Part shown: piece after piece, positions 1 to 64,000 of the stretch
Layout of the letters: every line of letters starts with the position of its first letter
Numbering within the stretch: the first letter of the stretch is position 1
Assembly: GCA_027923505.1 (NCBI GenBank)
Contig: BROI01000012.1
Span: forward strand, 310,001-374,000
Length of the DNA: 64,000 nt
DNA from: Mayamaea pseudoterrestris
Lineage: Eukaryota
Direction of reading: 5' to 3'
The notes under the pieces: model-generated
Database searches by the model: none
The model's input: only the letters and a program-made list of their open reading frames with translations
Told to the model about the DNA's origin: nothing
Program-made: the position numbers and the translations under genes

Positions 1-840
1 AATAGACTCGGGATTGTTGGAGCTGATAAAATTGCGTAGAAACCCGAGAGCCATCTTGGTATGGAGAGCAGCAAGCGTGCCGTCGTTGGCCTCGTAATAG
101 TAAAAGTAGTCGTCATCCTCGCTCATGAGTCCCTTGTCAATGAGGCGGCGAGCCGAGCGGACAAGCTCTGCAGCTGCAACCACTGGGCAGAAGCGAGGAT
201 CACCAGAGCTATGAGTCGTAACACTATCATCCTTTACTTGATTCTTTTGCGCTCGAAAGACGAGAGACACAGAATTGGAAAGATGGAGCGAAGGTGAAGA
301 GTGTGACACGAGCGCGCCGTCTTTCCAGAACCGCGTATCACAGATGCGAATAGGAAGAGTCCTTCGTTCAACTTTGTCTCCTTGATGGATCTGGAGGTAT
401 TCACAAGAGCGTAAACCAAAGAAAGTGGCCAAGGTAATGAGCAGTTGAAAGTGCTGGTAGCTGCGAAGGTTGGAGTGCTCGGCTGCTAGCTTCATGAGGA
501 GAGCCAGAGGGATCGCCTGCTGGTGAGCCGTGGTAGGATCCTCGTTGCGGTAGCCGCGAAACAAACGTGCTAGCACTGGGAGAGTCTCTCCGCGGGCATC
601 GTGGCGGGGATCAGGGTAGCCGGCGGTCGTAAAGGCCTTAGCCACACCTCCGACGGTGGAAGAGACAGATCCGGCAACCAGTGTAGATCCTTTGCGTGCC
701 TTGGAGTACTCGCCGATGCGGACGGATTGGACGAAGGCGACGAAGAGGAGAGCGCGGTTGCCTCTGGAGCAGTCGACCATGAAGGGATCGCCTCCGAAAC
801 CAGCTCGCTCAGCGAATCGTAGCCAACGAGCCCAAGCCAT
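1..840 (-). CDS. Tyrosine recombinase (YR) of the retrotransposon, partial and absent from the ORF track
   Basis: Hand translation: the frame is open from 1047 to the window edge, with the first ATG at 840. It reads MAWARWLRFAERAG...GYPDPR...LFRGYRNEDP...LATFFGLRSCEYL...LVFRAQKN...DPRFCPV, giving the first catalytic R (LRxxE), the catalytic K and the CPV motif. It overlaps the RT ORF 3' end in a different frame. Confidence 0.88.
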   Translation of the reverse strand, partial: MAWARWLRFAERAGFGGDPFMVDCSRGNRALLFVAFVQSVRIGEYSKARKGSTLVAGSVSSTVGGVAKAFTTAGYPDPRHDARGETLPVLARLFRGYRNEDPTTAHQQAIPLALLMKLAAEHSNLRSYQHFQLLITLATFFGLRSCEYLQIHQGDKVERRTLPIRICDTRFWKDGALVSHSSPSLHLSNSVSLVFRAQKNQVKDDSVTTHSSGDPRFCPVVAAAELVRSARRLIDKGLMSEDDDYFYYYEANDGTLAALHTKMALGFLRNFISSNNPESI

Positions 841-3800
841 GTCTTCTCGAACATGAGTGGCTCGGGTGACGCCAATTGACTCGGATTGAGCAGCAGTAAG
901 GAGGAGAGAGCGGACGTAATCTTGCTGGGCAGCGGACGCATCTTGAAGGACGCCGGAACCTGATAGGCCAAGGAAGAAGAGAGGATGAGATTGGTGAGAG
1001 ACTCGTCCGTACTGGAGAAGTCGCGCGAGATGAGGTCGGGGACCACGTTATCCAATCCCATTCGCCACTGCGAGTAGCAGCAAATCCCATATTGGTGACA
1101 AATCTCGGACAGCAACCGCGCTAGTAAAAGCATCTGCGGCGCCGAGGATTCATCCGAGAAGTTAGACCGTCGCAGCCAACCCGCTGCAGTCGTATTGTCG
1201 CCAATAGCAAGAACGCAATCGCCACGTTGAAGGCGTCCTTCGATGGCGGCGAGCCAGATGCCGACGAGTGGACCAACAAACTCGAGGACATTAATGTGAT
1301 GCTCCGGGGCGCCCGGTGGAACCGGGAGACGCCAGCCATTTCCTTCTGTTGTATCATGGCCACCTACTTGCTGAAGGCAAGCGTCGGTAGGAATGATTAT
1401 CGTCGGTACCCGAGGAACGAGTAGATTGATATCGACGCCTCGACGGGCGTCGTCCAGGAGCTCCAGACAGAGAGCAAGATCCCGTCGCTCAGCACGTGAT
1501 AGGCGCGTTTTTCCCCGATGCTTTCCTGATGCTGCCTCAGCGCGAGTCTTTGCCGAGTGTATACGACCAAGGCAAGTGCGCATCTTCAAGACAACAACGG
1601 CAACGTGGACGAGGCGACCAAAGAGCGTGTCGAGCGTGGCTGCCGGAACCAGAAAGCCTTGGCGATCGAGTAGCTCCTGGATATCTTCAGAGTAGATGCG
1701 ATACTTGTCGGGTGGCAGACTGATGAGAAGCTTTCGAGTATCAATCTCCCAACCGAGGACCACTTGAATCTCTGTTAGACACCCTTCTGCAATGAGCTTG
1801 GAGACTGCAATTAGAGCGTTTCGCGGTAGAGGTTCGTCGTCACGCAACGGACGACCCATCACGTCGAGCATTAATGGGATGGCATGAGCGCCTCGGAGAA
1901 GCGCGTCGTCGTTAGTATGGACAATGAGGCCAAGATGATCATCAAGGAAAACATCAAAGAAGGGTAAGCCATCCACCGGGATCAAAGCATTGACCGTCGT
2001 CGGACGAGCGAGTGCAAACGGCGTGGAGGCATCAGGATACACGACTGGTGTCGTAGTGATGTGTTCAATGAATCGAGATTGGAGCTGCTCGGGATTCCAA
2101 GCCGCATCCCGCACTAGCCAGTTGGCCGCATCAGTCACCATTTCAGAGAGGTCACTAAAGATGGTAGGGCAGGGAGACCCGCCGAATGTCATCCGAAGCG
2201 CCAACAGCGCGAGGGTGAAACCCTCTGTGATGCCTTTTGTCGTGGTTGCCGCTTGGACAAGCGTGGCGAGACTAAAATGGCAGTTCTTGTAAGCCGATTT
2301 CCAATCATACTTGGGTAGATACACAGGGAGCTGATGGTAGAGAAGCCTGGTTGCAATTAAACGATTCAGTAGGCGTTGTAGAGCGAATCCATAGAAGACG
2401 GGTGGTAAATCCTCCTCGCGGACTCGTTTATTAACGGAGGTGCCGGCGTGCCGTTGACAAAACGTTTGATCGTGCGTAATGCGGCCGGCTTCCTTGCGGG
2501 ATCCATCAGCTTGTAGTTTAAGTTGTTTGACGTATCCAAAAGGAGCAACAGAGACATTAGGCAGTAGATGAAGAGCCGCGACAGGGAGCGCGAGATGCCA
2601 GCCTTTTGCCGTCTCCTCCTGGAGAGATTCGAGTACCGCTTTCCGTTCTTTGGTTGCCGACTTGTGGTTGCCGTAATCGATCATGGCGTCCAGTTCTTCT
2701 TTACGAAGCTCCTCCTCCAATGGGTTTAAAGGAAAGGAGGCTCCTGACAGAAGAGTGCAGCGGACGCGCTGCCAGTGAGGATGGCCAGCGAAAATCGGTT
2801 CAAGTAGCGCAATGGGACGGAAATTAGAGCCGGGGCAAGTAGGCAAATCCGTGTGGGCGAAGAGGGTTCGTCCAAGATCCAGATTTTGCGCTTGCAGAGT
2901 TGCCATGTTGTGAGCAGCAGCGGCGGCGGAAACGTCAAAGCGGAAGGCGGAAGAGTGCATGCGAGGCGGCGACCAAAGTAAAGCTTGTTGGATGGAGGCA
3001 CACCACGACGGCGCGTGGTGAGGCCAGACGGCTGGTGGTAGATCTAAACCGCGGTCAATGATAGCCGGGTGGGTGGAAAGAGGCTCTGGGTGTGGCTGGC
3101 GTTGGTCGCAGATGACGGGTGATGGAGGAAGAAGAGGGTGGCGCTGGGTAGAGCTAGGTGGGTTGGTGGTGGCGAGTTGATCTTGGTCTTGGTCTGGATG
3201 GGAAAGGGAGCTCCCTGCAACTTGGATTAACTGGCGGGATGGCCAGCCAATTGATGCAGATGTAGAGCGATGGTGAATGGGATTGGATCGAGCATTGAAA
3301 TTGGGAGAAGGAAACTTACTCAATTCTTCGTCAATCCGATCGGTACTCAAGTGGACAGACATGGGATGTTTTGCCGATGGCGGCGCTCCCGAAATACCAC
3401 TGGAGGAGGAGGCAAACATGACTCGTTTGTCTGGAGGAATAGTAGGAAGGAATCCATGATCAGAGAGCTGGTAGCTGTCGGCATTAGCGAGGCCAATGAG
3501 AGGGATGGGCGCAGTGCTGTGGGTTGCAATGCGCTCGAGAGACGGTTGGAGACCGGGAGCAGTGATGGCGGGTAAGCCCGAAGCCAGAGGTGAAACCTCT
3601 CTTGGCCGAGTGCAGGCTGAAGCTGATAAGGGTATATCATGCCGCAGAGTGCGGGTGGTGGAGGTTGGAGGCGGAGCCTCCACCAACAGGGTGCTGGCGA
3701 GAGTCGAGACGGGCGTCTCCGAGTGTATGAGTCGGGGCTCAGCTAGTGGCAAGGAAAGCTCATGAGAAAGGATCTCAATCATGCTGTCGCCTGCCAAGGC

Positions 3801-3902
3801 ATGCTGGCCACTGGGGCTCGAGAAGGACTGGCACGTGCTGGTTGAAGAGGAGGCATCGGCCATGATAGCGTCAGGATCGAGGCTTGAAATTGATGGTAGC
3901 AA
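570..3902 (-). CDS. Reverse transcriptase / RNase H (DIRS-type pol); frame stays open upstream to 4091
   Basis: RT motifs KYDWKSAY, MTFGGSPCP, FLDD and VLGWEIDT. RNase H motifs TDAC, HINVLEF, GDNTTA and NVVPDLISR. The track start is a TTG; the first ATG is at 3863. Confidence 0.92.
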   Translation of the reverse strand: MLPSISSLDPDAIMADASSSTSTCQSFSSPSGQHALAGDSMIEILSHELSLPLAEPRLIHSETPVSTLASTLLVEAPPPTSTTRTLRHDIPLSASACTRPREVSPLASGLPAITAPGLQPSLERIATHSTAPIPLIGLANADSYQLSDHGFLPTIPPDKRVMFASSSSGISGAPPSAKHPMSVHLSTDRIDEELSKFPSPNFNARSNPIHHRSTSASIGWPSRQLIQVAGSSLSHPDQDQDQLATTNPPSSTQRHPLLPPSPVICDQRQPHPEPLSTHPAIIDRGLDLPPAVWPHHAPSWCASIQQALLWSPPRMHSSAFRFDVSAAAAAHNMATLQAQNLDLGRTLFAHTDLPTCPGSNFRPIALLEPIFAGHPHWQRVRCTLLSGASFPLNPLEEELRKEELDAMIDYGNHKSATKERKAVLESLQEETAKGWHLALPVAALHLLPNVSVAPFGYVKQLKLQADGSRKEAGRITHDQTFCQRHAGTSVNKRVREEDLPPVFYGFALQRLLNRLIATRLLYHQLPVYLPKYDWKSAYKNCHFSLATLVQAATTTKGITEGFTLALLALRMTFGGSPCPTIFSDLSEMVTDAANWLVRDAAWNPEQLQSRFIEHITTTPVVYPDASTPFALARPTTVNALIPVDGLPFFDVFLDDHLGLIVHTNDDALLRGAHAIPLMLDVMGRPLRDDEPLPRNALIAVSKLIAEGCLTEIQVVLGWEIDTRKLLISLPPDKYRIYSEDIQELLDRQGFLVPAATLDTLFGRLVHVAVVVLKMRTCLGRIHSAKTRAEAASGKHRGKTRLSRAERRDLALCLELLDDARRGVDINLLVPRVPTIIIPTDACLQQVGGHDTTEGNGWRLPVPPGAPEHHINVLEFVGPLVGIWLAAIEGRLQRGDCVLAIGDNTTAAGWLRRSNFSDESSAPQMLLLARLLSEICHQYGICCYSQWRMGLDNVVPDLISRDFSSTDESLTNLILSSSLAYQVPASFKMRPLPSKITSALSSLLLLNPSQLASPEPLMFEKTWLGLVGYDSLSELVSEAIPSWSTAPEATALSSSSPSSNPSASASTPRHAKDLHWLPDLSLPPSEVWLRPLRPPATLIPATMPAERLSQC

Positions 3903-4051
3903 TTGAATGGGCGCAGCGGAAGGGACCGACTGAATGAGGTCGCCGCGCGATGTAGAAACACTAGGTTGGTCTATAGGAGCGTCTAGGTAGAGGGTTGAAC
4001 CAGACGCTACTATGGTATTAGCTCCATCGGTGCTAGTAGTAGGTGACGTGG

Positions 4052-4094
4052 CTCCTCCATCATGGCTCGCCTGCCATGTGGAGGAGGACCCTCA
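4052..4094 (-). promoter_or_regulatory. Candidate stop-codon readthrough signal: TGA, 5-nt spacer, 14-bp hairpin
   Basis: Minus strand reads TGA GGGTC CTCCTCCACATGGC AGGCGA GCCATG(A)TGGAGGAG. Gag and pol are in the same frame with no other stop between them. Confidence 0.55.
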
Positions 4095-6230
4095 AGAGGT
4101 GTCGCCAACCGCTTGTTTGCGAGCTTTGATAAACGCCTTCAACTCGATAAGTTTCTGTCCGGTAGGGGCGTCATGGACGCGACTGCAACCCTTCCAGTAA
4201 CACTTGCCGAGGCACAACCAATGAAGACAAAACTGCGCCGACTCGCCTTGATCGTTGGTTCCTTTGGGGCAGGCGCCCATGGCAGAATCCGGGAACACGG
4301 TGTTGAATGGTTTCTTGATCTGGAGCTCGGGAAGGGCGTGTGGATTCTTTCCAAGCTTTTTGCCGGCGGCCGCCTTCTGTTGCTTGGGTGGAGAGCCGCC
4401 GTCGCCACCGCCGTGATTTCCACCAGCAAAGGCCGCGCCGCCTCCGCCGGCCTTGTCATGAGTGCGCTTGTTAGAGCTCAGGAGGTAGGATGGAAGACGA
4501 TGAGCGAGTTCGTGAGGAATGGCGTCACGTTGTGGCGAACCAAAGAGGAGGCTTTTCTGAACGTCACGGAGGACGTCAAGGGCAAAAGTGTTCATCGTTT
4601 CCTTGGTCTTGCAGCCTTTCATGTGTTGATCAATGATGTTGTCAATGGAGTTGCAAAGATGAGCCAAGTAGTCAGGATCTTTCAACATGCAAGCAGCGAT
4701 TTTAAAGCGAGCATCGTAGATTGCCGCTCGGACTTCTCTAAGACGCGCGGCGATCAACGTGGTGGTGGATTTGTCGCCTGCCTTGATGCCCGCAAGTACG
4801 TTCCAGAAGATGGCGTAATCCTTCAGTCCTGCCGTAAGACCATCCACTGTTGATGGAAAATCCATTTCTACCTTGCACAGCGCTGTGAGCTCTTCCCCGC
4901 TAACGTTGTTGGCTTCGAGTTTGGCCGACTCGCCAATGGTCTTGAACGGAGAAGCAAAGTCTTGGCGAGCCGTAAACATCATGAGCGACAGATGAACAAA
5001 GAGAGCTCGGTTGACGGCAAAAGGATCGGTTTCGTAGAGCAGACGCGCCAGACCTTTCGAGACAATGAAAGACGAGTTGTACTGGAGCATCTTGGACTGC
5101 AAAAATGCTTGGAGCGCTGCCTTTTTCGAACCAAAGAAAGCCAGATGGAATGAAGATGGCTCAGCCGGAACTGTTGCGTCATCCTTGGCTGCCAAACGGA
5201 GGAACATGCGTTGGTGATCCTCGAGCAAGCTAGAGAAGCTTGGGCTCGCCGCCTGAGATGACGGTGGCGGCGAAGCTTTGTTCTTGTCCTCATACGCCAA
5301 GCGGCCAAGGTCGCCATACTTTGTCGCTACATCCAGAGCCTGTTGGACAATGGCGTCATAGTTTCCAGGAGGAGGAGGCGGATGGAAGCCACCTGGTGGA
5401 CCGGGAGGACCGTGCGCGACGGGCACAAGCAAATGGCGCGCCGTAATGTGCTGATACTCCTCAATGACTAGAGGCGGAAGGTCAGCGAGTTCAACAATGA
5501 GCGGATCGACAGGGATGGCAGTAAAGAAGGCTGCAAGCTTGGTAGAATCGTAGACTCCCGCGGCCTTTGCGAGGATCAAGAAGAGCTGGAAAGCTTTATA
5601 GACTGCCGCGTTGATGTTGTCGCATGGGACATGCTCGCCAAACTGATCGCTCCAAGTTTCGAGTGCCGCCAAGCCATTCAATAGGATGGCTTTCCAGTCG
5701 AAAGGGCCATGCTGCGTGACCACTTCATAGAGGAAAAGAGGCAGCGGGAGGATGGCTGAGGTGGACAGAATGCTGCTGGCGTTGATTGAATCTGACGCCA
5801 TCGTCAAGATTGTTTTCTCGTCACGATTGTGAATGATCTCTTCGGCGAACAGATCATCCATAGTAGGCGTGCGAATGACCATGCCTGGGTCGGTAATAGG
5901 CATCAAGTGGGAGGTAGTGACTCGCATGACACTCGAGTCGACCGCCGATCCGTAAAGGGCGAAAACACTGGTCGCCTCGTGGGGCTTGGATCGATCCTTG
6001 GGGTCGAAGAGACAATGATGAAGGATAGCTCCACCAATCTTTCCTTCCGCTTTGTAGAGGGAAAGGAAAAGGCCGTCTGGGTTGTTGTAGATCGCTTTCA
6101 AACGGGCCGGAACCGAATCGCTTGCAAAGACGCAGCTGTCTTCGAGGAGGGAGGCGTACGGGCGAGCTTTATACATGCCATCCTTGTGCGACTCGTCATA
6201 GAACTCGTCCCAGTTGTTGACGAGCTTCAT
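4092..6230 (-). CDS. Gag-like ORF1 of the YR retrotransposon, 712 aa, with a C-terminal CCCH-type zinc finger
   Basis: Long ORF directly upstream of RT. The C-terminal FCLHWLCLGKCYWKGCSRVH follows a Gly/Lys-rich linker. Confidence 0.8.
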   Translation of the reverse strand: MKLVNNWDEFYDESHKDGMYKARPYASLLEDSCVFASDSVPARLKAIYNNPDGLFLSLYKAEGKIGGAILHHCLFDPKDRSKPHEATSVFALYGSAVDSSVMRVTTSHLMPITDPGMVIRTPTMDDLFAEEIIHNRDEKTILTMASDSINASSILSTSAILPLPLFLYEVVTQHGPFDWKAILLNGLAALETWSDQFGEHVPCDNINAAVYKAFQLFLILAKAAGVYDSTKLAAFFTAIPVDPLIVELADLPPLVIEEYQHITARHLLVPVAHGPPGPPGGFHPPPPPGNYDAIVQQALDVATKYGDLGRLAYEDKNKASPPPSSQAASPSFSSLLEDHQRMFLRLAAKDDATVPAEPSSFHLAFFGSKKAALQAFLQSKMLQYNSSFIVSKGLARLLYETDPFAVNRALFVHLSLMMFTARQDFASPFKTIGESAKLEANNVSGEELTALCKVEMDFPSTVDGLTAGLKDYAIFWNVLAGIKAGDKSTTTLIAARLREVRAAIYDARFKIAACMLKDPDYLAHLCNSIDNIIDQHMKGCKTKETMNTFALDVLRDVQKSLLFGSPQRDAIPHELAHRLPSYLLSSNKRTHDKAGGGGAAFAGGNHGGGDGGSPPKQQKAAAGKKLGKNPHALPELQIKKPFNTVFPDSAMGACPKGTNDQGESAQFCLHWLCLGKCYWKGCSRVHDAPTGQKLIELKAFIKARKQAVGDTS

Positions 6231-6845
6231 GTTGCTTTAATCTATCTTTCTTACAGTCCTTGAACGGGAGTTTCAAGGCAAACAGACCAAAAAGAATGAG
6301 GACGAGTTGCTTGCTTCCTTTTGGTGGGAAGGCGGGCTTCTCAGTCCCTGGAGAGGACCCATGACCTCTGGTCTTGAAACGGAACGCCAATGAGTCATTT
6401 ATGACGTCCTTGAGCCAATCAAATCGTCGCTTTTCTCCGACACTCCAGAATCCCGAATTTGTCGTGAACCGTGAACCGTTGGATCTTTGTCATGGTTGAT
6501 CGTTCCATGAATAACGGAGCGACTTGATGTGACATCACCGCTACGACGTTTTAACGTCGCGCCAAAATCGGCCGACCGATTTTTGAAACCTTTGGCCGGT
6601 CATTTTCCTGCTGATCGACAAGACCTTGAGCGAGTCGCAAGGACAGATTGAAGCAAGAGACCTTCCAAGTACAAAAGAAGAAGCTTGATTTGAAGCTTAC
6701 CGATCGACAAGCCTTCTGAATCGCTGCTACTGTACTCGATTACGGAGTAACACGTCCTTTTCATCGCTGTCTGGCAAGAGTCACACAAACTCGTTCCATT
6801 TCTAAACAACATCATACAAGCAACTCTTCCATTTCGTTAGCAGCC

Positions 6846-8537
6846 ATGGACAAGTTGCCCGACAGCGACGACGAGTCGGAAAGCAGTAGTGTCGCCGACT
6901 TTCAAGTCAAAACTGACATTGCTGCCGACGATGACGATGATTCAAACTCCAGTTCGTCGTCATCGTCCTCTTCTTCGTCTTCGTCGTCAAGCGACAATCA
7001 AGGCGCCAAGGAGACCAGTGGTGCTAGCTCGACTTTTTATACAAGTATTACTGCACCTGCAGCACCTGCTAATACGACCAAGGCTGCTGCACCTGCTAGC
7101 ACGACCAAGGCTGCGCCTGCGCCTGCTGCACCTGCGAGCCCGATTAAGGCTGCACCTGCCGCTCCGATTCCACCTTCATTCCAGCGACAAGTCCGTAGCG
7201 ACTCGCCGCCTCCGTCCAATATTGAATACATGGCAAACATTGGTCATCCCGCAGCCGCTGCTGGTAAGCGTCATGATAGTGACGACGATGACGCCAGCGA
7301 GGAGGAAGTTATTTTCGAGCGAGACCATGCTGTGAGTGACAATGACGACGATCAATACGAGGAGGTAACGGTGGACGAACCGCCAACGGCTGCGGCTACC
7401 GCAACGAAACGAAGGAGTGGCTTGTTTGGCAAGCTGTTTTCCTTTGGTAATCGTCGTCGTCAACACGACAAGGATGCAGTTGACGACGAACAAATCATGC
7501 GCGAGGAGGACCACAATGAACCGTCGGAGCGAAGCATTGACAGTCCGCCGCTGCAGCCCATGCGCCAAGTGAGTGGCGATGACATGGATGCACTCGACGA
7601 AAAACAAGCAAAGGAAATGCAAGAGCATGATGCAAACAAACCATCCAGCAACAAGAAACCCTTCTTGGCAAAAATGTTTGGAAGGAAGCATCACAACAAA
7701 GATAAGGCACTGCAAGTCGATGCACAGGAGCACAATGATGAACGTGAAGCGGAACACGCGAACGTTGCAGCTGCGGCAACGAAACCATCGTTTCTCGCCC
7801 GCGTCTTTGGCGACAAGACCAAGCATGACCATCAAACGCCGCGCCATGCAGATGGTGACATTGAAACACCCGCCGACCAACTGGAAGATGCTCCACACGA
7901 GGATCATCATGACAAGAGTCGCGCCAGCGACGGCGGCGGTGGCAACAGTCACTTACAGTTTCGCACAATATGCCTCTGCATCACGCTCGCAACACTCGTG
8001 ATCATTGCGGCAAGCATTGGCACTGGCTACGCCGCTGGAACATTGTTGCTGGGTCGCAACAATCAAGCTGATCCAAACGTCAATGCCATGGGTGTTTATA
8101 CGTGCCCTTACAACTCGGCACTCTTGAACGTTTCCATCACCTTTGCCACGGATCCAGCCGATGTTGGCATTTCGCTCAAGGATCAAGGTGCCTTTTTGGC
8201 GCGCATTTGGGACTTTGAGCCGGGATCCTTTCGGTCGGCGACGCTCAATCAATTGACCAACTTGTATCAAATCTGTCTCAACGAGCAATTCAACTACGAG
8301 CTGGCGATTGTTTCGCAAAATCAAGTCGGTCTCATCAATACGTTGGGCAGCAACGAGGTTTTCGGCAAGTTTGAAGTGGCGTACAATGAAACGACCATTT
8401 TCACCTATGATGGAGACTGCAACGTCGAGGGCACCGACGCCTGCGGCGCCTACTGCTCGTGCAACTTTACACTGGCGGCGGATGGTTCGAGTGGAGCGTG
8501 CTCGACGAACTGTCCGGCAGCGGCGGCAACAACCTAA
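6846..8537 (+). CDS. Hypothetical single-pass membrane protein, 563 aa
   Basis: ATG-initiated ORF with an acidic Ser/Pro/Ala-rich disordered N-terminus, a hydrophobic helix (ICLCITLATLVIIAASIGTGYAAG) and a Cys-rich C-terminal domain. Confidence 0.75.
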   Translation: MDKLPDSDDESESSSVADFQVKTDIAADDDDDSNSSSSSSSSSSSSSSSDNQGAKETSGASSTFYTSITAPAAPANTTKAAAPASTTKAAPAPAAPASPIKAAPAAPIPPSFQRQVRSDSPPPSNIEYMANIGHPAAAAGKRHDSDDDDASEEEVIFERDHAVSDNDDDQYEEVTVDEPPTAAATATKRRSGLFGKLFSFGNRRRQHDKDAVDDEQIMREEDHNEPSERSIDSPPLQPMRQVSGDDMDALDEKQAKEMQEHDANKPSSNKKPFLAKMFGRKHHNKDKALQVDAQEHNDEREAEHANVAAAATKPSFLARVFGDKTKHDHQTPRHADGDIETPADQLEDAPHEDHHDKSRASDGGGGNSHLQFRTICLCITLATLVIIAASIGTGYAAGTLLLGRNNQADPNVNAMGVYTCPYNSALLNVSITFATDPADVGISLKDQGAFLARIWDFEPGSFRSATLNQLTNLYQICLNEQFNYELAIVSQNQVGLINTLGSNEVFGKFEVAYNETTIFTYDGDCNVEGTDACGAYCSCNFTLAADGSSGACSTNCPAAAATT

Positions 8538-8625
8538 AAGGCGAGATAAGTGCAATGCGATGTATGTTAACGTTCATTAATTATTTGTGTCACATATGCT
8601 ATGTAAAATTCTTAACGTCAGCCAA

Positions 8626-10436
8626 TCAGCACTTGTAAAGTTCCGTATACTTGTTCGTCAAGTACCTAATGTAGTATTCCGGATTAAGCTTTTCGCCCAA
8701 TTGAGCCTCAAGGTGATCGTCAATGCTCTTGTAGAACTTGCCATGCTTGTGCACCTTTTCCGTCAGCCACGCTTTGATTTCCACAAACTCGCCTTTTCCC
8801 ACCTTTTTCTCAAAGTCGGGAATGTCCTTGCGCAGGTAGTGCTCCAACTGCGCCGCCGTGGCTGCTCCAATGAGATACGTGGGAAAGTAGCCGTAGGCCA
8901 GCATGGACCAGTGAATGTCCTGCAGACAGCCCTTGGCGTCCGACGGAACGTTGACACCAAGACTTTGCTTCATGGACGCGTTCCACCGCGCTGGAATCTC
9001 AGCAGCTTGTAACTCGCCCTTGACAAAGTCACTCTCAATTTCATATCGCAAAATGACATGCAGCGGATAGGTCAACTCGTCCGCTTCGACGCGAATCAAC
9101 GATTTCTTTGCCGCATTGACGGCGCCGTAGTAGTCTTTGGCGGTATAGTCGAACCCGTACTGCTCGTTCACCATGGGCGTGGCATACTCCCAAAAGGCCT
9201 TGCTCAAACCAACGTGACGTTCCCAAAAGATGGATTGACTCTCGTGCATACCCATGCTGAGTGCCTCCTGAATTGGTTCGTCGTAAAATTCACCTGAACG
9301 ACTGTCACTGTCACTCACTATATGTTGCTCATACATGGCGTGCCCACCCTCGTGCAGCGTGGCAATCAATCCTTCCCGCCAGTTGTCGGTGGAGAATCGC
9401 GACGTGATGCGCACGTCAAATGGTCCACTGGAACTTGTGAACGGATGCACGCTCACGTCGATGCGTCCCCTGCTGGCGTCGTAGCCAATGGACTGCACCA
9501 ACGTACTGGCGAGTTGCTGCTGCGCGTCGACTGCAACGTGGCGCTGCGTGGGAGCGGTGCTTGGCGGAGTGGCACCTTCGCCCAATACCTTGTCAATGAG
9601 TGGAATGAGCGCCTGCTTGATTTGTGCAAAAATGGCGTCAATGCGTGTTGGATCCATGCCAGTCTCGTACGTATCGAGCATGGTGGCGTAGACGGATGGC
9701 TGCTGCTGCGACGCTTCATGACTTCCCTGCTGCTCACACTTGGCAATATGTATGGCAGTCTCGATGCAACGACTCAAAACGTTGCTAAACAACGAAAAAT
9801 CATCTTCCTGCCGCGCCTTTGCCCAGGCGGAGTACGCCTCGCTCGAGAGTTGCGCCTTGCGCGCCGCTAGTTCGTTGGGAACGCAACTGGCTTTGAGGTA
9901 GTTCTTTTTCGCCAGCTCCAAGTTGCGCTGCTCCCTCTCACTCAACTGTGTCGCTTCTGCCTCCACCTTGCGAATGAGCGCACCAATCTTGTCACAGGTG
10001 CTCCTTTCGTGAATCACCGACGCCAGCGCGGCCGCCTGCTTGCCGCGGTCAACGGAGGCAGCGGCGGGCATGAAGACCATCTGTGAATATGTAAAAACAC
10101 GCGGTAGAGATTTTGAAACATGGAGTGAGAATGTTTCACTAACTGCGAGATAATTCCAACGATTCATGATTCATATCGCACCTTGTCGTAACCGAGAATG
10201 GAGGAAACGCGCGACAGCTGCTTGATTGCGTCGAGCTCCTTGAGTAGCTCCTGGTAGGCCGTCATGGTGGTGGATGCTGATGTTGCTTCTGTCGTGGCAG
10301 TCGCCATTGTCTTGTGAATTGTCTTACTGCTTCCGCCGCGCAAGTGAATAGCCGATGCCTTTACGGAAAACGAATGAACGTTGCGAACGTGTGACAATGA
10401 GGAAGCAATGCTCAAAACGAGTCGCTTCCAGTTCAT
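8626..10436 (-). CDS. M32 metallocarboxypeptidase (carboxypeptidase Taq family), 2 exons, intron 10081-10181
   Basis: Motifs HPF, DVRITSR, HEGGH, HESQS, IRVEADELTYPLHVILRYEIE, GCLQDIHW and GYFPTY. Splicing GTGCGA...CACAG joins LGYDK to MVFMP in frame. Confidence 0.93.
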
Positions 10437-10778
10437 GCCACGAACTACGATATGTTGATCGAGGCTCCTTCTCGTCTTCTCTACAGTGAGTATACTGGTG
10501 AGGGATACAGAATGCTGATGAGGTGGTCGTCGGCCATTGTCGACGTTTTTGAATGGATCTTTCGAATAACCCTAATGTGTCAAATCGCTGACACCCAAAC
10601 ATTAGCGATGATCATGCTGTTCCTTGTGGATGAACACGATGCGACACAAGTTTGAATTATTTAGCTCGAGAACGGTTCTGAAACGCCACCATGGCCACCA
10701 TGGCCATCGATCGCCCATCCAATAAGCCATTCAGACGAACGCAGTCGTTTATAACGCAAAAAACATGCTAAAACAACC

Positions 10779-12054
10779 ATGATCAAAGCAACTGCATCAA
10801 CTCCAAATACATCATCTTCCACTACTAATACTACTCAAACGCAGCATCGACCGACTGGATGGTGCAGCGTCGCCGTTCCCTTGATCCTGCTCGCCGGACT
10901 GGTCCACTTGACTAACGTTACATACTTGCATAGGAAAGGCAATTTGCTGGCGCCATCCAAGACTATCGACACTGCAGCATTTAGTATAAGAGAAGGAAGT
11001 AATGACCACGACGACTATCCCCAGATTGTTTGGCTCATGAGCTTTCCAAACAGTGTGAGTCGTTGCAAGTGCATGCCGAAAGCCTTTCAAATTACATCAC
11101 ACATGGTTTACTCATTACTCTACTCTTTTACAGGGAACATCCTACACAATATCAAACACGGAACATTTAACTGGCAAAACCACTGCCACCAACTACGGCG
11201 TCCCCGAAGTGCACGACGATCCGCCCATGGTCGTACGACCAGACCAAACAGTTAGTCCCTACTGGCACTATAGTGCGCTGCCGAAGCCTGCTCGAACACT
11301 CACCAAGACGCACTGCCGCACCGTTTTGAATTATCGCGACTTTGAGGAGGGCTGTCGCACCATTCAGATCAACAACAGCACCGGACATCCCGAGGAGTAC
11401 CAGTACAACGCTTCACTAGTGACAGCCGCCGTGCACTTGGTGCGACACCCACTCGACAACATTGTCAGTCGCAAGCACCACATGCTGCGCAAGGAAATCA
11501 ACCTTGGTATATTGTCGGCCGAGCAAGCGCAGACGCAGTTTGACGATTCCGCTCAAGGCCTAAACAAATGGTGTAGCTACAAGTTACAAAAAACCAAGAG
11601 TTGGCTGCAATTTCCGCAAAGTAGCTTGGATCATAACGTTGCCAAGCACTTGTCAGACGTGCCTTGCTACGGCGACTTGCTCTACTACATTCAGTGGCAC
11701 AACATGGCAACGAAAACGCTGCACGAATACAAGGTGCCGAGCCACATATTATACTACGAAGACTATGCGAAGAAAAGTTACAATGCCACGGTGCAACGAC
11801 TGTACGATTTCGTGTTTGACGCGCCCGAAACACCACTCAACTGGACGAACCAACTTGCCTTTGAGGACAGCAAAATATATCACGACTACTTTACCGCGGA
11901 GCAGAGACTGGCGGTGGAGCAAGCCGTGCGCAAACTGGCGACTCCGTCGGCGTGGCAAATCTTGCGGCGGTACTATGAAATTGATAATGATGATGACAAC
12001 GCTGCCACCAACGCGACAGTACAAAATGCCGACGCGGAACATGGAGGCGGCTGA
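10779..12054 (+). CDS. Sulfotransferase-fold type II membrane protein, 2 exons, intron 11055-11133
   Basis: Splicing GTGAGT...TACAG yields WLMSFPNSGTSYT (5'-PAPS loop). Also HLVRHPLDNIVSR (3'-PAPS), YYED and an N-terminal TM helix. Confidence 0.82.
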
Positions 12055-12963
12055 TCGTATTGGCATGTGTCGGTGCGGATCACATGCCAGCGCAAGACAT
12101 GCTCCTTTGGCGTCGCAGCGATGTATATTCATCCGCTAATTCTTGTTCATCACGCGACTATGAATACATGTATTATTACTCTTATAAATGCCATTGCACA
12201 AACTTTCAACAAGTACTGTTGAATGGCATTGCCTCTACCGGTAGAGCCATCCGCATTGACTAGTCGGCTGGTGGCCCGCGTCGATGCATCATAAGACAGG
12301 CTCGTACGTAGCTAGTCTATGCATATAACTGCGATGAAAGCAATCCGCTTCATCGATACAAGCTGGATTCAAGCGCGAATGATGCAGCTTGCCGCCGCCA
12401 TTTTTGAAGCTAAAAGAAGGTTTTTTTTGCTGCCCGTTCATGCTGGCATACGTTCAATACTGGCACAGTGGTCATGACTATATTTCTGAACAACCGAGAC
12501 AACATCCCTGTACATACGTGTTTAATCTCTTTGTTAAAACTCAGTAGAAGGGGATAGAAAAACATTCTTGTCGAGTACTCCTAGCTAAACTTGTTCCGGA
12601 GCCATGTTCGGCAGTTTCACGTTGAAGAATGTCAAACTCGGAGAATGACCAAGAATTGCTGACGCATGCGAGACTCCGAATAGTACAATTGGTGGTTCCG
12701 GGATGCCATGCTTCGGATTTGGCACATCACGGTCATATCACGGGTCTCGATTCGCCGCATCTCCAGCGCTTGGTTCTCTAGCTGCACCCAAACGAATGGA
12801 AGGTGTGTTGCTTGAATCTTGGTTAGTTTAATTGGTAGCTAATGTGATTCAAAGTAATGTCAAGTAGTAAACAAACAATAAAGTTTAGACTGCTATAGAG
12901 CTGATTCGTCGTGAGTTGCTCCTCTGGAGATTATACATTTTTACTTGGCCATAAAACCGGTAG

Positions 12964-14023
12964 TTACACCTCTGTCGCAGCATCTTCGTCGCTGTGTTCA
13001 TCATCGTCATCCTCTTCCTCTTCAATGGCGCTATGGTAGTCAGCCTCTTTGTCACCTTCGACCTGATTAGCCTTGCTAGCTTCGGCAACGGCGCTTTCCG
13101 CCGCCATGAGGGCCGCCGCGGCGTGCGTATTGACATCCTGCAGCGTCTTGACTCCCTTGATCTTGACTCGCTTCATCATGGTGCTAAGAATCGGACGTCC
13201 TTGAATGAAGAGTGAGTGAAAGTAGGCGCCCTTGTCAGGTCCTGTAAGAGTAATGAGCGAAAGTAAAGTGTCAGAAGTTCCGCAAAACAATCCAGTCATG
13301 TTCAAACGATGCCAACAAAATATGCGTACCTTCCGTAATGCGCTCCATTTCGTAAAGGTTCAATTGACGTTGAAACGAGCTGAAGCGACTCATGCGAAAG
13401 TATTTCGGCATGACATGCTTGACAAAGTCCCGCGGCTTGTGAATGGCAAAGGCCCGACCGTGCGGCAAAAAGCTGGCAATGAGCGCACCGCCTTCCTGAC
13501 GCTCCAAGTCGGAAAGCAACTGATGCAGCTTTTGAGGAAAGGTTCCGGTTCGTCCCTTGCGTCGGCGATCCGGAGGAAGAGGATACATGGCTGCCTCTTG
13601 TGCTGACGCTGCAACGGCGGCGGACAAGTCTTGGGCGTTGGCAACTTGCTGCTGCTGCTGTTGCAACAGGGCGAGGGCGTCAAAGCCGCCGCCTCCCCCC
13701 ATCATGGGATTGAACATGCTTCCCATTCCCATGCTGCGAGCCAGTGTTAGAGTCTGAAGGTCTTGGAGTTGCTTCTGTTGAATGAGCATTTGGAGACTGC
13801 CTTGAGGAAGACTATTGAGTCCATTCAGAGCGGCAAACTTTTCCATCGCGTGACGCTGCAGCAGAGACTGAAAGAGCGCGTCAGCGCCAGCCGTCCCGGC
13901 TCCATTCGCCACAGGACCGGCATTCGGTAGACCAGTCAAGGGATTGATGCCGCCGAGGCCTCCAAGGAGAGGATTGCCTCCAGCAGAGGCAAGTAGTTGC
14001 GCAAGATCCTGAGGGTTGTTCAT
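12964..14023 (-). CDS. Heat-shock-factor (HSF) type transcription factor, 2 exons, intron 13242-13329
   Basis: FPQKLHQLL...HGRAFAIH...PKYFRMSRFSSFQRQLNLY...ITEG spliced to PDKGAYFHSLFIQGRP. Q/G/L-rich N-terminus and acidic tail. Confidence 0.92.
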
Positions 14024-14956
14024 GGTCAGTCGAATGATGATGATTGCCGGGCGAGAACGAAGGTCTGCTGGAACCGAACGATTTGTGTGAAAAAGTTCTG
14101 GCGTCAACGCTCCGGTGCCAAACGATCTTGGACCGACCAACTTCCGCGAACCGGGAAGGCTTCGGAGGAACGAGATTTAACGGAAGATAGTGCCTTCTTT
14201 GAAGTTCGAGAAGGCTTATGTACAACCATTCAGTGAGCTTGCCACGCGCTCTATGACTTGTGTGCTCCAGATAAGCCTAAATGACTCTTTGACGCCTAAA
14301 AACCCCATCTTCCCATCCGGTATTCGGTGCAATTGCTTCGCTTCGCCAAGGAACAATGCCGAATCGAATCTTCAGACGCCGAAGAAACATGATTCGTCAA
14401 GCAAGGTTGAATGACCAAGACGTGGAACGAGCAACCGGGATAGTTTGACGTCACGGCATCTGCGTTCAATGCGGCCCGGCGAAGCTTGCATCGTCAACGT
14501 GATGTACGATTACTGGTTGTATAACGCACGACGGGTCACTCTTGTTCTCGAGCTAATCATCGCACTTGCTTTACCAAGTCACTCTACCATGATGTAGGAT
14601 GGCCGGACATACTATGACGGGATGACGATGGACGACAACGCCAGTATCAAGTACAAGATGTATGATGCTGGATGTTTCAAATGGGAGATTACGACTACCG
14701 GTAGGTAGATTCGTCGCTACTTACAGTACGATACTAAAGCTAACTGGAATATTACATTCGGTCGTTTCGATGGAGCGAATATATATTTAACTACTCACTA
14801 GTCTCGCAGTCAACGTACAAGACTGTACAGTCTGTGTGATTCAAGCATATATCGCGCCACATCTAACAAAGCCGTCGGAAAGGGCAATGCAATGTGGCAT
14901 CAATCATAGGCTCGTCACTGAAAAGTCGGAAAAACGCATCCATCATGCCACCAATT

Positions 14957-15474
14957 CTAATTGCTAGCACTTCCTTTCGTGCTAGTCACTTTGACTTCCT
15001 CTGGCTCGGTTAGCTGTTGAACCGTCGCGCTAGTAATTGGTTCCAGCACTGGCAAAAGTTGGCCTTCGACATGCTGCGGTTGCACCTTTACCTCTGAAAT
15101 AAGGAAACCATGGTGATGAGCATACAAAAAGACATTATGCAATACTATTGATTCTTCGTCCTGCTTGTGCGTAGTTCATTGCTCTCGTCCATTGACGAAC
15201 CACATTGTGTATACTCACCATAATGCCCCGTATTATCATTCAACTGTCCTTGCACAATACCATGTTTCATCATGTCTTCCGCCTCATCAATCATGAGTAG
15301 CAGCATGTCGAGTTGCGAAACTGGCGCTTGTCGTTGCTTGACAAACTCTTGCTTGATGGCCTTGCGGCTCTCCTGCAAGGCAACCGTGTCATTTTGAAAG
15401 AGGATTTTGCGGGCGCGAAATAGTCGTCGGTAGCCGGAAAATACGCGAGAACGAGCTACTGCTGATGCTGACAT
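14957..15474 (-). CDS. LYRM7: LYR-motif protein, Mzm1/LYRM7-like complex III assembly factor, 2 exons, intron 15094-15218
   Basis: SGYRRLFRARKILFQND...IKQEF...GIVQG. Splicing GTGAGT...TTCAG joins GHY to EVKVQPQH in frame. Confidence 0.78.
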
Positions 15475-15968
15475 TTTGTTTGTAACGAAATGATTCACCA
15501 ACGCACAATCAAAAACGCTCTTTCTCCATGGTCGTTTGTCGGAAACGGAGTTGCGTGGTCAACGTTCGCCTTCCGACACAATGGTCATGTCTCACCGTTA
15601 CGACTCCGTTGTCTTCCGCGGAGCATCCCGCATGACCTCAGATCTGACGTACGCCGTTCGGGCCAGAAACAAGAAACTGACGTGAGCGTATCAACATGTT
15701 TCATGAATACTAAAACTCAACCTGGCACTACACTCGGAACGTATACAGATTCCGCGCCTGCTTGTGCACCCTGACGGACAATCGTCAGCGGTTTCCGTTT
15801 CCCACCTGTCCGGCGAACGCGGGGCGAAAAAAGTGCAATGGACAGTTCAAGTGACTGGACAGCGCACGCAACAATTTTCTCCCGCGTGCGGAGCCAAGAC
15901 GCTAGCGCCGCATAAAAAAAGCAACTCCAACCGCATAGACAGCGATAGCAATACACTGTAACACCAAT

Positions 15969-16949
15969 ATGGAACCTCCTGTAGTATCTACTCCATCACC
16001 ATCCGTCGACCATGAACTCGCCGCGCTCGTTTCCAAGCTCGCAGACATGGGATTCACCGAATCCAAAGCCCTCGAGGCTCTGACCGTTTGCTCGGGCGAC
16101 GTGAACGCCGCCGCCTCCTACCTAATTTCCACGGCGGTCCAGGCCGCTCCCTTTGCGCACGCCGCGGCCATGTCCAACGCGAGCGTACTGCCGCTGCCGT
16201 CGGCGTCGCCGAGTGATCCAATCTTGATTCAGGGACCCATTTCGCAGTACTCGATTGAGAATGGACGATCGGCGTGCACGTGCATTGCACTCACGGCCGC
16301 GCACAAGTATTTGGCGAAACCAAGTCTTGATAAACTGACGCCTGTATTTTTGCATGAAATGGTGGTGAGTGGTGTGTCTACGTATCTGTTGCTGCTGCAG
16401 GCCAGCATGGTGCCTGGTATTGCTGGCGGAGCCGATACCATTCCCATTGGCGATGACGCCGTGGAACACTTTTCCGCCGAGCAAGTCATGACGACGAACA
16501 CTGGCACCATTCAGGATCCGACGCGACTATTCTCCTGCATGCGACAGATTGGTCCAGTGCGTCAAGGTGTGTTGAACAAGGACGTGCTTGATGCGATTGG
16601 CTTGCCGAGCATGCTGCATGACTGCTGGACGGATGGACAGTGCGACGAGGATGTTTGGACGGCGGTCGTTGTCACCAAGACTCCGGAAACGCTACTGGTG
16701 TTATTGCCGCCGCTGTCCATGCCGGAGGAGGACCAACGGTTTATTCTCATTGACTCGCATCCGCGTCCCAACTTGGTGTCGTGGGCGACGAAACCACCGA
16801 CCCAAGCGTACGCTCGCATTCACACGTCACTCGAAGACTTGGTGCTGGCGCTCACGGCCATTTTACCCATTACGCATTTGGAAGACTCCATGATTAACGT
16901 CTTGTACAACTCCTTTGACTTGTACGTGATTCAGCATGATCAAACATGA
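15969..16949 (+). CDS. UBA domain plus putative herpes-tegument-like (C76/VTD-type) cysteine deubiquitinase, 326 aa
   Basis: UBA motif LADMGFTESKALEALTVCSGDVNAAASYL. Catalytic-like QY...GRSACTCIAL and FILIDSHPR. Confidence 0.68.
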   Translation: MEPPVVSTPSPSVDHELAALVSKLADMGFTESKALEALTVCSGDVNAAASYLISTAVQAAPFAHAAAMSNASVLPLPSASPSDPILIQGPISQYSIENGRSACTCIALTAAHKYLAKPSLDKLTPVFLHEMVVSGVSTYLLLLQASMVPGIAGGADTIPIGDDAVEHFSAEQVMTTNTGTIQDPTRLFSCMRQIGPVRQGVLNKDVLDAIGLPSMLHDCWTDGQCDEDVWTAVVVTKTPETLLVLLPPLSMPEEDQRFILIDSHPRPNLVSWATKPPTQAYARIHTSLEDLVLALTAILPITHLEDSMINVLYNSFDLYVIQHDQT

Positions 16950-17608
16950 CACGAGGCCTTGGAGTCGCTGTACAAGGGGTTTGGATTGCTGTCGCCCTTT
17001 CACGTTCATCTGTAACGAACGTGAATGCATAGATTTTATCCATCCAGCCCTTTTTTCCATTATATAATAATAATAATAATAATAGTATATTCAAAACTTG
17101 ATTTGCTACCACTATCTCACATTGTATATGTATGTATGCCTACCCGGTAGGTAGCAAGCTTACTCGTTTGTCAACTCGTCAGTGGGTCATCGGTGCATTT
17201 ACTCAGGCCTTCAAGCCTCATTGTTCCCTTTCTCGGGAAGAACCCAACAACGGTTGTCTTTTTGCACTCGCTTCTCGTTCAAGGACATTCAATGCACATC
17301 GCCATGATGAGACTATGAAGGGCGTGGGAGTCAAGACGCTGCAACAGCCCGCTATGGCATGCTGCTGCTGCCGCGGCGCCCATGGCGCTGCCAATGACAA
17401 TGGACCAAGCGGCATGGAAGCTGCAAGCACAGTAAACATTTTGGCGACGAGAACCTGACTAGCATAAGTATAGTGCAGCTAAGATTTTAAATGCAATTGT
17501 TATAATACTGATGCAGACACACTTGACAAACAGGAGGGAATGGCTTTAACAAGGCAGCAAACGTTTCCGCTCGACGCCAAGCCAAGCTCACTGTTCGTGT
17601 CGTTGCGC

Positions 17609-18052
17609 TTAAACGTTCAGCGGCTCGCGCTCTCGGGAAGTGCCACGGTCCGTCTTGCTGAATTCCAAAACGAGAAAGGTCCACGCCAAAAAGACCCAGG
17701 CCGGCAAGACGTACAGCTGCGGCAGCAAGTGACAATGCTGCATCTCGGGTTGCACGTTCCACGCCGCCAAGCTGTTCGCCAGCAAAAACAGAAACACCAT
17801 GGTCGTGTTTTTAATGGTCATGCCTCCCACGTCGGCATACAAGAGAAATCCAATGACGAAAATGTGGAGCATGCGGCTCATGGCCACGTACATTTCCTCC
17901 GACGACTCCTTCTTGTGCATGTTGCTCGCATGCATCAAGCAGCCACCGCCCTGGCTAAAGGGGTAGAGAACCGACCACGCGCTCGAAAGGATTCCGGCCC
18001 AAATAAACGTGTAAAAGAGAATGAGGGAAAGCTTGCCGTAGGTTGTTTGCAT
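17609..18052 (-). CDS. Small hypothetical multi-pass membrane protein, about 147 aa
   Basis: ATG at 18052 (MQTTYGKLSLIL...) followed by about four hydrophobic segments. Confidence 0.55.
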   Translation of the reverse strand: MQTTYGKLSLILFYTFIWAGILSSAWSVLYPFSQGGGCLMHASNMHKKESSEEMYVAMSRMLHIFVIGFLLYADVGGMTIKNTTMVFLFLLANSLAAWNVQPEMQHCHLLPQLYVLPAWVFLAWTFLVLEFSKTDRGTSREREPLNV

Positions 18053-18625
18053 GTCGTCCCATGCGTGTTGGACGTGAGGTACTGATGTTGCGAATGTAAT
18101 AGAAGAATCGAGATTGCAAAATATCAGTCTTTCAAGTATCGTCAATAAGCAAGCAGCAATGCTTCGCGTCTCGCCCCGACTTACATGGATTCCACTGCAT
18201 GATGGCTTGGAAGGATGAGGAGACGACAAAGGCAAGGATTGCAGCAGCGTTTTGTGACTGACACTTGCTTAGCTTAGCAGCGATCGATGCGAAGCTTGTG
18301 GCTTGATAGAGTCGACACCTTGCTTCACGCAATGATCAGAAGCAATCAGCCCCTATTTGAAGCTTTCCATGGAACAGTTGCGTTGTGATCAACAAAGAGC
18401 GAAGCAAGAAGTGGGGTTCGCTTTCAACGATTTTGTGGCGAACGACTCGCCCGGCGCTTGGCGCGCAAGCCAAGCTTCATGCAACGACATGTCGCACCAT
18501 GACGCGAATCCAGCCGCAACCGCCGCATCAAAAACACATTGCTTGCTTCGCAAGTCAAAAGTAAATGGAACCCGACAAGCTTCTCCTACGAGCCTATCGT
18601 ACTTCTCCAAACGCCAAAAGGAAAC

Positions 18626-18669
18626 ATGCCTGTCTCTACTCGCCGTGGCGGTGCTCCAGAGACAGAAAC

Positions 18670-18712
<43 letters not shown>

Positions 18713-20498
18713 CACGAACATGATGGCTTGTCCTCCTCCGAAGACGAGGACGACGAACCGCTGGCGACGCAAAAGCCAGAAACCTTTGATGAGCCAAAAG
18801 CAATGGAGCAAGACGAGATGGAAACGACGGAGGAGGTCGAGGTCGTGATTGCGACGAAAACAATTGTCACGCAGCAGCTGCGAGAGTTGCCGCCCGACAG
18901 TGACAGCGACGACGAAATGGAGCAGCAGCAGCAAAAGGAGTCAAACACACAAAGACAATCAGCGACCAAGAATCTTTCCAAGAAACGCGTTCAGTTGCAG
19001 TTCGCCAAGCCTCCGTCGGCCGAAGCCTTGTTGAACGTGCAAGACTTGGCCGACTATTGGATTGAGCATATTTTCAACGAGCCGGAGCAAAGCGAAAAGC
19101 ACTACACTAACCTGAAATACTTTTACGGCTTGGCGGCGTCCACCAATTCCGATGACATGAACTTTGGTCGCTTGCACTGTCGAACCGTCATGGCGGAGCT
19201 CGTCAAGACTGTCTTTCACGCGCCGCTCCATACGTGGGATCGCGATACGTGGAACGATGCGATATACGAGGAGATTTGCACCATTCAAAAGAAGTTGATG
19301 CGCTCGGATGCCACAGCCGTCTTTGGATTTGATACAAACAATATAGAAAATTTGGAAGATGCCACGACGAATCCAGCGCATTTGCCCGAAACGTTGCGCG
19401 TGCGCATCCAAAAGCTTTTGGTGATTGTGCAGCTGCACATGGCGATTGCGCCGATTCGTCAAGTGTTGGAGGAGGCGATTGACCAGCAAGTGCAGCCAAA
19501 CATTAGATCAGACGTGCTAAAGGATATTGTGTAAGTCGACTTGGCGGTGTGAATATTGCGTTTAAATATGTACGAGTTTAGTGTTTGACTGATGCGATGA
19601 TGCTATATTTTTTAGAGCGTACCTCGAGGAGGCGGAATTTTGTGACGTTCCCTGCCTCGAATTACTTGGCCAAATGTGGCGCATTGATGGGGAACACGAG
19701 AGTGAGGGTGACGGCGACGATGACAATGTCTACAAGCTCGCTGATATCAAAAGTATCGGCAAGATTTTGCGTAACGAAGACGCGTTCAATCTCGAACTGC
19801 TCAAGGAAGGAATTCTCAAACTGATTCGTCGTTTGGATCACACCGTCTACGGTGACGAGCCATCGATATTGGCGGCGAAAAAGTACCGCTACGATCCTGG
19901 TGCAGTGCGGCGCGAACGCAAGCGACTTCAAGAAGCAGTTGCGCTGGCGCAACTGGATCGTGAACGCAAAAAGCTCAAAAACAATGGACCGGACCCACTA
20001 TCTGCTGCGTTGGAAAAGTCCAAGAATGTGGGCGGTCGTCATGAACGCGAAAATGTCGACGAGACGGACCAGCTCACACAAGGCCAGCGTTTGGAGTCTC
20101 CCATGCGGTCGTCGCACGAGAAGCAGCCACAGTTAGTTGTTAATCGGATTGCTGGTGACGACGTTGGTTTCATGGAGGACAGTGAGGAAGAAGATCCGGA
20201 GAGACGAGGGGTGCGCTCGCTCGTACTGCCCAGTCCTCGCCGACAACGAACCCGCGGCATGCTGCAAAAGCAAACGTACGAAGCTGACGAAGGCATATTC
20301 GACGAGAATGGCAAGGTCAAGCATCGGCGAGCGTGGACAAATGCGGAAGACGCTGCGCTCCTGCATGGAGTCAAGGAGAAGGGACTGGTCGGCAGGTGGA
20401 GGCAAATCAAGGACATGTATCCAGACATACTTCACAATCGCCAGACGGTTCAGATCAAGGATCGTTATCGCACGCTTCTCGCCAGGGGTGAAATTTAA
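18626..20498 (+). CDS. Telobox Myb/SANT protein (telomere repeat-binding factor-like), 2 exons, intron 19531-19615
   Basis: Single C-terminal Myb domain RRAWTNAEDAALLHGV...GRWRQIK...RQTVQIKDRYRTL. GTAAGT...TTTAG joins the two ORFs in frame. N-terminal polyQ. Confidence 0.8.
18671..18709 (+). repeat. (CAG)13 microsatellite encoding polyQ
   Basis: Thirteen perfect CAG units in frame within the Myb gene. Confidence 0.95.
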
Positions 20499-20625
20499 GG
20501 TATTGGTAACGACTGCATCTATTACGTTTGACTAGGTATAAGCATAGTAAATGATAATTTTCTGTTCGTCATATTCAACCAAGCAATGGTAACGAACTGA
20601 GCAATTGCAGATTTAAAAAGTAATC

Positions 20626-23265
20626 CTAGTCAATGTCGGGAACATCGCCCATCCAAGATATTTTACACGACTGCCATTTAGTCCAAACAATATCGCCAAG
20701 ACCTCCTCCAAGACCACCGCTTGAGTGCATCTCATTATTCAAACCTGCATTCACACCTATGGCTTCCTCGGATTTCAGTCGCGTGATTTGCAGTGGAGCT
20801 ACCTTTCCACCGCGCAGGCCATTGTAGTGGTAGAGGATAAATGAGTCGTCGTTTCCTTCGTCACGCATTTTCACATTCGAATCTTTTCCACGCGGCGGCG
20901 TTGGCGGATCCGGTTGCCGCATGGGAAAGTCGCTTTCGGGCAGCGTTACTGGAGATCCATTCACCGCTCGATCACTGTGTCGCGAACCATCTCCTTCCGC
21001 ATCCCATTCAGCTTGAAGCTTTCGTGCAAGTTCTTCGTCGCTTACATATCGGTCGTCCACTGTTTCAATTTCCATCGGGCTGCAGGATCGTGCGGCCGAG
21101 TCAACAACAATCACGCCACCCGCTCCCCTGTCACTGTTCAGCTCCAAGTCCATGCGGCGAGCAATGTCTTCATCGCTTTCAAACTGCGTAATAGGAACAA
21201 GCGGAGGCAGATCGTCCACGTCGTTTTCGCCGAATACGGGTCTACCAACCGGAGCTGGTACTATTTGCACTTCGCCATCATTGGAACTGAGCACAGTTTC
21301 GACACTAACTCCCGTCATTAACTTCGACGTGACTTTCCAAAAGTCCTGCCACAAGATGATTGACGAGCCTGGTACTTCAATTGAGGCGGCGATTGCCTGC
21401 TCGGCTCCATTCACGTTTAGTTCCAGTGCTTGAAAGGCCTCTGCAAGTTGATTCGACGCAATGAACCCATTATCTTCCGCGCCATTCACTCCCTTGAATG
21501 CCCGCCGACACTGCTCCAGTAGTCGATCGCTCTCGCTCTCCTTCAAGGCAAGGTCGTCTCCAAACAAGACGGTGAAATGACTCGTCGATCCAACGACAAA
21601 GATTGGAAAACGACTCGATTTGTAGTACGATCCCACTTGACAGTAGCGGAGCGACTCGAGCTGACTCAAGTAACCAATCTCCGACTGCTGCTGAATGCCC
21701 CGACAAAGTATACCCTTGTCGGGACTAAGATTATTGTCAAAGACATTGCTGACTGCTTGTCCAGTGAGTAGCAAATTCATGAGTTCCTGCGAGCAGTGTC
21801 CAAACTGGGCCGTCAGTTTCGATCCGGAGGAATCGTCAAACTCCGACTGTATCAAGCTTTTGCCGCGACTAGCTACCAGTGACATGACGAGCAGCAGCAC
21901 GCCGCCCTCGCGACAAAAGTAGTCAATCGGCGCCATGGACGTGACTGATGGTTGCAGCAGAAAATCGCCAACGACTTGAGACAGCGCGTGTATCCGCTCC
22001 TCCAGTGATGCATTAGAGTCGTCGTTGCTGCCGCCGTCGTGGCGATGGTCGCTGCGAGGAGCCGCAGCAGACTCCATGGGATCGCTGTGTGTCCGTTGCC
22101 GCTTGTTCCAAGCCTCGGAAAGGTGTGGCGTCGATGGAATGGTGTAAACATGCAGCCGTCTGCTGCCAGAAACATTAGTCGTCTTGCTCTTGTCTGCTGC
22201 TGCTGCTGTCCATGGCTCTAAATCGGACCAAATAATGGCGGGTGGCAAGTCCATCGAGCCGCCATTTGCTGTTATACTATTCGTTGAATTTGGTGGCACC
22301 AAGCGAGCGGGAAGGACAATTCTAACTGCATCTGCCGCAACTGCGTTTGATGTCTTGTCGTTGGCGACGTTCATGTTACTCTCACTTTCTCCTGCATTAT
22401 CATGGTCGTCGTCATCTTGACCAGACACTGGTGGCTGCACCACGGCGCGCGCCAAAACGTAGGCAATCGCTCGCGCCATGGCGACTCGCACTATTGGAGA
22501 CGTCAACGCCACATTCTCCAGCAGCTGCATGGGAGCTCTTGGCATCATCAAGTCGCATGATGCATTATTGTTATTATGTTCATTAACAGCAGTCCTCCTC
22601 CCCCACACGAGAATCTTGAGCATTTCCGCTTGCACGGCGGCCAGCACCCCGCACGGTCCTCCAAAGTGCTGCGTCAGTCCCCAGACCGAGTGATGCGACT
22701 GCACAATCTGCGAATACATTGTTGCTGTATTGTCATTTGATGCTGTATTAGTAGCAGTAGCAGTCGTCGTTTGCAAGGTGCGAATGGCTTCGGATAGCCA
22801 CCGACGCTTGTCCTCCTCCGTGGTGGTCATGGAGTCCCACATGATGTCGTGAAAGTCGGAAACGTGATAGGCTTGTCTCGTGTTCCAAACGTTAGTCAAA
22901 TGTGTAAATGGCGTTGGAGCAATAGAAGCATGATTGTCGACTTGTAGTGTTGGTGCTGCAGATGCAGTCTGTGTTTTATGTGTCTCCATCTGCTGCTGTT
23001 CCTCCTCCAACGTTTGCAGACTCAGTGCGAGAGCAGCCTGCAGCTCACTATCCTCATCTGCAACACTTTCGTCAAAATGAACCGTGGCTCGTTGCTTCGG
23101 TGATGCTGCAGACGCAGATGTATTCGGCAGATTGTTCGAGGTGGCAAATGACCCTCCACTGCCCGTCAAGGCTTGTAGCCGTCGCTCTCGAAGCTGCTCC
23201 GGCGTCAAGACTGGGCTCGTTCCGCCGCCAAGGCTCTGTCCACTAGTGGTAGTCGGTGCATCCAT
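20626..23265 (-). CDS. MINDY-3/4-type deubiquitinase (FAM188-like) with UIM/MIU-like motifs
   Basis: Catalytic-domain motifs WGLTQHFGGPCGVLAAVQAEML, CSQELMNLLLTGQAVSNVFD, SHFTVLF and LYHYNGL. Ubiquitin-binding-like EDSELQAALALSL and SDEELARKLQAEW. First ATG at 23265. Confidence 0.88.
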   Translation of the reverse strand: MDAPTTTSGQSLGGGTSPVLTPEQLRERRLQALTGSGGSFATSNNLPNTSASAASPKQRATVHFDESVADEDSELQAALALSLQTLEEEQQQMETHKTQTASAAPTLQVDNHASIAPTPFTHLTNVWNTRQAYHVSDFHDIMWDSMTTTEEDKRRWLSEAIRTLQTTTATATNTASNDNTATMYSQIVQSHHSVWGLTQHFGGPCGVLAAVQAEMLKILVWGRRTAVNEHNNNNASCDLMMPRAPMQLLENVALTSPIVRVAMARAIAYVLARAVVQPPVSGQDDDDHDNAGESESNMNVANDKTSNAVAADAVRIVLPARLVPPNSTNSITANGGSMDLPPAIIWSDLEPWTAAAADKSKTTNVSGSRRLHVYTIPSTPHLSEAWNKRQRTHSDPMESAAAPRSDHRHDGGSNDDSNASLEERIHALSQVVGDFLLQPSVTSMAPIDYFCREGGVLLLVMSLVASRGKSLIQSEFDDSSGSKLTAQFGHCSQELMNLLLTGQAVSNVFDNNLSPDKGILCRGIQQQSEIGYLSQLESLRYCQVGSYYKSSRFPIFVVGSTSHFTVLFGDDLALKESESDRLLEQCRRAFKGVNGAEDNGFIASNQLAEAFQALELNVNGAEQAIAASIEVPGSSIILWQDFWKVTSKLMTGVSVETVLSSNDGEVQIVPAPVGRPVFGENDVDDLPPLVPITQFESDEDIARRMDLELNSDRGAGGVIVVDSAARSCSPMEIETVDDRYVSDEELARKLQAEWDAEGDGSRHSDRAVNGSPVTLPESDFPMRQPDPPTPPRGKDSNVKMRDEGNDDSFILYHYNGLRGGKVAPLQITRLKSEEAIGVNAGLNNEMHSSGGLGGGLGDIVWTKWQSCKISWMGDVPDID

Positions 23266-23417
23266 GCTGCTGCTTGCAAGATGTATATACAATGAATGGA
23301 GCGACGGCGAGAGTCATCGAGCGATGCATCGGCGAATGAATGGTGACGTTTTCAAAAATGTCGCAGCGAAACTCAAAGTGTCGCATCCGTTAACAAAAGC
23401 TCACAGAGCCGAAACCA

Positions 23418-23525
23418 TCACCGCATTACGATTACGATGGCAGTATCATACTATTACGATGACAATGGCAGGATCATACTGTATTTCACCGCATTACGAT
23501 TACGATGGCATGATCATACTGTATA
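23418..23525. repeat. Short imperfect tandem duplication (68-bp period) upstream of the MINDY gene
   Basis: TCACCGCATTACGATTACGATGGCA at 23418 and 23486, with ATCATACT sub-repeats. Confidence 0.8.
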
Positions 23526-23622
23526 TATCACGACGATGACTATAGAGCCGACAAGAACTGTAGTAGATAAACAAGTTCTTCAAATGCTCGTCATGTTTCA
23601 TCCTGCGTCCTTCCACTCACTG

Positions 23623-26044
23623 TCAGTACTTTCCATTTAAACTCAAATGGTACGCAAGCCCTTTTTGCATAAACATTTTGAACATTTCGAATGCGGCAGC
23701 TCCAGCAGTGTCCGACGCCTTGTCTTGCAGTGACGGAAGTAAATTTTCCGTTGCCAACAAAAAGTTGTTGACCATGTTGGAACTCGTCGTGATGCTGTCG
23801 ACAACTTTCAGCAAGTTGAGCTTTTGAATTTCCATAATGTTGCGTTCCTCTTCGTTAGCGAGCGTCACCGTCAACGCATTACAAGCCGCGCACACGATGA
23901 CTCTCTTAAAAAAGTAGTGTCGCTTCGACTCGTCGACAGCATGAAACGTGTGGCACTCCATCAAGCCGTGTTTGATGAACGCACGACACATGGAAAAGGC
24001 TTCGATCGTCGTTTCTGCAAGCTCACCCTTTTTGTCATGCCATGATGGAACGGCGCACTGCATGGCATCCAAGCACCATTCCATCTCAATGCCTGCGTTC
24101 TCCAATGCGGTGGCGTTGAGCGTACGTGAGACGGTTTGGCGTCGTTGCAAAATGCCCAGCAGCTCCTTCCGGCAGGCCTGCAGCGCCAACGTTTCTTCGT
24201 CAGCACGTAATACTTGTATGCTTTCAAAACGGCCGTCATGGGCGACGGCATCAGATCAGCGGCATCACTGACTTTCGTAAGATCGGAAGCGTCCGTCTTG
24301 TATGGAGCAGGCGCGGCTACTGGCGGCAGCTTCGCATCGGCGGTATCAATGAAGGGTTCCGTAGAGTCGTTCGTCTTGAATCGCGTCGGCGCGCGGTCTC
24401 GCGCCATGCCGCTGGGATCATGCGACGCAAAGCGCTTGCGGGGCGCACTCGCTGCGGAGGACGATGACATTGAGGGGGACCAACGACTGGGTATAGGCAA
24501 TGTACGATGCATCACCTAGTTTGCGCAGAAAAAATGAGACTAAAATGCCCGTGCCCATGGTTGTCATGACGTAATCAGCAGGGTCTTGGTCCGCTCGATA
24601 GAGCTTCTTCAACCCATTGAATAAGGCTCTATAGTTGTTGATGAGGCCAGCACTGCAGCCCTGTTGCGCGAGCAGGTCGCGCTTTGCCTCCAGCAAGGAT
24701 CCAGTTAAAGTATTTTCTTCATTAACTTTGAAGATTTCCATACGATTTTTATATAAAGTGCTGGCCATGAACTGGTGAATCACATTGACACACAGGGCCG
24801 CGCCAATCTTAGTTTGCGACTTGTTTTGGAAAATGTCGGTAGCAAAGCTTAATGGATTCTTAACGTGCCCAGCGATTTTTCGTGACGCGTCAAAGAGAGG
24901 CTACATTGTATCGTGTTAGCTTCATGTTTGTACGTATGTATCCTGGTTGATATGTTTCATTTCACTTACATCTGTGGAGACTGGACCGTACACAAGGTGC
25001 GCCAATGAACGAGCTGTACTGCGCAACTTTCTGTTCGAGTCATCCTTCTTGTAAGCTGCCTGAAGAAAGCGCCGGAGCGTCGAATCATTGGAAGCACCAC
25101 CGTCGCCCAAAACCAAGGCATTGCCCACGGCGATCAAGAGAGCCATGATATTGGCATATGTCGCATGCTTGGACATACTGTCAATCTCGTAGGAAATGAC
25201 ATGCCCCGCGCCGCTTCCCGAGTCGGTCGCATAGTCGACGGCGCCTGGAACAAGCTGAGACGCCAGTGGAGCGGTAATGCACTTGGAGTCATGAGCAACG
25301 GCGTCCGACACGTTGATATGCATCATATGAATCTGGTCCTTATACCCAATGTGCTTTTGGTGCGAGGCTGTCGATTAAATTGTGTGTGAGAATGGAATGA
25401 ACCGTGACACACCAAGGAACTAAATACTTACCGATGGCATGAAGCATCAGCTTTTGGATTTCGTCGCCACCTTCTTCAACATCAAACAGCGGCAAGTCAA
25501 GGTTGGTACAGGCAACGACATATGCGATGAGAAGCTTTGCGGTTGCTTCATAGTATCCAGACTGTTGCGCCATGATCGTCTCCCAGTCAACGTTAACATT
25601 GGATACACCGACTTGGGAGGACTCATTTTGGATCTTTTTAATCGCAGCCCGCATATGATTGATTGCTTTACTCATTTGCTTGCAGACAATCTTGAACTGC
25701 TCCTCCGACTTTGTCAGAATGGAGTCGACATTACCTTGCTTGACGTAGTCGTCAACGTCCGTCAATTTATCCTTCAAACCATCTTTTATAGTCTGATCAT
25801 TCTTCTCATATTGACGTTGCGCTTCTTTGGATCCTCTGTTTGTCTTGCGTCGAGATTTGGGTTCTGGCTCCAAAAAGCTCTCATCGGATCCACTCTCGTC
25901 GTCGGATGGCTTGCCGTTGTCGTCATGCTTCTTTTGGACGTGAGTCATTTTGATCGTACGAGACAGTGAATCTGATCCCGTCGTTTCGACCTCTTCGTCT
26001 TCTGTATCCGAACTAAAAGAAAAATGGGTTGATTTGGATGGCAT
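23623..26044 (-). CDS. Hypothetical multi-exon gene; 3' structure unresolved and possibly disrupted
   Basis: Introns 25368-25431 and 24901-24969 (both GTAAGT...AG) join three ORFs in frame. The link between ~24520 and the 23623-24189 ORF could not be resolved by eye. Confidence 0.5.
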
Positions 26045-26251
26045 GGTATCGAGTATTGTAACCTTCAATGTTTGTTGCTTTTTGGACGTGAAGATGCGTC
26101 AATCGCCACCCTTTGGCAAAATGGGAGGCTGCCACAACGAGTGACGAACGTCAATGTTTGCGCGATCACTTAATCATGTTTGCATGATCACTTAACCTTG
26201 ATTGTCTTTAGGCTGTCACGTGTTTACAGACCTTGCCGAAATCGGCCCGTA

Positions 26252-26533
26252 TTCTCCATGGTCGAATTCAGCTCATCGGAAATCGCACTCGTCGAAAACC
26301 GGACTCTCGGAAAGTTGGTCCATCGCCAAATTGCATCGCAGCGATACTCAGTCGAGTCGCTCCAGTAGTGAGAGTGCTCCATCGCGACGAAATAATGGTA
26401 ATGGATGGCGCAGTCCTTTTTTCTCCATGGTCGAATTCGTGTTGTCGGAAATCGGCTTGGTCGAAAAACAGAACAATCGCCAAATTACGTCGCAGCGAAA
26501 CTCATTCGAGTCGCTCCGGTAGTGAAAGTGCTC
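26252..26533. repeat. Diverged direct repeat (26252-26379 and 26421-26533) in a divergent intergenic region
   Basis: Both copies read TTCTCCATGGTCGAATTC...TCGGAAATCG...GTCGAAAA...ATCGCCAAATT...TCGCAGCGA..CTCA.TCGAGTCGCTCC.GTAGTGA.AGTGCTC. Confidence 0.85.
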
Positions 26534-26700
26534 AACCGCGACTAAATTTTTCGACGCAAGCACGATCCGAACTCCGTATCACTCACCCACCAGCACAAGC
26601 AAAGCCATCATACAAAATGAACATCCAGCAAGCAACGAAAGGCAAACAACAAAATTTTACATCACATCATAATCTACTAGTCAATTACTATAAAATAACC

Positions 26701-29301
26701 ATGTCGACTGCTGACATGACGACCATGGACGTGGAGCAGGCAAATGCTGGAGACTCTGCTGTCAGCAATCACCGCAATCGCAATATCGTCGTGCGCCTCG
26801 TTCTTGCCACTTGCGCCGTGGCATTGATTGCCTGCGCCATTGGAATTCCCTTGGCGCGGCGCAACAATCATGACAGTGAAGAACAAGAACAGGTGGAGAC
26901 AACGTCAGAGTCGGGTGAGTCGTCATTGAAGGGAGTGCAGTGCTCTAATCGTCGTGTTGCGTCTTGCTCACTCGTTCCATTCACATTGTCTTACACACTT
27001 GCAGGAGGCGCCACTTCCTCGTCATCATCGAATCTTTCCTACTTTGGCGCCAACGTGGTCCAGCAGTACGAGTCCAAAGATGAACTTGGTGCCGACTTGC
27101 AGTCGGCCGGCTACTTGTTGATCAATCAAGTCGTCAAGCGCAACACGCACGTGCCGGGCTACGACTCGGCCGGCTACGGGCAATCCAATCCGTACGCGAC
27201 AAGCGATAGTGATAACAATACTGGCGGCAACACTCCCGAAGCATCCACTATCACAAACAGCGACGCGACGCGCGATTCCTCCTCCACGACGGACTACGGC
27301 ACCAACAATCAGGAAGACGGCGTCGAGGAGGGCGATTTGGTGGTTTCCGACGGCAATGTGACTTACGCAGCCTACGGCGACTACATAATTGCGTTTCGTG
27401 CTCGGACGGGTGAACAAGTGTTGGAGCTGCGCATGCCCTTCAACAAGACGACGGACGACAATTGGTACGGCGGGCCGGCCGATACTGGCATGCTCATTGA
27501 TTCGCGCATCATGATGCGCATGCCATCGATTCGCACGCTCGTCGTTCACGAGGAAAGCAAGCGTCTCTTGGTGATTTGCGATGGACTGGCGCCGTATAAC
27601 ATTGCGGAAACTAAAGACGCTGCACTGCCCATTCTCTTTGAACGCTACGGCACGCACCTTCGTCTCTACGACACAAACAGTCTTCTTGCGGGCAACATGG
27701 AGCCCTTGACCACTTACGACGTGAACGGCAATTTCAACGCCGTCCGAGTGATTGACGGAAACGCCCACGTCATGACGACGACGGGCGTCGACACCAACGC
27801 TTATTTGATTGCGCCCTTTGAAAGAAGCAACTACGCCAACATGACGGATGATGAATTCGTGGCGGCCGTCCAAACCAAGGCGGATCAGGCAGTGGCAGAC
27901 TTTACCACCAAGCTTTTGAGTGAAATTACCCTTCCCAGCGGCGTCGTTCCAAATTTGGCGCGGATTAGTCTCTACGCCGACGAGTCGAGTGTTAATGATG
28001 GAAAAAATGAACCCATTGTTGCTCCCATGAACTTGTACGCGCAAATCACCTCGTTCAGTATGACTGGCAACACGATTGACCCGACGGCATCGGGAACCTT
28101 TTCCAGCGACTACTGGGCCCGCTTTTACGCCTCCACCGACACCATTGTCATTAGCACGCAAGGATCCAAGACGATTGAACTGCTGACGCGTCCCGACGGC
28201 ATGGAGAGACACACGTCGATTGAGCAAACGTATTTCACCTCCTTTACCATTGACGGAGTCACAACGACGCCACACTCGGTTGGTAAAGTCAATGGATACT
28301 TGCTGAACGAGTATGCCATGGATGTTTTGGAAGATGAGCTTCGCGTCGCCGTTACAGTGTGGAACAGTACGTGGGTGTATGATCCAAACTGGCAAGTGGA
28401 CGACACCATTATTCCGGTGCAGGAAGGTGGTCGGCGGCAATTGAGACGACGACGCATGCAAACCACCACTGAAACGGTTGCTCCCGAGGATGACTGGATG
28501 CTTCCGAACGACGACGTGACGCAAAACTTTGTCATTGTCTTGCAAATGCCCGGCCCCAGCAGCGAGCAGCCGGGCGAAATGCAGATGGTTGGTCAGGTGC
28601 AGATTGGCAAGCCCGACGAAACCATTACTGCTGTGCGATTCTTTGACTCGATTGGGTATGCCGTCACGTTTGAGCAGACGGATCCGTTTTACGTACTCGA
28701 CCTTGCCAATGGTCCCTCCATTCTCGGAGAGGTTGAGATTACTGGATTCTCCAGCTATTTGCACCCCATCAACGACGACAATACCTTGATCCTCGCCATT
28801 GGTCAGGAAGCAGACGATCAAGGCCAAGTCCTTGGCTTGCAGCTCACAATCTTTGACATGAGCAGTCCTTCGTCGCCAGTGGTGCTTTTTCGTCATCAGA
28901 TTGAGACGAGCACCAACGTTGGCTCGTACAGCGATGCGCTATGGGACTTCAAGGCTGCTCGCTACAGCGCCGGACACTTGATTCTTCCCATGGACATGTA
29001 CCCCATGTACGCCAATGCGACTGACATTGAAGCCTTTCATGGGTTTCGCACGTTTGCCGTTGACGAGAGTGGCATTATTGAGGAATGCAGCATCAACAAT
29101 GATTTAGGCACTTCAGATGCAAATAGCTGCTACTGCGGCGGAGGCTTGCCGCGGCGCAGCATGATCTTTGACGGAAACGTGGTGACCATGCAGAGCGACG
29201 TTGTCATGAGCACCAACATGAACAGCTGTCAGCAGCAGTGGCAGACGATTATTGATGCTGGCGATTCCACGAATCAAGATTGCTGCGGCGGAATTTGGTA
29301 G
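26701..29301 (+). CDS. Membrane-anchored beta-propeller protein (bacterial-type Beta_propel family); probable in-frame intron 26915-27004
   Basis: TNNQEDGVEEGDLVVSDG, GYLLNEYAMD, GKPDETITAVRF, YAVTFEQTDPFYVLDL and GEVEITGFSSYLHP. N-terminal TM helix. A 90-nt GTGAGT...TGCAG segment has no stop. Confidence 0.82.
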   Translation: MSTADMTTMDVEQANAGDSAVSNHRNRNIVVRLVLATCAVALIACAIGIPLARRNNHDSEEQEQVETTSESGESSLKGVQCSNRRVASCSLVPFTLSYTLAGGATSSSSSNLSYFGANVVQQYESKDELGADLQSAGYLLINQVVKRNTHVPGYDSAGYGQSNPYATSDSDNNTGGNTPEASTITNSDATRDSSSTTDYGTNNQEDGVEEGDLVVSDGNVTYAAYGDYIIAFRARTGEQVLELRMPFNKTTDDNWYGGPADTGMLIDSRIMMRMPSIRTLVVHEESKRLLVICDGLAPYNIAETKDAALPILFERYGTHLRLYDTNSLLAGNMEPLTTYDVNGNFNAVRVIDGNAHVMTTTGVDTNAYLIAPFERSNYANMTDDEFVAAVQTKADQAVADFTTKLLSEITLPSGVVPNLARISLYADESSVNDGKNEPIVAPMNLYAQITSFSMTGNTIDPTASGTFSSDYWARFYASTDTIVISTQGSKTIELLTRPDGMERHTSIEQTYFTSFTIDGVTTTPHSVGKVNGYLLNEYAMDVLEDELRVAVTVWNSTWVYDPNWQVDDTIIPVQEGGRRQLRRRRMQTTTETVAPEDDWMLPNDDVTQNFVIVLQMPGPSSEQPGEMQMVGQVQIGKPDETITAVRFFDSIGYAVTFEQTDPFYVLDLANGPSILGEVEITGFSSYLHPINDDNTLILAIGQEADDQGQVLGLQLTIFDMSSPSSPVVLFRHQIETSTNVGSYSDALWDFKAARYSAGHLILPMDMYPMYANATDIEAFHGFRTFAVDESGIIEECSINNDLGTSDANSCYCGGGLPRRSMIFDGNVVTMQSDVVMSTNMNSCQQQWQTIIDAGDSTNQDCCGGIW

Positions 29302-29359
29302 TTTCATTTATAAAACGAGTGCATGAGAATTAAAAGCATTTCATACCTGTATAAGCACA

Positions 29360-31045
29360 TTAATTTATAATTAGATCATTTACAAGCAAATCATCTTCAT
29401 GCAGTAATTGTAGCCACAGCGCCATTTCCGGCGGCAGATTCGTAGTCAGCGGATGATGCCTTGACTCCCTCGAGATGCCTCTGAAGTAGTTGACCATGGA
29501 GTGAGCAGCAAGCGTGGAGCGCGTCGTGCTCTTTTCGGCTGCTGTCACTGCCACTTCCATCCACTGCTCCGGCGTCAGCAAGTAGTGCGGCTTGTTCACG
29601 TCAAAATGAACGACATGACCACGCACTCCACCCAGTTTGCGAGCCGCCCTGCCACGTAGATTCCTTTGATGCGACGGCAGTGCATTCTTGGTAACTTCGG
29701 CGACAAAGTCTCCTTGGCACTGATCCGATAACGTGACGAAGCGATGGTAACGCTTTTGCAGCATGCTGCGCAACCGCGGTGCCTGCGCCATGGCCGACTG
29801 GAGAAACAAGTGGTCGGCCACTTGCGGAGCGCCAAACGTCCACAGTGTCAGCTTGGATACTGGCACTTGCGGAAAGTTGAGCAATATGTCGAGCGCCATG
29901 ACTGCGAGCACGAACAAGGAAAAGGTGAAAAACAGTGAGTATCATGTTTGCGACACTCGACGCAACGCAACTCTACAAGACTCACTCGTCGCAATGCCGC
30001 CACCGAGCGAGTGGCCCACCAGTTGCACCTCGCGTCCACTTTGCAAAACATGGACGACTAGCTCGCGCAGAATGGTCATGAGTTTCGTGTTGTGCACCCG
30101 ACAGCTTCCATTCTTGCGGCGGTGCACCAGGGGACTATTACTACTTGTCGAGTTTGTCGAATGTACATTCTTCAATGTATCCGCTGGATGATAAAGCCAG
30201 CAGTTACCAAAGTCTCGGTCCAATATTGGAATCATTGACAACGTTCCATTACCACGCGTCTCGTTGCGTCGCCCCAGTCGTACGACGGACCCCCGCTCGA
30301 CGCGCCCGTAGGCATTCAAAAAGCCCCGATGCATGGACCCATTCACGTGAAACAATTGACCATGCTTGGCAGGCTCAAAGGTTTGCATGTTCGTGAAAGC
30401 ATCGGCCAACGAAACCGTGCCGCCAAAGGCCAACTGCAAGTTGTGGTGAATGTCCAACGAAACGAGCAAGTCCGTGTCGTGAAAGTTGACGCCGGGCGCC
30501 AGCGATGGCTCGTGCCAGTTGTAAAAGTAGTAAACAAAGGTGTATTCGTCGTTGCGTTTGCCGTCTTGTTGAACAAGGTTCCTTGGCATTGTCGATTGTC
30601 GCTTGCTTTCGAAGCAAAGCATTGGACTTGCCTGTAGCAGCAGCGCGACAATCGACTGCCTCCATGTTTTTGCAGCAATGATTAAGGAAAAGCCAGTGAT
30701 ATAACCACTTGATTCTACGATTGGTTGCTTGTGAAAGTGCCAATAGGCCAAGCTCGCCAATACGGCCATGCGATAGGCACGCTCGGGTTGACGGAAACGG
30801 TGTTTGTATAAAGCGCAGCGAGTGCGATTCACATGTTTCTTTTTGCGTTTCTTCTTATTGCGTTGCGTTTTCTTCAAAACAGTAGTGTTAGCATTTTGCT
30901 TTTGCATTTTCAAATCGTTTTTACTCTGAAACCATGATCGTTTCGAAACTCCATCGTCAGCTGCTGCTGCCGTCTCATTCGTCGATGCGCTTGCAACTCG
31001 AGACAAGAGACTCCATAGCAGTAGCAAGCATGGAGAGGACTTCAT
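29360..31045 (-). CDS. Class 3 lipase with signal peptide, intron 29902-29985
   Basis: AFGGT, MHRGFLNAY, VGHSLGG, TFGAPQV and HSMVNY. Splicing joins GGIAT to IMALDI. Confidence 0.88.
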
Positions 31046-31378
31046 GCTACCTCATGGTAATGATGAACGTCAAGCTATGTAAATGTAATGTAGAGCTGCC
31101 AATAGTCGGCATCGATTAATGATTAATGCAAGTGACGAATCGATGATTGACATCAAGGTGCGCAATTATCGTAGCGGTACTCTTTCAAAACCACTGCGAT
31201 TTCAAATCAAAACCGCTACGACGCCAAGCATGCGGCGCTCGCTTCGTTCGTCCACACACAAACACAGCTGCTGCAGTCGACTCCAATATAGTATCCTTGT
31301 CTCTGCTTACAACCTAAAAGTTATATAAGTAATTAACTCAAATCTACGAAAGCTGCAATTATCAAGAAAGATCTAATC

Positions 31379-34300
31379 ATGTCAAGCAGAATGAGGGACA
31401 ATGACGGCGACAACGACGACGGTGACGAAAACAACAATTACATGGACGAACAACATGAGCAAGCCGATTCCGACGACGACAGCCACAACAATGACATGGA
31501 GGCGGACGAACTCATGGCGGAAAAGGAGGATCCCTTGCTCTTGGCGATTGACGATTTGGAGGGTCGCGTCGTGGCGGCCATTGACGACATTAAAATGTAT
31601 GATACATCATCAGTGTCATTCGATAACAACAACAATACTACCACAAATTCAATACGCGAACAACTTGCATCACTCTTCAAACCCATTTTGGAAGTCGCCG
31701 CGCACACGGCTCCATCCATCGCCCGCACCTATTCACAAACCAACTTGGAGGAGAGCGTGCAGCTCGTCTACGACCGCATCGTTTCGGATTTGATACTGCC
31801 GGTGACGTTGGAAATGGTGCAATCCGATCTCAGTGTCATCAAGCGGGGCGTGACACTGGATTTCTTTAAACTCTTGTACAAGGAATCGACAAGGGCGGGG
31901 AGTTGGTTGGACAGTGAAACGGCGAGTGGACTGCAGGCGGGTCCTTACGGCGCTGGAGGCGGAGCGCACAAGCAAGGAGGCGGCGCCACTACCATTACAC
32001 CAGTCTTTTTAGCAACCATGAAGCGCCGGCAGGGCAAGAAACTAGCGCGACAGGGCGAAATGCTGCGCTACTGGGTGGAAGCCTCCATTGCCTGTCTGCA
32101 GCCGGGTGTGTTTACTCATCACGATGCGGACGCTAGCATTTCCAGTCGCGGCATTTTGGCCGCGTCGAGTAGCTTGACGCCCAGCTTGTGGCACATTTCC
32201 TCGCGCATCAAGGATGCCGACGATCGCGGCGCGAATCGATTGTACGCGCCAGTCATGAAAATGGTCGAGGCCGTGTTGAACAAGCTCTATGTGGAAATAG
32301 ATAAGCCGCTGGAGCAAGTCACGAGCGCCTGCGTCAAGTTTATGGAAATACTAGTGCTTTGCTGCTCGCCCAAGGAGCAAAATGCTAGTGCGCAGCGGCG
32401 CAAGGGTGCAGCAAGCACTGAAACGACGTTTTCGCTCGACGACTTACCCACGGGTCATCCAATCATTACGCGGCAGGCGCTCGAGTCCATTGCCGACTAT
32501 GCCTTTACAGCTCTGCGAGGCATGGTGCTGCTGGGCGGACAGCTGAAAATGGATGCCAATCTATTGGCGGACACTGTCAAGAATGCTTCGTCGAACAGTA
32601 ATAATGGAGCCTTGCCGTCGGCCATGGTGGTTTCCATATTGAAGCCAGCGGCGCTGGCGTACTTGGAGATTGAATCAAATCTACCAAGACTGGACGACGA
32701 CGTGAACGTCTTGCTGGACTACAAGCTTGACACTAGCAGTTTGGAGTTTGATGTTCGCCTCCAGCAAAAGTCCCACGTGCTAGCAATCAACGCCCTTTCC
32801 ACACTGGCGACCAACCGACCCGTTTTTTTCAAGGAAGCTGCCGTTTGCTTGGCGCGACGAAACGTATTTCCGCCCGTCGAAGATGGAACATTTAATCGCT
32901 CCGCCGTGTTAGTTGTGACGCAGGCGCTCAAGGCTTCGTGTTTGACGTTGCTTCGAAACTCCATGTCCGTCACGACCAATTGCTTCGACTGCTTGCGCGA
33001 AACACTGCGTCGCGTTAACATGGAGACGCAGGCGATCAAAGCCTTGAGCATGGCCAAGCAAGCGAACGCACTCAAAACGGCTGGTCGCGCCGCGCGAAAC
33101 CGGGCCAACATTTACTACGAGTGGGATGTTGATGAAACGGGACGACAAAGCAAGCGCCAACGGGAAACGGATGACGCCTTGGCGCAAATGCGAGCGGCCA
33201 AGGCGGCGCGCGGTTTAGGACATGGTATTCATCTTCCGACGAACATGACGGAGGCAATTGAATTGGTGCTGTTGAATTTGGAAAATCTGGCAACGACTGC
33301 TCCAGTCAAGTCGAACAAGGAGCCGGATCGAGTTGTTCCTTTTACATTAGAGTTTCTTGTGGATGCCATCTTGACAAATGGGGCGTCCTTGTCGCAGGAG
33401 GAAGGCAAGTGGTACGAGCGTAACGGAGGCACTGCGTTTGCCGTTGATGTACGGGCGGATGAAACGGTGACGGTTGGCTCGCAACTTTGTCGCGTACTAA
33501 GCGATACCGAGAATAAGGTGGACCATGAGCTTTTCCAAAAACAATGCAATTTAGCGAGTGCAAATGCATCGTCTCGGATCATGGCAAACTCGTCTAATTT
33601 TCGCTCCAAAGGTCTGGTTGATATTTCGCATCGCATCAGTGCCCGACTAGCATTTACACTGCGGGGAGTACAGCCCGATGAGTATCAACAAGCATCAATT
33701 TTACTGGCAAAGGATAGCATCGATGATGTGCAGAAACTATTGGGTGAAAACGAAGCCAATGCTTGCCGAGAATTTCTGGATACATATCCGCTTGCGGCTG
33801 CTGGTCTCGCAAAAAGTGCCACGCCGCTGCCGAGCAGTCATGAAACGACTGGAAACTTCGACAGCTCCTTGGCGTTGAGACTCTTGAATGAAGCGCTGGT
33901 GATAACGTGGACTGACACAAACAAGGCAAACCTGTCGTTGTATGATACCGCTCTTTTACTTTACATTGCTTCAACGATTGCAGTCGGACGGTTGGCGAAG
34001 GACAAGCCAAGCGACTTGAGTCGGCGAGGAGCAGCATCAAGATCTGTCGTTGAATTCTATCAAAACCTGAACAAGCTCCCTAGTTTGACGAAAAGCTCTC
34101 TATTGCTTGTCGGTGCGTTGTGCGACATTGATGCGTTGACGAACAAGACTGCAGAAGCATTAAAGAAATCACAAGAATCAGTTGCATCGTCTGCTGCAGC
34201 TCATGCTTTAAAGGTGGTCGCCGACAAACGTGCAACTACTGCACTTTACATATTCCGTGATGCAGCATTTCAAAGGGATGAAATTGTTACGAGAAAAGCT

Positions 34301-35551
34301 GCTGTTGATACAGCAGTTGCTGTAGCTACTGGACGATTGCCGTCGACTGGCATGGTTCAGGATAATGCGCGAAAGCTTGTAATGAATCTTCTCTTTACCC
34401 GGAACGACAAACTGGCCGCATTAGTTATTGACGCCGCAAACTCAGATTTACGCTATTTTGCCGATCTCGCGATCTCGTCTTTTGATTCGATTAAAAGTGC
34501 AAACATGAAGACTGAAAAGAGCGAAACGCAGAGACTTAATCCGCTCCTGCCTCAAAGTGAAGAAGAGAAACTTATGATGGATCGCTTGAGACCTCCTGCT
34601 TTGTTGTTTATGGCGATTTGTGTAAAGAAGCCCGATATGATACAGTCATTTTTCCAAGTCTCGTCGGGAGAAGGCGCAGATACCTTGTCAAAGACTGTCC
34701 GGTCGGCCATGCCGATACTTGCCCGAGCGGTTGCAGCGCAGCATGGAGTTGCCGCTATATCTCTCCAGGTAGCCTCGCTTTGTGGTTCGGCAGAGACTCC
34801 CTTATTGCTTTCCTTTCTTGAAAATATGGCTCCATTTGCTGGTAAGATCGGCGCCGAAGATGACTTGGCCGAGGCATGCTTCTCGATACAGAAGGTTAAG
34901 GCAAATGAGAAGGGCGAGATGGATCCACGTTTCATCATCCCTGTTGTACAAGTCATGAAGCGCCACATTTTGATTGAACGATTACCGGAGTTTGTATTGG
35001 CTGACGAGAAAATTCTCTTGGCGGCACTTGTAAGAATGTGCGATCGTCAGCAACGAAATGCACTTGTCTTTCGAGAAGAACCAGACGAAGCCAGCCCATC
35101 GCTGCGCGGTATGACATTCTGTGAAGAGCTTGTCTACTTGCATCAACTTGACTTTGCCGCGAAGGAGATACCCCAGAAACAATATCTTGCAGCTATCAAG
35201 CTTTGTCTTGAGCACGATGAAATTTTCACTGACCGGGTTGTTATGGCTGCCCTCGAATACATGAGTGGAAGATTTTTGGCTGCGGAGGAAGTTTTGCCAC
35301 TAGCTTTCATGCGCACTGTCATTTTGACGTGTACCAAGCACGAGAGCTTGCAAGGTTGGATCGCGAACGTCTTGCTGACCCGCCTAGTCGATGGCAAGAT
35401 CTATGAGGATGCGCGGCAGTGGGAAGGATGGATGAGGTGCGCACACATGCTTGAAAAAAGCGACGATCCGTCAGCTAACGCTGCAGAAGCGATTGGTAAG
35501 CTTCCCTCGGGCCAACTCGAGCAGTACCAGCGGAAATGGGCGGGAAGATAG
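31379..35551 (+). CDS. SYMPK: Symplekin/Pta1-like pre-mRNA 3'-processing scaffold, 1390 aa
   Basis: Helical-repeat protein with N-terminal CVKFMEILVL...FSLDDLPTGHP and C-terminal DPRFIIPV, LPLAFMRTVIL and QWEGWMRC. Confidence 0.8.
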   Translation: MSSRMRDNDGDNDDGDENNNYMDEQHEQADSDDDSHNNDMEADELMAEKEDPLLLAIDDLEGRVVAAIDDIKMYDTSSVSFDNNNNTTTNSIREQLASLFKPILEVAAHTAPSIARTYSQTNLEESVQLVYDRIVSDLILPVTLEMVQSDLSVIKRGVTLDFFKLLYKESTRAGSWLDSETASGLQAGPYGAGGGAHKQGGGATTITPVFLATMKRRQGKKLARQGEMLRYWVEASIACLQPGVFTHHDADASISSRGILAASSSLTPSLWHISSRIKDADDRGANRLYAPVMKMVEAVLNKLYVEIDKPLEQVTSACVKFMEILVLCCSPKEQNASAQRRKGAASTETTFSLDDLPTGHPIITRQALESIADYAFTALRGMVLLGGQLKMDANLLADTVKNASSNSNNGALPSAMVVSILKPAALAYLEIESNLPRLDDDVNVLLDYKLDTSSLEFDVRLQQKSHVLAINALSTLATNRPVFFKEAAVCLARRNVFPPVEDGTFNRSAVLVVTQALKASCLTLLRNSMSVTTNCFDCLRETLRRVNMETQAIKALSMAKQANALKTAGRAARNRANIYYEWDVDETGRQSKRQRETDDALAQMRAAKAARGLGHGIHLPTNMTEAIELVLLNLENLATTAPVKSNKEPDRVVPFTLEFLVDAILTNGASLSQEEGKWYERNGGTAFAVDVRADETVTVGSQLCRVLSDTENKVDHELFQKQCNLASANASSRIMANSSNFRSKGLVDISHRISARLAFTLRGVQPDEYQQASILLAKDSIDDVQKLLGENEANACREFLDTYPLAAAGLAKSATPLPSSHETTGNFDSSLALRLLNEALVITWTDTNKANLSLYDTALLLYIASTIAVGRLAKDKPSDLSRRGAASRSVVEFYQNLNKLPSLTKSSLLLVGALCDIDALTNKTAEALKKSQESVASSAAAHALKVVADKRATTALYIFRDAAFQRDEIVTRKAAVDTAVAVATGRLPSTGMVQDNARKLVMNLLFTRNDKLAALVIDAANSDLRYFADLAISSFDSIKSANMKTEKSETQRLNPLLPQSEEEKLMMDRLRPPALLFMAICVKKPDMIQSFFQVSSGEGADTLSKTVRSAMPILARAVAAQHGVAAISLQVASLCGSAETPLLLSFLENMAPFAGKIGAEDDLAEACFSIQKVKANEKGEMDPRFIIPVVQVMKRHILIERLPEFVLADEKILLAALVRMCDRQQRNALVFREEPDEASPSLRGMTFCEELVYLHQLDFAAKEIPQKQYLAAIKLCLEHDEIFTDRVVMAALEYMSGRFLAAEEVLPLAFMRTVILTCTKHESLQGWIANVLLTRLVDGKIYEDARQWEGWMRCAHMLEKSDDPSANAAEAIGKLPSGQLEQYQRKWAGR

Positions 35552-35606
35552 CGTAATTGAGTGATTGGAATGTAGTAAAAGGCTATAACCTATAGTTGCA
35601 TTTTAT

Positions 35607-37936
35607 TTACAAGATTGACATCAGGGCATACATTGCACCAAGAATGGCACTGCCCATGAAGGGTGTGGAAACCGCATCGCTCGTAGTGTCAGCGTCCGAT
35701 GTCGCAGCATCCGTTGTCGTGATAACCGTCAATGCCTCATCCACACAGTTAAATTCCCACAGTGAAACCGTGCTCGACCACGCTCCCGCAAACAAAATTG
35801 CGGCCTTGCCTGTCGGGCTATCCTCTTCGCTTAGAAATTGGAGGCTTTCGGCATCAACTTCGCCTAAAGTGCCTGCCTCGTAAGCAAGCCCAGCGTTGAG
35901 TGACTCTGATACCGGAGACAAGTGAAACGTCGATAAAATGCACGGGCTTGATCCATTTACTGGTAGGTGATAGACGTATCCAATGCCATTCTTTTCATTT
36001 GACGTTGCCATGTATTGCTCTCCACATGCATTTCCAAAGACGACAGTTGCTGGCGATGGTCCGTCCTTCGCACTTCGTTCGTCAACAGTCTCCTTCAATG
36101 GGCAAGCACCAGACTCACCATTCCCGCCGTCCACACAGCCATCTTCGTCAGGATCATTCATCTCGTCAATCGTCTCACGAAGGCCATCATCGGCTGGTAA
36201 ACTATTGTAAAAAGCTCCTCCTACCGGAGAAAACTCCTCGTCTTGGATGGAGTTGTGCGCAAACGGAAAGCTTGCGCATCCCAACCGTTCAAACTCGTCC
36301 TGCGAGTCCCAAACAAGCTCGAGGCCCGAGCCGGTCACTTCAAACAAAGATACGCCACGTCCACCAATGCCAACCAATTGGAAGATATTGGGAGCCTCAG
36401 GATTTGAGTAATCGACAGATCTGTCATGTCGATTGATTGCATTGTGTGAGGCGACGAATGATGAGGATCGACGCTTATACTGCCGCAGTGAAACACTTAC
36501 GATGTTCCCAAAGTAAATCGCATGGCATCTTGGCAAAAGGGTGTTGCTTCGTTTGTCTCGTCGCATGCGCTGTTGTAGAAGCGACTCGAACCTTTCGTGA
36601 GACTTGACGGATCAAAGACCGACTCACTGGCCGTCATGCCTGAATAGGCCAGCGCGGCGCCCACAAATACATCACCGCCGCTCACTCGCTCTGCAAAATC
36701 TTCGTATTCTAAATCATCTCCTTCGTTCGCAGTCAAGATGTATTGCCTCGTACGTGATCCCAATGTTCGGCTGAACGCCACAATGGCATCAGGTGATCGT
36801 AGCGTCTGGAGTCCTTCAATGGTTTGTAAAACACACGCACCGTCCTCAACAATGTCAATCGGGATTTTGCTGTGGTCTTTCAAGCCGTACCTGAAAAGGA
36901 AAGTAGTGTTTGTAAGCTACTTGACCAGGTTTAGCTATATAACACGGCATCCGTCCCAACACACGAATGACTTACGAGTGAATGCTTTCCGCGACACCAC
37001 TTGCAACGTCAACAATCACTAAAGCATTATTTTCCTGCAAGCTCACATAAATTTTGGATTCGTCCTCGTTCCACGCCATGTATTCGGGCTCCAAGACGGC
37101 GGCAGTAGTATAATTGGCAATGGCGCCGCTAAAGTTCACATTGAAATCGCTCATGTTCAAACTGTTGTAGTATATCATGGCGTTGAGCGAAAGTGGCAAG
37201 TGCACGTTTTGTGCAATGAGCTCGTCGTCCGACCATTCGTTCAACGAAACCGTCGTGACGAATGGTGGACTGCTGGCGTCGTCGAATGGACCGCGCAGAA
37301 TCGAGACGGAGCCTTCGGGATTAACGAGTCCGACTGTATCGTCGTAGTAACCTTCCCCTTCGTTGGCAGTCGCCACAATGCTACAATTTTCGTTGGCCAT
37401 GATATAGTCCGGCCCATAGCCGACCGTGACGGACTGGATGAATTCTGGTGGACTCAACGTTCCATTTTCACCACGCTTCGACTTTTGGTAAACTTGAACA
37501 GCTCCCGGATTGGGATCATCCTTTGTTGCAATCATGAGCAATTCACCACAGACGACAATGTCCGTCAAGTCAAACTCTAGCGGCAGATCAAACGGAGCAA
37601 GTTTGGCGTTTGGCCAGTCGCCAAAGTCCGTGACGGTAATAAAGCCAAGTTCCGAGCCGCCGTAAAAGATCTTTTCCGAAGCGTCATAGTAGGAGCTTTC
37701 CAAGCCTCCGAATCCGTATCCGTATCTGAACCAGAGAAAAACGAGTGTGAACAAAATTGTGTCTGTCATCGTCAGCAGCAGCATAACGATGATTATGCTC
37801 ACAAGTCAGGCGCGCCTTGGGTCGTTCCATTTTTGTATCCAGACGGCACGTAGAAGCGCCCGTTGAGCGTAAAATCAACCTTGGCATTCACCAGTGATGG
37901 GAGCAGGAGCAGCAGCAAACCACTGCGCATCATCAT
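35607..37936 (-). CDS. Secreted choice-of-anchor-I family (alkaline-phosphatase-associated) beta-propeller protein, 4 exons; introns 37726-37802, 36891-36975, 36421-36500
   Basis: VGYGPD, ATANEGE, NPEGSVSI, LEPEY, VSLQENNAL, GLKDH, PDAI, LTANEGD, GGRG, WDS and DERSAKDGP. Signal peptide, Thr/Ser stalk and hydrophobic tail. All three GT-AG introns keep frame. Confidence 0.82.
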
Positions 37937-38200
37937 GATGAAGAATCAGCAAAGATGCAAAATGTGGCGGCATCATTTGCGACGAAAATGTGAGCAAAGA
38001 TTCGAACAGATTCACGCCTTGCTCGCGTTAAGTAGCCACGTGCTCCATCACTCGCAGCAGTCAGCAATGTTAGCTAGGGTCCTCACAAGCGCAAAGCAGA
38101 CGTCTTTCATTGACAAATTCAGTTCGTTTTCGAAAATCTAGCAACAAGAAGGAATTAAATGCAGCTTTTGGTGAAAGAGCAATCAATGAACTGCCTTCCG

Positions 38201-39250
38201 CTAGTCTGCTGCCGACGCAAAGAGCAGGCACGCGTCACTTGCAAACGGCAATGCGCTCAGCAAAGCACTCTCCTCGAGTAACACTGCTCCATCGACGGAT
38301 AGGGTGAATGGGCGCGCATGCGACGACGAGCCGCACAGAAAGTTTAGTGCCGATGCCACGTCATGCGCATCCACCGCGGCCACGGAGCAAACCCACGGTG
38401 ACTGCAGACTCTGAATCTTGTCGTCCTTGACGAGCGCCACGGCGGCAGTTTCATGCGATGATTTCCAAATGGTCTTGTGATTTAAACATTCTTCCACTTG
38501 TCGTTGCGAAAGTAGCTCGTACAAGCCTGGCATGAAGCCCAGTCCGCCGTTATTTTGCACGTTGCGCAACACGGTTTGCAACTCCGCCATGTCTGTCACT
38601 GGTACCCAAGCGTCGTCCAACTCGTTCACCGTAAAGTCTTGTCCGTACGCCTGCAGTAGCGGCTTGGCAGTGCGAGCGTCACCCTTGCTCCATCCCTCCA
38701 ACTTTATCAAGTCGCTAAACTGCAGCTGATGTATGCATCCCACTTGCACTAAGCCGACGCGTTTAAACACCTTGCGCATGGCTACATTGGAAGCCACCGT
38801 GCAGGAATACAGTGTTTGGTTTCGTTGCTGCGCTAGATTCACAAAGTGGCGAGTCAGTTTGGTGGCGCAGCCTTGGTTGACATGCGCTTGTGACGTTCGG
38901 ATTGCTTCGAGCCACAAGATGTTGTGTATACGCAACATGCGCGCGTTCGCGACGGCCAAGACTTGATTAGTGTTGCATAGCACCACGAATTGCGAATCGT
39001 CATCATTGACGAGCGCCTGAGAGGTTTGCGGCAAGTAGTCGCGACCGTTGTAAACGTGCCGACAAATAATTTCCAAGTCGCATTGATCCGTCATATCAAA
39101 TGGACGAATGATATATGCGTCTTGCTGCTGCTGCAATGCAAGTTCCTTGTTACTTGATGGTAGAGTCATGGCTGCAGTCAGTACTTCGCGTAACAGTTTC
39201 ATGAGTTCACGTAAACGCTTTTGTGGAAAACGCCAACCCATGATCGCCAT
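38201..39250 (-). CDS. GNAT-family N-acetyltransferase (NAT16-like); start codon uncertain
   Basis: ICRHVYNGRDYLP, WLEAIRTSQAHVNQGCATKL (acetyl-CoA motif A) and NVAMRKVFKRVG. Confidence 0.75.
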   Translation of the reverse strand: MAIMGWRFPQKRLRELMKLLREVLTAAMTLPSSNKELALQQQQDAYIIRPFDMTDQCDLEIICRHVYNGRDYLPQTSQALVNDDDSQFVVLCNTNQVLAVANARMLRIHNILWLEAIRTSQAHVNQGCATKLTRHFVNLAQQRNQTLYSCTVASNVAMRKVFKRVGLVQVGCIHQLQFSDLIKLEGWSKGDARTAKPLLQAYGQDFTVNELDDAWVPVTDMAELQTVLRNVQNNGGLGFMPGLYELLSQRQVEECLNHKTIWKSSHETAAVALVKDDKIQSLQSPWVCSVAAVDAHDVASALNFLCGSSSHARPFTLSVDGAVLLEESALLSALPFASDACLLFASAAD

Positions 39251-39623
39251 GGTCAATCGCTGGCTGACGCATTTGAAATAATGAAGATATAAATCCCGCT
39301 ACGACATGAAAGATCAATCGTGTTTCATCATCAATGACCTTCACGGCGCGGAGATGCGAAGGCATAATTGACTGTGTCAATTCTGATTGGCTGCTGAAAT
39401 GTCATTGATCGCGATCAATGGAGCGGATGACTGGCACAGTCATTTTGGTCACGCTTGAAATACTCCGCGAAATCTCTCGATCGCGCCTACAGCCAAGCAA
39501 GGGAGGGCTTAGCACAACAGGATCTCATCAATCTACCATCTCGTGTCGGGCAAATTGGAAGCCTCTATAGTCATACACGCATTCACAAATTGCTCCAGCA
39601 AGCAAGCAAAAAGTTTGTCCTTC

Positions 39624-42600
39624 ATGTCACTCTTTGACGACACGGTCTTTGCCATTACGCAGGCTCCCACCAAAATGGCAGACTCTAACAACTCTCCGGC
39701 ACCGACACCCAACCTGCGAGCGTCCAATACTGCAGCTCCCACCTTAGATGCAACGACTGCTCCCACCATTACCTCTTCTACTGCAGCCACGGAAGCTCCA
39801 ACGCTTGCATCCACTAGTGCAAACAACGACGATGTCGCACCAACGCAAGGAACATCAAGCAGCGGCGGCAGCAAGAATAACAACGCAGTCCTCGACGGCG
39901 ACACTGGCGTCCTGACGTCCCTTCGCTACTACGACCAGATTCGCTCCGACGCCACCAGCGTTGAACGCAAACCCAAGAGCAATGTTGATTTGCTTCCAGA
40001 TGAAAACATTGCCATTTGCCACATTTCCCATATTACATCCTTTACGCACGGCGACTATACACCCACCCGCGTCGAAGTCGAGGACGCTTACTCGGTGGCG
40101 CTGGCGCTGCACCACTTGAACGTTGGCGACGGAAGCATTGTGCCGCAAGTGGCGGGATTGCCGGATCGTTGCAACGTGAGATTCACTGTCGAATACACGG
40201 ACGACCAGGACCAAGGCGGCGTGTCACTGGCCGCCGTGGTGGAGCAAACGTCGCGTGTACAACACTTGCCGTGCGCGTTTATCGGCAATTCACGATCGTC
40301 CGTGAGCATTCCCACGAGCATTGTCACGGGGTTCTTGGGATATCCGCAAATATCCGGCTACTCGACCAGTGTCGAACTGGATGATCCCTCGCAGTATCCA
40401 TTGTTTGGAAGAACCATTCCATCCGATGTTGGCAATTCCGTGCCCATTATCAAGTTCATGGTGGATGTATTGCAGTTGGAGCATTTGGTGGTGATTAACG
40501 TGAACGACGCCTACGGCAATGCCTTTGTCGATGGACTGCGCATGGCGGCCGACGAATATGCGCCATCTATGAATATTCATCAGATTCCACTCGATGAGGG
40601 ACAAGGGTCGATTGAGTTGGTGGTGCAGCAACTGAAACTGACCAACTATCGCTTCGTATTTTGCGTCGTCTTTACGCAGGAACTTAACGACGCGTTAATG
40701 ACGGAAGCGGTCAAGCAGGGAGTGGCGGGGAATGGCGTGACCAACTGGATCTACGGAGATTCGTTCACGGGCTTGCTGGATGGACGCACGTTTGAAAAAG
40801 ACTCGGTGCTGGCCAAGGCGTACCAGGGAGTCGGACTCATGGAGGCGGCCGGTGGTGTTCCAGGTATGCCGTCCTATGATGCGTATCAGAAGCAAATGAT
40901 GAAGCTAAAGGACAAGATTGACTTGAAGTATGTGGGAGCCTTGCTGCCGAATCACACGAATCCAAACTACCCGGCGTCGTACAAGGAGAATCCGTTCATT
41001 TACAGGGACGATTTTTTGAATCCAGTGACAAACACCTACTCGCCCTTTCACTACGAGGCGGCGATTGCCCTTGGTCTCGCCGCCTGCCAAGCCTCGAACG
41101 AAATGGAGACGCTTGCCATTACGGGAAAGCAGCAGTACGACGCATTTTTAAACACGACGTTTGAGGGCATTGGAGGAACGGTCAAGTTTGATCCAGTCAC
41201 GGGCACGCGGCTGCCCACCAGCACCTTGTATCGGGTCACCAACTGGGTGGAGGAACATGCTGACAACAATATGATTGCCATGAAGCCAGTCACGTCGACA
41301 CTCTTTGTGAACGGAGTGTGGGAGGAGCGCAACCCCTATGTCTTTAACGACGGCACGACCAAGTTGCCAGCGGATATTGCTCCGCCGCCACCGGACAAGA
41401 ACTTGGCGTTGCTTATAACCCTTCCTATTGTCGCTGCATTGATTCTTATTGCAGCCATGTTCATGTGGATGGAAAACAAGCGCCGACAAAACGATTCCGT
41501 CTGGAAAGTGGACCGGGAGGAGCTCAAGTTTAGTGATCCGCCCGTCATTATTGGACAAGGCACCTTTGGAACAGTGCTGCTGGGCGAGTACCGAGGCACA
41601 CAAGTGGCCGTCAAGCACGTGATACCGGCCCGTGGCAGTGAAGGAACTTCACGCGAGACGGATCATTCGCGTTCCTCGGACGGTGGCAGCGATATGGATG
41701 ACGAGGACGAAGAAATGGGCGGCAGTGGTGGCCGGGGTCGAAACTCTTGGGCCGGTGCCTCGGTGGGAACCATGTCGACGACGAACAGCAAGATGAAGAG
41801 TGGAATGACGAGTCAAACGGTGCTTCACAAGAGCTCGTCAGGAGGTAAGAGTCGCGAGAGCCAGAATGCAATGCGACGACGCTTGCGGGCCGAGTTTATG
41901 GAGGAGATGAGATACTTGTCCAAGCTCCGTCATCCTTGCGTGACAACCATTATGGGTGCAGTGGTTGATCGGGAGGATCCCATGATGATTATGGAATACA
42001 TGGACCATGGATCACTTTATGACTTGCTCCATAATGAGACGGTGGCGCTAGAAGGTGACATGTTGCTCAACTTTTTGAAGGATATTACGCAAGGAGTTCG
42101 CTTTCTTCACTTGGCGATACCTCAAGTGATTCACGGGGATTTAAAGGCAGCCAACATTCTTGTCGACAACCGCTTTCGTGCCAAGGTTGCTGATTTTGGA
42201 CTGTCACAAAAGAAGAATCTTGGGGGCACGGGTACACCCTTTTGGATGGCGCCCGAGTTGCTGCGCAAAGAAAGTGCCAACACTGCCGCCACTGACGTCT
42301 TTTCCTTTGGAATCATTCTTTATGAGGTCTATTCTCGCCGTGACCCATACGAAGGTGAAGATGCGCGGGTGGTTCTCAAGGGAATAATTGACAAGAAGGT
42401 TCAAAAGCGCCCGCCTGCGCTCCGCAACATGTGCGACCAAGTAAAACAGTTAATGTCGGATTGCCTAGAAGACTCCCCTATGATGCGTCCAACGTTTGAG
42501 GAACTCGATACTCGTTTGAAGCGAGTGAACGCGGAGGAAATTATTGCAGGAGGAGAATCAAGGTCGAAGGGGACAGTCTCCTTGTTTGATATTTTTCCGC

Positions 42601-43850
42601 GTCACATTGCCGAAGCCTTACGGGATGGCCGTCAAGTGGAACCAGAACAACGCGACATTGTCACCATCTTTTTCAGTGACATTGTTGGTTTTACTGATAT
42701 TTCATCTACACTTGAACCGAGGAAGGTTGCGACAATGCTTGATCGGTTGTATACCAAGTTTGATCACCTATCTCAGGTTCACGAAATCTTTAAACTGGAG
42801 ACGATTGGGGATGCCTACGTTGGTACGTGTCGCACTGATTGTTTGTGATGGCATTTTGACTCGAAGATATATATAAATCTCACTCACTCTCCTTTGCTGA
42901 CAAATGCAGCCGTTACAAATCTTGTCAAGGATCAACCCGATGATCATGCCAAGCGTATTGCCGAGTTTGCCATTGACGCAATTGTAGCCGCAAATGAAAC
43001 GCTTGTGGACGTTGACGATCCTGCCAAAGGGTATGTTAACATACGCGTAGGTTTTCACTGTGGTCCAGTGGTTGCAGATGTTGTTGGAACAAGAAACCCC
43101 AGGTACTGCCTCTTTGGCGACGCTGTAAATACGGCCTCTCGAATGGAAAGCAACTCCAAGGAGAATCGCATCCACTGCTCAGATATTGCTGCGACGGTAC
43201 TTCGGGAGCAGTGTCCGCAAATGGCGCTCCGAAGCCGTGGCAAAATCAAGATCAAAGGTAAGGGTGAAATGCGTACTTGGTGGGTAAATGAAGGTGTCGG
43301 GCAGCGTCGCCTATCAAGGGATGGTACCGAGGAAGAATTGATCATCAATAAACGAATGAATGCCGTTCGTGAGGAACCCTCAGCTGAACTATTGGCCGAG
43401 AAGCCGTCGGTCGAATTCGAATTGAAGAAATTTCGATCATCATCGAGTATTCCTGAGGACAGGCGATCAAACATAAGCATTCCTGAATTCAAGCAATCCT
43501 TTAGCGGCATACCAGAGGAAAAAGACTCAACGGAGCCACCGCTTCAAGAAACGGCGCCGGAACCAGTTGCCTCACCGCCACCAGCAAAGCAAATTCGCAC
43601 GCATACCTTTGAAGCACCACCAGGCAAGCTTGGGATTGTCATTGACACGAGCGGGGGAACACCAAAAGTGTATCAGGTGCACCACATGTCGGCCATTCGT
43701 CAGCACATTGCAGTGGGTGATATAGTTTGCGAGATTGACGGCGTAAATACTCGCCGAATGTCGCACACGGAAATCAGTTCTTTGATGGTAGCTAATGCGG
43801 GCCATACACGCAAGTTCAAGATTGAGCGTATGGTGGACGGAAGCGCCTGA
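39624..43850 (+). CDS. Receptor-type guanylate cyclase: ANF/Venus-flytrap ectodomain, TM, protein kinase, cyclase, PDZ; intron 42823-42909
   Basis: Ectodomain [11 protein letters not shown]...[11 protein letters not shown]. Kinase [24 protein letters not shown]. Cyclase [41 protein letters not shown]-like [10 protein letters not shown]...GDIVCEIDG. Confidence 0.92.
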
Positions 43851-44074
43851 GGTTGAGCTTTAAGAGTGCGACGTAAGTCGGAACGACAGTTGGATGTATA
43901 CGTCGCGAGAGTTAGTTGATGTACATTAGTTAGTTAAAGTTGACGACAAAGTTAAGTTGTTGTTACTTATTTTCTGTCGTCATTAGCATTAAAATTAGTC
44001 GTCGCAGCCTGCATCTGTGCGTCGGGTCAACAAACAATCGCTGTTTGCAGACACCGAGCAAGTAGAAAATAATT

Positions 44075-45745
44075 TTACAGCGGGCACGACACAACGGCTC
44101 CCACCAGTCCATTCGCTCGATAGAGACATGACTGCATGAACAAGCCACACACATCGGCCACTAATATTCCAATCGACTCGGCCACACTCGTGGCGGCCAA
44201 GGCAAACTCGGTTTCATGCGCCGGCTTGTCCAATACAATGCGCTTGTAGCCGTGCACGTAGACGGCGCCACCAAGCAAACCAGTGTACAAGCATATTCCG
44301 TACATGAGCAAGGGACTGTAGAGCCAGCTTGTTGGTGTCACAATGATTTGTTCACTGTCATTCTCACGAACAATCACAGTCGCTGCATAGTTGGCCGCCA
44401 CCAAGACAAAAAAGAGTAGATTGAAACACTGCAGCAGCGGCAACATCCACAATACCGTCAGTGACAGCGTCACCATGGTGCCCGACGACCGCGACACAAA
44501 GACTCCCATTTGATACAACCAATTGGCATTCGTGTAGAAGCGACTCCGCGCGTTTACGTCCGTGACGGGAAAGCCAACGGCCGTCCAAGCGCCCGACATG
44601 CAGGCGTACTCGGCTGCGTAGACGATAAAGAGTGGAACGGTATATGGCCAAAGGGCAAATATTTGGTAAAAGCGCTGGGAGAGTGTTAATTGAGGGCGAT
44701 TTGATGGAGATGGAGACGGAGACGAAAGAGTTTCGTAATGCTGTTCGTCTTGATGTTGCTGTTGTTGCTGAATCATGGTCGACGACAAGGGGTCGAGCTG
44801 CAGGCGGACCTGGCTCGTCAATGGAATTTGCTCGTCGCTCTCTTCACCATTAGTGCCGTCGTCAAATTGAACATCATCCGTGTTGCGACGCTCTCGTCGA
44901 CTGTCAGTAGAGTGGCGGAGGTAGTCACCCATGTTTCGAAAAAAGACGTAGTAATACGCCAAGGCCAAGAAGATTCCCGACAGTAGCGTCGCCTCCAACG
45001 TCCAGCCAATCCATTGCGTCAAGACAACCTTCCAACCAAAGGCAAAGACTCCGCTCAAGCCAGTTCCCGATGAAAAGCTAGTGAGGCAGCTTGCGGATGA
45101 TGGTACAGCGTCGGTATTGCTTTGCTTGTTTTCATAGATTGCAGCTTGCGGCAACTCATGCGCAGTTGTTCCGCTTGTTCCATTCGCTTCCATTCCTAGC
45201 ATTATTCGACTAGTCGTTGCTTGCTGCTGCTGCAGCAGTTGTTGCTGATCCAGTTTACCAGCCAGCGCCAGCAACGACGCTTCGCCCAAACCACCCTGCA
45301 ACGCCATGACTGCCACTCCAAACAACTGCCCATGCACGTTGTTTCGCCAGTGACAGTAGGCCACAATTACGAAAGCCACTCCCATGATGACTGCCGCTAC
45401 TCGCATGCGCCTGTTGTACGTCACCAAATGGAACCAGTGCGGCGCCGACGCCTTTATCACCAAACTGGGAAGGACGGTGGCTATAAAGACGAGCGCCGTG
45501 CCACCTTCGGAAATGCTCTTGGCGCAGGCTAGCATGAGACAGTAACTGGCATTGTTCAGTAAACCGAGTGTGAAGAATGAAAATGATAGTGTATTGGTGT
45601 TGTTGTTTTGTATAGTGATGGATGTAGTCGCTAATGGCGTCGAGGCAGCCTTGAGCTTATTGCTGATGCTATTTCGCTCGTTATCATTGTCTGCTAGCGT
45701 CTCAGAATGACTACTGTCATCCATTGTAATGCTTCGACGAGACAT
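44075..45745 (-). CDS. CLN3: Battenin / CLN3 family lysosomal-vacuolar membrane protein, 556 aa
   Basis: FFTLGLLNN, GLGEASLL, FSSGTG, PLFIVYAAEY, YQMGVFVSRSS and GLLGGAVYV. Confidence 0.9.
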   Translation of the reverse strand: MSRRSITMDDSSHSETLADNDNERNSISNKLKAASTPLATTSITIQNNNTNTLSFSFFTLGLLNNASYCLMLACAKSISEGGTALVFIATVLPSLVIKASAPHWFHLVTYNRRMRVAAVIMGVAFVIVAYCHWRNNVHGQLFGVAVMALQGGLGEASLLALAGKLDQQQLLQQQQATTSRIMLGMEANGTSGTTAHELPQAAIYENKQSNTDAVPSSASCLTSFSSGTGLSGVFAFGWKVVLTQWIGWTLEATLLSGIFLALAYYYVFFRNMGDYLRHSTDSRRERRNTDDVQFDDGTNGEESDEQIPLTSQVRLQLDPLSSTMIQQQQQHQDEQHYETLSSPSPSPSNRPQLTLSQRFYQIFALWPYTVPLFIVYAAEYACMSGAWTAVGFPVTDVNARSRFYTNANWLYQMGVFVSRSSGTMVTLSLTVLWMLPLLQCFNLLFFVLVAANYAATVIVRENDSEQIIVTPTSWLYSPLLMYGICLYTGLLGGAVYVHGYKRIVLDKPAHETEFALAATSVAESIGILVADVCGLFMQSCLYRANGLVGAVVSCPL

Positions 45746-46424
45746 GAATGGCTTGCTGTTGCAGTGCTACTTGTACCAGTAGAGCAGCTCCTCTGCTGTC
45801 ATGGTGGCAGTCGCTGGTTGGTGCTGTCGTCGAGTCGAAGGAAGAGTCGCACCACTACTGAAAACGACATGATGACGTTTTGATGCTACCCTGTGAATCA
45901 TAGCCAGCATTCCAGCTCGTTGCTCAAAAACAGTCTCCATGGCAAGGTTTGGTACTATGTTAACAAAATGCCATCGCCGGTGTTGATAGCTGCAGTGTCA
46001 GCTTTATTTGCAACCTTACACTGAGCTGAAGATATAACATGTCAGCACAGCTCATCGATGAACTTCAAGTTATGCAGGAATACATCGTGGCGACTTGAAT
46101 AGAGTAGTGCACCTTCTTGCTGACGAACGAACGGTTCTCGCAGGGCGTGGTTCATCAAAACCATTTGGCGTTTCCCTTGCTAGGAAGCCCCTTGGAGCTA
46201 GAAAGAGCCTCGTTCCGCCACGCCGTTTCTTTCAAATGCTCAATGGCGTTCGAATCGCTGGTTTGTCGTCTTGTACGCGGCGGGAATACCCTTTAACAAA
46301 TGCTAGTGAGTAAAAATGCTGACATCAGCATCATTCGATGCCACGAAAGATCGAAGCTCGCGTTTTCGCTTCACAAATAATCTTTCCAAGCATATCGACC
46401 GAAAGCAACTTTAACTTACACACC

Positions 46425-47114
46425 ATGGCAGCAGTCGCAGCTCACTTTACACGCATTGCCCGAGTATCGACCAACACACGCGTCAAGTATGCGCAGCAGT
46501 ACATGAACAAGCCCGAGCAGCCTTCCAGTCCCGGCGGCGATGCAGGCAATGCCGACTCGTCGAGCCTTTGCAGCACCATGTCGAGGCTGCAGTTTGACGG
46601 ATACGAGTGGGACGTTTCGGATGATAATGACCATGAAGCCTTGGCACGACGACTAACGCGGAAGATAACGACACTGCAAACGAATGGTCATGATAACGAC
46701 ATGAACCCTGCTAATCAAGGCCTCAACCCTGCGGACGACACGCCGGCACCAAGCTCACCTTCTCGCAACGCTAGTCGGCCTCAAATTCTGGCCCGGTTTG
46801 ATACAGACGCCCGCATGCTCATGGCGCCATCCCAATCTGCTAGACTGGCGCGACAGATTAGCGAGGAGCAGCGTCAAGAAGCATCATTATCAACAGAAGC
46901 AGCACCAAAGACAGTCATTCTCCGCATTGCTCCAGTCGAGCCAAAGGCAAAGGCGACAGAAGCAACAAATGATCCTGTTCACACCACTGCCGCGTTGGAA
47001 CCAGTCCAGCAGGTGCCAGTGGCGACGCCCTTGCTCACCACGCGACGATTCCGCGAGGGACGAAGCTCGTTCATGTCCCGGTCATCATCTGAACCAAGAA
47101 TGAGCCACATTTGA
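46425..47114 (+). CDS. Hypothetical low-complexity protein
   Basis: ATG in CACCATGG context, about 229 codons, followed by an AT-rich 3' region. No recognisable domain. Confidence 0.5.
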   Translation: MAAVAAHFTRIARVSTNTRVKYAQQYMNKPEQPSSPGGDAGNADSSSLCSTMSRLQFDGYEWDVSDDNDHEALARRLTRKITTLQTNGHDNDMNPANQGLNPADDTPAPSSPSRNASRPQILARFDTDARMLMAPSQSARLARQISEEQRQEASLSTEAAPKTVILRIAPVEPKAKATEATNDPVHTTAALEPVQQVPVATPLLTTRRFREGRSSFMSRSSSEPRMSHI

Positions 47115-48928
47115 ATACATATAATAGATATTTTCTATAGCAAAATACATTTACATGGTAGAGTACAGTACTATGCGTACTGTTTTGCTTTGCTTCACAA
47201 CTACAAGTACTGTAGTGTATGTATACAATTTCATGCATCCACTGAAGTTAGCTGAAGTATCGGTGGGACATTTGTTTTTGAAACGATTGCTTTTTTACTA
47301 TTGCCTGAAACAGCTGATAATTGGTCCAAAACGATCCGTTACAACTTGCACTTCACTCTCCACGCTAAGTAACGGACTACACAACTGTTGACGTGTAACC
47401 CAACGATGCAGCCTCATTCTTCGTTCCATTCATAAGTAGATATCATAACATTCGCTGAACTCAAGCGTTTATAGCATGCCAAACAAAGCCGTTTGGAGCG
47501 CTGCTGCTCTCGGCGTTTCAGGTGCGTATCTTTTGAACGAAAACCTCAAAGATCGCCGTGTCAAGCAGGAGGAGGAACAACAGCGTCAGATGTATGAGGT
47601 CCAAGAGGAAAAGAAACAACGTGCAGCGGCGATGAGACAGAGAACTGGTAGTACTGCAACTTGGGCGAATGGTGATGCAAACGCAGATAACTTGTCTCCA
47701 TTCTTTGCCGCGATGAGGGAACGATGGGCAATGATGCTTGACGACCTTGAAATTCTAGCAAAGAGCTCCCTTGGACGACAAAAGTCCTTCAAACTGCCTC
47801 TTATTCCGTCAGAGCATAACGATGCTGCCGAAGTTGTGCTTGGAGCATTACTCGCGCTAGGTGATCCAGGTATGGCCGAGGATCTCCAAAAGTATTCCCA
47901 AAATCCCGGTCTTGCATTAGCCAAATTGTCAGCAGCATCTTTGTCACTCATTCGAGGTGTCTTTGAACGAAAATGGCCATATGATATCAGTGATGGCGAT
48001 CTGGGAGGAATTGTGCAGCTTGCGATTCGAGACGATGGTCCACAGCAAGGCGAACCTTCCATGTTTGTTCTTGAAAGCTGTAAGCGGAACATTTCAGATC
48101 TTGCTGGTTTGGTGGCAAGCCTGGGCCTATACATATTTCAGGAAGATTGCTTCCAGAATAAGCTGTGCGGCACGCCGCCAAAACTTCGCATGAGGTTCAC
48201 TACCGCTTCAACTGGGTGGAATGCAACTGGGTGGAATGGGCGACTCTACTTGACCAATTTCCCGAACAAGAGTTTTTCTCTACCAGCCTACCAAACAAAT
48301 CAGAATACATGGGCGTGTAGCTATACAAATGTCCGTCTGGAAAGTGGTACGAGTCAAACATGCCGTGCTCCTAACCTCGAACGGGCCATGTATCATCTCG
48401 CTACGGCCATGGCGTACAGAACTGCCAATGTTGCCGCAAGCCGCTTGAAAGAGCTAGAAGAAAGCCTCTTAGTTGCAAAACCCAATCCTTGGAACCAAAA
48501 AGGATTGTCACTGGAGCATGTGGCAGTCAAAGCTTGTAATGAAACGGAACTGCTGCAAATCCTGGAGCAGAGTGATCGCACGCTGATTGAACACAATCAA
48601 ACCAAGATCTGCGAGACAATATCGTCTATTCTAGAAATAAGTATTCCTTTTCCTGAAAATCCGCTGGATACGGATGAAGTCCAAGGTCCGTCGCCTGCAT
48701 TGAAAATGGAGGTGGCTACCTTCGCACAAGAATACGTCCAGTTGCTCAATCTGTCGTACTGCGAAGTGCCTAAATTTCGAAACAAAGCTCCATCTCAATG
48801 TGTCAGCAAGTCGCGGGTGACTGACCAAGCTATCAAAGGTTTCATAACAGCAGTGCCCCCAGCGCATCATCGCTTGCGTCGAAAGTACGAGAAAAACGAA
48901 CGCGATCGGTACGTTCTCGAGTTTAACT

Positions 48929-49134
48929 TAGCAGGTATGCAACAGAAAGTAGTATCACTATGCCGTTAAAAGTAGCGCACCTCGGAATCGAACCAAGGAT
49001 AACCGGCTATATCACCTCTAAACACGCTGCTACTTTTCCGTCTGCTAGTGTACTATATGCTGCATACAAGGCACCATGCACTATGACAAGTAAAGGTATC
49101 GCTCTGGTTGCTGTTTTTCGTGTGCAACCTGCTA
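48929..49134 (-). repeat. TRIM 3' LTR, 206 bp
   Basis: Identical by eye to 49400-49605; preceded on the minus strand by the PPT. Confidence 0.93.
48973..49031 (-). ncRNA. tRNA-like 59-nt element in the TRIM LTR (second copy at 49444-49502)
   Basis: AGCAGCGTGTTTAGAGGTGATATAGCCGGTTATCCTTGGTTCGATTCCGAGGTGCGCTA then CTTTT. It has a T-arm with B-box GGTTCGATTCC and paired ends, but no proper anticodon arm. Confidence 0.5.
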
Positions 49135-49399
49135 CTCCCCTAGCTTTGCGCGTCATAGTGCTAACTCGTCTTCCGTTTCAGCTGGCATTTTCGTCTCGCG
49201 GGGGAATGTCACTTTTCAGTTTTTCCTGCGGCGTTTCGGGCTCGGCGCATCTTTGTGCACTCCCCAGGGTCCGCGACTCCCCATCGTTCGTTCGTGACAA
49301 ACCCGTGCAACCAGTGAATTTTTTGCTTTTTCTTCGCTTGATTCGATCGCAACTCGAACCAGCAGCCTCAGTCCAGATCTCTCGATAGGGACGCTACCA

Positions 49400-49605
49400 T
49401 AGCAGGTATGCAACAGAAAGTAGTATCACTATGCCGTTAAAAGTAGCGCACCTCGGAATCGAACCAAGGATAACCGGCTATATCACCTCTAAACACGCTG
49501 CTACTTTTCCGTCTGCTAGTGTACTATATGCTGCATACAAGGCACCATGCACTATGACAAGTAAAGGTATCGCTCTGGTTGCTGTTTTTCGTGTGCAACC
49601 TGCTA
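49400..49605 (-). repeat. TRIM 5' LTR, 206 bp
   Basis: Identical by eye to 48929-49134; followed immediately on the minus strand by the TGG-initiated PBS. Confidence 0.93.
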
Positions 49606-50106
49606 AACTGGTGGCCCTTCCACCATGTTAACAGTAAATTTCTAATTCGTGCCATTTGTAACAGGATTGATCGCAGCAGAAGTTTGGTCACACCTAGTCC
49701 ATTCTTAACAACAGCTTTCTTGGTTGGAGTTTGTGTCCTATTCGTTGCTTCGATGTGGACTATGTTCTATCTCCTTTTTGCCCGTTACATTGGCATCCAT
49801 GCATTTGTTTTAGCAGGACAGTTCATTTGCTCAGTTGGACTTGGCGTTTGGAGCGCAATGACAACGCTGCAAATACTACGATACCCTTTCCGCGTTCAGA
49901 ATGGCGATTCATTAGTGAAAGATGCTTGGCTGGTGTCCGAATGCATCGTTGAGACATTTGTGCGCAAGCTCGCGATCCTTTGTGGCAAACCTCCGTTATT
50001 CGAGAGAGAACTACATCGATTGCAAGTGGCTTGTAAGCAAACGCACCATGTTTGGAAACGCCGAATGGCCCGGCGGGATTTTTACGTCGCTCTCAAGCGA
50101 AAGTGA

Positions 50107-51078
50107 ATTGGATATGACGATTGTCAGCGTCTGCTGCTGACGTTTCTTGAGAACGATTCGGGTGCCGATGATTCCTACTTGGAAGATGCTGTCGAAGGTA
50201 CTTTGCCTGGCTCCGTCGAAGAAGTCGAAGACTTTTTAAACCTTACCGTTCAGGATGACGCCGAACAGGACAAGAAAAATATACCAGCTACGATCGAAGA
50301 CTGTTTCCAGGAGATTGAAGACGCTGTTGAAGACTGCCTACGGTATGTGCGAGGAGACCGCATTTACGTTGAGCCAGATCAGGACGCAGATGATGACGCT
50401 GAAACGACTGAATTTATAACCGAAACTGCCATGACAACTTCAAAGATGCGGACTGGGTCGGTCTCATATACCTTTCCAGGCTATGTTGTGGTGCATTTTG
50501 ATGGTGAGCCGCCTCCTCCTGTTACAGTGCGCGCATCGCTCTGCCGTCCACTTAAAGATGTCTTGTCGAGCGCTAAAACTTTGGAGCTTGATCAGGTTCC
50601 TCGCTCGCATTACCAGGATGACTCTTTACAGGAGCCTATTAATAGCAGTGGCATTCATGTGGGCAGCAAGGGTGAAGATGATATGGCAGAAGATGCTACT
50701 GCTACCAGGATGCCCGAAGGCAGTAAACGCAAGTACCGCTCCGTCGAGGAGGCATTGAAGGAGGGTGGCTGGGAGTTTGTACGCAAGAAGAAGCACATTT
50801 GCTACCGCCGCATCGTCAAAACCGCCGACGACCGCGACCAAGAGCAGCACTTTGTCATGTCATCAACTCCCAGTGATTGTCGGTCCGAAAGGGCAGCATT
50901 GGCAACCTTGCATCGACTTGATGAGAATTCCGAGCCAGTTTTAGCGAAAACGGGCAAGAGACAATTGAGAAAGTGCTACGTTTGCCAACTGGAAATGGAA
51001 GACATTTGCTTTACCAAGACTCAGTTAAAAAAGAAGGTTGCTATCAAGTGCAAAGAGTGTGCTGCCACGATCGCTTAG
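50107..51078 (+). CDS. Open frame with a HicA-like motif and a C-terminal C4 zinc finger (Stc1-like); possibly the 3' part of the upstream gene
   Basis: GWEFVRKKKHICYRR...FVMSSTPSDCR and CYVC...FTKTQLKK...CKEC. Same frame as the upstream ORF, separated only by TGA at 50104-50106, and no ATG until 50431. Confidence 0.55.
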   Translation: MGYDDCQRLLLTFLENDSGADDSYLEDAVEGTLPGSVEEVEDFLNLTVQDDAEQDKKNIPATIEDCFQEIEDAVEDCLRYVRGDRIYVEPDQDADDDAETTEFITETAMTTSKMRTGSVSYTFPGYVVVHFDGEPPPPVTVRASLCRPLKDVLSSAKTLELDQVPRSHYQDDSLQEPINSSGIHVGSKGEDDMAEDATATRMPEGSKRKYRSVEEALKEGGWEFVRKKKHICYRRIVKTADDRDQEQHFVMSSTPSDCRSERAALATLHRLDENSEPVLAKTGKRQLRKCYVCQLEMEDICFTKTQLKKKVAIKCKECAATIA

Positions 51079-51278
51079 CAAACGACAAATCGTCCCGTTT
51101 CATGTTTATCGCGAGCCTAAATGTATGGAATTCGCAGATGGCATCGTTTCATCGCTTTTCCACTTCAACATAAATCTAAACACATGTGACCATTCTCTAG
51201 CATACATTATATGCCAAGTCATTTGGCTATTCCAGTAAAGTCTGTCAAAAAGCTTCGCATTCATTTCACGTCCATGCT

Positions 51279-52327
51279 TTGCGCGCAACATTCCTGATTG
51301 GCAATGCATCAGCCATAAACGGAAACAGTATCCGAAGACTCGTTGAGTTTCATCGTTCCAAATATGACAACGAAGCGGAACGCAACTGCAAGCCAGCAGC
51401 AACAATTCAAGACTGCTTGTCAGAACTTGCAGCAGATCTTGCTGACGACTGCACCCAGTTCATGCCGGCGGATCGCATCTACGTCGAGCTGGGTGATGAC
51501 AATGACGCATATCCGATCGACGCAGCAGCATCGACTTTGCCAAAGGTGCGGACTGGCTCGGTAACATCCACTCTAAAAGGCTTCGTCATGGTTTGTTTCG
51601 ATGGCGAGGCGGCGCCGCCCGTGAAGATTCCTTCATCGCAATGCCGTCATTTGGAAGGAAAGGTCCCGTGCACTGTCATTTGGAATCCTGGTGCACAAGT
51701 CTCGCACCAATACGAGCCTAGTAGCTGCAGTGACGTGTCGTTCAATAGTAACAATGGCGTTGCGGAGGAAAAAGGTGTTGCTGCTGCTGCTGCATCTATC
51801 TACAAGGCCGCACACGCAAGTACCGCACCGTCGAGGAGGCGCTCGCCGAGGGAGGCTGGCAGCCGGTGCGCAGCAAGACCCACGTTATTTACCACCACGG
51901 CGTCACCACAGCCGACGGCCGCACGCGCAAGCAAACCTTTACCTTGGCGAAAACGTCCAGTGACTTTTGATCTCCAAAGGTGGCGCAAAGTGTTTTGAGT
52001 CGTTTGGATGAACAAGGTGATCCTATTCGTGTTGCGACGCGCAACGATTGCTGCTGCTGCTACTATCATTGCACCATTTGCAGGCAGATCAAGACGAAAG
52101 ATTCCTTTTCCAAAACGCAAGTTCGGAAAGGTTTATCCAAGTGCAAAGCGCCTTGCCAAGCGGCTTGCACGATCCAGCAGGTATCGCAGTTAGGCTTGCA
52201 CCAAAGGCACGTCTCGCGCAAGCCTTCGCTTTGGATGCAAGCGGCCAAAGGCAAACTGGTTCTTGACTACCTCGAAAATGAAATAACAAATACAACAAAA
52301 GAACATCTTTTGTTTCGTCTATTTTAA
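51279..52327 (+). pseudogene. Degenerate tandem paralog of 50107-51078
   Basis: ATIQDC...DRIYVE...KVRTGSV...FDGE..PPV, then a frameshift near 51810 into RKYRTVEEALAEGGW..VRSKTH. In-frame TGA at 51968-51970, then CTIC...FSKTQVRK...CK. Confidence 0.75.
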
Positions 52328-52700
52328 TTTCCATTGTCTGTCAAACAATATCATGCCTGACAGTAGTGGACAGCATAACCTGAATAAGCAGTCATATGTC
52401 CCGAAGCCAATGATATTTTTCCCTATCAATCTACCGGTAGCACTTGATAGAGCTATTATTGCGGGGGGAACCCCGTCATTCCGGTGCAGGGGGAAGAAAG
52501 CCGCACCGGACAATTGAACACCAAGAAGCACATGCACCTACTCGAGACTTTACCTGATACCGCCTTACTACGCTCCGCGCGGCGAAAGCCTCGCGACGTC
52601 GATTCTCGTCTCCTCATTCTGTTGCACGAAGTCAACTGCAGACATCCGAGTCAAGCAGTTCCAGTACTTCATTAGATAGTCTCATAAGCTTCAGGCTACC

Positions 52701-53524
52701 ATGGCTGACGCTCCTCCTGTCCCTCACGCCATTGGGGGCCCCGCCGGCATCTCGACCAACGCCTCACTCCTCGACTTCTTCGCCTCGCCGACCAACGACG
52801 CCCTTCGCGGCAACAGCCGCGCGTGGATTGAGCAGCTCGACCCACTCGTCCACGACTACGATGGCGCTGACATTCTCGAACGAATCGTCAGCGTGCCTCC
52901 GACGCGCGCCGGCGCTTACATCCGTTACCATCGCACGGAACCAGGCGACGCGATCGGGACGATCAAGGTTTACACTGGCTTTCAGCAGTACGTCGCGGGC
53001 CTCGTCATGACGCCCCTCGACGGGCGAGTCTACGCCACGCTGGGCAACCTCGTCGCCGGCCAAGGGCACTGTGTACGCATCGTGGAACGCGACTTCGACG
53101 CCCTACCGAACAAGACGATCCCAACGACCGACGATATCGCGTGCGCCTGGTGGGACGACCACGACTGGACCGGCATGCTAGGCAACTGCGTACTCCAAGA
53201 CCCGGGATTCGTGGATGACGGTTCGGTCGGCGACCCGCTTCCGGGACGCGTGGCGCGAGTGCGACGCACGTGCTACTTGCAGCACGAGCTGGTGGAGCTT
53301 CTGATGGATCACGACTACGAACCCGCCAAGGCCTACCGCACCGTGTTGCATCGCGCGCGAGCGCTCGACCAAGTCGACAATTATCGTGAACTACTCGACT
53401 TTCTCCTTGTCTGCGCCACCTCGGAGCGGAACAATCGACCGGCGTCGCTCGCCTTGGCGCCGCCGCCGGTGCCAGTGCTGATGACGCAATCCCTCGCCGA
53501 GCAGCGTGTCGCCGTGCATCGCAT
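52701..53524 (+). pseudogene. 3'-truncated GC-rich ORF fused to the copia LTR remnant; possibly ORF1 of another retroelement
   Basis: ATG-initiated frame of about 275 codons runs directly into LTR sequence at 53525, and its stop comes from the LTR. Identity is not established. Confidence 0.45.
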
Positions 53525-53630
53525 TCACGCGATCGTGAGGCTGTGGTGAGCCGCGAGTGCCGCTGTGTCACCCTATCGGACATTCGGTGTGACTTGCCCG
53601 ATTTTCGCTGTTTTCGTTCGCATCCTGCAA
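53525..53630 (-). repeat. Copia 3' LTR remnant (106 of 247 bp)
   Basis: Matches 59792-59897 and adjoins the PPT. The distal part and TSD are missing. Confidence 0.9.
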
Positions 53631-53654
53631 CTCCCCTCAAGTCATACCTAATAG

Positions 53655-56600
53655 TTAGATTCTTTGAAGAGCAGGTTCTTTAAGTGCTTGCTTGCCGTAG
53701 CCCGTGGAAGAAACTTGGTAAGTACATCCGCCGGGTTTGTCGTTCCCATGATGTGGTTGGAAATTAATAATTCCCGCCGCAATCGCTTCGCGTACACGGT
53801 GAAATGCCAGTGCATTGTGTCGCTTCGTCAGACTAGAGTGCGGTAGGTTGCTGCTTTGCGTTACCGACTTGTTGTCTCCAAACATCCATGAAGGTCCGTC
53901 GAGCGGAACTCCCAACATGCGTAGCGTGAAGCGAAGATCCATGATCTGCTCCGTGCTCACTCTCGCTGCTACAAACTCCGAGCCGTACGTCGCCGTCTCG
54001 ACCGTCGCTTGGCGTTTCGAAAACCAATCAACGACTGTTCCATTCAACATGTGTAGCATGCCCATCGCTGCCCGTCCCGTCGTGTAATCGTGGTACAGGT
54101 TCGCATCTTCGAACGTTGACATTCGCACCGCCTTGCCGCGCGGCGTGGGCATGTTCCACGGAAGCTCTTCGCAGATCTTGCCGTACACACTGTAATCCCA
54201 ATCCATCTTGTCAACTGTCGCGTATCGCTCGTCCGTTGGAATCGAAACGTTGAATCGAATCGCTCCATCCGGGTATCTTCGTAAGTATCCGCAAATATGC
54301 TTCAACCGTTCCAAGTGCCCCGCTCGTGGCGCAGCTCGGAATCTCCCCATAGTCATGACAGCACAGTGAATGTCGAATCGACATAAACTTACTGCCCATT
54401 GCAACGCACCAATTATCGATTGATACTTCGCAATTCCGTCGTCGTCAAGTTCTTTCGTTTCGTCGAGTTCCGGATGATCGCCGTCGCGTAGTGGACTTGT
54501 CTGCGGTCGCGGTTCCTCGCCGAACATTTCTTTGTAGTTCGCTAGTAGTCTTGTGACGTACTTCTTCGCTCCGAAGCAGAGTACGCCGTCGTCGTCTCGC
54601 CAAACGTCTGCGCCCAAATGATATGCCAATGGACCGACGCCCTTCAACTTGTAGTTGTAGTTCTCAATTAAAAGATCCGTTAGTTCCTTCGGATTCTTCA
54701 TCGCTATCGCTAAATCGTCGACATACACACAAACGTATTCGTAGTGCGTGCCTTTATCGCGCATCCACACGTCCGGTTCTGCGATACACGGCATGAAGCC
54801 AATGTCGCGGAGCGTGTCTGAAAAGTGCTCGTGCCAGCGTGCGCCTGACGTGCGAAGACCGTATAATGCCTTCACGATCGTGAGCGTGTGACCCTCGAGC
54901 TCCCCGAACTCCGGACCTGCCACGATATAAACCTTCTCTTTCGTTTTCGCTTCCAAGTATGCGTTGCCGACGTCAGCTGCCCACAGTTCCAGACCGTTGA
55001 GTTCCGCTAACATCGCTACCATTCGTAGACTTCGCAATGACACAACGCCCGAGTAAACTGAATCCTTCGGCGGCTCTGTCATATGTCCTCCTGCAACGAG
55101 TCGTGCTTTCCGTCGCAAATCGTGCTTGACATCGAATATCATGTGCACGTTTATTCGTTTCCACGGCGTCGGCATAACCTTACCGACTCCTTGATCTGCG
55201 AACGTGTCGTAATCATTTATCTGATTTAATTCCGTTCGAATCGCATCCGTCCACAGCGTGTTGCCGTTGATCTCGTCGAGAGCTTTCGCATCTTTATAAT
55301 TGCGCGGCAACCTTACGCCGAATTTGTAGCGTACGCCGTTTGCTTTCGATTTTCGTTTCGCCGCTGTTACCATCTGTCGAAACTTCTTTCGCTTCCGAGT
55401 GTAATGCTCCAGCTGCTTCCATCCTGGCTTGTCGAGTAAGCCGTGCTTGAGTCCATACTCTGCGATCGTTATCGGATCGTCCTTCTTCATGATCGCGAGA
55501 GGCTCCCACGTCGTCGTTCCGTCAGTCCACTCGACGAGAACGTTACTTGAACTTCCTTTGTATGTCGGATCGTTCGGTTTCAAATTAAGCTCGTGTCCGA
55601 TTACCTTCGTGAATACCCACTGAGTCGCCGGATCGTTTCGTATATCTTCGTCCATCTGTCGTTCGATTAAATCCGACAGTTCGTTGTAACTTATTAAGTC
55701 TTTCGCTGGCTCCTCTCCCATTTGGATTAGGAAACCTTTCGTCGTTTCGAGTAGCTCGTTATCGCGTACTTCGATATATTCGCATACAGTCGCCGCATTT
55801 TCTGACCGTTTTCGTGTTCCCTTACGAACGTAGGTCCGATGAGTTCGCTTGGGAGAAGCAGAGGGCATTTATTCCCTGATTCTTGCTCAGCCCCTTCTGA
55901 AGAACTCGCTGGTACGTTGGCGTGGTTCGCCATCGGAATTGTTTCGTCGTCGTTTCCTTCGTAGTTGTCGTGACTACTTTCTGTCACATGCGTGCTATGG
56001 TAGCGTCCTGTCGCGAGATCTGGAGTTTCAAAATTTCGCTCGCTTGCGCGTGTAGCTTCTTCAGAAATCTCCCCTCCAGACTCAGGGAAGGAAGGCAACT
56101 CGTGGTAACAAGTAGCTGCGCGAGACCACGTTGGAGCGCGGAATCGCCTGAAGCGTGTCGTCCGTCAGAACGAGAAAAGTCATGTGCGGACCGCTATTCT
56201 CTGCGATGCCCACGAATCGGCCGTTGCCAGATCGTACCGCCGAGGGAAAACTCCCCTGCGCCTCAAACGTGACCGGTTCCCACCACTTGAAATGTAACAA
56301 AGGCGAAATATCCGGCAGATTTCCGAACGCAACTTCCGTTGGCGTGCGCCATCCCAGCGATTTCGTCGCGAGGACGTTCAGTATCATGATTACGAATTTA
56401 ATCAGCAAAACCCAGCAATGGCCTGGCGAACCCGAATCTCGTTGGAGGTTCTCCATCATTGGCTTAATGTGCGACGTGTGACGTTCGCATGGATTTTGTT
56501 CTGGATGACCCGGTTCTGTGGTCACTTGAGGAATATTGTACATCCGACAGAGATCCTCACAGCCTTGCCAGTCTCCGACTTGGCATTGTCGCTGAGCAGT

Positions 56601-59435
56601 CCGTTAGGAGCGCCCACTTCGCGGATAAAATCCTCTAACGCGTTTGACATTTCGCTCTCCGACTTCATCGGGTAGCCGCGCGTGTAAAAACTTTCTCGTC
56701 CAACAAAGAGCTGCATCTTAGTAGCTCCCCATGCCCTAGAATTCCATCATCCAAAGCTGGCGTGTCAGAGTGTATCGTGTCCGTGGCGAATAGTTCGCGC
56801 AACCGCTGAACGTTCGCGGCCGGAAATCGTGATTTCGTGAGGTGTCGAAATGGTAATCGCGGGTGTGCGCTGAGATGATACCATGCTTCCGTGTGACGTA
56901 AAAGTCTGTTGAACGCGCTCAGTCGGGACCCATCCGAGGTACGGCCGAAGAGCATTATAGTCCGGTTCCTTGCTTCTTAGCTTCCGCAAATTAACGCGTG
57001 AAAACTGAGCGTGTCGCACGCACCGATTGATCAGTACGTCAAGTTCGTCGCCAGTGCGTGTCGGCGTGTGACGATTGCGGTGCGTGATACCGTCATCATC
57101 GAATCGTTCGTCGAAAGATCCATAATCATGATCTCGTTCGTCGAAATCGTCGTGCGCGTGCTCGACATCGTAAACAGTCGGGTCCCACGGCACGTCCGAC
57201 GTCATGATGACAGTCGGATACTTATCCAAATCATCGAACGTGGGTTTCGTCACGTCCAAGTACACCAGGCCATCGCGAATTGCCAATGGCAAAACGTAGC
57301 CTCCAATGTTCGTCGTAATTCGTTGCGTTCCGCCAAACATGGTCGGAATATCGTCGACGCGATGTCCCATTGCGCGCAATTGATTCGGGCAATGAATCGT
57401 CGGTCCGTCTCGCTTTAAAGCATACTGGTGACACAGAAGCAGAATGGTTTCGCCACTAAGGGTCTTTGCCAGTCCAGCTGCAGTGCCAATCTTGAGAGCT
57501 GGGACAATATGATCGTCAATACCAGTCACATCCACCTCGGCGTTCGTTTCCGAAACGACGAGCATGTCTCCTCCGCATAAGCCTCCGTTCGCGCCGCTGT
57601 CGATGAGCGCGCCTTCGTTGATCCGCTCGTAGTGTGCGCGATTGACGCGCATACGACGATGCATGTTGAAGCTGAATGTACCTCGTCCGGTGTTATCAGT
57701 CGTCAACGATCCTGTCACTTGCTGAGTTGTAGTACTCGCATTGTTCGCTTGCAGAACCGATCGTGCAGCCGTTGGACTGACATTCCACTATTGCCGGGCT
57801 GAATATTAATCGTGCCAGGAACGCTTGCGTGATCGTTCGCTACAGATTCCGTCGCGTGACGCTCTTGATGCGCCGCGTTGACTTGCGTCTGCGTCGTAGC
57901 CGTGCCTCGTTGGGTGCGCGGTCGCCATCCGTTTTCGGGTGTCTTGGGCGCCGTCGCACGCTTGTCCTTCAACTGCTTTCGCTGATCAAACTTCATCTCC
58001 AACCAGACTTCATCCTTCACGCTCGCGTGAGGTTTCTTCATGATCGCTGCAAATCGTTCCGCCGATAAGCCGCTTGGAGTCGCGCCGCCATTGCCGCCGC
58101 CGCCTCCTTTCGTTCCACTAGACTGCGCTTGATTGATTGTGCGCTTAGTCTTCGTCGTCGATGGGTGTTTCTTGTCATACTTGATGCAGCACTCTTCTAA
58201 GTGCGCGTACAACTGCGCGAAATTGTCTTCCGAGTCGTGTTGCCCCATGTGTTTCTTGATGGCAATCATTCCGTCAAAACCTGCTAGTGATGCGCTGAAT
58301 CCTGTGTGCTCGGAGAAAGCGTCGCGTAGCATGTCGTATCGTTGTAAACCTGTCAGAGCTTCTGCGTCCATTTCGAGCAGCCAGATGACTTTCTTGTAGA
58401 ACAGTGCGAGAAATTCGATCGTCGGCCGTGACCACTTCTCGGTCAGCCGCATTCCCTGCAGTTCCGTTCGCGCGCGTTCCTTCTCGATGTGAGCAGTAGC
58501 GCCTTCTTCGTATCGCGTTCGCAATCGTTGGTAGACTTCGCGTCCGTCCATCGTCTTCTTGAACTGCTGTACTGCGAGTGATGCAGACGGAGTTCGACAG
58601 TGCGTGAGAAAGATCCTGTATACAAACACATTCTTCTTTGCATACGCCTTCTGTTCTTTCGGTCCCTTTTCCTTCGGGTCATAATCGTCGTCAAAGACTT
58701 CGTGGAAGTCATGCAATGTAGCGATGACTTTCAACTCGGAAATCCACTGTTTCCACGAGGAATCCAGCTTCATTTCTTTACAATCCCTCGCCGAGAACTT
58801 GATAGACTTCGTAAATTGGTCTGAATACTTCTCGTCGTCTTCGTCGTCGCCGAGGTCCAGTACGGATGTCGGTGACTGCTTCGTGCCACGTCCACACTCG
58901 TCGGTGGCACCTTGTCGGCCGAGGCAGGCTTCGACTCGTTGCCTTCGTTCGTTAGCGTGGAGTCCTTGGATTCGTCCTTCTTGGATTCCGTTTCGCTTTC
59001 CTTCGCTGGAGGTTTCGCTCCGCTTCCGCTGCCCACGCTCGCAATGTTGCGCGCTTGGACTCGTTCCTTCGCTCGTGCTGTGACGAACGTCGCCAGCGTT
59101 TCGGTGGTCAGTTGCGACCATGTCTTGATGTCCGGCGACTCTTGCGCCAAATACCATTCGATCGCGTTCGTGATCGTGCGTTGTTTCATCTTCGTTAGCG
59201 AGTGTTCGCTCGTTTCCTGCGTGACATTGTCGCCATCGTCAGTCGTCGTCGTTGTCGTCGTCGTGACGTTCCACTTCGTCGCGAAATCGTCGTACTCCAT
59301 CTCGATCAGTTGCGTAAGCGATTCTACTCCGAGTTCGTCGAATAACTCCTTGAACTGAGGATCTTGGAAAACGCCTACGTTCTCTTCGTAAACATGCGCA
59401 AACGCCGCGTCTTTCTGCGCGCGAGTTTCCGCCAT
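53655..59435 (-). pseudogene. Copia gag-pol broken into about eight overlapping frames
   Basis: Gag from ATG 59435 (MAETRAQK). Protease ALIDSGANGG. Integrase FATDT, SDNAKSE, TEPGHPEQNPCER. RT RKARLVAGG, ADVGNAYL, KALYGL, YVDD. RNase H EDAN, ATYGSEF, GDNKSV. Confidence 0.9.
56069..56076 (-). promoter_or_regulatory. Candidate central polypurine tract
   Basis: GAGGGGAG, identical to the 3' PPT at 53631-53638, located just after the integrase core (codes SGGE). Confidence 0.55.
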
Positions 59436-59650
59436 CGTTGTCGTCGTGACAATGTTCTTGCTATCACCTGCGGAACTTTCCGGGCCAAGAACCAACGTGC
59501 GTCCACGTTACTTCGTAAATCAATAGTACTCTTCGTCGATAAAGTCTCTATGCCGAGGCAATGAGTCTCAAGACAGTGTTAATCTTGTAACTTGTAAATC
59601 AAATCGTTGCACCTTTCGCTTGTAGCTGTCCTTGGATGGCCAATCCAAGC

Positions 59651-59897
59651 TTGCAGTTGCTACAATACGAGAGACGAATAAATCGCTTTCTTAACTCTTC
59701 AAGCTTAGTAAGTCTGCTTGTTTCTACTCTATATCGCACTAGTTTCAGCAATATACTTGTTGAATCGCTTCGAAGCCGTCGCTGCCACGCATCACGCGAT
59801 CGTGAGGCTGTGGTGAGCCGCGAGTGCCGCTGTGTCACCCTATCGGACATTCGGTGTGACTTGCCCGATTTTCGCTGTTTTCGTTCGCATCCTGCAA
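59651..59897 (-). repeat. Copia 5' LTR, 247 bp
   Basis: Bounded by the inverted repeat TTGCAG...CTGCAA. The right 106 bp match the 3' LTR remnant. The left boundary is inferred from the inverted repeat only. Confidence 0.75.
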
Positions 59898-60481
59898 CTG
59901 GCGACAGTGCAGTGCAACCATGAAGCTCCCAAGTTCATTTCCAGTGACGGGCCCTCTGCGGCCACTGGGGTGGAATACGGAGGTGATTGTAAGGGCTGCA
60001 GTGTCAAGGGGAGTCAAGGCAGTGGTCAGTGGTCCTAGCAAGGCAAGAGCACAAGAGTTGTCAAGGTTCCTGGCGACAGTGCAGTGCGACCATGAAGCTC
60101 CCAAGTTCATTTCCAGTGATGGGCCCTCCGCGGCCACTGGGGTGGAATACGGAGGTGATTGTAAGGGCTGCAGTGTCAAGGGGAGTCAAGGCAGTGGTCA
60201 GTGGTCCTAGCAAGGCAAGAGCACAAAAGGTGTCAAGGTTCCTGGCGACAGTGCAGTGCAACCATGAAGCTCCCAAGTTCATTTCCAGTGACGGGCCCTC
60301 TGCGGCCACTGGGGTGGAATACGGAGGTGATTGTGAGGGCTGCAGTGTCAAGGGGATTCAAGGCAGCTGGCAGTGGTCCTAGCAAGGCATGAGCACAAGA
60401 GTTGTCAAGGTTCCTGGCGACAGTGCAGTGCGACCATGAAGCTCCCAAGTTCATTTCCAGTGATGGCCCTCTGCGGCCACT
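59898..60481. repeat. 172-bp tandem array (~3.4 copies); a further degenerate copy at ~60733-61005
   Basis: CTGGCGACAGTGCAGTGC recurs at 59898, 60070, 60242 and 60414 with near-identical units. Confidence 0.95.
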
Positions 60482-61760
60482 GTGCCAAAGCTCAAACCTG
60501 CTCCAATGAGCTAACCTGTGCCAATGCACCGACTTGCTCCAATGACCTAACCTGTGCCAATGCATGAACCTGCTCCATTGAGCTAACCTGTGCAAAAGCT
60601 CGAACTTGCTCCATTGAGCTGACCTGTGCCAATGCATGGCCTGCTCCATTGAGCGAACCTGTGCCAAAGCTCGAACCTGCTCCAATGAGCTAACCTGTGC
60701 CAAAGCTCAAACCTGCTCCAATGAGCTAACCTGAGTCCCGACTCTCTCCAGTGACGCTAACGCCTGTGAACGGAGGTGATAGTAGGCTGCTGTCAAGGGA
60801 GCCAAGCAGTTCAGTGTCCTAGCAAGGCAAGATGGCGTTCCTGAGTGCAGTCAAATGAACGTTCTGCCCTCTGCCGGACTGGAGGGTGTAAGGCTGCAGT
60901 GTCAAGGGATCAAGCACTGGCTGTCCTGCAAGGCAAGAGCGTTCAGTTCCTGGCCAGTGCATGCGACCATGAAGCTCCAAGTTCATTTCCAGGAGCCCCT
61001 GCGCACCGGCAAACCTGCTCCAATGAGCTAACCTGTGCCAATGCACTGACTTGCTCCAATGACCTAACCTGTGCCAATGCACGAACCTGCTCCATTGAGC
61101 TAACCTGTGCCAATGCATGGCCTGCTCCATTGAGCAAACCGGTGCCAATGCATGGCCTGCTCCATTGAGCTAACCTGTGCCAAAGCTCGAACCTGCGCCA
61201 ATGAGCTAACCTGTGCCAATGCACGAACCTGCTCCAATGAGCTAACCTGTGCCAGTGCACCAACTTGCTGCAATGAGCGAACCTGTGCCAATGCACCGAC
61301 TTGCTCCATTGAGCTAACCTGTGCCAATGCACGAACCTGCTCCAATGAGCTAACCTGTGCAAAAGCTCGAACCTGCTCCATTGAGCTGACCTGTGCCAAT
61401 GCACGAACTTGCTCCATTGAGCGAACCTGTGCCAATGCACCGACTTGCTCCATTGAGCTGACCTGTGCCAATGCACGAACCTGCTCCAATGAGCTAACCT
61501 GTGCCAATGCACCAACTCGCAGCAATGAGCGAACCTGTGCCAATGCACCGACTTGCTCATGGCTGACTTGCCATTCATGAGCTAACCTGTGCCAATACCG
61601 GAGCGAACCTGTGCCAAAACTTGAACCTGCTCCAATGAGCTACCTGTGCCAATGCACCGACTTGCTGCAATGACCTAACCTGTGCCAATGCACGAACCTG
61701 CTCCAGTGAGTGAAGCAGCGCCAATGCACCAACTTGCATCAATGCGTTAACCTGCGCCAA
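60481..61760. repeat. 36-bp minisatellite built from alternating 18-mers, in two blocks (~60481-60732 and ~61010-61760)
   Basis: Consensus GAGCTAACCTGTGCCAAT + GCACGAACCTGCTCCAAT, decaying toward 61760. Confidence 0.95.
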
Positions 61761-61880
61761 TGAGCTGTCAGTGATGTGACAGGCCAGTGAAGTTAAGTAA
61801 TGGGTAGAAATCCAATAGTACATTGCGCTATACTTGTTAAATCAATACCACTGCCAACCAGTGTAGTTAACCAGCATGGG

Positions 61881-64000
61881 TTAAGCAAGATCAAGAGGTG
61901 GCAAATCAACATCAGCACGCTGTGCAATGATTGTCTGCAAACTTGCCCATATGTGCACAGGGATACGTTCGCGCCCCTTTGCACGACCAGTTGGGGTGTG
62001 GCCAGCGTCTTCAAAATTGAATGGACCATATACAAAGCATGCTGGGTCCGTAAGTGTAACGGGGCTGGCTGTGGCAATGTATTTGCCTGGGTCAGGGATG
62101 CGTTGCGCTTGGAATTCTGAGCGCTTGTCACTGAGAATCAAATTGCCGTCAGAATCCACAGTGTATTCACGCCATTCGGTGCGCCAGCGGTGATGATTCC
62201 AAGGGAGGTGTGCATCAGAGTTTTTGCTTGCCTGAAATTCACAATAGTATGTACCCGAATCCTTGTAAGTCTGCGTGCCGGCTGAGCGAGCTGAAGCGTA
62301 CAGGTCTGCTTGAACCAAATGAAGCTGAGGATTGAGTGTACCTTCTGTCACAAAGTTGATAAAGAACAGTTTATCTTCGGAGCCTTCGATTGCCGCAAAC
62401 AAGGCTCGTGGGTCAAGGCAACAAATGCTTGGGTTGTCATGCGGTGAGACTCGCTGGCGTTTTCGTGCTGGTTGCCGTGGAGGAAGGACAAGTTCTGGGG
62501 ATCCCTCAACAATAGTGAGGAGTTCTTCGTTCAATGAATCAATAGTTGGTACAGCAGGATTGGTGGCATCAATGATGGCAGGCACAAGTGGGAGGGGTGC
62601 ATCAGCATCGGGCGGTGGTGGATCCTCGCCATGGAGCCATAAATGGTTGTAAGAGTCAATTCCAAGTGCATCCTTCAAAGGATTTAGCACCGGTGCGCGG
62701 TCCTGGTTCAGATAACGATAATCAATGGAATCAATGGGGCTACAGGGCTGCAAGACAGGAGGCAGAGGCACCAGCAAGCTACCTTTGACGTGACGAAGTG
62801 CACTGGTGGGTTCATCCAGTTTGCGCACATCATACGAGTCGTGACCGGTTGTTGCAATCACCTCAAATGGACCCTTAAAGTTGTAAACAAGCTTGCCAAC
62901 ACGACCTTGAGCAGCATCGCTCTGGACTTGTACTTGGACTGCGACTTTGTCACCAACTTGAAATGATCGGGGCTTGCGGGTGGCATTGATGCGCTCACGA
63001 TGGAGAGTACGTCGTTCGTCAACTAAAAGAGCTAGTATTTCCCGACTCAGTGCAAGGTCTTCACTAACACCAGCAAGGTAACGCTGAACACTCAATGCTT
63101 GGTCATCGGCTGGTTCAGGAAGTGCCTCCATGGCTACCTCAATCGGAAAGCGAAAGACTCGTCCACAAACCACATAGCTGCGCACAATATCCGTCCCTTC
63201 AATAGGCATTGAATTGGAAGCATATGCAGCCAAGGAGGCAACCTCCACATACACTTTGTTGCTGCGGCGCTTGGAGCATTCAATGGTCAAGACTTTATTC
63301 AGATAACGATGGAAACGCTCGCAACGACAGCCTTGATGGTTGCCTTTTGCCAAAACAAGATAATCAAGTTGTAAGGCAGTGCACATGTCTTTGAAATACC
63401 CTTTGAACTTGCTGTCATCATCGATGACAACGCGTGAACAGATACCATACTTGAAGAGCACATCCGCACAAAAGTGGCGAGCAAAGGTAGCCGCTGTGGC
63501 CTTGACAAAGGGTACAATGACCACGAAGCCAGTTAAATCACATACAATGGTTAGAAGACCCGTATAGCCACCATGGAAGGACGTAGTGGAGCCAGGCGCA
63601 AAGGCATCAACATGGAGTAATGCCATAGGTTGCTCAAGAACTGTGCCATGCAGCAATGTGGTAGATGGGCGGTTCACTGCATTTGCCAGGAGGCATTCAG
63701 GGCATCTCTTTATGGCTTGCTCAACATAGCGCTTCATGTGGGGCCAAATGAAGCGCAGGCGTAGGCGAAGAAATGTCTTTCGTTCCCCCATGTGTCCTGC
63801 ACAAGGCGTGGAATGATACGCTTCAAAAACACGCCGACGCAAGGAGTCAGGTACCACAATTAGCTGAATAGCTCGTTGGTCGCGAAGGACTGGCTTGAGG
63901 CACATGAGACGACCATTTTCAATCCAAAAGTGCTTGGCTCTAATGAGTGGGCGAAACAATTCGCTCACTCGGCGATAATCCATTGGCTCCCAAGCTGCGT
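61881..64000 (-). mobile_element. Ty3/gypsy pol 3' end: integrase with a long C-terminal extension; the ORF continues past the window
   Basis: HHCC motif YHSTPCAGHMG...CPEC, DDE core LHVD / IDDDSKF / CERFHR and GPF/Y motif KGPFEV. Integrase is the last domain of pol, which is the gypsy order. No stop between 63983 and 64000. Confidence 0.9.

What the first reader, a model, noticed from the sequence alone, without database searches (positions are those of the whole stretch)
48973..49502. TRIM LTRs contain a 59-nt tRNA mimic whose 3' end can pair with the element's own PBS
Seen: each LTR has, in sense orientation, AGC...GCTA followed by CTTTT. It forms a T-arm (CCTTGG-TTCGATT-CCGAGG, B-box GGTTCGATTCC), has a possible weak D-arm and lacks an anticodon arm. 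The outer stem AAAAGTAGC/GCTACTTTT closes it. With CCA added, its 3' end (AGGUGCGCUACCA) pairs with the PBS UGGUAGCGUCCCU at 12 of 13 positions, including one G-U. Known precedents: plant Cassandra TRIMs carry 5S-derived Pol III promoters in their LTRs, and mascRNA is a similarly small tRNA-like RNA that receives CCA. Inference: a tRNA-type Pol III promoter in a TRIM, or a self-encoded primer.
Basis: partly seen in the sequence, partly recalled or inferred. Interest (0 to 1): 0.8.

Follow-up and report, generated by a model that had tools for sequence, protein, structure and literature searches.

The report
Diatom mini-retrotransposon with tRNA-derived LTR module
This is a small, recently inserted non-autonomous LTR retrotransposon whose repeats carry a decayed tRNA-derived promoter-like piece, a design already described in 2024 as "Helenus" but apparently not yet in diatoms, and the idea that it makes its own primer is not supported.

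Summary
A 677-bp TRIM lies on the minus strand (48929-49605). It has two identical 206-nt LTRs, a 4-bp TSD, a PBS abutting the LTR and a short PPT. Each LTR carries an exact B box/T arm followed by CTTTT, and the quoted 12-of-13 pairing with the PBS is correct, though 3 of those pairs come from an assumed CCA.

The module is mis-delimited. ARAGORN at 98% of its thresholds draws an 83-nt cloverleaf with remnants of all arms and a long variable arm. These are the only two hits in the window. Infernal's tRNA model does not match, and the cloverleaf is thermodynamically unfavourable (+1.8 vs MFE -17.2 kcal/mol). It is therefore a decayed tRNA-derived module, not a functional tRNA.

TRIMs of this kind are already described as Helenus/"TRIMp3" (Kojima 2024, PMC10886601), in fungi, animals and Selaginella. 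The host here looks like a diatom and the partner is copia-type, so this is a new member in a new host lineage.

Self-priming is unlikely. The PBS core recurs in a relative that lacks the module, and the PBS starts TGG as for host tRNA priming. It cannot be excluded, because the host tRNAs could not be read and the register-exact complementarity is unusual (about 2 in 10,000).

The parts
48929..49605 (-). Whole non-autonomous LTR element (TRIM), 677 bp
   Evidence: Self-BLAST and the repeat finder; read in sense
48925..48928 (.). Target-site duplication AACT, left copy
   Evidence: Read directly; the same 4 nt occur at 49606-49609
49606..49609 (.). Target-site duplication AACT, right copy
   Evidence: Read directly
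49400..49605 (-). 5' LTR, 206 nt, termini TAGCAGGT...ACCTGCTA (8-nt inverted repeat)
   Evidence: 100% identical to the 3' LTR over 206 nt; terminal inverted repeat
48929..49134 (-). 3' LTR, 206 nt
49387..49399 (-). Primer-binding site TGGTAGCGTCCCT, directly abutting the 5' LTR
49135..49141 (-). Polypurine tract AGGGGAG, directly upstream of the 3' LTR
   Evidence: aligned with the PPT of the copia-type element
   Evidence: ARAGORN at 98% thresholds
48972..49054 (-). tRNA-derived module in the 3' LTR
   Evidence: ARAGORN at 98% thresholds
49455..49465 (-). B box GGTTCGATTCC (5' LTR copy; the other copy is at 48984-48994)
49509..49518 (-). A-box-like TAGCAGACGG (5' LTR copy; the other copy is at 49038-49047)
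   Evidence: position 8 onward of the ARAGORN cloverleaf
49439..49442 (-). T4 run right after the module (5' LTR copy; the other copy is at 48968-48971). These are the only T runs of 4 or more on the element's sense strand
53607..53637 (-). PPT and LTR start of a copia-type element, homologous to the TRIM's PPT and LTR start (also at 59874-59899)
   Evidence: RVT_2 ORF 53655-55868 (-), E = 5e-26,
55973..56024 (+). Segment 87% identical to the TRIM's LTR end + PBS + leader, with no tRNA-like module upstream
47476..50106 (+). Host open reading frame interrupted by the TRIM. Removing TRIM + TSD (681 nt = 227 codons) leaves one open 649-codon frame
   Evidence: empty-site contig

Best explanation
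The element is a Helenus-type TRIM: a 677-bp non-autonomous LTR retrotransposon in a diatom-like genome.

**Shown:**
- Two identical LTRs, a TSD, a PBS and a PPT.
- Insertion into a host ORF that is empty in a related organism.
- LTR termini, PPT and PBS/leader that resemble copia-type sequences in the same window.
- In each LTR, an 83-nt decayed tRNA-derived module in sense orientation. It has an intact B box, an A-box-like motif at tRNA spacing and a T4 run right behind it.

**Inferred:**
- Copia-type proteins move the element in trans.
- Reverse transcription is primed by the 3' end of a host tRNA. The PBS reads TGG + T + AGCG..., that is a tRNA ending ...CGCUACCA with an A1:U72-type end. 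From recall, that end is the mark of eukaryotic initiator tRNA.
- The tRNA-derived module is a captured tRNA or SINE head. It serves, or once served, as an internal Pol III promoter, as proposed for Helenus and shown for Cassandra. It does not make a working tRNA or a primer.
- If Pol III is used, the genomic RNA would start just upstream of the module in the 5' LTR and read through the weak T4. It would then end at the T4 of the 3' LTR, which makes the module itself the R region.
For: **Anatomy.** LTRs are 206/206 identical, with TSD AACT, PBS abutting the LTR and PPT AGGGGAG.

**Mobility.**
- 4 of 4 public runs laid hold the TRIM with 0 other letters.
- The one flank-bearing contig (X2, 47 differences in 407 nt) skips 48907-49665.
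- Other flanks or diverged LTR pieces appear in X7 and X3.

**Copia link.**
- PPT and LTR start align with those of an element carrying an RVT_2 ORF.
- LTR end + PBS + leader are 87% identical to 55973-56024.
- A 4-bp TSD is also reported for the diatom copia element Blackbeard (passage in PMC2806351).

**tRNA origin.**
- The exact B box is expected 0.06 times per window.
- ARAGORN at 98-95% thresholds hits only the two LTR copies in 64 kb. The random-sequence rate is 5 hits in 25.6 Mb at 98%.
- With the T arm kept and the upstream part replaced, a call arises in 18 of 3000 shuffles and 49 of 4000 real window segments.
- The A-to-B box start distance is 53 nt, and the only sense-strand T4 runs follow the module.

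**Known class.** Kojima 2024 describes TRIMs with tRNA-derived LTR sequences, conserved A and B boxes and copia partners in fungi. He judges them unlikely to encode functional tRNA.

**Diatom host.** All named homologues of the neighbouring CLN3 gene are diatom proteins.
Against: - Infernal/Rfam gives no tRNA match, even on a 106-nt slice at E <= 10.
- ARAGORN at default thresholds finds nothing.
- The cloverleaf evaluates to +1.8 kcal/mol against an MFE of -17.2 for another fold.
- The A box reads TRGC-A, not Kojima's TRGCY.
- There is no conservation test. The copies recovered are identical throughout, so the T arm is no better conserved than the rest. No diverged copy could be fetched.
- There is no evidence on transcription. 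The host tRNA set is unknown.
- The register-exact 9-of-10 complementarity of the module's 3' end to the PBS (about 2e-4) is left as coincidence or shared tRNA features.
- The PBS-bearing relative at 55973-56024 sits antisense inside the copia-type region, and its own status is unclear.
Confidence: 0.68

Rival explanations
1. This is an ordinary Pol II-driven TRIM whose LTR only resembles a tRNA by chance. The B box, T arm and stems are part of a nested-hairpin LTR structure with no tRNA ancestry.
For: - There is no Rfam tRNA hit and no ARAGORN hit at default thresholds.
- The cloverleaf is unfavourable.
- The folds of the 59- and 72-nt pieces are not better than shuffles.
- The LTR is built of nested inverted repeats, and the whole LTR folds with z = -2.18.
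- Near-threshold ARAGORN calls do arise in random sequence: 5 in 25.6 Mb.
Against: - The joint chance of an exact B box (0.06 per window) and a callable 5' part (0.6-1.2%) is already small. It must also fall inside 206 nt of LTR, in sense, followed at once by the element's only T4.
- A described class of TRIMs has exactly this layout.
Confidence: 0.18
2. Self-encoded primer. Pol III transcribes the module, it is trimmed and CCA-tailed, and its 3' end anneals to the element's own PBS to prime reverse transcription.
For: - The pairing is 11 WC + 1 GU of 13 with CCA added, or 8 WC + 1 GU of 10 without. It lies in exactly the register where a CCA tail would meet the TGG of the PBS. That level is reached by about 38 of 200,000 random 10-mers.
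- It is the best PBS-complementary site in the LTR.
- A T4 run follows the module.
- No such complementarity was seen in any Helenus family, so this case stands out.
Against: - The duplex has a U:C mismatch and a G:U in its middle.
- The PBS core TGGTAGCGTCC recurs in a relative without any module. The PBS therefore looks inherited from a lineage that must use a host tRNA.
- The acceptor stem is weak and the cloverleaf unfavourable.
- The 9-bp outer stem would sequester the 3' end.
Confidence: 0.06
3. Cis-acting tRNA mimic. The module lies in R/U5 of the genomic RNA. By resembling the primer's acceptor/T-arm end, it pairs with or competes for the PBS, or attracts primer-handling proteins, and so tunes primer annealing rather than supplying a primer.
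For: - It rests on the same complementarity.
- The module lies 43-125 nt upstream of the PBS on the same strand.
- From recall, retroviral leaders have U5-PBS pairings, and HIV-1 has a tRNA-like element near its PBS.
Against: - The predicted fold of the 191-nt LTR-PBS region does not pair the module with the PBS and is not better than shuffles (z = -0.27).
- The transcription start is unknown, so it is not known whether the module is in the RNA.
Confidence: 0.05

Closest known systems
Helenus (TRIMs with tRNA-derived LTR sequence; 'TRIMp3'), Kojima 2024, PMC10886601 (abstract, Results, Discussion, legends/tables read; supplement searched)
   Same: - Short LTR-PBS-PPT-LTR element.
- A tRNA-derived stretch with A and B boxes in sense in the 3' half of each LTR, followed by a T run.
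- A copia-type partner and a TGGTAGCG-type PBS, as in some rust-fungus families.
- Not a functional tRNA.
   Different: - The host is diatom-like; Table 1 of the paper lists only fungi, animals and Selaginella.
- Three window motifs of 11-15 nt have 0 matches in the supplement's consensus sequences.
- The module is more decayed, with no Infernal hit.
- The TSD is 4 bp with a copia-type partner, whereas fungal Helenus has 5 bp.
- The module's 3' end is complementary to the PBS, which Kojima did not find in any family.
Cassandra (plant TRIM with 5S rRNA-derived LTR module; seen only as described and cited in PMC10886601 and PMC13570524, otherwise recalled)
   Same: A TRIM with a small-RNA-gene-derived internal Pol III promoter and terminator in both LTRs.
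   Different: The module here is tRNA-type, not 5S; there is no 5S hit in Rfam. Pol III transcription is shown for Cassandra and untested here.
tRNA-derived SINEs (SINE2)
   Same: A decayed tRNA head that keeps A and B boxes but no tRNA fold. Kojima proposes SINE insertion into an LTR as the origin of Helenus.
   Different: SINEs have no LTRs, PBS or PPT and depend on LINEs.
Tf1/sushi self-priming LTR retrotransposons (recalled; only a search listing of PMC11042837 was seen)
   Same: An element-encoded RNA segment complementary to its own PBS.
   Different: In Tf1 the primer is the first 11 nt of the transcript, cut by RNase H, and it matches perfectly. Here the match is imperfect, needs a CCA tail, and the PBS has the TGG of tRNA priming.
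mascRNA / HIV-1 tRNA-like element (recalled)
   Same: Small tRNA-like folds outside tRNA genes. One receives CCA; the other sits near a PBS.
   Different: No homology was tested, and the fold here is not predicted to be stable.

Membership tests
TRIM (terminal-repeat retrotransposon in miniature) | Two direct LTRs flanking a short internal domain, total length about 1 kb or less | tested here: met
   206-nt LTRs, 265-nt internal domain, 677 bp in total
TRIM (terminal-repeat retrotransposon in miniature) | PBS after the 5' LTR, PPT before the 3' LTR, and a target-site duplication | tested here: met
   TGGTAGCGTCCCT abuts the LTR; the PPT is AGGGGAG; the TSD is AACT
Helenus / TRIMp3 (Kojima 2024) | tRNA-derived sequence in the LTRs | tested here: inconclusive
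   For: an ARAGORN cloverleaf at 98% thresholds, the only hits in the window, with background rates of 0.0125 per window and 0.6-1.2% conditional. Against: no Rfam tRNA hit. tRNAscan-SE, the paper's own tool, was not available.
Helenus / TRIMp3 (Kojima 2024) | Box A (TRGCY...YGG) and box B (GGTTC) conserved | tested here: met
   Box B is exact (GGTTCGATTCC). Box A is TAGCA...CGG, so TRGC and YGG are met and the Y position is A. Conservation across copies could not be tested.
Helenus / TRIMp3 (Kojima 2024) | Sequence homology to a described Helenus family | tested here: not met
   0 occurrences of three window motifs in the supplement's consensus sequences. The paper treats Helenus as having multiple origins, so homology is not required for the structural class.
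Helenus / TRIMp3 (Kojima 2024) | Transcription by RNA polymerase III | not testable with these tools
   No RNA holder was listed. This is also untested for Helenus itself.
Cassandra / Ajax | 5S rRNA-derived sequence in the LTR | tested here: not met
   No 5S match in Rfam at E <= 10 on the element, nor at gathering score on the window
Retrozymes | Hammerhead ribozyme in the LTRs | tested here: not met
   No ribozyme family among the Rfam matches
Functional tRNA gene | Stable cloverleaf recognised by tRNA models, with a 7-nt anticodon loop | tested here: not met
   8-nt loop with mismatches in the acceptor, D and anticodon stems; +1.8 kcal/mol; no Infernal hit
Self-priming LTR elements (Tf1-like) | Perfect complementarity between the transcript's own 5' end and the PBS, with no tRNA-type PBS | tested here: not met
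   The complementary site is internal to the LTR and imperfect (8 WC + 1 GU of 10). The PBS starts TGG. The transcript's 5' end is unknown.

The most novel reading that the evidence does not exclude
The LTR-borne tRNA-like module is transcribed by Pol III, trimmed and CCA-tailed. It then serves as a dedicated, element-encoded primer, or as a PBS-directed decoy, for reverse transcription of this TRIM. That would be a third way of priming LTR retroelements, beside host tRNA priming and Tf1-type self-priming. The register-exact complementarity to the PBS, absent from all described Helenus families, would be its signature.
Probability: 0.07. Interest if true: 0.8.

Novelty: new member of a known kind. 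Interest (0 to 1): 0.38.

Why it matters
TRIMs that carry a small-RNA-gene promoter in their LTRs (Cassandra, Helenus, Ajax) blur the line between SINEs and LTR elements, and they inflate tRNA gene predictions. A diatom case with a copia-type partner would extend the class to stramenopiles and support repeated independent origin.

It would also give diatom genome annotators a concrete family to mask. The element is recently active: its LTRs are identical, it sits inside an ORF, and the site is empty in a relative.

The PBS complementarity is a cheap hypothesis to test once the host's tRNA set is read. A negative result would close the self-priming idea for this class.

Tried and rejected
- **Whole genome:** none is held. 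Host tRNA-iMet could not be compared, and other genomic copies could not be collected.
- **RNA evidence:** no RNA holder was listed for the stretch, so nothing can be said about expression. The kind of run X2 is not on record, so its depth (964 on the TRIM contig against 4 on the flank contig) is neither a copy number nor an expression level.
- **Covariation across copies:** the main contigs of 4 of 4 runs are identical to the window over the TRIM.
- **Searches for relatives, all empty or chance:**
  - Metagenome contigs: 0 hits for an LTR-end/PBS pattern and 0 for the module's 22-mer.
  - Prokaryote genome contigs: 0 and 0.
  - Viral contigs: 0 for a 23-mer. There were 4 loci for a 16-mer that match over only 16-18 nt and hold no tRNA.
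- **Earlier findings of this scan:** nothing relevant.
- **Literature search for the PBS letters:** only unrelated primer or construct hits by title.
- **Bacterial promoter/terminator scan:** not informative for a eukaryote.
- **Read-through copying of the primer tRNA as the module's origin:** considered and rejected. That would place the tRNA's complement, not its sense, next to the PBS rather than inside the LTR. This is reasoning, not a test.
- **Derivation from initiator tRNA:** considered and rejected. The T loop is TTCGATT and ARAGORN draws a long variable arm. From recall, initiator tRNAs have A54/A60 and no long arm.

Full report
**What is there**

Read on the minus strand, 49605..48929 is a complete miniature LTR retrotransposon.
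- It has two 206-nt LTRs that are identical over all 206 positions. The repeat finder reports 211 nt at 99% because it runs a few bases into the flanks.
- The LTRs begin TAGCAGGT and end ACCTGCTA, an 8-nt terminal inverted repeat.
- The element is flanked by AACT on both sides (48925-48928 and 49606-49609).
- TGGTAGCGTCCCT directly follows the 5' LTR (49399..49387).
- AGGGGAG directly precedes the 3' LTR (49141..49135).
- The internal domain is 265 nt, too short for gag or pol.

**Evidence that it is a real, recent insertion**
- It sits inside a + strand reading frame (47476-48969 and 49579-50106).
- Taking out the element and one TSD copy (681 nt = 227 codons) leaves a single open frame of 649 codons.
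- When four public runs were laid on 48500-50000, all 4 held the TRIM with no differing letters apart from a one-base poly-T length difference.
- The only contig that carries the flanks (run X2, 47 differences in 407 nt) jumps from 48906 to 49666 with three other letters between. That related sequence therefore lacks the insertion.
- X7 shows the LTR end joined to a different flank, and X3 shows diverged LTR pieces with other flanks.
- In three runs the element appears as a 500-nt contig, and in X2 as a contig that 'goes back 471'. I read this as the assembly-graph cycle expected from two identical LTRs 471 nt apart. Tandem arrays or one-LTR circles would look the same, so this reading is an inference.

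**The tRNA-like module**

What the tools add is set out below.
1. The exact B-box consensus GGTTCGANTCC occurs only in the two LTR copies, against 0.06 expected per window.
2. ARAGORN finds nothing at default thresholds. At 98%, 97% and 95% of its thresholds it reports exactly two candidates in the whole 64 kb, the two LTR copies.
3. The candidate is 83 nt long, c[48972,49054] and c[49443,49525]. Its parts are:
   - acceptor AGTACAC/GTGCGCT (5 Watson-Crick pairs, 1 G-U, 1 mismatch);
   - a D arm with 3 of 4 pairs and a GG-containing loop;
   - a weak anticodon stem with an 8-nt loop;
   - a 4-bp long variable arm;
   - the T arm, a discriminator A, then CTTTT.
4. Background rates for ARAGORN:
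   - First-order Markov sequence of the window's composition gave 3, 5, 33 and 396 hits in 25.6 Mb at default, 98%, 95% and 90%. At 98% that is 0.0125 per window.
   - I kept the T arm and 3' end and shuffled the 137 nt upstream. This gave a 98% call in 18 of 3000 trials.
   - Replacing that part with real segments of the window gave 49 of 4000.
5. TAGCAGACGG sits at cloverleaf position 8 onward, 53 nt before the B box. The T4 run after the module is the only run of four or more T on the sense strand of the whole element.

Against a working tRNA:
- Rfam's covariance models give no tRNA match on 951 nt or on a 106-nt slice at E <= 10. The only matches are chance-level snoRNA and miRNA hits around 15-16 bits.
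- The ARAGORN cloverleaf evaluates to +1.8 kcal/mol, while the same 83 nt prefer another fold at -17.2 kcal/mol.
- The perfect 9-bp outer stem uses the D-arm 3' half and the trailer, so it competes with the cloverleaf.

My reading is a decayed tRNA-derived head that keeps promoter-like boxes, as in SINEs.

**Relatives in the window**
- The TRIM's PPT and first ~30 nt of LTR align with the PPT and LTR start of a minus-strand element (53637..53607, and again at 59899..59874). The adjacent ORF of that element (53655-55868) carries RVT_2, the copia-type reverse transcriptase, at E = 5e-26.
- The TRIM's last 25 nt of LTR, its PBS and ~15 nt of leader are 87% identical to 55973-56024 on the + strand. 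The first 11 PBS letters are the same.
- Upstream of that segment there is no similarity to the TRIM LTR and no B box. There is no ARAGORN candidate either, even at 90%.
- The same arrangement lies on 5.4-6.3-kb contigs in three other runs, so it belongs to a repeated element.
- Its antisense position inside the copia-type region is unexplained.
- No integrase or gag domain was found in the ORFs between 55,900 and 59,900, even at E <= 1.

**Host**

All homologues of the neighbouring CLN3/battenin gene (44075-45745) that carry an organism name are diatom proteins, at about 37-42% identity. They come from Nitzschia, Fistulifera, Pseudo-nitzschia, Skeletonema, Stephanocyclus and Cyclotella. I take the host to be a diatom or a close relative. 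This rests on one gene.

**What is known**
- A full-text search led to Kojima 2024 (PMC10886601). I read its abstract, Results, Discussion, figure legends and tables and searched its supplement.
- The paper defines Helenus as TRIMs with a tRNA-derived sequence in the LTRs. Box A (TRGCY, YGG) and box B (GGTTC) are conserved.
- Helenus was found in rust fungi and some Agaricomycetes, in six animal phyla and in Selaginella.
- Fungal families share PBS regions with copia elements and make 5-bp TSDs. Animal families pair with gypsy elements and make 4-bp TSDs.
- Together with Cassandra and Ajax they are called TRIMp3. Pol III use is shown only for Cassandra.
- Its Table 1 lists no stramenopile. The supplement has no 'diatom', 'Bacillariophyta' or 'Stramenopil'.
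- The supplement also has none of three window motifs, although TGGTAGCG-type PBSs (13 occurrences) and GGTTCGATTCC (15) occur in rust families. Its consensus sequences show the same layout: tRNA-like piece, T run, then a short LTR tail.
- Further searches found no diatom Helenus: 'Helenus'/'TRIMp3' from 2024 and diatom + TRIM terms.
- A P. tricornutum re-annotation lists 27 'putative TRIM/LARD' without detail (passages of PMC5859163).
- A 2025 diatom TE preprint has no 'TRIM', 'tRNA' or 'SINE' term apart from the program TrimAl.
- A legend in Maumus 2009 gives a 4-bp TSD (TTCC) for the diatom copia element Blackbeard (PMC2806351). This fits the 4-bp TSD here.
- These searches cover only the held library.

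**How it most likely works**
- Shown: the anatomy, the insertion and the sequence kinship with copia-type termini.
- Inferred:
  - Trans-mobilisation by a copia-type element.
  - Priming by a host tRNA 3' end. The PBS starts TGG and implies a tRNA ending CGCUACCA. From recall, such an A1:U72 end is typical of eukaryotic initiator tRNA, which many copia elements use.
  - The module as a captured tRNA/SINE head acting, now or formerly, as an internal Pol III promoter.
- If Pol III is used, the module would be the R region, with read-through of the first T4 and termination at the second. None of this is tested.

**The self-primer idea**
- The complementarity is real and unusual: 8 WC + 1 GU of 10, in the exact register for a CCA tail. 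About 38 of 200,000 random 10-mers reach it, and it is the best site in the LTR.
- It is still a post-hoc observation.
- It has a mismatch and a wobble in mid-duplex, and it would need a processed acceptor end that the sequence does not support.
- The PBS core is shared with a relative that has no module.
- I put the self-primer at about 6%, and a cis-acting mimic role at about 5%.
- A predicted fold of the LTR-PBS region does not pair the two.

**Verdict**

The self-primer is unsupported. I file the element as a new member of a known kind, in a host lineage where I found no report. Supplements that I could not fully see, namely Table S1 and Figures S1-S3 of Kojima 2024 beyond the text hits, might list further hosts.

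Noticed in passing
window 47476-50106 (+): The TRIM sits inside a long ORF with no Pfam match. TRIM + TSD is 681 nt (227 codons), and excision restores one 649-codon frame. A related organism's contig lacks the insertion and differs by a further in-frame stretch (it skips 759 nt and has 3 nt in their place).
   Followed up: partly
window 55973-56024 (+): A 53-nt LTR-end + PBS + leader segment, 87% identical to the TRIM, lies antisense about 105 nt upstream of the copia-type RT ORF. The same arrangement is on 5-6-kb contigs in three other runs. It has no second LTR copy in the window, and its role is unexplained.
   Followed up: partly
window 53508-53632 and 59775-59899 (-): Direct repeats of about 125 nt (108 nt identical) bracket 6.3 kb holding an RVT_2 ORF. 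After the upstream copy comes TGGCAGCGACGG, a possible second PBS type. The long minus-strand ORFs between 56,000 and 59,500 have no Pfam match (no gag or integrase seen).
   Followed up: partly
window 61881-63983 (-): A 700-aa ORF with Integrase_H2C2, zf-H2C2 and a Tf2-1-like SH3 domain. This is a gypsy-type integrase, so both LTR superfamilies are present in this window.
   Followed up: no
window 59898-60469 and 60425-61804: Three tandem copies of a 172-nt unit start exactly at the edge of the copia-type LTR. They are followed by a long array with 18/36-nt periodicity that overlaps ORFs on both strands.
   Followed up: no
window 48929-49134: The LTR is built of nested inverted repeats: 8-nt termini, a 17-nt pair at 82% and a perfect 9-nt pair. 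The whole LTR folds better than shuffles (z = -2.18), with the T arm at the tip of the long hairpin.
   Followed up: partly
window 44075-45745 (-): An intron-less CLN3/battenin gene. Its best non-self homologues are unnamed, at 54-57% identity, and the named ones are diatom proteins at about 40%. The host therefore seems distant from sequenced model diatoms.
   Followed up: partly

Follow-up and report, generated by a model that had tools for sequence, protein, structure and literature searches.

An inverted copy of a TRIM U5-PBS-leader junction in the pol frame of a copia retrotransposon from Mayamaea pseudoterrestris, a probable relic of recombination and not a proven regulatory device

Why should the pol frame of one LTR retrotransposon carry, back to front, the LTR end and PBS of another? 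The question arises at 55973–56024 (minus strand) of the window, the 64,000-nt stretch of Mayamaea pseudoterrestris DNA analysed here, where 52 nt of copia sense sequence (the cassette) are the reverse complement of a U5 end, PBS and leader of the type found at 49372–49424 in a small non-autonomous LTR element, a TRIM. A preliminary description had counted 46 identities in 53 positions between the copia sense strand and the plus strand of 49372–49424, and re-alignment gives the same count; in a self-BLAST of the window the pair (49372–49424 against 56024–55973) is recovered at 86.8% over 53 columns with an E value of 2.0e-9. Smith-Waterman alignment returns an identical block of 53/52 nt with one gap under strict and relaxed scoring, with no extension of the match beyond it under either, and no donor closer than 46/53 was found within the 64-kb window. 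The block consists, in reversed order, of 25 nt of U5 end, the 11-nt PBS and 16–17 nt of leader (17 nt on the TRIM side), and does span the TRIM PBS and LTR end as had been claimed. In the pol frame the cassette is translated as ETPDLATGRYHSTHVTESS, its 52 nt encoding (E)TPDLATGRYHSTHVTESS. The same peptide is present in P0005, an intact protein of 1602 aa from M. pseudoterrestris, and this must therefore be the true pol frame, in agreement with the original placing of the cassette in an open frame.

The TRIM (48929–49605, minus strand) is 677 bp long and comprises two 206-bp LTRs, 100% identical to one another (5' LTR 49400–49605, 3' LTR 48929–49134, minus strand), around a 265-bp internal region; gag and pol are absent from the element, for which tblastn gave no match to copia proteins. 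It has AGTT on either flank (49606–49609 and 48925–48928), and a TRIM-free allele is seen in sequencing runs X1 and X2 as a joint from 48911 to 49640 in contigs at single-copy depth. These contigs have 47 letters in place of 728 nt, as expected if the element is removed together with one 4-bp duplicate from the 51 flanking nt; a 5-bp imperfect duplication also fits. In the region that partners the cassette (49372–49424, minus strand), the U5 end at 49424–49400 is followed directly after the 5' LTR by the PBS TGGTAGCGTCC at 49399–49389 and by the first 17 nt of the leader at 49388–49372. The PBS 11-mer ends in TGG, which we take to imply an initiator-tRNA-like primer with U72-A73-CCA, GGACGCUA being expected before the added CCA. 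The U5 end and the element's own U3 start make up a terminal inverted repeat that is perfect over 8 nt (TAGCAGGT / ACCTGCTA), while the cassette's counterpart of this U5 terminus, TAGCACGC, has two changes relative to that repeat. By eye, the LTR also contains a box-B-like GGTTCGATTCC, preceded at 37 nt by TAGCAGCGTGT, which partly resembles box A, and an acceptor-like GTGCGCTAC that is followed by TTTT; a search of the LTR for a tRNA was negative with ARAGORN and negative in Rfam at E values up to 1.

The element that carries the cassette (53525–59897, minus strand) is a degenerate copy of a Ty1/copia-type LTR retrotransposon, with gag-pol homology from 59435 to 53666; compared with the read contigs, it has about 12 indels of one or two bases. 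Its direct LTRs and PPT are present (53508–53632 against 59778–59899, 96% in the self-BLAST). The part of the 5' LTR that is common with the 3' LTR, TTGCAGGATGCG...GATCGCGTGA, lies at 59791–59897 (minus strand), and the 3' LTR as present in this copy lies at 53525–53630 (minus strand), with the PPT TTGAGGGGAG at 53631–53640 before it. A read-contig joint leads from 59791 to 53525 with 108 nt fitting both sides, and the 3' boundary of the LTR is uncertain because the 3' LTR of the window copy may be truncated. No target-site duplication was found at this copy (flanks GCCAG and ATGCG), which is probably rearranged, given its position between a tandem array and another repeat. Beyond the 3' LTR, the interval 52695–53524 has no protein homology that would mark it as related copia; a weak similarity of ~30 nt to the copia leader in this interval (score 40, shuffle maximum 33) is unexplained. 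Pfam places RVT_2 in the window ORF 53655–55868 (E 5e-26, 92.2 bits, cut-off 31.6) and at residues 1096–1307 of P0005 (89.3 bits), where an upstream rve match at residues 591–651 falls below the cut-off (20.8 bits against 32.6, E 4.7e-4); P0007 has the same weak pattern of rve upstream of RVT_2.

The poor state of the window copy, with its small indels and missing target-site duplication, would favour an account of the cassette as a chance match, an assembly chimera or a nested insertion private to this copy. That account is refuted. The E value of 2e-9, the sharp ends of the match and the coding flanks, which align to relatives, all speak against it, and independent contigs, listed under three of the four runs (X1 record 5, X7 record 20 and X8 record 26), read through the cassette. 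The annotated intact protein P0005 contains it as well; P0005 is encoded on a 1.24-Mb contig, and the window copy as it stands cannot encode it. Among the joints listed for the four runs none skips the cassette, and among the variants listed none falls inside 55973–56024, which does not by itself prove invariance. The cassette is thus a feature of the copia family, as the preliminary description required for its proposal to stand. The family itself is young: the accessible cassette-bearing copies are near-identical, the long contigs among those listed differing from the window copia at 8–10 letters in about 2.8–3.4 kb, and copia bins reach roughly 30–250 times the depth of neighbouring single-copy bins, a depth that is not a copy number. 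Both the copia and the TRIM are at high depth in all four runs. In a family so young, fixation of the cassette needs no selection.

Outside the family the picture is different. Searching 1.84 billion representatives by phmmer with the 145-aa window ORF gave three matches, two of which, P0001 and P0002, were repetitive and unrelated and were dropped. The cassette peptide is found in none of 17 related copia proteins (P0003 and P0006–P0021). When P0003, the nearest fragment, is aligned to the window ORF by BLASTP, a gap of 17 residues falls precisely on ETPDLATGRYHSTHVTE, and in a MAFFT alignment P0003 and P0006 are likewise gapped over the cassette peptide. The site is the acidic, hypervariable linker that separates integrase from RT, in which the stretch from GRFVG to ELIGxTF ranges from 84 to 141 residues in the 12 proteins that have both anchors, P0005 included. 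As judged by its absence from all 17 proteins and the gap over it in P0003, the cassette is a derived state in this copia lineage. A screen of viral contigs with an alignment of seven copia proteins gave 84 pattern matches, none of them confirmed. In metagenomes, a 22-mer pattern written to fit the junction in either version matched a single locus (L001), which was set aside as a chance match: it has 25 nt in common with the TRIM junction but is otherwise unlike the window, has no homology to copia proteins and a GC content of 42%, and looks by eye bacterial and coding.

The derived state of the cassette bears directly on the direction of transfer. Among the options raised initially was that the TRIM had been built from this internal cassette, its LTR end and PBS deriving from the antisense of copia coding sequence, which is favoured by nothing beyond the 53 nt in common and the mosaic appearance of the TRIM LTR. 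We regard this as very improbable, as the cassette is an insertion relative to 17 of 17 relatives and the TRIM has its terminal inverted repeat intact together with a PBS of tRNA type, neither of which is expected from coding sequence; a tRNA-type PBS is unlikely to arise there by chance.

The two elements are not strangers. The 3' internal end, PPT and LTR start of the TRIM (49105–49165, minus strand; PPT ..CTAGGGGAG at 49143–49135, directly before the 3' LTR) are homologous in sense to the 3' UTR, PPT and LTR start of the copia (53652–53600), with an alignment score of 43 that exceeds all 2632 background windows and a common PPT/LTR-start block of 23/27 (85%). Judged by these 3' ends, copia and TRIM are relatives, and the kinship assumed in describing them as helper and parasite is borne out to that extent. 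The LTR bodies differ and the 5' LTR/leader junctions are unrelated.

This kinship admits a variant in which the copia would have been its own donor: the cassette would be an inverted duplication of the U5-PBS-leader of a copia ancestor, a junction that the TRIM retained while the LTR body and 5' junction of the copia were later swapped by recombination with another element. The TRIM would then be an internal-deletion relative of the copia lineage, as its 3' end suggests, and the similar divergence of cassette and TRIM (46/53, 87%) and of the PPT/LTR-start block (85%) would fit one split time; the present copia junction is also unrelated to that of the TRIM, so that one of the two 5' ends must have been exchanged. 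Against it, the copia 5' end bears no trace of the old junction. After the shared LTR part comes TGCGTGGCAGCGACGG, with no obvious TGG-type PBS there, and this LTR/leader junction at 59791 is dissimilar to the TRIM PBS junction. As a direct source of the cassette the junction was rejected, with a score of 20 that is equalled by 8.4% of 3626 background windows, as was an alternative copia LTR end near 59652 (score 14–16, with 65–82% of the background as good). An internal antisense copy of its own PBS should moreover hinder priming in cis, and among 21 inverted-repeat pairs within the copia none pairs the cassette with the element's own 5' region. We consider self-derivation doubtful; the present data do not distinguish it from capture from the TRIM.

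What the cassette could do as RNA depends on how its differences from the TRIM are distributed. In a duplex of the two sense RNAs the seven non-matching positions are G.A, C.A, a bulged C, C.C, C.A, U.G and G.U, that is, two wobble pairs, as the preliminary description had noted in turning two mismatches into G-U pairs, four plain uncompensated mismatches and one bulge. The PBS and five adjacent nt of U5 form a 16-nt block, GGACGCTACCATAGCA, that matches perfectly between cassette and TRIM; by hand arithmetic the chance of such a mismatch-free 16-nt block is ~0.07, and that of the PBS alone 0.18. The duplex prediction that had been proposed as a check gives -87.1 kcal/mol over the TRIM PBS, well beyond the -37.2 ± 5.0 kcal/mol (minimum -51) of 200 shuffles, an energy that is strong as a trivial consequence of the 46/53 identity. 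The complementarity had been attributed to both elements being read from the minus strand; the complementarity is real, but it holds between the sense RNAs wherever the insertions sit, and a common genomic strand is irrelevant. The idea that the copia RNA presents a mimic of a tRNA 3' end is not supported, the stretch being internal to an RNA of 6 kb.

Such pairing could be a functional handle, by which copia genomic RNA would bind the U5-PBS-leader of TRIM RNA through the cassette, so that the TRIM would be co-packaged in copia particles or, as an anti-parasite control, would have its PBS masked from the tRNA primer; as a side option the double-stranded RNA might be fed into RNA interference. 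The predicted duplex energy, the perfect complementarity of the PBS 11-mer and its five neighbours with two of the mismatches forming wobbles, and the relatedness of the TRIM to the cassette-bearing copia are all in its favour, as are the high depth of both elements in 4/4 runs and the fixation of the cassette in the copia family (the contigs listed and P0005). With the cassette in every copy seen and the TRIM active, an interaction of the two RNAs is physically plausible. However, the cassette is missing in 17/17 relatives, its site lies in a spacer in which any sequence is tolerated, compensation is lacking at the bulge and at the four plain mismatches, and the TRIM has recently transposed amid cassette-bearing copias, as its identical LTRs and the TRIM-free allele attest, so that any block would be leaky. 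That the cassette is a selected antisense handle of ~46 base pairs, loading the TRIM or masking its PBS, consequently appears unlikely. Of the helper-parasite RNA system that had been proposed, the arrangement, the kinship and the predicted duplex stand, whereas the function does not find support in the 0/17 relatives, the freely varying linker and the four uncompensated mismatches. Were the handle real, this would be the first autonomous LTR retrotransposon to encode in its own pol an RNA device against a non-autonomous partner.

The surroundings of the cassette offer a further point of comparison. An internal copy of the 3' PPT octamer GAGGGGAG, within CTGGAGGGGAGATT, lies at 56069–56076 (minus strand), 44 nt upstream of the cassette and at the spacing originally reported. 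When both strands of the 64-kb window are searched the octamer occurs twice, at 53631–53638, which is the 3' PPT, and at 56069–56076, both on the copia sense strand; chance alone would give ~1.05 occurrences per window, and two or more appeared in 29 of 100 shuffles. Central polypurine tracts exist in Ty1 (PPT2) and in lentiviruses, and the likeness lies in a second core of the 3' PPT within the integrase-RT region of a copia, with the difference that the case described here is a sequence copy, a candidate central PPT at which plus-strand DNA may start. The octamer encodes the GGE of ESGGEIS, a GGE-like motif is present in the linkers of the nearest relatives, and the GGE may instead be kept for protein reasons.

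The reading that we favour, with a probability of roughly 0.55, is that this one lineage captured a U5-PBS-leader fragment in inverted orientation, and that the fragment was carried along as a young copia family amplified. A fragment of ~51–53 nt, comprising the U5 end, PBS and leader start of a TRIM-type LTR element, would have been copied in reverse into the integrase-RT linker, the donor being either the present TRIM family or an autonomous ancestor common to TRIM and copia, and the transfer presumably running from LTR/PBS junction to pol. This could have come about by a double template switch, in which plus-strand DNA started from the internal PPT would copy a co-packaged TRIM-type RNA, or through a piece of cDNA being captured where a genomic copy had broken. 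Being frame-preserving, the insertion would have lengthened an acidic spacer by 17 residues, a change that was tolerated, and the recent copia amplification would then have raised it to high copy number; the capacity of copia RNA to pair with the TRIM 5' end would be a by-product rather than a selected function. The derived state of the cassette and the indel tolerance of its GRFVG-ELIGxTF host spacer are consistent with such a capture, as are the appearance of the TRIM version as the working original, with its 8-nt inverted repeat intact where the cassette has two changes, and the lack of compensation at four of the seven differences. On the other side, 52 nt is not divisible by three, and one clean insertion event would require an additional base or an indel close by; the perfect 16-nt block and the 44-nt spacing to the internal PPT could hint at function, and all family copies seen carry the cassette in a genome in which the TRIM is active.

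Should the cassette be no more than a passenger, it would be a curiosity confined to a single family. Even as a relic, an inverted U5-PBS-leader near an internal PPT would record that the nucleic acids of two retroelements had recombined and would support the idea that both had met in one particle. How helpers package and prime non-autonomous LTR elements, and whether they defend themselves, is poorly understood, and a very abundant, apparently intact copia family together with a recently mobile TRIM provides a concrete, testable pair. The host, M. pseudoterrestris, is a diatom with a small genome (about 30 Mb) that can be grown in culture. On balance, recombination most likely left the cassette behind as a relic, and it is no proven control device.

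The arrangement can be set beside several known systems. A tRNA-like sequence in HIV-1 U3-R reportedly aids minus-strand transfer (a finding attributed to Piekna-Przybylska et al., 2010), and this internal stretch, identical to part of the primer tRNA, probably stems from recombination during reverse transcription. The likeness is that a retroelement genome contains an internal stretch matching part of its own or a partner's primer tRNA; the difference is that only 11 nt of the cassette are possibly tRNA-derived. The flanking 25 nt and 16–17 nt match the LTR end and leader, and the source of the cassette is therefore the PBS region and not a tRNA. Fragments from the 3' ends of tRNAs control LTR elements. 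An 18-nt tRNA-derived RNA, as described in the part of PMC2770672 drawn on here, pairs with the HIV-1 PBS; in both cases RNA with the sequence of a tRNA 3' end can occupy the PBS and could block priming or trigger RNA interference, but the antisense found here lies in a coding RNA of 6 kb and reaches into U5 and leader. In the open-access literature, three spellings of the PBS 11-mer retrieved unrelated papers only, and no title or abstract start among the papers searched describes an inverted PBS copy in pol; Maumus 2009 (PMC2806351) has nothing on PBS or PPT.

According to the passages of Kojima 2024 (PMC10886601) that we draw on, TRIM-type elements can have internal ends in common with an autonomous partner, as in Helenus LTR-1_PTrit and Copia-9_PGr, and Helenus or TRIMp3 is a TRIM with a tRNA-derived Pol III promoter, comprising box A and box B, in its LTR. 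The pair described here resembles those of these passages in its short LTRs, PBS and PPT, in the homology of the TRIM 3' end to a copia of the same genome and in LTR bodies that differ; it departs from them in that the TRIM 5' internal end has no match at the copia 5' end, its only copia counterpart being inverted and inside pol, a case that does not occur in the same passages. Self-priming is described in the cited parts of PMC5445492 and PMC6317226, where Tf1/TAR-type elements prime themselves and fungal GalEa copias are PBS-less with a conserved hairpin. These elements share with ours an element-encoded RNA complementary to a PBS and a copia without an obvious TGG-type PBS, yet in self-priming the 5' end of the RNA pairs with the element's own PBS, whereas the cassette is internal and matches the PBS of the TRIM instead of the copia's own junction.

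The reverse complement of 55973-56024, the cassette within pol of the minus-strand copia element, aligns with the plus strand of 49372-49424 in the TRIM, with identity in 46 of 53 columns and a single gap (E 2e-9 in a BLAST self-comparison of the 64 kb), and local alignments give the same block, confirming the antisense match reported in the preliminary description. Neither strict nor relaxed local alignment extended the block, and short-word BLAST between the whole TRIM and the whole copia returned no second inverted block. On the TRIM minus strand it covers the last 25 nt of U5, the 11-nt PBS and the first 17 nt of the leader. The copia sense strand at the cassette has TRIM-type minus-strand polarity, i.e. 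the complement of the leader, then the PBS, then U5. As a structural feature of one young copia family the cassette is real and unusual, and it is best explained as a neutral recombination relic (probability roughly 0.55), a smaller share going to a selected RNA-RNA function and the rest to variants of origin; it is not yet evidence for a new mechanism.

Homology to copia polyproteins runs along the minus strand from 59435 to 53666 and includes an RVT_2 match (E 5e-26), with the window copy split into five frames. Contigs of all four sequencing runs compared (X1, X2, X7 and X8) share the same one- and two-base differences from this copy (~12 listed, e.g. +CT at 56098, +T at 55905, -1 at 55891, -1 at 55858, +A at 55852 and +T at 55793), and one frame spans the region once these are applied; the copia at 53525-59897 is either a decayed copy or affected by assembly indel errors in repeats. 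An intact 1602-aa hypothetical protein of Mayamaea pseudoterrestris (MPSEU_000421100, here P0005) is 99.6-100% identical to the window in indel-free stretches and carries ESGGEISEEATRASERNFETPDLATGRYHSTHVTESSHDNYEG, which confirms in-frame reading through the cassette and bears out the open pol frame claimed for it. The match makes this diatom, or a near relative, the very probable source of the window. The cassette peptide lies at about residues 810-828, between a weak integrase-core match (residues 591-651) and RVT_2 (residues 1096-1307). The 3' LTR of the window copy is possibly truncated, no target-site duplication was found around the element, and no TGG-type PBS was seen after the shared part of the 5' LTR. 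Tandem arrays start exactly at the outer edge of this 5' LTR (59898-61762), comprising a 172-bp unit in 3.4 copies with 95% matches (59898-60482) and 36-bp repeats (60480-60733 and 61012-61762). Beyond the 3' LTR, 52695-53524 is itself a repeat (X1 depth 327-765 against ~50 for single copy), its first ~30 nt weakly resembling the start of the copia leader; no copia-protein homology was detected within it, and contigs show other copia copies going on differently past 53524.

The preliminary description had allowed that the cassette might be peculiar to this copy or to an assembly chimera. It is instead carried by P0005 and by contigs of three runs, namely X1 record 5 (54963-56171), X7 record 20 and X8 record 26 (each 53525-56317), which differ from the window by 4-8 letters, the accessible copia copies all being near-identical; no joint or deletion removing the cassette appears among those listed from the run contigs. 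Against adjacent single-copy bins the copia bins reach a depth of ~30-70x in X1 and 100-250x in X2, and the TRIM bins are similarly deep, sequencing depth here not being equivalent to copy number. Runs X7 and X8 contain the copia and the TRIM and hardly any of the intervening single-copy sequence, as would result from a minor admixture of this organism, and they are not counted as independent species.

Protein searches yielded 17 related copia proteins: three fragments (P0003, P0006 and P0021) 40-49% identical to the P0005 linker region between integrase and RT (residues 740-900), and 14 long proteins (P0007-P0020) with 24-51% identity across the query region, 4 of which align over only ~30% of it. 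At the protein level, neither the cassette peptide nor any of its 4-mers occurs at the corresponding place in any of the 17; judged by these relatives, the cassette is not conserved outside its own copia family. BLASTP of P0003 against the window ORF places a 17-residue gap exactly over ETPDLATGRYHSTHVTE, and MAFFT opens the same gap over the cassette in P0003 and P0006. The surrounding linker is acidic and varies from 84 to 141 residues between its anchors. The protein comparison thus marks the cassette as a derived insertion, and the spacer that holds it as one able to accept nearly any sequence. A metagenome match to the junction was a chance hit, and no relative was found among viral contigs.

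The TRIM (48929-49605, minus strand, 677 bp) has two 206-bp LTRs that are 100% identical, with TGGTAGCGTCC immediately after the 5' LTR, CTAGGGGAG immediately before the 3' LTR, AGTT at both flanks and no detectable copia-protein similarity. Contigs of X1 and X2 with the depth of single-copy sequence connect 48911 with 49640 through 47 other letters, the length expected of the site without the TRIM and one duplication copy; the TRIM thus inserted recently, and probably only one haplotype carries it. A long open frame lies around it (47476-50106, plus strand): ORF 47476-48969 enters the element by 41 nt, and ORF 49558-50106 keeps its phase across the TRIM. A host gene may therefore be disrupted on just this haplotype, since element plus 4-bp duplication add up to 681 nt, which is divisible by three; the 497-aa part of the frame gave no Pfam match.

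In sense orientation, the last ~25 internal nt, the PPT and the first ~30 LTR nt of the TRIM align with the copia 3' UTR, PPT and LTR start, scoring 43, above all 2632 background windows, with a core block of 23/27. By this alignment the TRIM is a relative of the copia lineage, and plausibly a deletion derivative of it. The copia LTR/leader junction, whether placed at 59791 or at ~59652, where a longer LTR might end, has no significant likeness to the TRIM junction or the cassette. Low-depth X1 contigs join a 27-nt copia-leader piece (~59585-59612) to the TRIM-type PBS (49401) via 18 other letters, and also to the copia LTR start (53630); the genome may hold further mosaic relatives built from parts of both elements, a weak indication given how short the joined sides are.

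The TRIM had been suggested to derive from the copia cassette. The opposite direction is favored because the cassette is the derived state, because the terminal inverted repeat, perfect in the TRIM, is no longer so in the cassette, and because coding sequence is unlikely to yield a tRNA-type PBS by chance. This PBS implies a primer ending ...GGACGCUACCA, whose U72 and A73 presumably point to initiator tRNA-Met. We infer two possible routes for such a transfer. The polymerase making copia plus-strand DNA could have switched briefly to a TRIM-type RNA and then back, at a site just downstream of the likely plus-strand start; or a break in a genomic copy, the later master copy, could have taken up a cDNA fragment.

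That start would be the internal PPT copy, from which the cassette lies 44 nt downstream, as previously claimed, on the copia sense strand. The sequence GAGGGGAG occurs twice in the window, each time on this strand, the other copy being the 3' PPT; about 1.05 occurrences are expected by chance, and 29 of 100 shuffles had two or more. The internal copy encodes GGE of ESGGEIS, and a G-(G)-E motif, often following NLRLD, stands at the same place in most relatives' linkers (P0003, P0006-P0015) as the sole conserved feature of an otherwise free stretch. Its conservation fits a central PPT at the nucleotide level and equally well a protease or structural site in the protein.

A selected RNA-RNA function linking copia and TRIM would be an unlikely alternative to the recombination relic. 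The duplex of the two sense RNAs is predicted at -87.1 kcal/mol, against -37.2 +/- 5.0 for 200 shuffles, and the seven differences resolve into two wobble pairs, as had been described, four mismatches and one bulge. The predicted energy follows from the 46/53 identity itself and is not independent evidence of function. By hand calculation, the 16-nt core without mismatches would be expected by chance with a probability of ~0.07. With the pair active and the organism tractable, a directed experiment is worthwhile.

The preliminary description knew of no comparable arrangement, and in the titles and abstract starts of the open-access literature searched we likewise found no description of a pol gene that holds a partner's U5-PBS junction inverted and in frame. 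The HIV-1 genome reportedly carries an internal tRNA-like stretch. The host genome is given as ~27-30 Mb with 19% repeats, chiefly Ty1-copia, in PMC9724779. Each TRIM LTR contains a tRNA-like stretch (49440-49505 and 48969-49034, minus strand) whose box-B-like GGTTCGATTCC is perfect and lies 37 nt downstream of a partial box-A-like TAGCAGCGTGT, and which also has an acceptor-like GTGCGCTAC followed by TTTT; neither ARAGORN nor Rfam calls a tRNA there. It resembles the Helenus/TRIMp3 class of PMC10886601, a text with no occurrence of diatoms or stramenopiles; the same source describes non-autonomous LTR elements whose internal ends, unlike their LTR bodies, are common to them and a copia. Also on record are RNAs that derive from tRNAs and are antisense to a PBS (PMC2770672), self-priming elements, and copia lineages that lack a classical PBS (PMC5445492, PMC6317226). 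In the copia leader (minus strand), a 7-bp hairpin at 59630-59648 (CTTGGAT-TGGCC-ATCCAAG, -8 kcal/mol for a 31-nt piece) may by analogy recall the "conserved hairpin site" of the PBS-less fungal GalEa copias (PMC5445492), and a 10-nt palindrome at 59766-59775, GCTTCGAAGC, is similarly reminiscent of dimerisation palindromes.
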